NCBI GenBank assembly: GCA_964492885.1
Contig: CAZBMI010000001.1
Location: 1-28,113 of the forward strand
Length of the DNA stretch: 28,113 bases
Direction of reading: 5' to 3'
From: an uncultured Planctomycetia bacterium
Lineage (GTDB): Bacteria > Omnitrophota > Gorgyraeia > JABMRG01
The notes beneath the pieces were generated by a model. It saw only the letters and a program-made list of their open reading frames with translations. It had not been told where the DNA came from and made no database searches. Position 1 is the stretch's first letter; the number at the start of each line of letters is the position of its first letter. The position numbers and the translations under genes are program-made. Below are positions 1 through 28,113 of this stretch, one piece after another.

Positions 1-928
1 CATGCCCGCCTCCTATGCCCGCAAAACGCTGCCTGCCAACGGCATCTATCTCATCCATAAATATAATAGCGCCCTTTCCGCCTGTCTTGGCTGAGCGCTT
101 TGCCTGGTCAAACAGATCCCTTACCCTTGCGGCTCCCACGCCGACAAACATCTCTACAAAATCAGAACCGCTTATGCTGAAAAACGGCACCTCTGCCTCT
201 CCCGAAACAGCCTTTGCAAGAAGCGTCTTTCCACAGCCGGGAGGCCCCATAAGAAGAACTCCTTTGGGCATCTTGCCGCCTAAACGCTGGAATCTTTTGG
301 GGTCTTTTAAGAACTCTATAACCTCCTGAAGCTCTTCCTTTGCCTCATCTACTCCCGCGACATTTTTGAAAGTGACCTTTGCCTTGTCCGCTGACACGAG
401 CTTTGCGCGGCTCTTTCCGAATGATAATATCCTGCCCGCGCCTCCTCCTGCTCCTGCCCCGCGCAGAAAGAAAAACCACATAAGCCCGAAGAATAAGAGC
501 GTGGGCCCTATTGCGTATAACAGGCTTGAGAATAACGTCTTTGACGGTTTTACACTAACATCAGAGACATTATTCCTTATAATCTTTATCAGCTCTGTAT
601 CATTGGGGGGTATATTTACACTGAATCTCGTGCCGTCAGAAAATTGGCCTCCCACCTTATCCTCCATAAGGACGACTTTTGCTATTCTCTGCGTAGACGG
701 GTTTTGCTCAAGCTCCCTGTAGAATTCACTGTATGGTATTGTCCTGAACATCCCCCCCATTGTCTCCATCGATGATGAATTCATTCGAAAGAGTATTATA
801 AATAAAAATATAGTTATAATCCAGAACAGCATCCCCGGCTGCTTATTCTTCTTAGGAGGCTTAAATTTGGAGAACTTGTTGTTCTTGCCTTTTTTTCCTG
901 TCTTTTTGCTGTTATTGCCGTTTGCCAT
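1..928 (-). CDS. ftsH: ATP-dependent zinc metalloprotease FtsH, 5' part (runs off the window edge)
   Basis: Not in the ORF track; translated by hand. ATG at 928 ([15 protein letters not shown]...). The same frame contains Walker [10 protein letters not shown] and ends [18 protein letters not shown], the FtsH Walker B region. It lies downstream of tilS, a conserved arrangement. Confidence 0.96.
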
Positions 929-1009
929 ATCGTCTGTTTATCCTTTGTAAAAAATAGTAAATTTTATACCGGTTGCATCGCGCGGAGAATATATAATAGC
1001 AGATTGCCC

Positions 1010-2407
1010 TTATCTTGTCAACAATTCTAGTCTTAATATTTTTTTAGTATTTATATTTAGCCTGCACGTATCCGATATGCCTATGCCGCAGGCGCAAATA
1101 ATATCGCCTTCTGCGGATATTATAAGGGGGGTGTTTGCCCTGGACTTTCCGGGTATCTTTTTGTCCACAAATATATCAGAGAGTTTCTTGGCCTTCTTCA
1201 TGCCAAGAGGTATCATCCTGTCACCCTGTTTCCACATCCTTACAAAGAGAGGAAATACTACCTTGTCAGCATCGAGATATTCGACTCTTTTGACTTTTTT
1301 TGAAAAATCAGGTGCATTTTTTATAAAACCGGCGGCAATCCTTTTCCTGTTAAACCTGGTAACCCCGGGAATTTTGATAATTTTTGGCTCGGTTGTTCTT
1401 TTCCTTGACTGCTTTTTATCATAAATTCCGAGCTTAACGATTCTGCTTAATTTTTCAGCTCTTATTTTATGCGGAAGGTTGACTACCGAGCCTGCAGGCC
1501 TTTCTGAAATAAGAGATTCCATCTCCCTGCAGTGTTTATAATCAATGCCCTCTAACCCCTTACCCAAATCCTCTATGGCACGCCTTATAAGGGCCCTTTT
1601 AAGAGACGGGTGGGCTCTCTTAAAACCCTGTATAGAAAAAGAGACAGTGCCTTTGCCTTTTTTGAGCAGGAGCTTGAAATCTTTTTCTTGCTTTAGCTTT
1701 ATGTATTCGTAATCCGTATTGAGTAAAAGAGCTAATGTTGCTATCTGTTCTTTTATGCTCTGAGAGTAATTTTTTCTTAAAAACGGAATAAGCTCTTTTC
1801 TGACCCTGTTTCTGAAGAACCTTACATCAGCGTTTGATGAATCTATCCTCGGTTTTATTCTCTTTGTTTTTAAATACGCTTCTATCTCCTTGCGTGATAT
1901 ATCCAGCATAGGCCTTATAAGCACGGCGTTTCCAAGTACTGCTTTTACCGGGATACCGCATAATCCTTTTAGCCCCGTCCCGCGCAGCAACCTCATAAGG
2001 ACAGTCTCGGCCTGGTCATCCTTTGTATGCGCGGTCGCGATAACATCAGCATCGGCAGAATCCGCTGTTGTCTTAAAAAAATCATACCTTACGCGGCGCG
2101 CGGCGTCTTCTAATGAGAGTTTATTCTCTTTGGCAAAGGCTTTCACATCCCGGTTTTTTGTATAAACCGGTATAGACAGCCTCTTTGCGAGTTTCAGAAC
2201 ATAGAACCGGTCATTATCGGACTCTCTGCCCCTTAATAAATGGTTTAAGTGCGCTATAAATAACTTAAGCTGCATCTTCGCGGAAATCGTTTTAAACGCA
2301 TAGAGCATAGCCACCGAATCAGCCCCGCCTGAGACACAGACAAGAACCCTCTCGCCCTTTTTAAGGAGGGAGTCTTTTTTTATGCTTTGTGTAAATTTTT
2401 TAATCAT
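1010..2407 (-). CDS. tilS: tRNA(Ile)-lysidine synthase
   Basis: PP-loop CVSGGADS, AHLNHLLRG, TAHTKDDQAETVLMRLLRGTG, RNRVR, and a C-terminal TilS_C region (RMWKQGDRMIPLG...KKLSDIFVDKKIP). Confidence 0.97.
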   Translation of the reverse strand: MIKKFTQSIKKDSLLKKGERVLVCVSGGADSVAMLYAFKTISAKMQLKLFIAHLNHLLRGRESDNDRFYVLKLAKRLSIPVYTKNRDVKAFAKENKLSLEDAARRVRYDFFKTTADSADADVIATAHTKDDQAETVLMRLLRGTGLKGLCGIPVKAVLGNAVLIRPMLDISRKEIEAYLKTKRIKPRIDSSNADVRFFRNRVRKELIPFLRKNYSQSIKEQIATLALLLNTDYEYIKLKQEKDFKLLLKKGKGTVSFSIQGFKRAHPSLKRALIRRAIEDLGKGLEGIDYKHCREMESLISERPAGSVVNLPHKIRAEKLSRIVKLGIYDKKQSRKRTTEPKIIKIPGVTRFNRKRIAAGFIKNAPDFSKKVKRVEYLDADKVVFPLFVRMWKQGDRMIPLGMKKAKKLSDIFVDKKIPGKSRANTPLIISAEGDIICACGIGISDTCRLNINTKKILRLELLTR

Positions 2408-2437
2408 AGATTATAATACAAGGAGATTAGAGATTGC

Positions 2438-2917
2438 CTAAAAACGTACAGTAAGATATGTAATAAGAATAGAAAATACAAGCAGCACAAAGAAGAACGC
2501 GAATATTATCTTAGGCTTTCTGTGGGCCCACAGGACATGCCGCTCTATCATCTTCTGATTATCGGATTCTATCTCATCGTACTCAACCCCGAAAAGATAA
2601 GTATCAAGTACATACTCTGATATCTTCTTCGACCACCTGAGAGTCGCGTAAGAATCGGTTGCAAGCACGCTTGAAGGTATGTTTATTATAAGCTTAAATT
2701 TTGTTTTATTCGGCTCAAGCTCAAAAGGCACTTTCCCCTTCTCGGACTTTATCTCTATACACATTCCGCCTTTGCCTATATTGCGCGTAAACCCTTGGAG
2801 TATGGGCGACTTAGGCTCGTTCTTCTCATCAATAAGCTGGCATTCAACAGGAAAAGCGGCATCCAGCCTTATATAGCGCCTTCTCTCATTTATTGCCTTC
2901 TTTATGGCCTTTTTCAT
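2438..2917 (-). CDS. PilZ-domain protein with a C-terminal transmembrane helix
   Basis: RRRYIRL matches the RxxxR motif and NIGKGGMCI is a variant of (D/N)xSxxG. GVEY lies in the last strand, followed by a hydrophobic tail IIFAFFFVLLVFSILITYL. Confidence 0.85.
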   Translation of the reverse strand: MKKAIKKAINERRRYIRLDAAFPVECQLIDEKNEPKSPILQGFTRNIGKGGMCIEIKSEKGKVPFELEPNKTKFKLIINIPSSVLATDSYATLRWSKKISEYVLDTYLFGVEYDEIESDNQKMIERHVLWAHRKPKIIFAFFFVLLVFSILITYLTVRF

Positions 2918-2924
2918 ATAGTTA

Positions 2925-2953
2925 ATTTTATACTAAAACTATGTATATGTAAA
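2925..2953 (-). promoter_or_regulatory. Candidate sigma70 promoter for the PilZ gene (probably leaderless)
   Basis: TTTACA-17 nt-TAAAAT; the -10 box ends 7 nt before the ATG at 2917, and there is no Shine-Dalgarno sequence. Confidence 0.5.
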
Positions 2954-2955
2954 CT

Positions 2956-2991
2956 AAAAAAACAAAGACAGCCACTTAATTAGTAACTGCC
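2956..2991 (-). terminator. Intrinsic terminator after the tRNA
   Basis: Minus-strand hairpin GGCAGTTACT-aatta-AGTGGCTGTC pairs fully only with G-U wobbles, which fixes the strand. It is followed by TTTGTTTTTTT. Confidence 0.75.
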
Positions 2992-3011
2992 CCTAATGTA
3001 ACTAAGAAGAA

Positions 3012-3088
3012 TGGTAGCGGCGAGTGGAATTGAACCACTGACAACACGGGTATGAGCCGTGTGCTCTGACCATCTGAGCTACGCCGCC
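3012..3088 (-). tRNA. tRNA with CAT anticodon, most likely elongator tRNA-Met
   Basis: 77 nt GGCGGCGTAGCTCAGATGGTCAGAGCACACGGCTCATACCCGTGTTGTCAGTGGTTCAATTCCACTCGCCGCTACCA. Cloverleaf with anticodon stem CACGG/CCGTG, loop CTCATAC, T-loop GTTCAAT and encoded CCA. The G1-U72 pair and GGCGGCG acceptor argue against an initiator; Ile2 is not fully excluded. Confidence 0.95.
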
Positions 3089-3111
3089 ACAATTTTACGC
3101 ATTCACACTTG

Positions 3112-3162
3112 CCCCGTAACAAATTTTACTTAAGTTCGTTGGCTTATAAATTTGACACGGGG
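3112..3162. repeat. CCCCG...CGGGG hairpin module, copy 1 (51 bp), in the tRNA leader
   Basis: Arms CCCCGTAACAAATTT and AAATTTGACACGGGG. Its 21-nt interior matches the reverse complement of the copy 3 interior at 15/21 positions. Confidence 0.8.
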
Positions 3163-3195
3163 CGCCGCCATAATTTCCACTAATTTTGTGAAGTG

Positions 3196-3225
3196 ATTAT
3201 AGCAGAAAAGCCCAACCCGTGTCAA
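3196..3225 (-). promoter_or_regulatory. Sigma70 promoter for the tRNA
   Basis: Perfect TTGACA (3225-3220) and TATAAT (3201-3196) with an 18-nt spacer, about 100 nt upstream of the tRNA. Confidence 0.8.
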
Positions 3226-3242
3226 GAACCGTTCTTGTAACA

Positions 3243-3404
3243 GCTGTATCACACTTCGGAGTAATTTCGCAGGAGCGCTCGCAATCCCCAGCGTGGATTG
3301 CTCGCTCTGCTTTTCTGCTCATTCGTATAGTTTATATAGTGGAAAAACCCTGCCATTCGCAGAAAAGAAAGTCCTGCTCTAATTACTCCAAAGTGTGAGA
3401 CAGC
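3243..3404. repeat. 162-bp multi-branched palindromic element (MITE/REP-like or structured RNA)
   Basis: 24-bp terminal inverted repeat with 2 mismatches (3243-3266 GCTGTATCACACTTCGGAGTAATT versus 3381-3404). Internal pairs are GCAATCC/GGATTGC and CTTTTCTGC/GCAGAAAAG. Confidence 0.7.
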
Positions 3405-3428
3405 ATTATAAGACTGACACAGGATTGG

Positions 3429-6400
3429 TTAAGAACTGGCAGGATTATTTTCGCATGTGCCGTTTCTTTCACAGCGTATCATACTTGAATGATGCGTGAG
3501 CTTTAATGCTATGTCATCCACAATGGAATAGACGCATGGTATTACTATAAGTGTAAGCATTGTCGCGAATATTATACCCCAGCATATTGAGAGCGCCATT
3601 GGAACCAGGAACGGGTCTTTCCCCCCTATTCCGTATGCAACCGTTGACAAACCTCCTGCTGTTGTAACGGTAGTCAGTATAACAGGCCTTAGCCTTATCT
3701 GCCCTGCCTTTATTATTGAATCGTATCTGCTCATACCCTTTCTGCGAAGGTTATTGATAAAACTCACCAATACTATCGAGTCATTGACAACAATACCGTT
3801 TAATCCTACTATTCCCAGTATTGAAAGAAAAGACATCGGAACCCCGTGAGCTATAAAAGCTATTACAACACCTATAATGCCGAATGGTATGGCAAGCATC
3901 ACTATAAAAGGCTGTATAAGCGACCTGAAGAATGAAGCCAATATAAGATAGATTATCAGAAACGCGTAGAAGAATGCCTTTAAAAGGCTCATAAGCGATT
4001 TTATAGACTCTTCCTGCTCTCCGCCGTATTTTACAGAATACCCGAAATATCTGTCTTTTATATGCTTGAACTTCTCCTGCAGCATCCTGTTTATCCTTAC
4101 TGACGTTATCTTGTCAGTATCAAGGTTTGACGAGGCAGTGACAACGCGCTTACCGTCTAAATGGTGTATTGTCGTTGTGCCAGGCACCTTCTCTATCGAG
4201 GCGACCTTCTTAAGGGGAATCAGGTTTCCGGAGGTGTTTCTCACTAATATGCTGTCAAAGACCTGCTCGTCGCTTGCAAGGTCTTTTGGAAACATAAGTG
4301 TAACATCCGTCTCTTCTTCTGCTTTTACAGGTTTTACCTTTGTCGCGATAGTCCCTTCAAAAACACCTCTTACTGTCTTTGCTATTTGAGCAATAGAAAG
4401 GCCTGCCACCCTTGCTTTATTGTTATCAACCTTTATGCGTATCTCTTCCTTGCCGGGCTTGTGATCCCATGTAACATCACTGGTTCCGTCAATAGTATTT
4501 AAATAGTCCATATATTCAAAAGCTATCTTATCCAGGGTACCGAAATCCTCCCCCCTTGCCTTTACTTCAACGGGTTTACCTACGGGCGGGCCTGCCTCGG
4601 GCTTGTCAAGTCTTAGGTCTGTAAAACCTTTGATATCTTTTATCTTACCCCTTAATTCATCGATTATCTCTTCAACGCTCCTTTTTCTGTCCTGCTCAGG
4701 CTTAAGATACACGGCAACCTGCACAAGGTGGCTTGCCTTTCCCGCGAAAGGGTCATGCCTGTCTTCCGCGATATTGCCAATAGATGTTACAAAGGCATCC
4801 ATCTCGTCTCTTGAGATCTGTGATACTATCTCTTCGACAGGCGCTATAAGCTCATTAGCCTTTTTTAAAGGCGTGCCTATCGGTGCCTCTGCCCTTACAA
4901 AGAAATAGTTTATGCCCGCACTTGGGAATAATATGAATTTAAGCGGCCCTTTTCCTGAGAAGGACAACACCATGGTGCTGATACACAAAACCGCTGCTGC
5001 AAATGTCCCTAAAAATACATACCACTTCTTCCTTACGGCTGTTTCAACTATTCTTGTATAAAAAGCTACCAGGTTTTTAAACCAGGGAAGATCTTTCTTT
5101 AGGCCGATTGGCTTTCCGTCTGAACCGAGTTTTACCTTTACAAAATCCGCTATGTGGCTTGGTAAGATAATAAGCGCCTCTCCCAGCGAGGCTGCCAAAG
5201 CTATTATAAGAACAGTCGGGATATTTCTGATAAACCTTCCTATTATCCCCGTCATGAAAAGAAGCGGTGAATACGCCGCTATTGTGGTAAACACGGCTGC
5301 TGATACTGCCCCCATTACCTCTTCTGTGCCTTTTATGGCAGCCTGCCTCGGGGCAAGGCCTTCTTCTATATAGCGGTATGAGTTCTCGGCAACAATAATA
5401 CCGTCGTCTACAAGCATACCAAGTACTATTATAAGCCCGAACATGCTCATTAAATTTATAGTAACACCCATAGAGCTCATAATCATAAATGTCGTAAAGA
5501 ATGCGATAGGTATTCCAAGAATGGTAACTGCCGCTATTCTGTACTGTAAAAACAGAAGCATTATCGCGATTACTATAAGTAAACTGACCCACCCGTTATT
5601 ACCGAGCACATTAAGCCTTCTTCGGGCAAAATAAGAGTAGTCATTAACATATGATATCTCGAGGCTCTCAGGAGAGTTTTTCAGAAAGTCATCGCATCTT
5701 CTCTTTACCTCGTCAACTATGCTCAAGGCGTCACCTGAGGCTCTTTTGGTGACTAAGAGGTTTATAGAGCGTTTTCCGAAGGTTTTGTATATAATCTCTT
5801 CTTTTTTGAATGAATCTTTTACAGTTGCTATATCCTTTATCTTAAGCCAGTTTCCGGCGTCATTAGACCTTACTATTATATCCTCAACCTCTTCTGTGGT
5901 AGTAAACTCTCCTGTAGTCCTTACGCTGTACTCTGTGGTATCTGTATTAAACTCTCCCGCAGGTATGCTTACATTGCGGCCTGCGAGAGCCTCTTCAACC
6001 TCATCAAAAGAGACGTAAAGCTCTTTCATTTTTTCGGGGTCAAGGTATATTTGTATCTCCCTGTCCCGGTAGCCTGACTTTGTAACCTTGGCAACCCCTG
6101 AAACATCCTCTAATATATCCTCGAGTACATCAGCATAGTAGCGCAGTTTTGCCTCATCCATGGTCCCTGAAAGCGACACCTCTATTATCGCGTACTGGCT
6201 GCTGTCAATCTCTGTTGTAATAGGGTCTTCATATATATCCCTGGGAAGGTCTTTTACCCTGTCTACAGCGTCTTTTATGTCATTTACGACTTTGCGTTTG
6301 TCCTTGGAATCAGGGTCTATCTCAACCATTATATAAGAGGCGCCGTGCGCTGATGAGGAGCGGAGCTCATCAATACCGTCAACCTCTTTAAGCTCTTTCT

Positions 6401-6602
6401 CTATCGGCACTGTGATGAGCTTTTCAACATCAAGTGGCGTTGCCCCCGGGTAAGATGTGCTTATGGTGACAATATCAAAACTCACGTTAGGGAATATCTC
6501 CCTGTTCATGCCCAATACTACAAGCACTCCTATTATGATAATCATAACAGATATAAGGTTAACGAACAGGGACTGGTTTACACTAAAACGCGGAAGGCTC
6601 AT
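3429..6602 (-). CDS. RND-family efflux permease (AcrB/AcrD/AcrF-like)
   Basis: 1057 aa with two large periplasmic loops and about 12 TM segments; GMLVDDGIIVAEN (TM4) and RLRPVILTT (TM11). Confidence 0.95.
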   Translation of the reverse strand: MSLPRFSVNQSLFVNLISVMIIIIGVLVVLGMNREIFPNVSFDIVTISTSYPGATPLDVEKLITVPIEKELKEVDGIDELRSSSAHGASYIMVEIDPDSKDKRKVVNDIKDAVDRVKDLPRDIYEDPITTEIDSSQYAIIEVSLSGTMDEAKLRYYADVLEDILEDVSGVAKVTKSGYRDREIQIYLDPEKMKELYVSFDEVEEALAGRNVSIPAGEFNTDTTEYSVRTTGEFTTTEEVEDIIVRSNDAGNWLKIKDIATVKDSFKKEEIIYKTFGKRSINLLVTKRASGDALSIVDEVKRRCDDFLKNSPESLEISYVNDYSYFARRRLNVLGNNGWVSLLIVIAIMLLFLQYRIAAVTILGIPIAFFTTFMIMSSMGVTINLMSMFGLIIVLGMLVDDGIIVAENSYRYIEEGLAPRQAAIKGTEEVMGAVSAAVFTTIAAYSPLLFMTGIIGRFIRNIPTVLIIALAASLGEALIILPSHIADFVKVKLGSDGKPIGLKKDLPWFKNLVAFYTRIVETAVRKKWYVFLGTFAAAVLCISTMVLSFSGKGPLKFILFPSAGINYFFVRAEAPIGTPLKKANELIAPVEEIVSQISRDEMDAFVTSIGNIAEDRHDPFAGKASHLVQVAVYLKPEQDRKRSVEEIIDELRGKIKDIKGFTDLRLDKPEAGPPVGKPVEVKARGEDFGTLDKIAFEYMDYLNTIDGTSDVTWDHKPGKEEIRIKVDNNKARVAGLSIAQIAKTVRGVFEGTIATKVKPVKAEEETDVTLMFPKDLASDEQVFDSILVRNTSGNLIPLKKVASIEKVPGTTTIHHLDGKRVVTASSNLDTDKITSVRINRMLQEKFKHIKDRYFGYSVKYGGEQEESIKSLMSLLKAFFYAFLIIYLILASFFRSLIQPFIVMLAIPFGIIGVVIAFIAHGVPMSFLSILGIVGLNGIVVNDSIVLVSFINNLRRKGMSRYDSIIKAGQIRLRPVILTTVTTAGGLSTVAYGIGGKDPFLVPMALSICWGIIFATMLTLIVIPCVYSIVDDIALKLTHHSSMIRCERNGTCENNPASS

Positions 6603-8059
6603 TGTATATTCTCATCTGTTTTTAAGAGGTTATTCATAGCAACGTTTAAGTCAACTATCGCCGCCTTGTAATCATACAGGGACTTCAGGTATCGAAGTTT
6701 CGCTGCGAAAAAATCGTTCTGGTAGCGGAGAAGCCTGTCAGTATCAGAGCGCCCGTAATTAAACCTCTTTTCCTCTCCTGTGTATTTCTTACGCTCGAGT
6801 TCGGAAGCGTTCTTCAAAAGGGTTACAGTATCATACATTCTTTTGGCATGCACAAAAGCGTCATTTACCTGCACGAAGATAAGGCACTCTGTCTTTTTGA
6901 GATTAACAAGCGCTTTTGCCTTTTCAAGTTCTTTTTGCGAATATTCTGCCCTTGCCTGGCTGTTCTCTAAAGGAATGCTGAATACCACTTTCACGGAATA
7001 TTCCGGGTGGTCATCGGAAGTTATCTCTCTTATGGAATGTTTAAACTTCGCGTCAAGGCCGTTCTTCTTAAACGTGCCTTTTAAATCTATCTGCGGCCAC
7101 ATAGAGCTCTTTTTCATCTCTATATAAAGATGCATGGACCTTATCGTATTCTTAGCCGCCTTGTAGTCACGCCTGTTATTTAACGCGGTCTTTACCACAT
7201 CCTCGAATCCAGCTGTAAGCTCTTCGCATTCAAAATCATCAACAGGAGATATGCCCGCCTTTCTGTTTAGATTGAGCTTCAGCCTTAGCAGGTTAAGCGC
7301 CTTGTTTAATTTATCATTGGCAATCAAGACATCATTCTCCTTTTGGCTTAAATCCCCTTTAACAGCGTAAAATTCAGGCGGCTCTACAAGGCCTATGTCA
7401 AACTTTCTCTTGTTTGCCCTAAATAACTCCTGCGTATTCTCAAAGACACTCTCAGCAAGCTCAAGGTCCTTATACGCCAGCACTAAATTCCAGTAAGCCT
7501 TTTGTGAGTCCGCGAGTTCTTTCTCTATCTTATCTAACGAAGTATAACCTGTATTTTCAATATCGATTCCTGTTATCTTTACAGTATTTCTGTCTATAAT
7601 CCCTAAGAAATTCCTTGCCAAAGGTTGAGTTATAGAGACCGTCGCTGATGACTCATGGGAAGGATTAATCGCGTTCCATGCTGAATTCGTTGCCTCACGC
7701 GTATGGTCGGCCCCGAGTGAAAGCACGGTCCCGGTAGGAAGTCTTTTAGTTAAGCTTACCTGCTCGCTTACAGAGGTCACCTTGCTCCCAAGGGCCACAA
7801 ATGACTTATCCAGCCTGTCCTCATCATATTCATAAGAGGAGTCGAACTCTGTATCGTATACTGCCCGTGCCTTAAGAAGCTCTTTTTCACTTATGCGCTG
7901 GTCCAGTTTATAAATCTGTATATCGAAATTATTCTCGAGAGCAAGCGCGCTGACATTGTCTATGCCAAGTTCAAAAGCATCTTTATCCTGCGCGTAAACA
8001 TCCCCTGCTAGAATCATAACAAAGAAAAATATGTAAATTAAGCGATGAAAAGCTCTCAT
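6599..8059 (-). CDS. TolC-family outer membrane efflux protein
   Basis: Signal peptide, ALALENNFDI, repeated helical/beta OEP pattern, WPQIDLKG, and VVFSIPLEN. Its stop overlaps the RND start (ATGA). Confidence 0.9.
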   Translation of the reverse strand: MRAFHRLIYIFFFVMILAGDVYAQDKDAFELGIDNVSALALENNFDIQIYKLDQRISEKELLKARAVYDTEFDSSYEYDEDRLDKSFVALGSKVTSVSEQVSLTKRLPTGTVLSLGADHTREATNSAWNAINPSHESSATVSITQPLARNFLGIIDRNTVKITGIDIENTGYTSLDKIEKELADSQKAYWNLVLAYKDLELAESVFENTQELFRANKRKFDIGLVEPPEFYAVKGDLSQKENDVLIANDKLNKALNLLRLKLNLNRKAGISPVDDFECEELTAGFEDVVKTALNNRRDYKAAKNTIRSMHLYIEMKKSSMWPQIDLKGTFKKNGLDAKFKHSIREITSDDHPEYSVKVVFSIPLENSQARAEYSQKELEKAKALVNLKKTECLIFVQVNDAFVHAKRMYDTVTLLKNASELERKKYTGEEKRFNYGRSDTDRLLRYQNDFFAAKLRYLKSLYDYKAAIVDLNVAMNNLLKTDENIQ

Positions 8060-8502
8060 CTTCTGTCCTTGAGACCGTTATATATCTTCCTGATAAGCTC
8101 CAGATAGAGCTTCTTCTCATTCTGTGTGAGCGCAGAAAACATACTTTTTATAAATACCAGGCGATTTCTGTTGATGCCTCTGGCAAGGGCCTTTCCCTTT
8201 TTTGTAAGGGTGACCTCTACAACGCGCCTGTCTCTTTCAGAATGGTGCCTGTTTACAAGTCTTAAGCCTATCAGTTTATCAATTATCGCCGTCGAAGCAC
8301 TCATTGTGCGCTTAAGGGCTTTTGATAGCATAGACATATTCAGGCTCTTCTCTTGCAGCAATAATTCAAGTGTTACGATATCCGATATGTTAAGGGTCCC
8401 ATCCAGCAGCAGGGTGTTTAACCTGTCGGCAAACTCCCTGTGCATGGCGCTTGTAATATTGGCTATCTCCTGCTCATAAAAATATCTTTTTTTTGTTTTC
8501 AT
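8056..8502 (-). CDS. MarR-family transcriptional regulator
   Basis: 148 aa winged helix: MSMLSKAL...SASTAIIDKLIGLRLVNR..SERDRRVVEVTLTKKG. It is the first gene of the efflux operon, with an ATGA overlap to tolC. Confidence 0.93.
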   Translation of the reverse strand: MKTKKRYFYEQEIANITSAMHREFADRLNTLLLDGTLNISDIVTLELLLQEKSLNMSMLSKALKRTMSASTAIIDKLIGLRLVNRHHSERDRRVVEVTLTKKGKALARGINRNRLVFIKSMFSALTQNEKKLYLELIRKIYNGLKDRR

Positions 8503-8528
8503 AAAAACATCTGCTTATTTTATATATC

Positions 8529-8553
8529 AAATATTTCAGTAATTAAAATATTT
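8529..8553. promoter_or_regulatory. Candidate MarR operator
   Basis: AAATATTT-9 nt-AAATATTT (each half is self-palindromic), located between the predicted -10 box and the marR start. Confidence 0.4.
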
Positions 8554-8562
8554 ATTTATAAA

Positions 8563-8591
8563 AATATATACCACAAACCGGTAAAAGTCAA
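8563..8591 (-). promoter_or_regulatory. Candidate sigma70 promoter for marR-tolC-RND
   Basis: TTGACT-17 nt-TATATT immediately after the mnmA stop codon. Confidence 0.6.
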
Positions 8592-8600
8592 GTGAAAAAA

Positions 8601-9680
8601 TTACTTTGTTATCCAGCCGCCTCCCAATACGGTCTGCCTTCTGTAAAAGACGGCGGCCTGGCCCGGGGCGGGCGCGCTCTGCGGACGTTTAAAAATAACC
8701 TCGCATGAGGAAGGTGATGTTATAGTAAGCCTTGCTTGTGATTTTCTGTTTCTGTATCTTATCTTAACATGTACTTTAAGCTTCTTTTTATTCTTTTTTA
8801 AAGGCACTATCCAGTTTATATTCCTTACCTTTATGCTCTTTCTTAATGTATCTTTGTAAAGGCCTGCTATGATATCGCCTCTCTTGTGGATAATATCCGT
8901 TACGTATATCGGCTTGCCGTATGGGATTCTTAAGCCCTTTCTCTGCCCTATGGTGTAAAAGCAGGTACCTTTATGCTCGCCCAATATATTACCTTCCTTA
9001 TCTTTTATAAGCCCGTGCCTTATACTGCCTGCGAGGTTATTCTCAAGGAATCTGTTAAGGTCATTATCCTCTACAAAGCATATCTCCTGAGACTCTTTTC
9101 TATGCACAGCGCTCAACTTCTCTCTTTTTGATACAGAATATACCTCTTTCTTTGTAATGTTTCCAAGCGGAAGAATAAGTTTGGAGAGAACATCCTGTTT
9201 TAAGCCGAATAAGACATATGACTGATTCTTCCGGCTGTCTTTCGCGTCTCTTACCACGAAACAGCCTTTTTTCTTATCATAAGCGCACTTTGCGTAGTGC
9301 CCTGTTGCGATATATTGTATCTTGAGTTTGCGCGCTGTTTTTAACAGCAGGGGAAACTTTATTTTCTGATTACAGATAACACAGGGGTTTGGCGTCAAGC
9401 CTTTTTTGTAGCTTTTAATAAACTGCTGTATAACTTCTTTGTCAAACTTTTCTGCGCAGTCAACAACATAGTGCGGTATATTAAGCCTTTTGCATGTTTT
9501 CTTCGAGTCACTGGCAACATTGGATAAGAAATCATCTGAGTGCTTGGCTTTAAGAATCGAGTTTGGCTTGAAGTCAAAGGTTACACCTGTTACAGAATAA
9601 CCCTTCTTCTTTAAGAGGAACGCGGCTGCTGATGAATCCACTCCGCCGCTCATTGCAAGTGCTACGGATTTCTTATTCAT
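8601..9680 (-). CDS. mnmA: tRNA-specific 2-thiouridylase MnmA
   Basis: AMSGGVDSS PP-loop, NPCVICNQKIKF, ATGHYA, ESQEICF, TIGQRKGL, and APGQAAVFY. Confidence 0.97.
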   Translation of the reverse strand: MNKKSVALAMSGGVDSSAAAFLLKKKGYSVTGVTFDFKPNSILKAKHSDDFLSNVASDSKKTCKRLNIPHYVVDCAEKFDKEVIQQFIKSYKKGLTPNPCVICNQKIKFPLLLKTARKLKIQYIATGHYAKCAYDKKKGCFVVRDAKDSRKNQSYVLFGLKQDVLSKLILPLGNITKKEVYSVSKREKLSAVHRKESQEICFVEDNDLNRFLENNLAGSIRHGLIKDKEGNILGEHKGTCFYTIGQRKGLRIPYGKPIYVTDIIHKRGDIIAGLYKDTLRKSIKVRNINWIVPLKKNKKKLKVHVKIRYRNRKSQARLTITSPSSCEVIFKRPQSAPAPGQAAVFYRRQTVLGGGWITK

Positions 9681-9723
9681 GGTAAGGAAAGTTTATATTG
9701 AAAGTATGTATAGGCTAAACGTC

Positions 9724-9810
9724 TTGTCATTGCGAGGAGCTTAAAGCGACGAAGCAATCCCAAAATGTTAGAGATTGCCGCGCCTTGCTACGCAAGGCTC
9801 GCAATGACAA
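9724..9810. repeat. REP-like palindrome, GTCATTGCGAG family (empty form)
   Basis: Perfect 13-bp ends TTGTCATTGCGAG/CTCGCAATGACAA, inner GCAATC/GATTGC pair, and a small hairpin GCCTT-GCTACGC-AAGGC. It lies between hppA and mnmA. Confidence 0.9.
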
Positions 9811-9823
9811 ACGATTATAGTAA

Positions 9824-11920
9824 CTATTTAATCAAGGTATTTGCCATGACAAAAGCGGCAAATACAACAGAAACCATAGACATAAGCTTAATCAATATAT
9901 TAAGTGACGGGCCTGCCGTATCTTTGAACGGATCGCCGACTGTATCACCTACAACACCTGCCTTATGCGCGAATGAGCCTTTCCCGCCGTGCGCGCCCTC
10001 TTCTATGTATTTCTTGGCATTGTCCCAGACGCCGCCTGTGTTAGCCATCATTACAGCAAGAACAAATCCTGATACAAGCCCGCCTACTAAGAGACCTACT
10101 GCTGCCTCAAGGCCTGCTGTTATTCCTATTACAATAGGGGCAAGTAAAGCTAAAAGCGAAGGAAGAATCATCTCTTTCTGCGCGGCGGTAGTAGCAATGT
10201 TTACGCATGCCGCGTAATCAGCTTTCTCCTTTCCTTCCATTAAGCCCTTTATCTCCTTAAACTGGCGGCGCACTTCAAACACTATCTTGCTCGCCGCGCG
10301 GCCGACAGCCTGTAAGAGCATTGAGCTGAACAAAAACGGCAGCATGCCTCCTATAAATAGCCCTGTAAGAAGCCTTGGATTAAGGAGTGACAAATCAAGC
10401 TCCCTGCCTAAAAGATATATCTGGTCCCTATAAGCAACTATAAGAGCAAGCGCTGTAAGGGCGGCAGAACCTATCGCAAAGCCCTTGCCTGTTGCGGCAG
10501 TCGTGTTTCCTAGTGAGTCAAGGGCGTCGGTACGCTTTCTTACTTCTTCGCCTAATCCCGCCATTTCAGCGTTTCCGCCCGCGTTATCAGCAACCGGGCC
10601 GTAAGCGTCTGTTGCCAAAGTAATGCCAAGGGTTGAAAGCATACCTACTGCAGCAATACCTACACCATAAAGGCCGGCATTAAAATTAACCGCTCCTCCT
10701 GATAAGTAAAAAGCTGTTAATACCGCTATACAGACAGCCATAACAGGCACTGCTGTTGACAACATGCCGATTGAGATGCCCGCAATAACAGCTGTCGCAG
10801 GTCCTGTCTCCGCGCTCTCTGCCACTTTCTTGGTGGGGTTATAACGCGCTGATGTGTAATACTCTGTTGAAAAGCCTATAGCTATTCCGCATATAAGGCC
10901 TGTTATAACAGAGTAGTATACGCCTATATGCTCCATACCTAAGCTGTATTTTATTATAAAAAAACTGGTTAAGGCTATAAGGGCCGCGGATACGATAATC
11001 CCTTTTCGTAATGCCTTTAAAAGTGTGCCTTGAGTCGCGTCTTCTCTGCACCTTACAAAGAAGGTACCTATAATAGAGCATATAACACCTGTGCCTGCCA
11101 TAATCATAGGCACTTTAACTCCGCTCATGCCTAAACCCGCGGCAGCTCCTAATGCCGCGGTCGCGACCATTGAGCCCACATAAGACTCGTAAAGGTCTGC
11201 TCCCATTCCTGCTACATCACCAACATTATCTCCTACGTTATCAGCAATAACAGCGGGGTTTCTTGGGTCATCCTCAGGAATACCTATCTCAACCTTACCC
11301 ACAAGGTCTGCTCCGACATCAGCTGCTTTTGTAAATATTCCTCCACCCACTCTCGCGAACAGCGCCTGCGAGCTTGCCCCCAGCTCAAAGGTAAGCATAG
11401 TACTGGTTATCGCAAGGACTTTATCAAATCCTACCGGTATCGGGTGTGTTGAATAGAACCAGTCCAGTATAAAAAACCATATGCTCAAGTCCAAAAGCCC
11501 TAAACCTACAACAGTAAGCCCCATGACAGTACCTGAATCAAAAGCAACCCGCAAGCCGCTGTTTAAGCTGCTTCTGCAGGCATTTGCAGTACGCGATGAG
11601 GCGCTTGTGGCGATGCTCATGCCGATATATCCTGAAAGCCCTGAGAAGAACCCGCCTGTTATAAAAGCAAAAGGAACGAATATAACAAGGTACCCTTTGT
11701 ATGAGAGATATAAAAGAATGAAAAATACAACCACAAAGAATATACTTACCACAGAATACTGCCTCTTCATGTAAGCCCTGGCCCCTGTCTTTACAGCCAG
11801 GGCTATTTCCTTCATCCTGTCAAGCCCCTCGTCTTTTTTGTATATCCTGAAGCTCAAAAACCCGGAAAACAGAAGCGCTATCAATGAACTTATAGGCGCG
11901 ATAAAAAATAAGACCTGCAT
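9824..11920 (-). CDS. hppA: K+-dependent membrane-integral pyrophosphatase, Na+- or Na+/H+-translocating
   Basis: GGGIFTKAADVGADLVGKVE, EDDPRNPAVIADNVGDNVGD and GDTVGDPFKDTAGP. GNTTAA marks the K+-dependent type and GADLYESY has Glu at the Na+-PPase position. SD AAGGAG upstream. Confidence 0.96.
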   Translation of the reverse strand: MQVLFFIAPISSLIALLFSGFLSFRIYKKDEGLDRMKEIALAVKTGARAYMKRQYSVVSIFFVVVFFILLYLSYKGYLVIFVPFAFITGGFFSGLSGYIGMSIATSASSRTANACRSSLNSGLRVAFDSGTVMGLTVVGLGLLDLSIWFFILDWFYSTHPIPVGFDKVLAITSTMLTFELGASSQALFARVGGGIFTKAADVGADLVGKVEIGIPEDDPRNPAVIADNVGDNVGDVAGMGADLYESYVGSMVATAALGAAAGLGMSGVKVPMIMAGTGVICSIIGTFFVRCREDATQGTLLKALRKGIIVSAALIALTSFFIIKYSLGMEHIGVYYSVITGLICGIAIGFSTEYYTSARYNPTKKVAESAETGPATAVIAGISIGMLSTAVPVMAVCIAVLTAFYLSGGAVNFNAGLYGVGIAAVGMLSTLGITLATDAYGPVADNAGGNAEMAGLGEEVRKRTDALDSLGNTTAATGKGFAIGSAALTALALIVAYRDQIYLLGRELDLSLLNPRLLTGLFIGGMLPFLFSSMLLQAVGRAASKIVFEVRRQFKEIKGLMEGKEKADYAACVNIATTAAQKEMILPSLLALLAPIVIGITAGLEAAVGLLVGGLVSGFVLAVMMANTGGVWDNAKKYIEEGAHGGKGSFAHKAGVVGDTVGDPFKDTAGPSLNILIKLMSMVSVVFAAFVMANTLIK

Positions 11921-11967
11921 ATTGTTTACTCCTTATCCTTTTAAAGTTTTTGGTTATATCTACCGTT

Positions 11968-12013
11968 ATTATAAAATTATTGCCAGATGCCGCAAGAAAA
12001 TACACCTGGCAAT
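11968..12013 (-). promoter_or_regulatory. Candidate hppA promoter with an overlapping inverted repeat
   Basis: TTGCGG-16 nt-TATAAT (11995-11968). ATTGCCAGATG (11979-11989) and CACCTGGCAAT (12003-12013) form a 10/11 inverted repeat around the -35 box. Confidence 0.4.
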
Positions 12014-12082
12014 ATTTTTACGATTATATGTTATTTGTTTCAAATACTCAAGGATTGTTTTTAAATTAATGAAGATTATTAA

Positions 12083-12168
12083 AGATTCTTCGCTTCGCCC
12101 CGTTATAAATTTTGCTGATATTAGCTTTTCATATAAATTTGGTACGGGGCTTCGCGCTCAGAATGACA
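12083..12168. repeat. Half REP (GTCATTCTGAG family) carrying hairpin module copy 2 (12098-12149)
   Basis: AGATTCTTCG...GCTCAGAATGACA right arm. The module is flanked by a CTTCG direct repeat at 12093-12097 and 12150-12154. Confidence 0.8.
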
Positions 12169-12176
12169 ATGGGTTA

Positions 12177-13679
12177 CTAATTAACAGTCCGGATATTTAC
12201 ATCTTCTACATGAAGGGTATCATCGGATACTATTGATATACGTCTTTTAAAGACGCGTTTTAATTTCTCGATAGCCGCTGAATCGTCATTTACAAGCCTT
12301 TGGGCTATCCTGGGGTGGACAACAACCTCCACCCTCAACCTTCGTGACCTTCCGGACTTAAGCACGCTCTTGATTTTCCTCAGCGCTGAAATAGCTATCG
12401 CGCTGTCAGATTTTACCATGCCCCTGCCATCGCAGTAAGGGCAGTTTTCGTATGAAACACTCTGCAGGCTTTTTCTCACGCGCTGGCGTGTCATCTCCAC
12501 TATATTGAGTTCTGAAAATGATATAATATTGGTTCTTGCCTTATCTTTTTCAAGGGCGTTCTGCAAGAGCGAATATATCTCCTTCTTGTGTGATGATATC
12601 TCCATATCTATAAAATCTATTATTATAATGCCGCCTATATCGCGTAAGCGCAGCTGGCGCGCTATTTCAACCGCAGCCTCTTTATTGACTTTAAATATCG
12701 TGTCCTCAAGGTTTTTCTTTCCCGTAAAACGCCCGCTGTTTACGTCGATAGCTATCATACCCTCTGTCTGTTCTATTGTAATAAAACCGCCGCATTTCAA
12801 ATATATCTTGCGCTCAAAGAGCTTGTCTATCTCCTTCTCAACGTTATATTTTTCAAAAAGAGAAACAGGCTCCTTGTGAAGCCTCAGCTTGTTCCTGTAT
12901 GAAGGCGTTATCTTGGAAACAAACCCCTTCAAACGCTTAAATTCATGTATTTCATCAACTACAACCCTTGTAGTGTCGTCGCTTAAAAAATCCCTTAAGA
13001 CCTTTAGCGCTATGTCAAACTCCTCAAAAAGAAGAACCGGTGATTTCTGTTTCTTTGCGGCAGCGCTTATCTTATTGTACGTATCAAGAAGATACTTTAT
13101 ATCCCGCGTAAATTCTTTCTTGCCGCAGCCCTGAGCAGCTGTCCTTGCCACAACCCCTGTATCTTTAGGAAGTCTTATGCTCTGCAAAAGAGCCTTTATT
13201 CTTTTCCTCTCATCATCATCCTTAATCCTGCGCGATACGCCTATCTTCTTTGAGGTAGGCATAAGCACAAGATACCTTCCGGGAAGGGATATGTGCGTGG
13301 TTAAGCGCGCGCCTTTTGTGCCAAGGGGCTCTTTTGTTATCTGGACAAGCACATCCTGGCCTTTTTTTACAATTTCGCTTATCTTTGTCTTATGCGTGCG
13401 GTGTTTATGCCCGTTTGCCGGAAAAAAGAACCCTGAATCCTCATCTTCTATTAAAGGCGCTGTTATATCATCAACATAAAGAAACCCGTTCTTCTCAAGC
13501 CCGCAGTCAACAAAGGCAGCTCCCATACCGTTTAATACAGAGCTTATCGCTCCTTTATATACATTACCGACAATTCTCTTTTTGGAAATTCTCTCTACAA
13601 AATACCACTCCAGTTTCTTTTCGCGCAGTATGGCAACTCTGCGCTCTCCTGCCTCTATGTTTATAAGTATCTCTTGCAT
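12177..13679 (-). CDS. rng: Ribonuclease E/G family endoribonuclease
   Basis: GNVYKG S1 domain, QITKEPLGTKGARLT, IAIDVNSG, RLRDIGGIIIIDFIDM, EMTRQR and Zn-link CPYCDGRG. At 500 aa it has no long C-terminal scaffold. SD AAGGAG upstream. Confidence 0.95.
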   Translation of the reverse strand: MQEILINIEAGERRVAILREKKLEWYFVERISKKRIVGNVYKGAISSVLNGMGAAFVDCGLEKNGFLYVDDITAPLIEDEDSGFFFPANGHKHRTHKTKISEIVKKGQDVLVQITKEPLGTKGARLTTHISLPGRYLVLMPTSKKIGVSRRIKDDDERKRIKALLQSIRLPKDTGVVARTAAQGCGKKEFTRDIKYLLDTYNKISAAAKKQKSPVLLFEEFDIALKVLRDFLSDDTTRVVVDEIHEFKRLKGFVSKITPSYRNKLRLHKEPVSLFEKYNVEKEIDKLFERKIYLKCGGFITIEQTEGMIAIDVNSGRFTGKKNLEDTIFKVNKEAAVEIARQLRLRDIGGIIIIDFIDMEISSHKKEIYSLLQNALEKDKARTNIISFSELNIVEMTRQRVRKSLQSVSYENCPYCDGRGMVKSDSAIAISALRKIKSVLKSGRSRRLRVEVVVHPRIAQRLVNDDSAAIEKLKRVFKRRISIVSDDTLHVEDVNIRTVN

Positions 13680-13715
13680 GTTGTATTATCACTCCTTTGC
13701 TGCTGATATTAATGT

Positions 13716-13850
13716 TTGTCATTGCGAACGAAGTGAAGCAATCTCAAAACATTAAAGATTGCCACGCCTTGCTACGCCCCGTTATAAATTTATATGCCAA
13801 CGCATATGAGCAAAATTTGTAACGGGGCTACGCAAGGCTCGCAATGACAA
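13716..13850. repeat. REP-like palindrome (GTCATTGCGA family) carrying hairpin module copy 3 (13777-13827)
   Basis: Same layout as 9724-9810, but the GCCTT-GCTACGC-AAGGC loop is interrupted by a 51-bp module flanked by CTACG at 13772-13776 and 13828-13832. Confidence 0.9.
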
Positions 13851-13856
13851 TACCCC

Positions 13857-14156
13857 TTATTCTACATGTGTTATTCGTACTCCCTCCGGCAATTGGCTGT
13901 TAAGCCGCTCTTTAACAGCAAGAGGGTTTACGTTCTCATCAAGGACAAACTCCATCTCTTCTTTATCGGATTCGATGCCCAGTTTTAATGCCTTATTTAT
14001 TCTTACGACAGGCCTGGGCCTGAACCCCTTGGTCAGGTAAAACTTAAGGCCTGTCCTTCGCAATGCCCTGTTAAAAAGCCTTAAAAGATCCAGATGCGAG
14101 ATATAGCGCATCCATCCGTTTTTACTGAATATAACATGATATAATATTTTCATCAT
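13857..14156 (-). CDS. DUF2344 / radical SAM-linked family protein, short form
   Basis: FSKNGWMRYISHLDLLRLFNRALRR..L.FY..KGFRPRP...ALKLGIES..E matches this family from memory. It sits upstream of rng, a common context. Confidence 0.8.
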   Translation of the reverse strand: MMKILYHVIFSKNGWMRYISHLDLLRLFNRALRRTGLKFYLTKGFRPRPVVRINKALKLGIESDKEEMEFVLDENVNPLAVKERLNSQLPEGVRITHVE

Positions 14157-14193
14157 AATAAATGGGGCACAGGCACCTATCTTTGGCTATTGA

Positions 14194-15696
14194 TTAATGA
14201 TATCTTATGTCTTCAGCCTTTTCTACTTTGAAGAAATCTTTGACAGTCTTCTCCATAAGCGCTTTGTCATCATTGTCTTCATCTACAAGCTGGACTGTAA
14301 CAAATATCAGAAGGTCCTTTGTGTTTATTTCATCATCCTTATATTTAAAGAGTTCCCCAAAGAGCGGTATATCTCCTAAAAAAGGCACTTTCTTGTCAAT
14401 CCTGACAGTAGTATTCTCTCTTAATCCTCCTATTACTATAGTCTGGCCGTCTTTTATCATGACCTGCGTCTCAGCTGTCCTTGTTGTAAAACGAGGCGCC
14501 TGTATGGCGTTGTCACCTGAGCCGAAATTGTCCCACTGGTCAAATTTGCTGACTTCGGGTTTTAAGTTAACTACTATATCTTTCGCGTCATTTACATGAG
14601 GAGTAACCGTAAGCGTTATGCCTATATCCTTCTCGGTATAACCTGTTATCTCCATCTGGCCTGTCTGGTCATTTCTTTCATATGTCGGTATATTAAAGAC
14701 ATCGCCTACAACAACCTTTGCCTCCTGGTTATTCAGTGTTGTTATAGTAGGATTTGACAATATATTCGTATCAGTAGTCTGGTCCAAAAGCTTTAGCGCG
14801 GCTTCCAGGCCTGTGAAATCCAGCGTGCCGAATGTAAAAGACGTTGCCTCAACATACGGAAAGACAGGGTCTACAACACTCGGAAAATCGTCTGTCGAGT
14901 CTCCGAGAGGCAGATAACCATTAATGGATTTATTCTTTCCTTTATTGGAAAAAGGCACCTCAGACCTGTCAAAGGGAAGTGTAGTAGGCCTTGAAGAGCC
15001 CGAGGCGCTTACTTCTACATTCCAATCAATGCCAAGCTCATCCTCATCCTTTATCCTTGCCTCTATAATCCGGGTCTCAATGGATACCTGCTGAGTCCTC
15101 TTGTCCAGCCTCTCTATAACGGTCTTTACTTTATGAAGGTTAGTCGGTATATCCGTAACTATAAGAGTGTTGGTCTTTTCATCGTACTTTACACTGCCTC
15201 TTTCGGTTAATGTAGCCTCTATGGCAGCTGCCACATCTTTGGCGTTTGAATAGTTTAGAACAAAGACCTCATTCTGCAAATCCTCTTCTGCTACACTGTC
15301 CAATGTAATAACCCTTATAATGTTTCCTATCCTCTCGCTTGCTAAGCCCTGGTTTTTCAGGATAACCTCAAGGGCCGTATTCCATGGGACATCCACGAGC
15401 CTTATGCTGACCTGGCCTTCGACATCGCTTGAGGCTACTATATTAACTCCGCTTTTATATGAGAGCGTATGCAGGACTGTCCTGATATCAGCATCCTTAA
15501 AAATCAATGTAACATTTCCCGGGGTAGAAGAATCCTCTGCATCGGCAATTATATCCCGGCCGGTATGTTCAGGCAGGGGTTGTAAAACAGGTATCTCCCC
15601 GGCAGGAGAATCTTCCGCATAGGAATAATCCCGGTAACTGAAACCGAAAACAGCAGCCACGCATAAACAACAAACTAATAATATTTTAAACCTCAT
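14194..15696 (-). CDS. pilQ: Type IV pilus secretin
   Basis: Signal peptide, STN/N domains (TLIFKDADIRTVL...WNTALEVIL), QVSIETRIIE, ILSNPTITTLNNQEA, and KKVPFLGDIPLFGELFK. It ends the pilMNOP run. Confidence 0.92.
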   Translation of the reverse strand: MRFKILLVCCLCVAAVFGFSYRDYSYAEDSPAGEIPVLQPLPEHTGRDIIADAEDSSTPGNVTLIFKDADIRTVLHTLSYKSGVNIVASSDVEGQVSIRLVDVPWNTALEVILKNQGLASERIGNIIRVITLDSVAEEDLQNEVFVLNYSNAKDVAAAIEATLTERGSVKYDEKTNTLIVTDIPTNLHKVKTVIERLDKRTQQVSIETRIIEARIKDEDELGIDWNVEVSASGSSRPTTLPFDRSEVPFSNKGKNKSINGYLPLGDSTDDFPSVVDPVFPYVEATSFTFGTLDFTGLEAALKLLDQTTDTNILSNPTITTLNNQEAKVVVGDVFNIPTYERNDQTGQMEITGYTEKDIGITLTVTPHVNDAKDIVVNLKPEVSKFDQWDNFGSGDNAIQAPRFTTRTAETQVMIKDGQTIVIGGLRENTTVRIDKKVPFLGDIPLFGELFKYKDDEINTKDLLIFVTVQLVDEDNDDKALMEKTVKDFFKVEKAEDIRYH

Positions 15697-15700
15697 TTAT

Positions 15701-16237
15701 CTACTCCTTTAACTTAAAAGTGTGGTCTTCTCCATTAAAAGACAATATCACTTTATCGGCATAAATCTTCTTTATCTGTATCTTGCCTATAGAAGAGCCT
15801 TCTTTTAACACCAGGTCATTCATAATCACTACAGATTCACCTGCGGGGTCATAAAGAATGCCCTCAAGCAACACATCATCAAGGGATTCCAAAGTTCCGT
15901 ATGTGATTGTAAGCTTACCGTCTTCGGTAACCAGAGGGATAAAAGGATCCCTGCGGCCCCGGCTCTCGTATTTAAAAGAGGCGGGCTCTTCCTGGGCATA
16001 CATTAGGGTACAAGAGGCAAGAACATAAGTGATAAGGCACAAGCCTATTGTCATTGCGAGGCGCTGCTTGTCATTCTGAGCGTTAGCCCCGTACCAAATT
16101 TTTATATTTGGTTCGGGGTTAGCGAAAAATCTAAACGGGTAGATCCTTCGTCGCCTGACTACTGCAGGCTCCTCAGGATGACATCGGCTTCGCTTGCGCT
16201 CGCAATGACTATATTGTGGATAATTATAAATAATCAT
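15701..16237 (-). CDS. pilP: PilP-like pilus assembly protein; N-terminus contains an in-frame palindromic repeat (alternative start at 16054)
   Basis: YESRGRRDPFIPL and LEGILYD...VIMND...EG..IG.IQIKKI, positioned between pilO and pilQ. The ATG at 16237 overlaps the pilO stop (ATGA). Confidence 0.7.
   Translation of the reverse strand: MIIYNYPQYSHCERKRSRCHPEEPAVVRRRRIYPFRFFANPEPNIKIWYGANAQNDKQRLAMTIGLCLITYVLASCTLMYAQEEPASFKYESRGRRDPFIPLVTEDGKLTITYGTLESLDDVLLEGILYDPAGESVVIMNDLVLKEGSSIGKIQIKKIYADKVILSFNGEDHTFKLKE
16046..16213. repeat. Three-level nested palindrome: outer GTCATTGCGAG REP, inner GTCATTCTGAG REP (16069-16183), and hairpin module copy 4 (16087-16118)
   Basis: Outer 15-bp inverted ends with 1 mismatch and inner TGTCATTCTGAG/CTCAGGATGACA ends. 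The module is flanked by TTAG at 16083-16086 and 16119-16122. Confidence 0.85.
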
Positions 16238-16809
16238 GTTTCATTTAATATATAGGTATTAACCAGCACATATACAAGGTGGTGCGTAAAATCTTTAGGG
16301 TCAGAACTTATCTTGATATCCGATATACGCATAAATATATCGGCATTCTCTAGTTTGTTTAAAAAGGTACCGAGTTGATGGTAACCGCATACAGCCTTTA
16401 TTGAAATAGGAAATTTCTGATAAGCGCTCAAGGCCGTATTCTGCTGTTTTTCAGAAACTACAGGGTACGGCTTTATTGAGACAATCTTGACACCCGAGTC
16501 CTTAGCGATCTCCGAAAGGTCCCTTAAGAGACTTGATATCTCCTGTTTTGTGGATAGCTTCTTCTTGTGCTGTGAGATGTCTTTCCTTGCCTTTTCTATC
16601 TGCGCTTTGTACCTGGGTATACTGGCAACCGCGTTCTCATGGTCGGCCAGCTGCGTCTTAAGCTGTCTTAATTTAGGGACCGTCTGCAATAAAGACGAGA
16701 TTGTGGGCCTTAAAAAGAGAGTATAATTAGCGACTAAAAGGCATAAGGTTATTATGCCGTATAATATGAGTTTCTGGTTCCTGGCTATCTCCTGCCTAAA
16801 GTTTTTCAA
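16234..16809 (-). CDS. pilO: Type IV pilus assembly protein PilO
   Basis: N-terminal TM, coiled coil, EISSLLRDLSEIAKDSGVKIVSIKP, and GYHQLGTFLNKLEN. The start was moved to TTG at 16809 because AAGGAG (16820-16815) lies 5 nt upstream. Confidence 0.88.
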   Translation of the reverse strand: MKNFRQEIARNQKLILYGIITLCLLVANYTLFLRPTISSLLQTVPKLRQLKTQLADHENAVASIPRYKAQIEKARKDISQHKKKLSTKQEISSLLRDLSEIAKDSGVKIVSIKPYPVVSEKQQNTALSAYQKFPISIKAVCGYHQLGTFLNKLENADIFMRISDIKISSDPKDFTHHLVYVLVNTYILNET

Positions 16810-17491
16810 AATAACTCCTTCCGGACTGAAAATAGCATACAATCGTAAAATTCATTACCTCGGCAGCGCCCAGATTCTCTCTCTGGACAGATGACAGCTT
16901 TATATCCTCAAAATCCTTGAAGAAAGATTCATTATTCTTTAAAGAATCTATAAATCTTCCTACTATGGCTGTGGCGTCTTCTGAGCCTGATGATACAGCA
17001 GTGCCCTGAAGCACCAATGTCTCCTTATCCTTTGGCTGAATAGGGGCCTGCTGCATATGGCCGCCTCTTACCGGAGCACGCGGCTGGTTATCGGGTTTTA
17101 CGTGTTCTACGCTTAAGGACAGCGAGTTAAGCCACATTCCGTCTATCAAGGAATTATTCAAATCATACAGTTTTTTAGCCCATACAAGACTGCCTGACCT
17201 TAGCGAATCAATAACAGCAACCTTGCCCGCTAAAATATCAAACTCTTTCTTAAGCGCCACGGCTATCTTATACTTCGGCATTATAGTGCTTAGTCTCGCG
17301 TTTACAGCCGCGAGCTTCTTCTGCTGCATAGCCGCAAGCAGGCTTAATACTACCTGGCTGAATATAATAACAACAATAATGCCGACTATAAGCGGGACAG
17401 GGGCAATTTTCGGAAATTTTATATTCAGCCCGGAACCCGGTTGTTTCCGGTTTTTGTGCAACTCTTTAGGTATAAGATTAAGTTCTATCAC
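16796..17491 (-). CDS. pilN: Type IV pilus assembly protein PilN
   Basis: MIELNLIP start, single TM, coiled coil, WAKKLYDLNNSL.DGMWLNSLS, and L.LQGTA; lies between pilM and pilO. Confidence 0.85.
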   Translation of the reverse strand: MIELNLIPKELHKNRKQPGSGLNIKFPKIAPVPLIVGIIVVIIFSQVVLSLLAAMQQKKLAAVNARLSTIMPKYKIAVALKKEFDILAGKVAVIDSLRSGSLVWAKKLYDLNNSLIDGMWLNSLSLSVEHVKPDNQPRAPVRGGHMQQAPIQPKDKETLVLQGTAVSSGSEDATAIVGRFIDSLKNNESFFKDFEDIKLSSVQRENLGAAEVMNFTIVCYFQSGRSYFEKL

Positions 17492-17495
17492 GATA

Positions 17496-18518
17496 TTAAG
17501 GTTTCCTTAAGGCTAAACCTGTTACAACAGCTAGTTGGGGCGCTGTTTCTCGCGCGACTTTTGAATCGATATCTGTTGACAACTCAATATTCGTCATGGG
17601 GTTCCATCTTTGGGTGTCCCTGCCTAAATTCTCTTTAAGCAGGTCTTCGGTCACCCTGGGTATTGCCATGCCGCCGCTTATATAGACCTTGGAGACATTA
17701 TTTCCGTGCTGATTTTCATAAAAATCAAATGATAAGACTGACTCATCCGCCAGGCGTGACAATACCTCTGCTACAGGCTCCTTAATGGATTCTTTCTCTT
17801 CTCCTGAAAGTTCTTCAAAGCGCGCCAGTTTCTCCTCGAGCATCTTCAGGGCCTCTGCGTCGGATATTGAAAGGTTATCAGCTATGAGCTTTACAACGCC
17901 TTTTCCGGCTATATCTATATCCCTGGATAAGTATGTCTTTCCGTCTTTTACTATATTAAGGCTGCTCTTATTATAACCTATATTAAGTAAACCGCATACA
18001 TCAGTATTGTCAATACCGGTATTTATAAAGCTGTTGGCAAGAGCAAATGAATCCACATCAAAGATTACAGGCTCAAAACCGGCCTCAGAGAGTATCTTCA
18101 TCTGGCTCTGTATCAGGTCTTTCTTCGCGGCTACCATGACAACACGCATCCTGTTGCCTTCAAGGTCTTCGGTCTTTACCGCATCGAGCTGTATATCTTT
18201 TATATCATAAGGCATGACCTTCTCTGCCTCAAACCTTATGGCATCAGAAAGCTCGTCCTTGCTCATTGAGGGCATATCTATGTAACGGGCTATAACAGTA
18301 GGGCCTGATATTGAAGCTATCACCTTTGTCCCTGAAACTCCTAATTCAGAATGCGCCTGGCTGATAGCTTTTATGATATTATCACCAACAGGCTTAATGG
18401 AATACTTAACAAGCACTGGCTTGTCTTTCGCGTTTGATATGGCCGCGGCTTTTACAGAATACCCGCCTATATCCAGCGCCGCGTAAATATCTTTTTGGTT
18501 CTTCTTCATAATCTGCAT
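17496..18518 (-). CDS. pilM: Type IV pilus assembly protein PilM (actin/FtsA-like)
   Basis: ALDIGGYSVK, IRFEAEKVMPY, FDVDSFALAN, LNIGYNKS, VYISGG, and LAVVTGLALR. Confidence 0.93.
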   Translation of the reverse strand: MQIMKKNQKDIYAALDIGGYSVKAAAISNAKDKPVLVKYSIKPVGDNIIKAISQAHSELGVSGTKVIASISGPTVIARYIDMPSMSKDELSDAIRFEAEKVMPYDIKDIQLDAVKTEDLEGNRMRVVMVAAKKDLIQSQMKILSEAGFEPVIFDVDSFALANSFINTGIDNTDVCGLLNIGYNKSSLNIVKDGKTYLSRDIDIAGKGVVKLIADNLSISDAEALKMLEEKLARFEELSGEEKESIKEPVAEVLSRLADESVLSFDFYENQHGNNVSKVYISGGMAIPRVTEDLLKENLGRDTQRWNPMTNIELSTDIDSKVARETAPQLAVVTGLALRKP

Positions 18519-18546
18519 AATAGACCTTTTAAAATATAGCTTCTTC

Positions 18547-19587
18547 TTAAAAAGCTTCTCTTCCGGTTTCCTGCCATGATGTCAGAACAACAGTGCCTGC
18601 TGATAAAAAATTCATATTCTCTATAGCATCCATAAATGTCTGGTCAAAGGTGAGGGTTATGTTGCCGCTGATGAATGCTCCGTCCTTATTGCCGCCTTCG
18701 TCATCGATAACTCCTCCTGCCCATAACCCGCCTGTGGCGTTGACTGTTCCCGATACCTTAAGGTCGTCTGTCGCGAGCAGGCATCCTTCCAGCGTAACCG
18801 TTCCTGATATCTGGCAGTCTCCTGATGTTATAACAAGAAAACCACCAATATTGACATTACCACCTATGTCAAGATCTCCCGCGCCTTCGACATATATCAC
18901 GTTCGGTATCCCGTTAGGCTCATCATACCAGAAGTCTGCGGGAAAGCTGCCGCTTCCCCAGTCATCAACATCTACCACATGGTCAAAAACGTCGCTGGCC
19001 TGCTGGGCCTGGGCCATGGTATAGAGTAGATTGTAATCGATATCTGTTGAGAAGTCTATGGGTTCTCCGGCAGTTATCGTACCTGTTATGTTTTCAGGAT
19101 GCGCGACATCAAGCATACCGTCTTCATTATAAAAGACGTCACCTGTTATGTTATAAGCATTACCTTTAAGCGTAAGATTACTAGCGCTGTAAAGGGCATT
19201 ATCAAAAAACTCATCATTGGCTATTATCTCAGCAGCCGCCTGTAAAGTGACTTCTGCTCTCGGGCTTGCTGTGCTCGAAGGTGAATACCCGGTACTGCTT
19301 ATTGTATATTCTGTCGGGGATAAGGGGGTGCTGGCAGCAACATATTGGGCTGTAACAGGAGGGCCTCCTAAATTACCTGTTGATAAGGGATTTGAAAGGT
19401 TTTGCAAAGCAACATCAAGGCCTGATTCCGCGGCATAAAACGCCCTTGTGGAGTTTATCCTGTTCTGGCTTATCTTCATAGCTTGAATAGCAGCGTAAAA
19501 GAATGTTCCTAAGAATATTACAAGAAGCAGTAATAACAGATATACCAAAATGAGTGCTATGCCCTTATTTTTCTTATGCAATAACAT
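18547..19587 (-). CDS. PilX-like minor pilin with a large acidic C-terminal domain
   Basis: KNKG|IALILV cleavage site without Glu5, RAFYAAESG motif, and C-terminal SWQE. The C-terminal domain is rich in Gly/Asp/Asn beta-strand-like repeats. Confidence 0.8.
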   Translation of the reverse strand: MLLHKKNKGIALILVYLLLLLLVIFLGTFFYAAIQAMKISQNRINSTRAFYAAESGLDVALQNLSNPLSTGNLGGPPVTAQYVAASTPLSPTEYTISSTGYSPSSTASPRAEVTLQAAAEIIANDEFFDNALYSASNLTLKGNAYNITGDVFYNEDGMLDVAHPENITGTITAGEPIDFSTDIDYNLLYTMAQAQQASDVFDHVVDVDDWGSGSFPADFWYDEPNGIPNVIYVEGAGDLDIGGNVNIGGFLVITSGDCQISGTVTLEGCLLATDDLKVSGTVNATGGLWAGGVIDDEGGNKDGAFISGNITLTFDQTFMDAIENMNFLSAGTVVLTSWQETGREAF

Positions 19588-20286
19588 CTAATTCCTTAAT
19601 GTCGCCGCGCTGTTTAATGTAAGCGATACATTGCGCTGTACAGCGCCTGATACAGCCCCTACAGGCTTGGTAAGCGTAAAAGCCATGGAAACTGTGCTTC
19701 CTGTAATAGTATAATTAACCGTTGATATTGAATTGGCCATGACCCTTTGGGCACCGCTTGTCCTGTTAAAAGACATAAGCATCGAGCCGTCCTGCTTAAA
19801 AAGGCTTATGTTTGACGCTGTCAAGTTAACTGTTAACGGAAAATCCGCAGCCATCAAAGACGGGTCTGTGCAGGTATATTTGCGGATTTGGTTTATACCT
19901 TCTGTCGTCTGAAACGGGTAATATGCGCACGCGCCCTGCCAGTTTGTATTTCCGTTTATATCAAAGCCGTTGGTTACCGGAAATGCGATAAGGTCATAGC
20001 TGTCACCTGTGGCAGGGTCCGCTATTTGCGAAATATAGGTAATCATTGCGGAATCCGCCTGGCGTAAATCATCTGCAAGCTCATCAGCCGCGAATGACGC
20101 GCTGTTGCTTAAATCGGTTATGGCACTTAGCGTATAATAAGAATTAATAGAACTTATAAGCAGGGTAAATATAGCGGCGCTTATAAGACTTAAAAGCCCT
20201 ACAACAATCATGACCTCTATTAATGTAAAACCGCTCTTTTCTCTGCGTAAATGTAACGACCTGGATATATCATACAATCTTCTCAT
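19588..20286 (-). CDS. PilW-like minor pilin
   Basis: EKSG|FTLIEVMIV class III signal and L.DDLRQAD helix motif; positioned between the PilV-like and PilX-like genes. Confidence 0.75.
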   Translation of the reverse strand: MRRLYDISRSLHLRREKSGFTLIEVMIVVGLLSLISAAIFTLLISSINSYYTLSAITDLSNSASFAADELADDLRQADSAMITYISQIADPATGDSYDLIAFPVTNGFDINGNTNWQGACAYYPFQTTEGINQIRKYTCTDPSLMAADFPLTVNLTASNISLFKQDGSMLMSFNRTSGAQRVMANSISTVNYTITGSTVSMAFTLTKPVGAVSGAVQRNVSLTLNSAATLRN

Positions 20287-20657
20287 CTCTGCTCCACAAG
20301 CATGTCAACAGATACTGACTTCTGCCTGTTGGATTCTTCCTGCCATGTTATATTTACGGTTACTGGTATTGGAATCTGTGTAGTATCCGCGGCTATGCTG
20401 ACCTGTTCGGTATTATTTATATTACCAAGCGCGTAAGTCCTGGATGCTATCGTGCCGGTAACATCCACTTCACGCCTTAACTGTTCACACACAGCTCTTA
20501 TATCATTTGAGGCGATATTCGTATCTTTGGCAGTCTGCATGATAGACATGCACCTGTTTAAGGTATATAAGGAAGAAGCGATAAGAGTCGCTGATATGCC
20601 TATCGCGATAACAACCTCCAAAAGCGTAAAACCTCTTAAACTGGCATTGAATTTCAT
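20283..20657 (-). CDS. PilV-like minor pilin
   Basis: LRG|FTLLEVVIAI, a short 124-aa body, and the C-terminal VTVNITWQE pattern. Confidence 0.75.
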   Translation of the reverse strand: MKFNASLRGFTLLEVVIAIGISATLIASSLYTLNRCMSIMQTAKDTNIASNDIRAVCEQLRREVDVTGTIASRTYALGNINNTEQVSIAADTTQIPIPVTVNITWQEESNRQKSVSVDMLVEQR

Positions 20658-21115
20658 CAGTTTATCGCTGTGTCAGCCGGGCCTGCCTGTCCGCCTTCCC
20701 TGGCAGTTATCCTGCCTGTTTCGTCAGTATAAAAAGACCTGTTGCCTGTACGCGTACGGACCTGCGGGTCCGCGTTTAGAACAAATGACACAGGGGTGAC
20801 TCTTTGGTATGTATATACATAACCTGATTTAGTGCCTGAGGCTAAACTGAAATCTATGTAAGCAGGGCCTGCGGGGCCTGCCGTTCCTAATGCTGCTAAG
20901 TTGTCAGGATACTGATGGGGGACACTTCCCGCGTAATAGCTTTGGCAGGCAGATACTATGGTTTTGCATGAGGCTATCGCGACAGTCTCGTTAGCGCTAA
21001 TCCTGTTACGCAGCATCATGGATATGGACAATCCGGCTAAAAGCGCTATGATAGCCACAACAACCATTATTTCCACTAATGTAAAAGATTTTTTATGCCT
21101 AAAGATGCTATACAT
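20657..21115 (-). CDS. Type IV pilin paralogue 3 (first gene of the minor pilin/pilMNOPQ run)
   Basis: HKKS|FTLVEIMVVVAII. It shares ANE..AI.S..TI, SGTKSGY and TG.RSFYTDETG with the two adjacent pilins. Confidence 0.88.
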   Translation of the reverse strand: MYSIFRHKKSFTLVEIMVVVAIIALLAGLSISMMLRNRISANETVAIASCKTIVSACQSYYAGSVPHQYPDNLAALGTAGPAGPAYIDFSLASGTKSGYVYTYQRVTPVSFVLNADPQVRTRTGNRSFYTDETGRITAREGGQAGPADTAIN

Positions 21116-21153
21116 TAATCCTATGCCTTATACATATAATAATATATAATATA

Positions 21154-21182
21154 AGTTTAATTTATAAACAGATAAAAGTCAA
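21154..21182 (-). promoter_or_regulatory. Candidate sigma70 promoter for the minor pilin-pilMNOPQ operon
   Basis: TTGACT-17 nt-TAAACT in an AT-rich gap, 38 nt upstream of the ATG at 21115. Confidence 0.6.
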
Positions 21183-21194
21183 TAATAATATATC

Positions 21195-21204
21195 GTCATT
21201 GCGA
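21195..21204. repeat. Isolated REP arm remnant GTCATTGCGA
   Basis: Exact 10-nt match to the REP arm with no partner arm nearby; it may be chance. Confidence 0.35.
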
Positions 21205-21247
21205 ATAACAAAAGAATAGGTAATATAATAATATTCTTTTGATGAGA

Positions 21248-21676
21248 TTATGTTATGGGCAGATTATTAGTAAGGTCCATAACCACGCCTGTTTCGTCAA
21301 CACTAAAAACTCTCGTTCCTGTAGTACCGGGTCTCACAGGAGCAGCTGTACAGGTAAAGGTGTCCGCGCTCAGGTTTGATATGACAAAGGTATATCCCTG
21401 TTTTGTGCCTGAAGCCAGATTGGAGTCTATAAAAGGCGGGTTTGATACAGGCATGGACATCTGTGCCAGGGTTCCGTAGGTATTGGGAGTCTGCGATGTC
21501 CTGAATGACTCCTCTGCCGTGCTTATCGTTCTTAAGGAGGCTATGGCAGCTGCTTCATTGGCATTGTGTTTTGCCCTGAGCAGATTGGGTATTGCTACAG
21601 CTGCAAGCAATGCTATAATAGCAACTGTAATCATAACCTCAATAAGCGTAAAGCCCCTTTTTTCGCTCTTGATCAT
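21248..21676 (-). CDS. Type IV pilin paralogue 2
   Basis: EKRG|FTLIEVMITVAIIALLAAVAIPNL; closely similar to 21784-22215. SD AGGGAG upstream. Confidence 0.92.
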   Translation of the reverse strand: MIKSEKRGFTLIEVMITVAIIALLAAVAIPNLLRAKHNANEAAAIASLRTISTAEESFRTSQTPNTYGTLAQMSMPVSNPPFIDSNLASGTKQGYTFVISNLSADTFTCTAAPVRPGTTGTRVFSVDETGVVMDLTNNLPIT

Positions 21677-21719
21677 ATAGCGCTTTACTCCCTATTTTTA
21701 TTTAATAAACCGTAATATT

Positions 21720-21755
21720 AATGAAAAGGACCCTTAAACCAGGGCCCTTTTCATT
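21720..21755 (-). terminator. Intrinsic terminator after the probable major pilin
   Basis: Minus-strand hairpin AATGAAAAGGGCCCT-ggttta-AGGGTCCTTTTCATT with 15 pairs including one G-U and a U-rich 3' arm. Confidence 0.8.
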
Positions 21756-21783
21756 TTTTAGCTTTAAACAGCTTGTCGAAACG

Positions 21784-22215
21784 TTACTCTATAGGCCTGT
21801 TGTTTGTTACATCCCATACCACGCCTGTCTGGTCAACGGTAAATGTCCTTGTTCCTGTCTGGCCCGCGACCTGCGGACTAGCTGTTACCGTATAAGTGTT
21901 CGGGCTAAGGTTACTCATTACAAAATTGTAACCCTGCTTTGCTCCTCCTGCCAATATCTGGTCGATATATGCAGGTCCGCCGTTCGGCGGAGCAAGAAGA
22001 TTAGCAAGGGTACCGTATGTAACAGGATTCTGGTTTGCGCGGTATGACTCCTCTGCAGAGCTTATTGTCCTTAAACTGCCTATTGCAGCGGACTCATTGG
22101 CATTGTGCCTTGCCCTTAAGAGGTTAGGTATGGCTATAGCGGCCAATAATGCTATGATAGCGACAACAATCATCATTTCAACAAGAGTAAAGCCCTTATT
22201 TCCTTTTATCTTCAT
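21784..22215 (-). CDS. pilA: Type IV pilin, probable major pilin
   Basis: GNKG|FTLVEMMIVVAIIALLAAIAIPNL. Having its own promoter and terminator suggests a separately and highly expressed subunit. Confidence 0.88.
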   Translation of the reverse strand: MKIKGNKGFTLVEMMIVVAIIALLAAIAIPNLLRARHNANESAAIGSLRTISSAEESYRANQNPVTYGTLANLLAPPNGGPAYIDQILAGGAKQGYNFVMSNLSPNTYTVTASPQVAGQTGTRTFTVDQTGVVWDVTNNRPIE

Positions 22216-22256
22216 ATGTTTTCGCCCCCTTTCGCCCCTGGATGGGTCGTTTTTTT

Positions 22257-22300
22257 GCCTGCGTCATAGCAGGCTTAGCCTGCCTTTATCAGCAGGCAGG
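22257..22300. repeat. Four alternating GCCTGC/GCAGGC hexamers in the pilin leader
   Basis: GCCTGC 22257-22262, GCAGGC 22269-22274, GCCTGC 22278-22283, GCAGGC 22292-22297; includes CCTGCCT-N8-AGGCAGG. Confidence 0.7.
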
Positions 22301-22340
22301 TATTAGGTATAATGTATATATGATACCCTCCTCCGTTTAA

Positions 22341-22369
22341 AAGATAACACAATAGACAGCCGGTGTCAA
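22341..22369 (-). promoter_or_regulatory. Sigma70 promoter for the probable major pilin
   Basis: TTGACA-17 nt-TATCTT with an extended -10 (TGT-TATCTT). Confidence 0.7.
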
Positions 22370-22422
22370 TATAAAGAGCCCTTTTTAATGATATTTTTAT
22401 TATTATAACACATAAGCGGGCA

Positions 22423-23628
22423 TTAGCTTACAATTTCGGTTATCTTAAATATAGGCATAAATATCGCAAGAACAATACCCCCTACAACCACGCCAAGAAA
22501 CAGTATAATGATCGGCTCCATAAGGCTCGTAAGGCTTGCCACAGCCGCGTCAACCTGTTCATCATAAAAATCTGCTATTTTGCTCAACATCTTCTCAAGC
22601 TCGCCGGACTGTTCGCCCACGGATATCATCCTGACAACCATAGGAGGAAATACCGGTGCCTTGGATAAAGGCTCCGCGAGGTTCTTGCCTTCTCTTACGG
22701 CATCCTTTGCCTTATTAACGGCAATCTCGTCAATCCTGTTGCCGGAGGTCTTTGCGACAATATCAAGGCTTGTCAATATGGGCACTCCGCTCTTTACCAG
22801 GGTTGAAAATGTCCTTGAGAACTTGGCGACACTTACCTTTTTTATAATAACTCCAAAAACAGGTAATTTTATGGCAATGTTGTCAAACATAAATTTTCCT
22901 CTTTCAGTCTTTGCGTAACGTACCAGGATAACCGCAAACACCGTAAAACCGATAAGACCGTAAAAAAACCAGTTGCGTACAAAATTACTAACCATAAGAA
23001 GTATCTGGGTAGGAAGGGGGAGGTCACCTCCAAGCATATCGAATATTCCTTTAAAAGTAGGCACTACCTTTACAAGAAGAAATATTGTAATGGCTATTGC
23101 TATTGTGATTACGGCAATAGGGTATATCATGGCAGATTTTACTTTGCGCTGTAATGAGGCGGTCTTTTCCATATATACCGATACCCTGTTTAATATCTCG
23201 TCAAGCATTCCGCTTGATTCGCCTGCCTTTACCATATTTATGTATAATACGGAAAATATACGCGGGTGCTTTGAAAGGGCCTGGGAAAAACTGGAACCTG
23301 TCTCAACATCATCGCGCAGTTTCTTTATGACCTGCCCGAAACCCTTATTATCGGTCTGCTGGCTTAATACATCGAGCACGTTTACAAGCGGTATGCCTGC
23401 CTCTACCATCGTGGAAAGCTGCCTTGAAAATATAACCAGGTCATCGAGCTTGACCTTTTTAGCGACAGGGGCGCCCTTCTGCTGAGGGGCTGTATCTTCC
23501 CGCACAGATATAATGGTAAAATCCTGTTTTCTTAAAAGCTCTATAAGGTTCTCCCTGTTCTTGGCATCAGCGCTTCCGTTTACTGTCTTGCCTGCCGGGC
23601 TTTTTACGGTATACTGAAAATGCGGCAT
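22423..23628 (-). CDS. pilC: Type IV pilus inner-membrane platform protein (GspF/PilC family)
   Basis: FSRQLSTMVEAGIPL, NMVKAGESSGML, FSRTFSTLVKSGVPIL, VGEQSGELEKML, and EPIIILFLG. SD CAGGAG upstream. Confidence 0.96.
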   Translation of the reverse strand: MPHFQYTVKSPAGKTVNGSADAKNRENLIELLRKQDFTIISVREDTAPQQKGAPVAKKVKLDDLVIFSRQLSTMVEAGIPLVNVLDVLSQQTDNKGFGQVIKKLRDDVETGSSFSQALSKHPRIFSVLYINMVKAGESSGMLDEILNRVSVYMEKTASLQRKVKSAMIYPIAVITIAIAITIFLLVKVVPTFKGIFDMLGGDLPLPTQILLMVSNFVRNWFFYGLIGFTVFAVILVRYAKTERGKFMFDNIAIKLPVFGVIIKKVSVAKFSRTFSTLVKSGVPILTSLDIVAKTSGNRIDEIAVNKAKDAVREGKNLAEPLSKAPVFPPMVVRMISVGEQSGELEKMLSKIADFYDEQVDAAVASLTSLMEPIIILFLGVVVGGIVLAIFMPIFKITEIVS

Positions 23629-23663
23629 GTTCTGCTCCTGTGTTATTTGATATTATTCATGCA

Positions 23664-23705
23664 AAGCTGTAAGCTGTAAGCTGTAAGTTTTAAGCTTTAA
23701 GCTTT
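23664..23705 (+). repeat. Heptamer tandem array, left (6 units)
   Basis: AAGCTGT x3, AAGTTTT, AAGCTTT x2. It contains the last codons and stop of the four-helix-bundle gene. Confidence 0.92.
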
Positions 23706-24046
23706 TTTTGAAATCCTGACAACATACATCCAATTTCATCAGTTAATATTGATAACTGTTGGTAATGTTTCTTGTCTATATATTTTAAATCATAAGCCAA
23801 AAGTAAATGATATTTTGTCTCCTCTAAAGAGCTGTCAGCCACATTGAGAAAATGCGCAAAATCTTTATCGCTTCTTCTTTTATAACCTTCAACGATATTG
23901 GTAGCTATAGAAGAAGCGGACCTTCTTAATTGTGTTATTAAACCATATTTTTCGGTAGCAGGAAATATTTTAGTAAATTTGTATATTTCCAAAACCAATT
24001 CATGGGCTTTTTGCCAAGCTTTTATATTCTTGAATGTATATGACAT
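23690..24046 (-). CDS. Four-helix-bundle protein (23S rRNA IVS protein / Avd-like fold family)
   Basis: AWQKAHELVLEIYKFT..FP..EKYGLITQLRRSASSIATNIVEG...F.HFL..A..SL.ET. Hand count gives 108 G+C in 360 nt (30%) over 23701-24060. Confidence 0.92.
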   Translation of the reverse strand: MSYTFKNIKAWQKAHELVLEIYKFTKIFPATEKYGLITQLRRSASSIATNIVEGYKRRSDKDFAHFLNVADSSLEETKYHLLLAYDLKYIDKKHYQQLSILTDEIGCMLSGFQKKLKA

Positions 24047-24055
24047 TTGATTTTT

Positions 24056-24090
24056 GCTTATAGCTTACGGCTTACAGCTTAAAGCTTATT
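24056..24090 (-). repeat. Heptamer tandem array, right (5 units), inverted relative to the left array
   Basis: Plus strand GCTTATA GCTTACG GCTTACA GCTTAAA GCTTATT. It contains the pilB stop codon (24086-24088). Confidence 0.92.
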
Positions 24091-25804
24091 CCTCGGTCGT
24101 TATCCTCAATACCTCTTCAATGGTAGTTAATCCCGAAAGCGCTTTTTGAAAGGCATTGTCCCTTAAAGTCTTCATACCGTGGGAAACGGCATACTCTTTT
24201 ATATCATCCGAAGACTTGCCTTTTACCACCATCTCCCTTATTGTATCATCTATTAGCAATATTTCAAGTGTTCCCATTCTTCCGCGGTAACCTGTATTAT
24301 TGCATTTGCTGCATCCTGTACCGTGGTAAAATACAGCGTTCTTTGGCGGGTTTATATTAAGACGCTTTAAAACCGACGGTGTAACTTCACAAGGCTCTTT
24401 ACAGCCTTCGCATATCTTTCTGCAGAGCCTCTGCGCGGCAACAGCTACAAGGCTTGATGTTACAAGAAAAGGTTCGACCCCCATATCGATAAGGCGTGTT
24501 ATCGCTCCGCAGGCATCATTGGTATGAAGAGTGCTTAATAATAACTGGCCTGTAAGAGATGCTTTGATGGCTATATCAGCTGTCTCAAAATCTCTTATCT
24601 CTCCGATAAGCACTATATCGGGCGTCTGGCGCAGTATAGAACGTAACCCCGCTGAAAAGGTAAACTTTATATCGGGGTTTACCTGTATCTGGGTTATTCC
24701 TTCGACCTGGTATTCAACAGGGTCTTCTATGGTGACTATATTCTTCTCCGGGGTATTAAGCTGTGTTATTATAGAATAGAGCGTTGTCGACTTTCCGCTT
24801 CCTGTAGGGCCTGTTACAAGTATCATGCCATACGGTTTGTTTATTGCCTCTTCAAATAGCTTGAGGGGTTCAGGCAGGTAGCCTAACTTATCCAGGCCTA
24901 TGCTGAGGCTTGTCTTATCAAGCGCCCTCATAACTACTTTACTTCCATGGCTTGTAGGAAGTATGGATACCCTGAAGTCAACTTCCTTATCACGCATCCG
25001 TATCCGAAAACGCCCGTCCTGCGGTACGCGCCATTCGGTAATATCCATTCCCGACATTATCTTTATGCGGGTAAGGACGGCGTTTTGGTCCTTTTTTGGC
25101 AAAGAAAAGGCCTTGCGCAGTGTCCCGTCTACCCTGTATCTTACACGAAGGCTTTTCTCCTGAGGCTCGACATGAATATCAGACGCGCGGCTCTCAAGCG
25201 CTTCTGTTATCATCAGGTTCACTACTTTTACTATAGGCGCTACTTTGCTCTGTTTTGTAATCTCCGCGACATCAACTATATCTTCGTTTTCAGCAGCCGT
25301 AAGCTCCATTGAATCGCTCTCTCCGGCCTCTTTGACTTCTTTGAGTATCTGGGCAAGCTGTGTAGACTCCGCCCCGTAATAGTTGTTTATGGCGCCTGAT
25401 ATCTCCTTATCCGTGCTTATTACAGGGTCTATCTTGTAATGAGTCAGTATCTTAATATCGTCTATGGCAAATATATTTAATGGGTCCGCCATACAGAGGG
25501 TCAGGTTATCACCCATCCTCGATACGGGAATCACCTTATACTGCTTTGCTATTCTTTCGGGTATGAGTTTTACGACTTGAGGGTCCACTGAAAAACGGGA
25601 CAGATTGAGTATGGGCAGGTTTAAGCTCGAGCTTAAAAGAAGCGCTAAGTCTTTCTCCTTTATAAAACCTTCTTTAAGCAGTATATTACCGAGGTTGCCT
25701 CCTTCGGCCTTCTGTATCTCTATGGCCTTGTTAAGCTGTTCTTTTGTTATGAGCTTGCTGTTCTCCAAGGCATCGAGCAGTTTCTTTTTAAGTGAAGTTA
25801 CCAT
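24086..25804 (-). CDS. pilB: GspE/PilB-family pilus assembly ATPase, copy 2
   Basis: ASDIHVEP, VPQDGR, Walker A GPTGSGKST, TIEDPVE, LRQTPDIVLIGEIRD, STLHTND, and CEGC...CSKC. Confidence 0.93.
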   Translation of the reverse strand: MVTSLKKKLLDALENSKLITKEQLNKAIEIQKAEGGNLGNILLKEGFIKEKDLALLLSSSLNLPILNLSRFSVDPQVVKLIPERIAKQYKVIPVSRMGDNLTLCMADPLNIFAIDDIKILTHYKIDPVISTDKEISGAINNYYGAESTQLAQILKEVKEAGESDSMELTAAENEDIVDVAEITKQSKVAPIVKVVNLMITEALESRASDIHVEPQEKSLRVRYRVDGTLRKAFSLPKKDQNAVLTRIKIMSGMDITEWRVPQDGRFRIRMRDKEVDFRVSILPTSHGSKVVMRALDKTSLSIGLDKLGYLPEPLKLFEEAINKPYGMILVTGPTGSGKSTTLYSIITQLNTPEKNIVTIEDPVEYQVEGITQIQVNPDIKFTFSAGLRSILRQTPDIVLIGEIRDFETADIAIKASLTGQLLLSTLHTNDACGAITRLIDMGVEPFLVTSSLVAVAAQRLCRKICEGCKEPCEVTPSVLKRLNINPPKNAVFYHGTGCSKCNNTGYRGRMGTLEILLIDDTIREMVVKGKSSDDIKEYAVSHGMKTLRDNAFQKALSGLTTIEEVLRITTEE

Positions 25805-27520
25805 TTAAGTTTCCTGGTCACCTGCGGTTACCCTGACTATTTCTTCAATACTGGTCAGACCTTTTGCGGCTTTCAATATGCCGTCTTCGCGTAATGTTAC
25901 CATGCCGGAGTTTTTTGCCTGCTCCTTAAGCCGGGCCTCTGTGGAGTTATCCATTATAAGCCGCTTTATCTCTGGGTCTAAAGAGAGAGCCTCCATTAAT
26001 CCTATTCTTCCTTTATACCCTGTCCCAAGGCAGAACTTACAGCCTCTGCCTTTGTAAAAAGTCTTGATTGAATTATCCTTTACTCCTATACTCTTTCGCA
26101 GTCCGTCATCTATCGGATAAGGTTCTTTGCATTTATCACATATCTTTCTTACAAGCCTCTGGGCAATAATCATCACAACAGAAGAACTGATTAAAAAGGG
26201 CTCAAGCCCCATGTTGACCATTCGCGTTATAGCTCCTGTGGCGGTATTGGTGTGTATTGTACTTAATACCAGGTGCCCTGTAAGCGCCGCCTTTACCGTG
26301 ATATCCAGAGTATCAAAATCGCGGATTTCACCAACCATTATTATATCGGGGTCCTGTCTCAAAATTGAACGCAAAACAGACGCGAAGGTAAGGCCTATAT
26401 CAGGTTTTACGTTAACCTGGTTTATTCCTTTTAAGTCAAACTCTATGGGGTCTTCCACTGTCACTATATTCTTCTCAGGGTCGTCTATATGATGCAATAT
26501 GGAATACAGCGTTGTTGTCTTGCCGCTTCCTGTGGGGCCGCAGGCAAGTATCATTCCATGAGGCCTTAAAGAATTTGATTTGAGAACATTCAGAGACGTA
26601 TCTGAAAATCCGAGTTTTTCGACATCAAGCGTTGCGTTCGCCTGGTCAAGCACCCTTATGCCCGCTTTCTCTCCCGAGCTTGAAGGAAGTATGGATATCC
26701 TGAAATCTACAGACCTGTTCTTTATCTTCAGTTTGAACCTGCCGTCCTGCGGAAGGCGCCTTTCAGCTATATTGAGTTCTGACATGACCTTTATTCTGGA
26801 TATCACAGCCTCGTGAAGTGTCTTTGGCAGGACGCGGGCAATTTGGAGCATGCCGTCTATGCGGAACCTTACCCTTGTCTCGTTCTCCATGGGTTCAATA
26901 AGAATATCGCTCGCCTTAAGTTTTACAGCCTCAGATAATATCATGTTGGTAGCCTTTACAATAGGCATTTCCTGAGTAAGCTTGACAAGGTCTTCGGCTT
27001 TCAGGTCATCTAAATCCTGCGTTGTAACAAGCAGATCGGGCTCTTCCATGTCTTTTACGACATCCTCTATCTGGTTATGGGTATGTTTCCCGTAATGCTC
27101 TTCAATAGCCGCGTCTATAGAGTTACTGTCAGTAAGCACAAGCCGGACATCAAATCCTGTGAGAGATTTTATGTCATCTATGGCAAATATATTTAAAGGG
27201 TCCGCGACAGCGATAGTTATGGTGGGCCCCATCTTGGAGAGGGGGAGTATGTGGTAGTGGCGGGCTATCTCCCTGGGTATCATCTCGATAACCGCAGGGT
27301 CAGCATTATATTTAGCTAAATTTATAAGGGGGATATTAAGGTCCTGGCTTAAGGTTATAAGCAGGTCCTTCTGCTTAACAAGCCCTAAGTCAATCAGTAT
27401 CTGGCTTAGTTTGCCGCCTTTTTCTTTCTGAAAAAGCAAAGCCTTATCTAACTGGTCCTGGCTTATTATATTGCTTTCTAAAAGCTTTTTAGTTATTCTA
27501 TCCTTTAGAGACAGAACCAT
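25805..27520 (-). CDS. pilB: GspE/PilB-family pilus assembly ATPase, copy 1
   Basis: ASDILIEP, RRLPQDGR, Walker A GPTGSGKTT, TVEDPIE, LRQDPDIIMVGEIRD, STIHTNT, and CDKC...CKFC. Confidence 0.93.
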   Translation of the reverse strand: MVLSLKDRITKKLLESNIISQDQLDKALLFQKEKGGKLSQILIDLGLVKQKDLLITLSQDLNIPLINLAKYNADPAVIEMIPREIARHYHILPLSKMGPTITIAVADPLNIFAIDDIKSLTGFDVRLVLTDSNSIDAAIEEHYGKHTHNQIEDVVKDMEEPDLLVTTQDLDDLKAEDLVKLTQEMPIVKATNMILSEAVKLKASDILIEPMENETRVRFRIDGMLQIARVLPKTLHEAVISRIKVMSELNIAERRLPQDGRFKLKIKNRSVDFRISILPSSSGEKAGIRVLDQANATLDVEKLGFSDTSLNVLKSNSLRPHGMILACGPTGSGKTTTLYSILHHIDDPEKNIVTVEDPIEFDLKGINQVNVKPDIGLTFASVLRSILRQDPDIIMVGEIRDFDTLDITVKAALTGHLVLSTIHTNTATGAITRMVNMGLEPFLISSSVVMIIAQRLVRKICDKCKEPYPIDDGLRKSIGVKDNSIKTFYKGRGCKFCLGTGYKGRIGLMEALSLDPEIKRLIMDNSTEARLKEQAKNSGMVTLREDGILKAAKGLTSIEEIVRVTAGDQET

Positions 27521-27959
27521 AGTAGCGTTTTATCGATTCTTTGATATCGGTTTGAGTACTTACAAAGACCTGAACCTTACAGTTTGTGATAAGCTCGACA
27601 TCCTCTATGGCATGCGTATTAAGCGGGTCAGACATCGCGACAGTAAGTGAATTTCCGATCTTATCAATGGCTATGAGGTTATACTGGCTGGATACGTTTT
27701 CAGGTATAAGCTTTACTATATTGATGTCAACTTCATAATTGGTAAGGGGTAAATACGGGTAGCCGAATTGCGTGGTAAGAGACTGCGCTATCTGCTCTTC
27801 TGTGGCAAATCCCAGGAGAACAAGTATGCCCCCTAAAAGGCCCCCTTTCTCCTTCTGGAGGGCAAGTGCCTTCTGAAGCTGGCGCTGGCTTATCACCTTC
27901 TTATCAACAAGCAGTTCTCCGAGTTGTTTTGATATAAGTCTTTTTGGCGGCGTTATCAT
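27498..27959 (-). CDS. Stand-alone MshEN / T2SSE_N domain protein (no ATPase domain)
   Basis: QLGELLVDKKVISQRQLQKALALQ followed by LLGGILVLLGFATEEQIAQSLTTQ, the tandem MshEN motif, then IPENV...Y.LIAI...VAMSDPLN. Confidence 0.88.
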   Translation of the reverse strand: MITPPKRLISKQLGELLVDKKVISQRQLQKALALQKEKGGLLGGILVLLGFATEEQIAQSLTTQFGYPYLPLTNYEVDINIVKLIPENVSSQYNLIAIDKIGNSLTVAMSDPLNTHAIEDVELITNCKVQVFVSTQTDIKESIKRYYGSVSKG

Positions 27960-27962
27960 GCA

Positions 27963-28113
27963 TTAAACCCTTACCGTGTTTTTGCCCTCGTCTTTTGCCT
28001 GCTTAAGCAGGCTTACTGCCTTATCTATAAGTTCTTTACCTGGGGCGCCGTCTATCGGATTCTCGGCAAGGCCTGCGCTCACTGTAAGAAACTCAGCCTC
28101 TTCCCGGGAATTA
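27963..28113 (-). CDS. 3' end of a GGDEF-domain protein (partial)
   Basis: Hand translation NSREEAEFLTVSAGLAENPIDGAPGKELIDKAVSLLKQAKDEGKNTVRV* resembles the GGDEF C-terminus (TVSxG.A..P.DG...L...A......AK..GKN.V). Only 49 residues are visible. Confidence 0.75.
   Translation of the reverse strand, partial: NSREEAEFLTVSAGLAENPIDGAPGKELIDKAVSLLKQAKDEGKNTVRV

Follow-up and report, generated by a model that had tools for sequence, protein, structure and literature searches.

A palindromic module of 29-59 bp with CCCCG...CGGGG ends, probably a non-autonomous micro-transposon, in Omnitrophota and Patescibacteria

The CCCCG...CGGGG module described here is probably a non-autonomous palindromic micro-transposon, whose mobilising enzyme would act in trans and cut the target with a 4-5 bp stagger. 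It was analysed in a window of 28,113 nucleotides (the whole stretch of DNA under study) from an uncultured bacterium and in matching loci from genomes and metagenomes. An earlier sequence-only reading of the window had proposed that a very small, non-coding palindrome had inserted independently at several places, with filled and empty sites side by side, and this was borne out by alignment of REP-type elements, by a contig from run X2 and by relatives of the source organism. Beyond the reach of that reading lay the wider picture, in which Omnitrophota and Patescibacteria both carry the module and the start of tRNA-Pro genes is a hotspot for it.

Modules and REP-type hosts in the window

All four modules that had been claimed were found (Table 1). 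The arm motif CCCCGTNNNAAATTT was matched with <=1 mismatch at 8 places in the window, where shuffles gave an expectation of 0.24 (0/100 shuffles reached 8), and 7 of the 8 matches belonged to the four modules as their arms. At 24647-24677 there was a fifth CCCCG..CGGGG pair, which was intragenic, carried no AAATTT boxes and is probably a product of chance. A hairpin fold was obtained for every window module (single-stranded DNA dG -7 to -15 kcal/mol, z -2.8 to -6.0), with mismatched arms and with stems that were A+T-rich apart from the 5 terminal pairs. The interior of copy 3 was inverted relative to copy 1, as had been read, its reverse complement matching 15/21 positions by hand count. No transposase genes were found in the window.

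Table 1. Modules, REP-type elements and tRNA features of the window (strand given where assigned)
Feature	Positions	Strand	Remarks
tRNA-Met(CAT)	3012..3088	-	Downstream of copy 1
Module copy 1	3112-3162		51 nt; in tRNA-Met leader; without 4-5 bp flanking repeat
Duplicate of tRNA-Met leader and tRNA bases 1-7	3163..3177	-	GAAATTATGGCGGCG; upstream; 13/15 match to native 3082-3096
Empty REP-type element	9724..9810		Intact target CTACG 9788-9792 within hairpin GCCTTGC-TAC-GCAAGGC
Left part of truncated REP hosting copy 2	12084..12097		Left CTTCG at its end, 12093-12097
Module copy 2	12098-12149		52 nt
Right CTTCG and REP terminus	12150..12169		Right of copy 2; CTTCG 12150-12154, then CGCTCAGAATGACAA
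Filled REP-type host of copy 3	13716..13850		Same family as 9724-9810
Module copy 3	13777-13827		51 nt; CTACG on both sides, 13772-13776 and 13828-13832
REP-in-REP nest hosting copy 4	16048..16209		Outer GTCATTGCGAG...CTCGCAATGAC, inner GTCATTCTGAG...CTCAGGATGAC; between pilO and pilP
Module copy 4	16087-16118		32 nt, short form; TTAG on both sides, 16083-16086 and 16119-16122

The direct repeats reported to flank copies 2-4 (CTTCG, CTACG and TTAG) were present; with one C/G assigned to the host they become GCTTCGC, GCTACGC and GTTAGC. The contrast drawn earlier between an uninterrupted and a split REP loop was reproduced by alignment of 9715-9820 with 13707-13860, which left a single 56-nt gap, made up of the 51-nt module and 5 duplicated bases, at GCCTT-GCTACGC-AAGGC. 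Another copy of the REP was recovered from the source lake in run X2, in a contig that ran to position 9793, continued with CCCGTACCAAATATAAAATTTGGTTCGGG and restarted at 9787; inserted into the same loop was another module variant, 31 nt long, and the duplication was identical. In the syntenic relatives L096-L100 (~80% protein identity in RNase G) the orthologous intergenic sites carried neither REP nor module, and a relative in run X4 with ~92% DNA identity had 33 nt in place of 12035-12164. Presence or absence of the module alone was seen only between paralogous REP copies. Full-length REP hosts were found elsewhere in the community, at loose contig ends. Logan contigs end inside these repeats, where short-read assemblies are broken, and the repeats generate false ORFs and N-terminal extensions.

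Hairpin-loop targeting, also proposed from the window, was upheld for copy 3, the L013 copy and a few others at the apex of a host palindrome, and did not hold in general. Copies 2 and 4 appear, on inspection against a canonical REP arm, to be placed within REP arms, in a CG..CG context of 2 bp only, and the complementarity of host flanks barely exceeded that of a mismatched-flank control (76 unique copies). For copies 2-4 of the window and for most copies from the lake the host was a REP-type element; beyond this community, the majority of targets were of other kinds.

Target duplications, copy forms and tRNA genes

Exact 4-5 bp direct repeats flanked 29/72 unique strict-pattern copies, compared with ~3% for mismatched flanks, and about half of the copies, window copy 1 included, had no exact duplication. 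About 20 independent duplication sequences were collected, among them TTTA, TAAA and TTAA (three of the commonest), TGGG, CGAA, TGAA, TACA, TATA, TTAG, TTGA, CGTG, CGAAG, TGATA and TTTTA; the window contributed CTTCG, CTACG and TTAG. Position -4 of the flank logo was a pyrimidine at 133/150 ends and position -1 a purine at 141/150, a target rule of Y-N-N-R or Y-N-N-N-R that both flanks obeyed symmetrically. Duplications were also present in unrelated, non-palindromic contexts. Where the sequence-only reading had named inconsistent duplications, a single fixed position or host and a lack of polymorphism as signs against insertion, consistent duplications, varied hosts and positions and polymorphic sites were found.

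The element consists of two 15-bp terminal inverted repeats (consensus R then CCCCGTTASAAATTT) around a variable centre of 0-30 nt, and the 15-nt arms were present in all copies. Its size had been put at roughly 50 bp, which proved too narrow; strict-pattern copies measured 31-59 bp, a copy in L124 measured 29 bp, and a search for longer elements returned rarer relatives of 80-165 nt with the same CCCCGTTAS termini, 4-5 bp duplications being present in those of 98-165 nt. The commonest form in the source lake was 31 nt long; it was joined to 8 or more different flanks, and its word depth was 15-90x that of unique DNA. For copy 3, the interior was found with at least 4 other flanks in lake runs and recurred nearly unchanged in L013. 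Entry in either orientation was observed, and landing sites included REP-type elements, heptamer arrays and copies of the module itself. The strict pattern, which is biased to young, perfect copies, was matched at 33 genome loci and 61 metagenome loci, mostly from Omnitrophota (the phylum of the window) and Patescibacteria, with ~0.1 matches expected by chance in 596 Gb (by arithmetic, equal base frequencies being assumed).

The clearest hotspot was the 5' end of tRNA-Pro genes, where the CGGGG end of the module supplies tRNA bases 1-5; the module overlapped these bases at 16/19 tRNA-Pro genes in the fetched loci. The insertion point lay repeatedly after base 9, and since the CGGGG end and the duplicated CGTG together rebuild bases 1-9, the gene is left intact. 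Tandems of the form CGTG(older copy)CGTG(new copy)CGTG-tRNA were found in L059, L014, L063, L086 and L035, with the newest copy alone perfect and the older copies decayed. The same 44-nt module was found at tRNA-Pro(CGG) in L039 and at tRNA-Pro(TGG) in L056. The share of tRNA-Pro sites (14/75 unique copies) may be inflated, because the strict pattern favours young, perfect copies. At the tRNA-Met gene of the window, the native segment 3082-3096 and its duplicate at 3163-3177 enclosed the copy 1 module plus 15 nt, and a perfect sigma70-like promoter was located at 3225-3196, upstream of both the tRNA and copy 1.

Comparison with known elements

The module is rated as a variant within MITE- or SDR-like elements. 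With bacterial MITEs (Correia/NEMIS, RUP, Nezha, MITEAba12) it shares terminal inverted repeats, short duplications of fixed length, a non-coding sequence, many copies, filled and empty sites and nesting. Unlike for MITEs, we know of no parent insertion sequence for it. It further differs in having its own hotspot at the tRNA-Pro 5' end, where the gene is rebuilt, and in length, since bacterial MITEs measure 70-300 bp (PMC3733652) and the module, almost nothing but two 15-bp ends, measures 31-59 bp.

Embedding in heptamer arrays, in REP-type elements and in its own copies is shared by the module with the small dispersed repeats (SDRs) of cyanobacteria. In 2008 Elhai et al. reportedly described SDR1-8 as very small mobile hairpin repeats lying inside heptamer arrays, minitransposons and their own copies. 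SDR1-8 of Nostoc punctiforme are cited in PMC5861425 and PMC3116915, and the former gives SDRs as 21-27 nt and reports them as confined to Nostocaceae. By these descriptions the module is set apart through its 31-59 nt, its Omnitrophota and Patescibacteria hosts and its clear 4-5 bp duplications. The REP-type host family also occurs on N. punctiforme pNPUN03, and in blastn searches of REP plus module against plasmids the cyanobacterial matches were to the REP part only.

Size range, palindromic form, extragenic location and nesting are features in common with REP/REPIN sequences; REPs measure 21-65 bp (PMC3184786) and nest inside other palindromes (PMC3733652). Membership in REP/REPIN-RAYT was not supported, the module having no GTAG/CGTC tag, ends of CCCCG (GTAG at 1/150 ends) and target duplications. 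An integron attC site (RYYYAAC 5' / GTTRRRY 3') was rejected by inspection, the order in the module being reversed (GTTAGAA...TTCTAAC) and the Y/R positions unfitting. Like REP-targeting insertion sequences (IS1397, ISKpn1, IS621, ISPpu9/10 and ISRm22; families IS3, IS110, IS4, IS256 and IS5; PMC1525189), the module is transposable DNA that chooses REP palindromes, but those sequences are full-length, whereas the module was seen only as a 31-59 bp non-coding element. Its CCCCG termini and duplications of 4 or 5 bp resemble those of IS1380, and the likeness is one of resemblance only. In the ISfinder family table IS1380 has CC termini and 4-5 bp duplications, and piggyBac has CCC...GGG ends and a 4-bp TTAA duplication; TTAA, with TTTA and TAAA, ranks among the commonest duplications of the module. 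The YNNR target of the module is looser by comparison. Transposases of the IS1380 family and of eukaryotic piggyBac elements are distantly related (PMC10140906).

Mode of movement and its meaning

For a micro-transposon moved in trans, the mover would be a transposase or integrase with 4-5 bp staggered target cuts, most likely of the DDE type. Because a 31-bp element is too short to loop, its two ends would probably meet where the stem of an extruded hairpin or cruciform begins; we know of no transposase that acts on an element of only 31 bp. The enzyme may prefer to insert beside sequence that is like its own end (CGGGG then YNNR), and such a preference would account for the tandem pile-ups as well as for the hotspot at tRNA-Pro. 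An IS1380/piggyBac-like enzyme may be suggested by the CC ends together with the 4-5 bp duplications; no IS1380-family transposase bounded by module termini was seen in the fetched loci. The mobilising enzyme had been left unnamed by the sequence-only reading, and none was found in the window or in 1.2 Mb of fetched loci. An autonomous partner was likewise sought in these 1.2 Mb, and no pair of matching arms at insertion-sequence distance was found. The only long arm pair, in L052, was rejected as an autonomous element, housekeeping genes being enclosed by it. More tentatively, the module may form a new class on its own, as a self-synapsing micro-transposon made of two bare 15-bp ends that are brought together by folding into a hairpin or cruciform and are moved by an enzyme so far linked to no IS family. 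Such an element, common to Omnitrophota and Patescibacteria, would home into and rebuild tRNA-Pro genes because its CGGGG end imitates tRNA-Pro bases 1-5, and would fill the pre-tRNA leader with hairpins.

Movement could instead proceed as a single-stranded hairpin, as DNA or via RNA, by an HUH tyrosine transposase (RAYT or IS200/IS605-like) or by reverse transcription, the flanking repeats being a by-product of structured single-stranded targets. Such a route has reportedly been proposed for cyanobacterial SDRs and is here considered unlikely. It would suit an element that is essentially a perfect hairpin, the arms of which stay complementary across eight sequence variants (free NNN positions fully so in 58/72 unique copies), that nests in REP-type elements and heptamer arrays as SDRs do, and for which no DDE partner was recovered. 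A one-sided C-N-T-G, seen in many copies, recalls the fixed left-flank tetranucleotide of IS200/IS605. HUH single-strand transposition (IS200/IS605, REP/RAYT), however, is not known to give a target duplication, whereas clean copies of the module as a rule have duplications of 4-5 bp, and YNNR is symmetric on both flanks rather than tied to one. A RAYT-like gene in a close relative, L097 (a weak match to NF047646 with 60 bits, below the cut-off of 80), is in keeping with the single-stranded route, but it bears unrelated 26-nt inverted repeats at a locus without modules, and no linked RAYT flanked by modules was found.

It is less likely still that each copy is the remnant of a full-length insertion sequence that left the duplication on entry and was later stripped of its interior, the tiny form itself never moving. 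The problem of 31-bp synapsis would then disappear, and both the 80-165 nt relatives with the same termini and the centres, whose length and sequence differ strongly even where the arms of copies are identical, fit such an origin. Against it, the same 51-, 44- and 31-nt variants recur at unrelated flanks, and the small form must therefore multiply; the 1.2 Mb of fetched loci yielded no full-length element, and the tRNA-Pro tandems of small copies would be hard to obtain by repeated full insertion and deletion. An immobile conserved structure (terminator, RNase processing stem or tRNA leader) of certain REP subtypes, with flanking repeats drawn from palindromic hosts, is very improbable and as an origin already largely refuted: several copies do adjoin tRNA 5' ends, two arms in L040 enclose an entire tRNA-Ala in the manner of a processing stem, some Patescibacteria copies lie directly upstream of a TTGACA -35 box and others are followed by T-rich DNA, and all window modules are intergenic in minus-strand operons, but duplications in unrelated non-palindromic contexts, the empty REP and module-less syntenic relatives, mismatched window arms as expected of decaying copies, the decay of all but the newest tRNA-Pro copies, the presence of 0/4 window copies among 27 terminator-like sites (G+C-rich stem plus T run) and an Rfam search of the window that returned only tRNA at gathering score, with no match to the modules even at E<=1, all argue against it.

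If the preferred reading, a micro-transposon moved in trans, is confirmed, ~30 bp would be the lower size limit for DNA that transposes with target duplication, a limit that poses the mechanistic question of how the ends of so short an element meet. The module would give the cyanobacterial SDRs a counterpart that is defined by its sequence and clearly marked by an insertion signature. Its tRNA-gene targeting is unusual, being a gene-regenerating insertion at the 5' end that leaves a visible stack of past insertions, and if the module is self-synapsing, the hairpins that fill the pre-tRNA leader may affect tRNA-Pro maturation. A mobile element common to uncultivated Omnitrophota and Patescibacteria suggests that DNA is exchanged between them.

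Module copies and filled and empty sites

All four modules described by the sequence-only reading were present in the window, and the direct repeats it had reported around copies 2, 3 and 4 were found there. The arm motif CCCCGTNNNAAATTT, with at most one mismatch, occurred 8 times in 28 kb against 0.24 expected, and none of 100 shuffles reached 8; the shuffle test and the database counts given below rule out a chance origin. A fifth CCCCG..CGGGG pair (24647-24677), within a gene and lacking AAATTT boxes, is probably due to chance. The window modules fold into hairpins (z = -2.8 to -6.0 as single-stranded DNA). Copy 3 was inverted relative to copy 1, as had been proposed: once its interior was reverse-complemented, 15 of 21 positions agreed with copy 1 (hand count).

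Coordinates of the module copies in the window and of a plasmid-borne copy of the REP family
Feature	Sequence	Coordinates	Arms	Flanking repeat	Basis
Module copy 1	window	3112-3162	form CCCCGTNNNAAATTT		seen on reading the sequence (all four copies)
Module copy 2	window	12098-12149	form CCCCGTNNNAAATTT	CTTCG	
Module copy 3	window	13777-13827	form CCCCGTNNNAAATTT	CTACG	
Module copy 4	window	16087-16118	form CCCCGTNNNAAATTT	TTAG	
REP-family copy	L154, Nostoc punctiforme pNPUN03	71284-71370			

The claim that one REP loop occurs both empty and split by the module was borne out by alignment of 9724-9810 with 13716-13850, which left a single 56-nt gap at GCCTT-GCTACGC-AAGGC, the length of the module and 5 duplicated bases together. 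This filled and empty pair consists of paralogous REP copies; the Logan contigs were short and broken within repeats. A contig of another REP copy from the lake metagenome run X2 followed the sequence to 9793, continued with CCCGTACCAAATATAAAATTTGGTTCGGG and then ran onward from 9787; here a different variant, of 31 nt, has entered the same loop and shows the same duplication, GCTACGC/CTACG. In the same lake, the interior of copy 3 was recovered with at least 4 other flanks; it was also found, nearly identical, in L013, a locus fetched from outside the window, within a hairpin (CCTCC-GAA-GGAGG) and with the duplication CGAAG. The 31-nt form reached a word depth of 15-90x unique DNA in the lake runs, with at least 8 different flanks, mostly REP-type. 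Four relatives (~80% RNase G identity) retained PilM-N-O-P-Q, DUF2344 and RNase G in this order, synteny extending in one of them (L100) on through PPase, MnmA, MarR, TolC and RND; neither REP nor module was found in their orthologous gaps. A relative with ~92% DNA identity in another run, X4, had 33 nt where the window has 12035-12164. The filled and empty pairs, the other flanks and the relatives without the module dispose of the three outcomes that the sequence-only reading had set against itself, namely no consistent duplication, a fixed position and orientation, and a constant absence of polymorphism. The module is real and mobile.

Insertion signature, hosts and mobilisation

Exact direct repeats directly outside CCCCG...CGGGG were of 4 bp in 25 and of 5 bp in 4 of 72 unique copies, against ~3% in a control in which left flanks were paired with the right flanks of other copies. 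The repeats varied from site to site (TTTA, TAAA, TTAA, TGGG, CGAA, TGAA, TACA, TATA, TTAG, TTGA, CGTG, CGAAG, TGATA, TTTTA) and were all pyrimidine-first and purine-last; over 150 ends, Y stood at -4 in 133 and R at -1 in 141. Longer non-coding relatives (98-165 nt) had CCCCGTTAS termini in common and likewise carried 4-5 bp repeats. Taken together, these repeats and the Y/R preference define the target as YNNR or YNNNR, duplicated over 4-5 bp, the pattern left when a staggered cut through both strands is filled in. Integron attC sites, Xer/dif-like sites and CRISPR repeats were rejected by inspection (wrong box order, variable 0-30 nt centre, irregular spacing).

REP-type elements were the usual hosts of the module in this lake community; in Omnitrophota bin.644, modules lay within heptamer tandem arrays. 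The proposed targeting of hairpin loops held for copy 3 and L013, both placed at the tip of a hairpin in the host, but was not supported as a general rule: host-flank complementarity around the duplication barely exceeded control (76 unique copies). Copies 2 and 4, compared by inspection with the canonical REP arm, were bracketed by a CG..CG pair alone and seem to be located inside REP arms. Plasmids of cyanobacteria, Nostoc punctiforme pNPUN03 among them, also carried the host family TTGTCATTGCGA...TCGCAATGACA, which is thus shared across phyla; a plasmid search matched the REP part alone, in cyanobacteria, and left the module part unmatched. The REP left half GTCATTGCGAG..GAAGCAATC (9721-9764) had a word depth of ~1000x in lake metagenomes against ~4x for unique DNA. 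An ORF at 15701-16237 ran through the entire REP-in-REP nest including copy 4, with ~60 REP-encoded residues preceding the segment that aligned to PilP in relatives; an in-frame ATG immediately before the signal-peptide-like stretch was likewise provided by the REP end CAATGACA.

Inverted ends, a 4-5 bp YNNR duplication and both orientations were observed; the small form has multiplied, copies are nested and piled up in tandem, and sites are polymorphic. The module is probably a non-autonomous palindromic micro-transposon, on which a staggered-cutting enzyme, most likely a DDE transposase, would act in trans; the element being so short, synapsis of its two ends would take place where an extruded hairpin or cruciform has its base. 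Its CC termini and 4-5 bp duplications resemble traits of the IS1380 family, a lead for which no candidate gene was found. The transposases of that family are distantly related to piggyBac (PMC10140906). The window carries no transposase gene, and in 1.2 Mb of fetched DNA no matching arms with a duplication stood 90-5000 nt apart, other than those of the 98-165 nt non-coding relatives and one pair in locus L052. The latter enclosed housekeeping genes (for inositol monophosphatase, a phosphoesterase, a permease and capsule synthesis), and an autonomous element in this DNA was rejected. Next to the pilus operon of a close relative (L097, 1140-1902) lay a gene for a RAYT-like transposase of the Y1 type (NF047646, scoring under the cut-off); it was flanked by 26-nt inverted repeats, TTTAAATAGGGACAGACACCTATTTT, and was rejected as mobiliser because these are unrelated to the module.

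Movement by a single-strand or RNA hairpin route, like that of RAYT, IS200/IS605 or the cyanobacterial small dispersed repeats (SDRs), accounts for the hairpin form and the nesting but leaves the duplications unaccounted for. The reading of each copy as the remnant of a full-length element inserted at that site fails, since identical small variants recur with unrelated flanks. The empty sites, the relatives without the module and the decay of the arms contradict the view of the hairpin as immobile and purely functional, as does the absence of terminator features (0 of 4 window modules flagged) and of Rfam matches to the window modules, the last also ruling out a known RNA family.

Gene setting, distribution and known systems

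Window DNA was present in lake-water metagenomes. The top named relatives of the window RNase G were Candidatus Omnitrophota (62-69% identity), and the exact protein was recorded solely in one 1.6-kb Logan contig, which stops within repeats. All window genes lay on the minus strand: TilS, a PilZ protein, tRNA-Met, an RND pump, TolC, MarR, MnmA, pyrophosphatase, RNase G, DUF2344, PilQ/P/O/N/M, pilins, PilC and PilB. Between pilB and pilC lay a gene (23690-24046, minus; PF05635) for a 118-aa '23S rRNA intervening sequence protein', with heptamer arrays, (AAGCTGT)n, on either side in inverted orientation (23664-24087); in the relative L099 the same 70-nt gap held heptamer arrays, (GGATTAA)n, alone and no gene. 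Gene and arrays look like an inserted cassette. A hairpin, ttgccaggtg...catctggcaa, stood 5' of the pyrophosphatase gene in the window (11940-12000) and in the 80% relative L100 (11560-11620), and this conserved hairpin may be regulatory. At 20201-22217, 3-4 tandem paralogous small pilin-like genes with N-terminal methylation motifs and conserved 5' ends were marked by repeat families D1-D3 and D6.

A strict pattern, which required both arms to be exact outside the free NNN positions and allowed a centre of 0-30 nt, matched 61 metagenome loci and 33 loci in species-representative genomes, labelled as Omnitrophota MAGs (19), Patescibacteria (9), Planctomycetes (2), unclassified (2) and 'Aenigmatarchaeota' (1); by our own arithmetic, ~0.1 chance matches were expected in 596 Gb. 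Variants at the free arm positions were TAG, TAC, ACC, TCC, TGG, TGC, TAA and ACT, complementary from arm to arm in 58 of 72 unique copies. Coding DNA of the contig binned as Aenigmatarchaeota (L006, JBAZQV010000029.1) was 80-86% identical to Parcubacteria contigs (L002, L095), which speaks against an archaeal occurrence; judged by this resemblance, the contig is probably mis-binned. The strict palindrome had 0 matches in IMG/VR, where single arms were near chance frequency, and phage was rejected as carrier on both counts. The sole viral-labelled DNA found with the module was L124 (IMGVR_UViG_3300038429_000794), where two modules (80 nt, 29 nt) and a half-site lay among small genes at 3245-3990.

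The module is MITE-like in behaviour but smaller than MITEs (70-300 bp; PMC3733652), being REP-sized (21-65 bp; PMC3184786), and is without a known parent. Its size class and nesting in heptamer arrays and minitransposons parallel those of SDRs, whereas its length, taxa and clear duplication set it apart from SDR descriptions. Precedents are known both for repeats that enter palindromes (PMC3733652) and for insertion sequences that enter REPs (PMC1525189). Full-text literature searches, which do not prove absence, returned no description of the module or of its tRNA-Pro arrangement.

tRNA genes as insertion sites

Copy 1 lay in the tRNA-Met leader, 3' of a perfect sigma70-like promoter (TTGACA-18-TATAAT; 3225-3196, minus strand), with no 4-5 bp flanking repeat. 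A 15-nt stretch (leader and tRNA-Met bases 1-7) was instead duplicated on both sides of copy 1 plus 15 nt, 13 of 15 positions being identical (3082-3225). This duplication much exceeds the 4-5 bp rule, to which copy 1 is a misfit; L013 had a similar duplicated tRNA-Thr 5' end. A module adjoined tRNA-Val in L048, and on a Patescibacteria-like contig (L040, 286-394) two arms enclosed a complete tRNA-Ala(CGC) gene, so placed that the arms could form a processing stem or the tRNA could travel as cargo.

Bases 1-5 of tRNA-Pro were the final CGGGG of a module in 16 of 19 tRNA-Pro genes of the fetched loci, covering all three anticodons, and the flanking repeat CGTG corresponded to tRNA bases 6-9, so that insertion after base 9 restores an intact tRNA-Pro gene. 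This type made up 14 of 75 unique strict-pattern copies, a share that may be overstated because the strict pattern favours perfect copies. A second, decayed copy, likewise bounded by CGTG, stood upstream of the tRNA-Pro module: the layout in L059 was CGTG[4462-4521]CGTG[4526-4562]CGTG-tRNA, and L014, L063, L086 and L035 had its equal. An identical 44-nt module was found at tRNA-Pro(CGG) in L039 and at tRNA-Pro(TGG) in L056. The simplest reading of the stacks is repeated insertion beside a sequence resembling the element's own end (CGGGG + YNNR); the newest copy would then lie nearest the tRNA-Pro gene. Should module-free Omnitrophota leaders already read AAATTTGTAA, the arms may themselves derive from the tRNA-Pro leader; with an unrelated leader, the element would have brought its own arm. 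The tRNA-Pro hotspot is unusual.

Follow-up and report, generated by a model that had tools for sequence, protein, structure and literature searches.

A four-helix-bundle gene between inverted heptamer arrays at a pilB-pilC junction, a probable mRNA-operon counterpart of the 23S rRNA intervening sequences

What kind of unit puts a small gene between pilB and pilC and encloses it on both sides with arrays of a seven-nucleotide repeat is the question raised by the window, that is, the whole stretch of 28,113 bases analysed here. On the minus strand, pilB2 is followed by a small gene of the PF05635/TIGR02436 family and then by pilC, as shown in Table 1. An ORF-bearing 23S rRNA intervening sequence (IVS) was reportedly described in 1993, and we know of no purpose found for the IVS ORF since that description. 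To our knowledge, the very numerous 'four helix bundle protein' (4HB) genes have two crystal structures and a link to Avd, yet no known function. Together with the excess of intergenic heptamer repeats, the IVS ORF and the 4HB family are three loose ends that may be one phenomenon.

Table 1. Features of the pilB2-cassette-pilC locus, in positions of the window.
Feature	Position	Strand	Evidence
pilB1	25805-27520	-	recognised from translation, outside Pfam scan
pilB2 (T2SSE ATPase + MshEN domain), upstream of insertion	24086-25804	-	Pfam T2SSE E=3e-136
5' arm, array TAAGCTT TAAGCTG TAAGCCG TAAGCTA TAAGC	24056-24088	-	TRF period 7 x4.7; inverted repeat I1/I2
A-rich spacer AAAAATCAA, 9 nt, 5' arm to ATG; no GGAG-type Shine-Dalgarno	24047-24055	-	read from sequence
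118-aa four-helix-bundle ORF, 23S rRNA IVS protein / S23p / TIGR02436 family, Avd-like fold	23690-24046	-	profiles + AF2 model
3' arm, reverse-complement unit array (AAAAAGCTT AAAGCTT AAAACTT ACAGCTT ACAGCTT ACAGCTT)	23664-23707	-	TRF period 7 x5.7 at 23664-23703; inverted repeat I1
pilC leader, Shine-Dalgarno AGGAG at 23635-23639	23629-23663	-	junction comparison with relatives
pilC (T2SSF platform protein), downstream of insertion	22423-23628	-	Pfam T2SSF E=3e-69
two pilin-like ORFs	21248-21676, 21784-22215	-	recognised from translation, outside Pfam scan

Only two period-7 arrays were detected by TRF in the entire window, AAGCTGT in 5.7 copies and GCTTACA in 4.7 copies, and these are the two arms of the cassette. 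An inverted-repeat search over 23550-24200 paired 23664-23695 with 24056-24087, 32 nt each and 88% complementary (28/32), while the pattern TAAGCTNTAAGCTNTAAGC, with up to two mismatches allowed, has seven matches in the window, all within the two arrays, against 0.01 expected by chance. The GC content is 0.30 in the cassette versus 0.40-0.49 in the surroundings. The low-GC 4HB gene between opposite heptamer arrays, as given in the preliminary description, is thus confirmed, and the coordinates given there were right, although its 'upstream' and 'downstream' have to be read along the minus strand. Both stop codons were also placed correctly within the arrays: the first TAA in the 5' array doubles as the pilB2 stop (24086-24088), and the small ORF finishes within the 3' array, which supplies its last six codons and its stop (QKKLKA*, 23690-23707). 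The ATG of the small ORF is preceded by TAAGCAAAAATCAA, in which, as had been remarked, there is no GGAG-type Shine-Dalgarno sequence, whereas pilC has one; a similar short A-rich spacer between 5' arm and ATG is seen in the TAAGCTN subfamily. The earlier statement that the window holds no transposase or reverse transcriptase agrees with the absence of any such Pfam match among the 23 ORFs scanned, out of 26 non-overlapping window ORFs of at least 70 aa. There was also no Rfam match in 23500-24250, no known defence family matched by PADLOC, and no terminator-like site inside the cassette, where the promoter-like matches are consensus matches only.

The 118-aa protein matches PF05635 with E=3.6e-39 and 133.7 bits (cut-off 33.8) and TIGR02436 with E=3.1e-38 and 130.4 bits (cut-off 24). 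The AF2 monomer model (pLDDT 93.4) contains four helices, at residues 9-25, 36-56, 60-86 and 92-117, and Foldseek aligned it with XCC0516 (2GSC; TM 0.91, rmsd 1.5), BT_0352 (2RLD; TM 0.76-0.83), and bAvd (4DWL) and chains of the ribonucleoprotein (RNP) of diversity-generating retroelements (DGRs), both at TM 0.78. The predicted pI is 9.4. Residues R42, S46, N50, E53 and G54 are shared by all 33 sequences of an alignment, and the motif RxxxSxxxNxxE is present; the family motif is reported as GxxRxxxSxxxNxxE (PMC3936711), and its leading G is Q39 in the clade of the window protein. The protein is under purifying selection, with a dN/dS of ~0.10 among its relatives. Five chains each are found in the PDB entries 2GSC, 2RLD and 4DWL, and the depositors of XCC0516, as represented by reference 48 of PMC3936711, describe a pentamer of five four-helix bundles; by analogy, the basic 4HB protein of the cassette is probably a pentamer too.

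The pilB-pilC junction is empty or otherwise occupied in relatives. Orthologues of pilB2 with 82-85% identity sit in the same operon, and the gap between pilB and pilC is at most 7 nt (0-7 nt) in 33 of the 73 Omnitrophota species, with an empty junction of 5 nt at locus L087, so the empty sites that the preliminary description had proposed to look for do exist. At other loci the junction carries a solo array (L088), an ORF-less hairpin (L085), other 4HB cassettes with other units (L095, L153), or a hairpin nested next to what remains of a different unit (L093), and a total of five or more unrelated units occur there among close relatives. The pilC leader of the window (...ACACAGGAGCAGAAC-ATG) is homologous to that of the ORF-less relatives (...ACCAGGAGCAGAAG-ATG in L085). 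No target-site duplication is visible between filled and empty junctions, in a comparison of relatives that are 82-85% identical and whose junction has turned over. In the window, the tight pilB-pilC coupling of the relatives is broken by a structured insert of 425 nt, the practical consequence of which is modest.

The architecture of gene plus arrays is general across the family. The comparison set 76 homologous genes (41-81% identity) against 313 control ORFs of the same loci; the 80 metagenome loci represent one branch only of a very large family. The median inverted-repeat score was 16.5 for the homologues versus 7.0 for the controls, with 64 of the 76 above the control 95th percentile (p=4e-30), and the best tandem period was 7 in 55/76 upstream flanks and 60/76 downstream flanks, compared with 45/313 controls. 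The expectation that other family members also carry flanking inverted arrays is therefore borne out, and a common unit was found on both sides in inverted orientation in 36 of 48 cases, while direct arrays replace the inverted ones at L011, L022, L076/78 and L178. A lineage-specific short unit, usually of 7 nt and usually inverted, thus encloses a PF05635/TIGR02436 gene. The arrays begin a median of 1 nt past the upstream stop codon, in line with the earlier suggestion of insertion at stop codons, and a median of 5 nt of the ORF remains when the 3' array sets in. Where both neighbouring genes point the same way, the cassette is in sense with them (neighbour orientation (+,+) in 41, (-,-) in 0), and the window cassette likewise reads in sense with its operon, the insertion falling precisely on the pilB2 stop, before the pilC leader. 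Having TAA in all three frames was rejected as a general feature of the units, being true of TAAGCTN but not of most other units, which contain no stop. Shine-Dalgarno sequences precede 25/76 family genes and 19/75 crude control starts, a comparison that is uninformative because the control start codons are uncertain.

Unit and protein vary together, which answers the question of the preliminary description whether the heptamer tracks the protein phylogeny: a Mantel test gave r=0.65 for the whole set and r=0.30 outside the main clade (0/2000 permutations in each case). Pairs of paralogues with different units on one contig were observed at L001, L043, L053 and L078. The number of units ranges from ~3 to 15 among loci. 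The GC content of the cassette is below that of the host in 60/60 cases and correlates with it (r=0.81), and this dependence on the host argues against frequent recent transfer. Proteins with 66-81% identity were found in MAGs labelled Omnitrophota, Schekmanbacteria and Elusimicrobia, and the cassettes sit in unrelated operons, including pilus, acc, ilv, cas and rRNA operons.

Copies without an ORF accompany those with one. Solo arrays are common among the relatives, ORF-less hairpins of the window's own unit were found in the same metagenome, and arrays of the same unit recur, singly or as ORF-less hairpins, at adjacent gene junctions within an operon, as at the successive junctions of the ilvD/ilvB/ilvN operon of L032. 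Some insertion sites are shared (L010/L016/L018; L012/L026/L027). In all Xanthomonas sampled, an XCC0516 orthologue occupies the accB-accC interval, with GGGAATC and ATTCCCN arrays on its two sides; the one next to XCC0516 itself is repeat #15, among the 186 GGGAATC arrays of Xcc (PMC4692102 supplement). In X. campestris, 242 genes adjoin GGGAATC arrays. Similarly built copies were observed in Nostoc, Trichormus, Calothrix, Stanieria, Anabaena and Azospirillum, the unit being TCAGGAG in Nostoc punctiforme. In IMG/VR, four relatives with the same arms were detected among 2.9 million viral contigs, and with so few, phages were rejected as the main vehicle.

From these observations, the cassette at 23664-24088 on the minus strand is probably an IVS-type copy, in an mRNA operon, of a widespread kind of element made of a 4HB gene plus its arrays. 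It would have arrived by insertion at the pilB2 stop codon, and its relatives would spread within and between genomes, leaving ORF-less arrays and hairpins behind as MITEs stand to a full transposon. No target-site duplication was found in the junction comparison, and no nuclease, transposase or reverse transcriptase among the 23 window ORFs, so that the word 'mobile' rests here on patterns of presence and absence only. In the pilB-pilC transcript, the arms may form an imperfect stem of ~32 bp with the ORF in its loop, and RNase III would cut this predicted stem, as happens in rRNA IVSs, so that the transcript would fall into a pilB and a pilC piece with the 4HB mRNA set free. The cassette protein probably recognises its own arrays; as a basic and probably pentameric protein, it would bind tandem copies of its own unit, with a core of ~6 nt and one variable position. 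Bound to its own 5' arm, where a Shine-Dalgarno sequence would be, it could control itself, and it could also act on arrays of the same unit elsewhere. TRAP, an 11-mer that reads (G/U)AG triplet repeats in the trp leader, offers an analogy only, of how a ring-shaped homo-oligomer could read tandem short repeats with conserved core and variable spacer bases; there is no homology between TRAP and the cassette protein, for which array reading is putative.

The stem that was earlier suggested to loop out the ORF is supported in one respect, since RNA folding predicts arm pairing in the MFE as well as the centroid structure (z=-4.8). As the whole story, however, it does not hold. The variable unit position was pairable between the arms in 41/72 cases against 0.62 after shuffling, in a test that is weak and register-dependent, and compensatory change between the arms was dropped as a sign of selection on the stem. 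The variable position is thus not pairable beyond expectation, leaving a possible stem mismatch every 7 nt, without covariation support. Because the variable position is non-compensatory, and because direct arrays and solo or ORF-less arrays exist, the repeats look like recognition sites themselves. The interpretation in the preliminary description is accordingly supported in part.

The closest known systems include the 23S rRNA IVSs of Leptospira, Coxiella burnetii and others, which share with the cassette the family PF05635, an ORF looped out by a long stem of terminal inverted repeats (predicted for the cassette) and a poor or absent Shine-Dalgarno sequence. The Coxiella IVS carries tandem GACAGAT heptamers just before the S23p start codon, in a copy number that varies between strains, and has a 28-bp terminal stem cut by RNase III (PMC4990558). 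The cassette is similar in that TAAGCTN x4.7 ends 9 nt before its ATG. The variation in unit number that had been anticipated from the heptamer period is seen both between loci and between Coxiella strains. There are also differences. The IVSs occupy helix 25 or 45 of the rRNA, whereas the cassette lies in an mRNA operon between pilB and pilC; its arms, unlike those of the rRNA IVSs, are recognisably arrays on both sides; and its ORF is under purifying selection (dN/dS ~0.1), while the Coxiella ORF is reported as decaying and S23p was suggested to be untranslated (PMC4990558).

The second point of comparison is the dispersed heptamer arrays of bacterial genomes. The cyanobacterial heptanucleotide repeats, which we take to be the STRR sequences, reportedly go back to Mazel in 1990. 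Dispersed intergenic arrays were described as GGGAATC in Xanthomonas and GGGGAYT in Nostoc (PMC4692102) and as TAACTGA in Beggiatoaceae, Cyanobacteria and Bacteroidetes (PMC4679880), and heptanucleotide repeats of Calothrix are cited in PMC4692102. Like the arms of the cassette, these arrays repeat a 7-nt unit in tandem 2-6 or more times, are intergenic and near ORF ends in operons, often occur as convergent (inverted) pairs and vary in length between relatives. The published arrays were, however, treated alone and unconnected to PF05635 genes, whereas those observed here are paired around such a gene, with a unit that follows the protein phylogeny. The ideas put forward for them were G-quadruplexes or the binding of S1, Csp or CsrA, and neither a binding protein nor a route of spread is named in this published work (PMC4692102, PMC4679880). 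A full-text search of the literature returned no link of PF05635 genes to flanking or dispersed heptamer arrays, except the description of the Coxiella IVS.

The recurrence of the gene-plus-arrays design in several phyla ties the PF05635 family to the intergenic heptamer repeats. We tentatively propose, as a serious possibility that stops a little short of likely, that the dispersed heptamer arrays (Xanthomonas GGGAATC, Nostoc GGGGAYT, the TAACTGA repeats and the cyanobacterial STRRs) have their cognate, sequence-specific partners in PF05635 4HB proteins, which may even be the factor that spreads them. Gene and arrays would then make up a new class of protein-and-repeat element at operon junctions in many phyla, with the 23S rRNA IVS as a special case and the 'CRISPR-associated' 23S_rRNA_IVP genes as another by-product. 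If the protein does read its own arrays, this can be tested at the bench in Xanthomonas campestris, in which a single gene, XCC0516, with its structure solved, lies inside one of the GGGAATC arrays. The proposal, if true, would explain the presence of such genes within cas, acc, ilv, pilus and rRNA operons, the breaking of assemblies at these sites, and the way in which small elements can reshape operon transcripts.

Among the other explanations, a domesticated host regulator acting post-transcriptionally on a regulon would make the arrays selected cis binding sites on mRNA or DNA, with autoregulation through the flanks and nothing mobile. This is unlikely, even though several observations suit it: the protein is under strong purifying selection, arrays of the same unit recur at successive junctions in L032, and MacGregor proposed translational regulation for the TAACTGA repeats. 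Positions have also long been kept, at accB-accC in the sampled Xanthomonas and at the L010/L016/L018 and L012/L026/L027 sites; the accB-accC and L010/L016/L018 insertions are old and vertically inherited, so that a domesticated function fits them as well as a selfish one. At the pilB-pilC junction, however, the diversity of units and the empty sites in close relatives imply turnover and not conserved regulation, and the nested hairpin of L093, the GC content below that of the host in every cassette compared, the similar proteins in MAGs of three labelled phyla and the spread over unrelated operons all count against a resident regulator.

The arrays might instead be the ends of a non-autonomous transposon, moved by an enzyme encoded elsewhere (e.g., a Y1/HUH transposase of the IS200 or RAYT type that works on DNA hairpins), with the 4HB gene as cargo or accessory factor. 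REP/BIME elements with their RAYT transposases, and MITEs, are short palindromic extragenic repeats at gene ends in operons. The same background is given in part by the introduction of PMC4692102. The cassette resembles them as a short extragenic repeat at gene ends with many non-coding and few coding copies, and it could, like them, affect mRNA processing; terminal inverted repeats are present in the form of inverted arrays, and the common ORF-less hairpins recall MITEs and REP/BIME. Unlike in REP/BIME and MITEs, the arms are tandem 7-nt arrays and not a unique palindrome, the gene encodes a small helical protein without a known catalytic motif, and the pilB-pilC junction has no visible target-site duplication. 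It also suits this explanation that the cassette itself encodes no enzyme, that a Y1_Tnp gene directly follows pilC in L088/L089, where the junction has a solo array, and that an IS200/IS605 tnpA lies 1.1 kb from the copy on Nostoc pCC7120alpha, but both transposase neighbours are anecdotal. A shared enzyme predicts one unit per genome, whereas paralogues on one contig differ and each unit matches its own protein, and the strict sense orientation (41 versus 0) is unexpected from DNA transposition alone. We therefore regard a transposon passenger as quite improbable.

An Avd accessory gene of a DGR, with the repeats as parts of the template and variable regions, is a very improbable reading and is effectively refuted for the window locus. 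The cassette protein shares with Avd a positively charged four-helix-bundle fold (TM 0.78 to 4DWL and the DGR RNP chains) and matches PF22296 bAvd with E=2e-12, and Avd forms pentamers that, within the DGR ribonucleoprotein, bind a specific RNA element as well as a partner enzyme (bioRxiv 10.1101/2023.10.23.563531). The sequence identity with Avd is only ~13%, however, the Avd equivalog NF033474 gives 48.8 bits, below its cut-off of 80, no reverse transcriptase was found among the 23 scanned ORFs of the 28-kb window, the neighbours are pilB and pilC, and the repeats are 7-nt tandem units and not a template/variable pair of ~100 nt. Coincidental heptamers from polymerase slippage in AT-rich intergenic DNA, for which heptamers being the commonest long simple-sequence repeats in many bacteria, with a slippage origin proposed (Mrazek 2007, as reported in PMC4679880), could be adduced, are hardly credible and are refuted by the control ORFs of the same loci, which lack such flanks, by the seven pattern matches against 0.01 expected, by the shared unit in opposite orientation (36/48) and by its co-variation with the protein. 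An integron cassette was dropped as well, there being no integrase and repeats on both sides instead of a single attC.

The sequence was found in only three runs, all of DNA and present as assembled contigs. Other contigs, possibly from other genomes, carry the unit. Logan 'skip' joints, considered as deletions at the window locus, were rejected, as the joints are other loci with short spacers. The Logan word depth over the 3' arm array was 17-35 compared with ~5.5 in the flanks (3-6 times), indicating that the same array is present elsewhere in the lake community.

In the window, TRF detected only two period-7 arrays, and both flank an ORF for a four-helix-bundle (4HB) protein lying between two pilus genes. 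The pilB2 stop codon is the first TAA of the 5′ arm, which is followed by nine A-rich bases and the ATG of the 4HB ORF, while the 3′ arm starts within the final six codons of that ORF (QKKLKA-stop). The arms are complementary at 28/32 positions and are paired with each other in the RNA fold prediction (z = −4.8), and a three-unit pattern (≤2 mismatches) matched seven times in the window, always in the arms, against an expectation of 0.01. GC content is 0.30 in the cassette versus 0.40–0.49 around it. The feature is real, the preliminary description of the sequence (28/32 arms, pilB stop in an array, 30% GC) being right in every checkable detail, and the cassette is a member of a recognisable, undescribed class related to the intervening sequences (IVSs) of 23S rRNA.

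Coordinates of the cassette, its neighbours and features of the comparison loci
Feature	Locus	Position	Strand	Details
pilB2	window	24086-25804	minus	gene upstream of cassette
5′ arm	window	24056-24088	minus	TAAGCTT TAAGCTG TAAGCCG TAAGCTA TAAGC (coding strand)
4HB ORF, 118 aa	window	23690-24046	minus	PF05635 E=3.6e-39; TIGR02436 E=3.1e-38
3′ arm	window	23664-23703	minus	continues ...ACTTACA GCTTACA GCTTACA GCTT (coding strand)
pilC	window	22423-23628	minus	gene downstream of cassette
MshEN-only ORF and PilB paralogues	window	24086-27959
DUF2344 half-match ORF	window	13857-14156
pilB-pilC junction	L087			5 nt (AGAAG), empty
pilB-pilC junction	L088/L089			50 nt, solo degenerate array (TATCTTT...)
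pilB-pilC junction	L085/L086			96 nt, ORF-less hairpin, inverted GTATTGC-type heptamers
pilB-pilC junction	L083; L084	4720-4834; 3023-3137		GTATTGC-type array, then ~90 nt unidentified sequence (...CCCCTAGCTTAAACAGGTCGGGGTTTCGGCCGAAGGCTGATTAGCC...)
Y1_Tnp gene	L088/L089	6034-6708
ilv operon	L032	516-3371
Long degenerate arrays	L076/L078	2826-3862
97-nt repeat	L170	4358-4827
tnpA/4HB gene neighbourhood, Nostoc pCC7120alpha	L174	2976-3345
cas6-cas4 cassettes	L178; L179	380-2544; 301-2549

The same architecture was found across the family. From 80 metagenome loci encoding homologues of the window protein (41–81% identity), we took 76 family genes and, as controls, 313 other ORFs, and compared their 100-nt flanks. 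The median inverted-repeat score between flanks was 16.5 in the family (n = 76) and 7.0 in the controls (n = 313; p = 4e-30), and other 4HB genes do carry the flanking inverted arrays that had been proposed as a check, with 64/76 above the control 95th percentile (5% of controls by definition). The best tandem period was 7 in the upstream flank of 55/76 family genes and 45/313 controls, and in the downstream flank of 60/76 family genes, with units of 8, 9, 10 or 11 nt in some members. Opposite-orientation arrays sharing a unit (≤1 mismatch) were observed in 36 of the 48 cases with an equal period on both sides. Arms comprise about 2–6 units, occasionally expanding to 8–15, and one 4HB gene (L076/L078) lies amid degenerate arrays about 125, 100 and 300 nt long (units GGTCGAG, GAGAGTC and GGACTCT), indicating that arrays are able to expand far past the usual 3–6 units. 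The GC content of the 4HB ORF was below that of its surroundings in 60/60 loci (0.37 vs 0.48), with the two values correlated (r = 0.81). Four IMG/VR loci also conform to the cassette design.

The unit co-varies with the protein. All members at 66–81% identity carry TAAGCTN or TAAGTTN, and others carry AAGTGGT, AAGTGCTAC, AAGACNC, GAGTCTNNC, GTCCAGN, CAGACNN, TGAGCTN, CGAGGGN and further units. Protein and unit distances were correlated in a Mantel test (r = 0.65, 0/2000 permutations), a relation that the preliminary description had proposed to check, and also outside the main clade (r = 0.30, 0/2000). Paralogues sharing a contig have a different unit each (L001, L043, L053, L078).

Cassettes are placed within operons in sense orientation, with both neighbours co-directional in 41/51 and both opposite in none. 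The median distance from the upstream gene's stop to the start of the 5′ array is 1 nt, with overlap in 12/32, and that from the end of this array to the start codon is 18 nt; the 3′ array begins at a median of 5 nt before the ORF ends. In the ilv operon of L032 (ilvD, array, ilvB, array, ilvN, array, 4HB, array), every junction has a GATTAAG-unit array in alternating orientation, so that host genes are also bracketed by pairable arrays. Near-consensus promoter-like sequences (TTGACA-N17-TATAAT) lie about 20–60 nt past the 3′ array of four TAAGCTN-subfamily cassettes (L003, L006, L017 and L021), whose sites look orthologous.

Copies without an ORF were also detected. In the source metagenome, array words reach 3–6x the depth of the flanks, and other contigs carry both arms about 36 nt apart. 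Inverted same-unit pairs from all loci fall into two spacer classes, 12–80 nt (ORF-less hairpins) and about 320–530 nt (4HB gene inside).

The orthologous site is polymorphic among relatives whose PilB2 is 82–85% identical and encoded in the same operon. The empty site that was to be sought exists (L087), and the pilB-pilC gap is 0–7 nt in 33/73 Omnitrophota species, consistent with tight coupling. In all occupied junctions of the close relatives the array begins right at the stop codon, and no target-site duplication was visible between filled and empty junctions. The independent assemblies L083 and L084 stop at the identical base within the junction, suggesting a further repeated element there. 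Heptamer arrays or hairpins built from still other units occupy the junction in several species (L091, L093, L114), including a TAAGYTG hairpin beside a GTATTGC-array remnant in L093, and two species have independent 4HB cassettes, L095 (TTTCGCA) and L153 (10-mer). About 25 other Omnitrophota loci within L090–L169 (e.g., L128, L139, L160) contain a conserved gene of about 1.07–1.1 kb between pilB and pilC, which is a distinct operon layout and not a cassette.

Of the window ORFs scanned against Pfam (23/26 ORFs ≥70 aa), none matched a reverse transcriptase or a transposase. A Y1_Tnp gene (PF01797, IS200/RAYT-like) lies directly 3′ of pilC in the Ca. Orphnella occulta relative, at the loci with the solo array (L088/L089), and an IS200/IS605 tnpA lies 1.1 kb from the 4HB gene of Nostoc pCC7120alpha; these neighbours may be coincidence or a pointer to the mobilising enzyme.

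In the Coxiella 23S rRNA IVS, RNase III cuts a terminal stem of 28 bp; tandem GACAGAT heptamers of strain-specific copy number lie just 5′ of the S23p start, and S23p has a poor Shine-Dalgarno (PMC4990558). Heptamer arrays have been published without a partner protein. X. campestris has 186 intergenic GGGAATC arrays, of which 70 form convergent pairs, and Nostoc has GGGGAYT arrays (PMC4692102). TAACTGA repeats are described from Beggiatoaceae, Cyanobacteria and Bacteroidetes, and the author of that study considered that a protein binding the repeats might be the mobile element itself (PMC4679880). This led us to XCC0516, the first member of the family with a solved structure. In X. campestris and X. 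citri, its orthologues occupy the space between accB and accC, on the strand of both genes, with GGGAATC GGGAGTG GAGAATC GGGAATC upstream and CCCATTC CCCATTC TCGACTC CCTATTC downstream; the array is repeat #15 in a published supplement, '6 nt after bccP, overlapping the start of XCC0516', with no further remark (PMC4692102). Also in X. campestris, 3′ of accC, 4.9 copies of a 97-nt unit (90% matches) form a repeat that has no relation to the heptamers. Plasmid-borne copies of the cassette, alike in design but each with a different unit, occur in Nostoc punctiforme, Trichormus variabilis, Calothrix, Stanieria, Anabaena 90 (cas6-4HB-cas4) and Azospirillum, and the Pseudanabaena copy has long direct arrays of up to 15 units. 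The cassettes between cas6 and cas4 in two cyanobacterial plasmids probably explain why '23S_rRNA_IVP' was published as a CRISPR-associated gene (PMC3936711, PMC10910872), by insertion into cas operons and not by a Cas function. A full-text literature search returned no paper tying the PF05635 family to heptamer repeats beyond the Coxiella IVS description.

The AlphaFold model of the window protein (pLDDT 93.4) has four helices and matches XCC0516 (2GSC, TM 0.91), BT_0352 (2RLD) and, at TM ~0.78, bAvd (4DWL and the DGR RNP). Its score is below the cut-off of the Avd equivalog profile. The protein is basic (pI 9.4), with R42, S46, N50 and E53 invariant in the alignment, and dN/dS of ~0.10 among the 118-aa relatives indicates that it is kept by selection. 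The cassette encodes no recognisable catalytic domain.

We infer that the cassette arrived by insertion, and that elements of this kind may spread and leave ORF-less copies behind. The transcript is predicted to fold into an imperfect stem of ~32 bp, which would be cut by RNase III by analogy with rRNA IVSs, and the 4HB protein would recognise tandem copies of its own unit. Such self-unit recognition is favoured because units are lineage-specific, paralogues within one genome have different units, the unit combines a constant core with a variable base, and Avd offers a precedent in its binding of a defined RNA. The earlier proposal of a selfish mobile unit at stop codons fits the arrays starting at the stop and the junction being empty or differently occupied, but a purely selfish element is disfavoured because some sites are old and stable. 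A pure stem model is disfavoured because the unit's variable position is not compensatory between arms, direct arrays occur in some members and solo arrays are common. The cassette class links a large protein family without known function to unexplained intergenic heptamer repeats, an implication more interesting than the probably modest local effect on the pilus operon and directly testable in Xanthomonas.

The genes of the window comprise a long type IV pilus cluster on the minus strand (MshEN-only ORF, pilB1, pilB2, pilC, pilins, pilM/O, secretin) and then housekeeping genes (RNase G, H+-PPase, MnmA, MarR regulator, RND efflux genes, TilS, FtsH). A 99-aa ORF adjoining the RNase E/G gene aligns with no more than the first half of DUF2344 (profile positions 3–95 of 176), perhaps representing a gene that has been truncated or split. 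The two PilB/T2SSE paralogues, of 571 and 572 aa, lie in tandem behind the 153-aa MshEN-only ORF, and this layout is kept in relatives, where a GGDEF/GAF/HAMP protein lies further upstream, which hints at c-di-GMP control of the pilus system.
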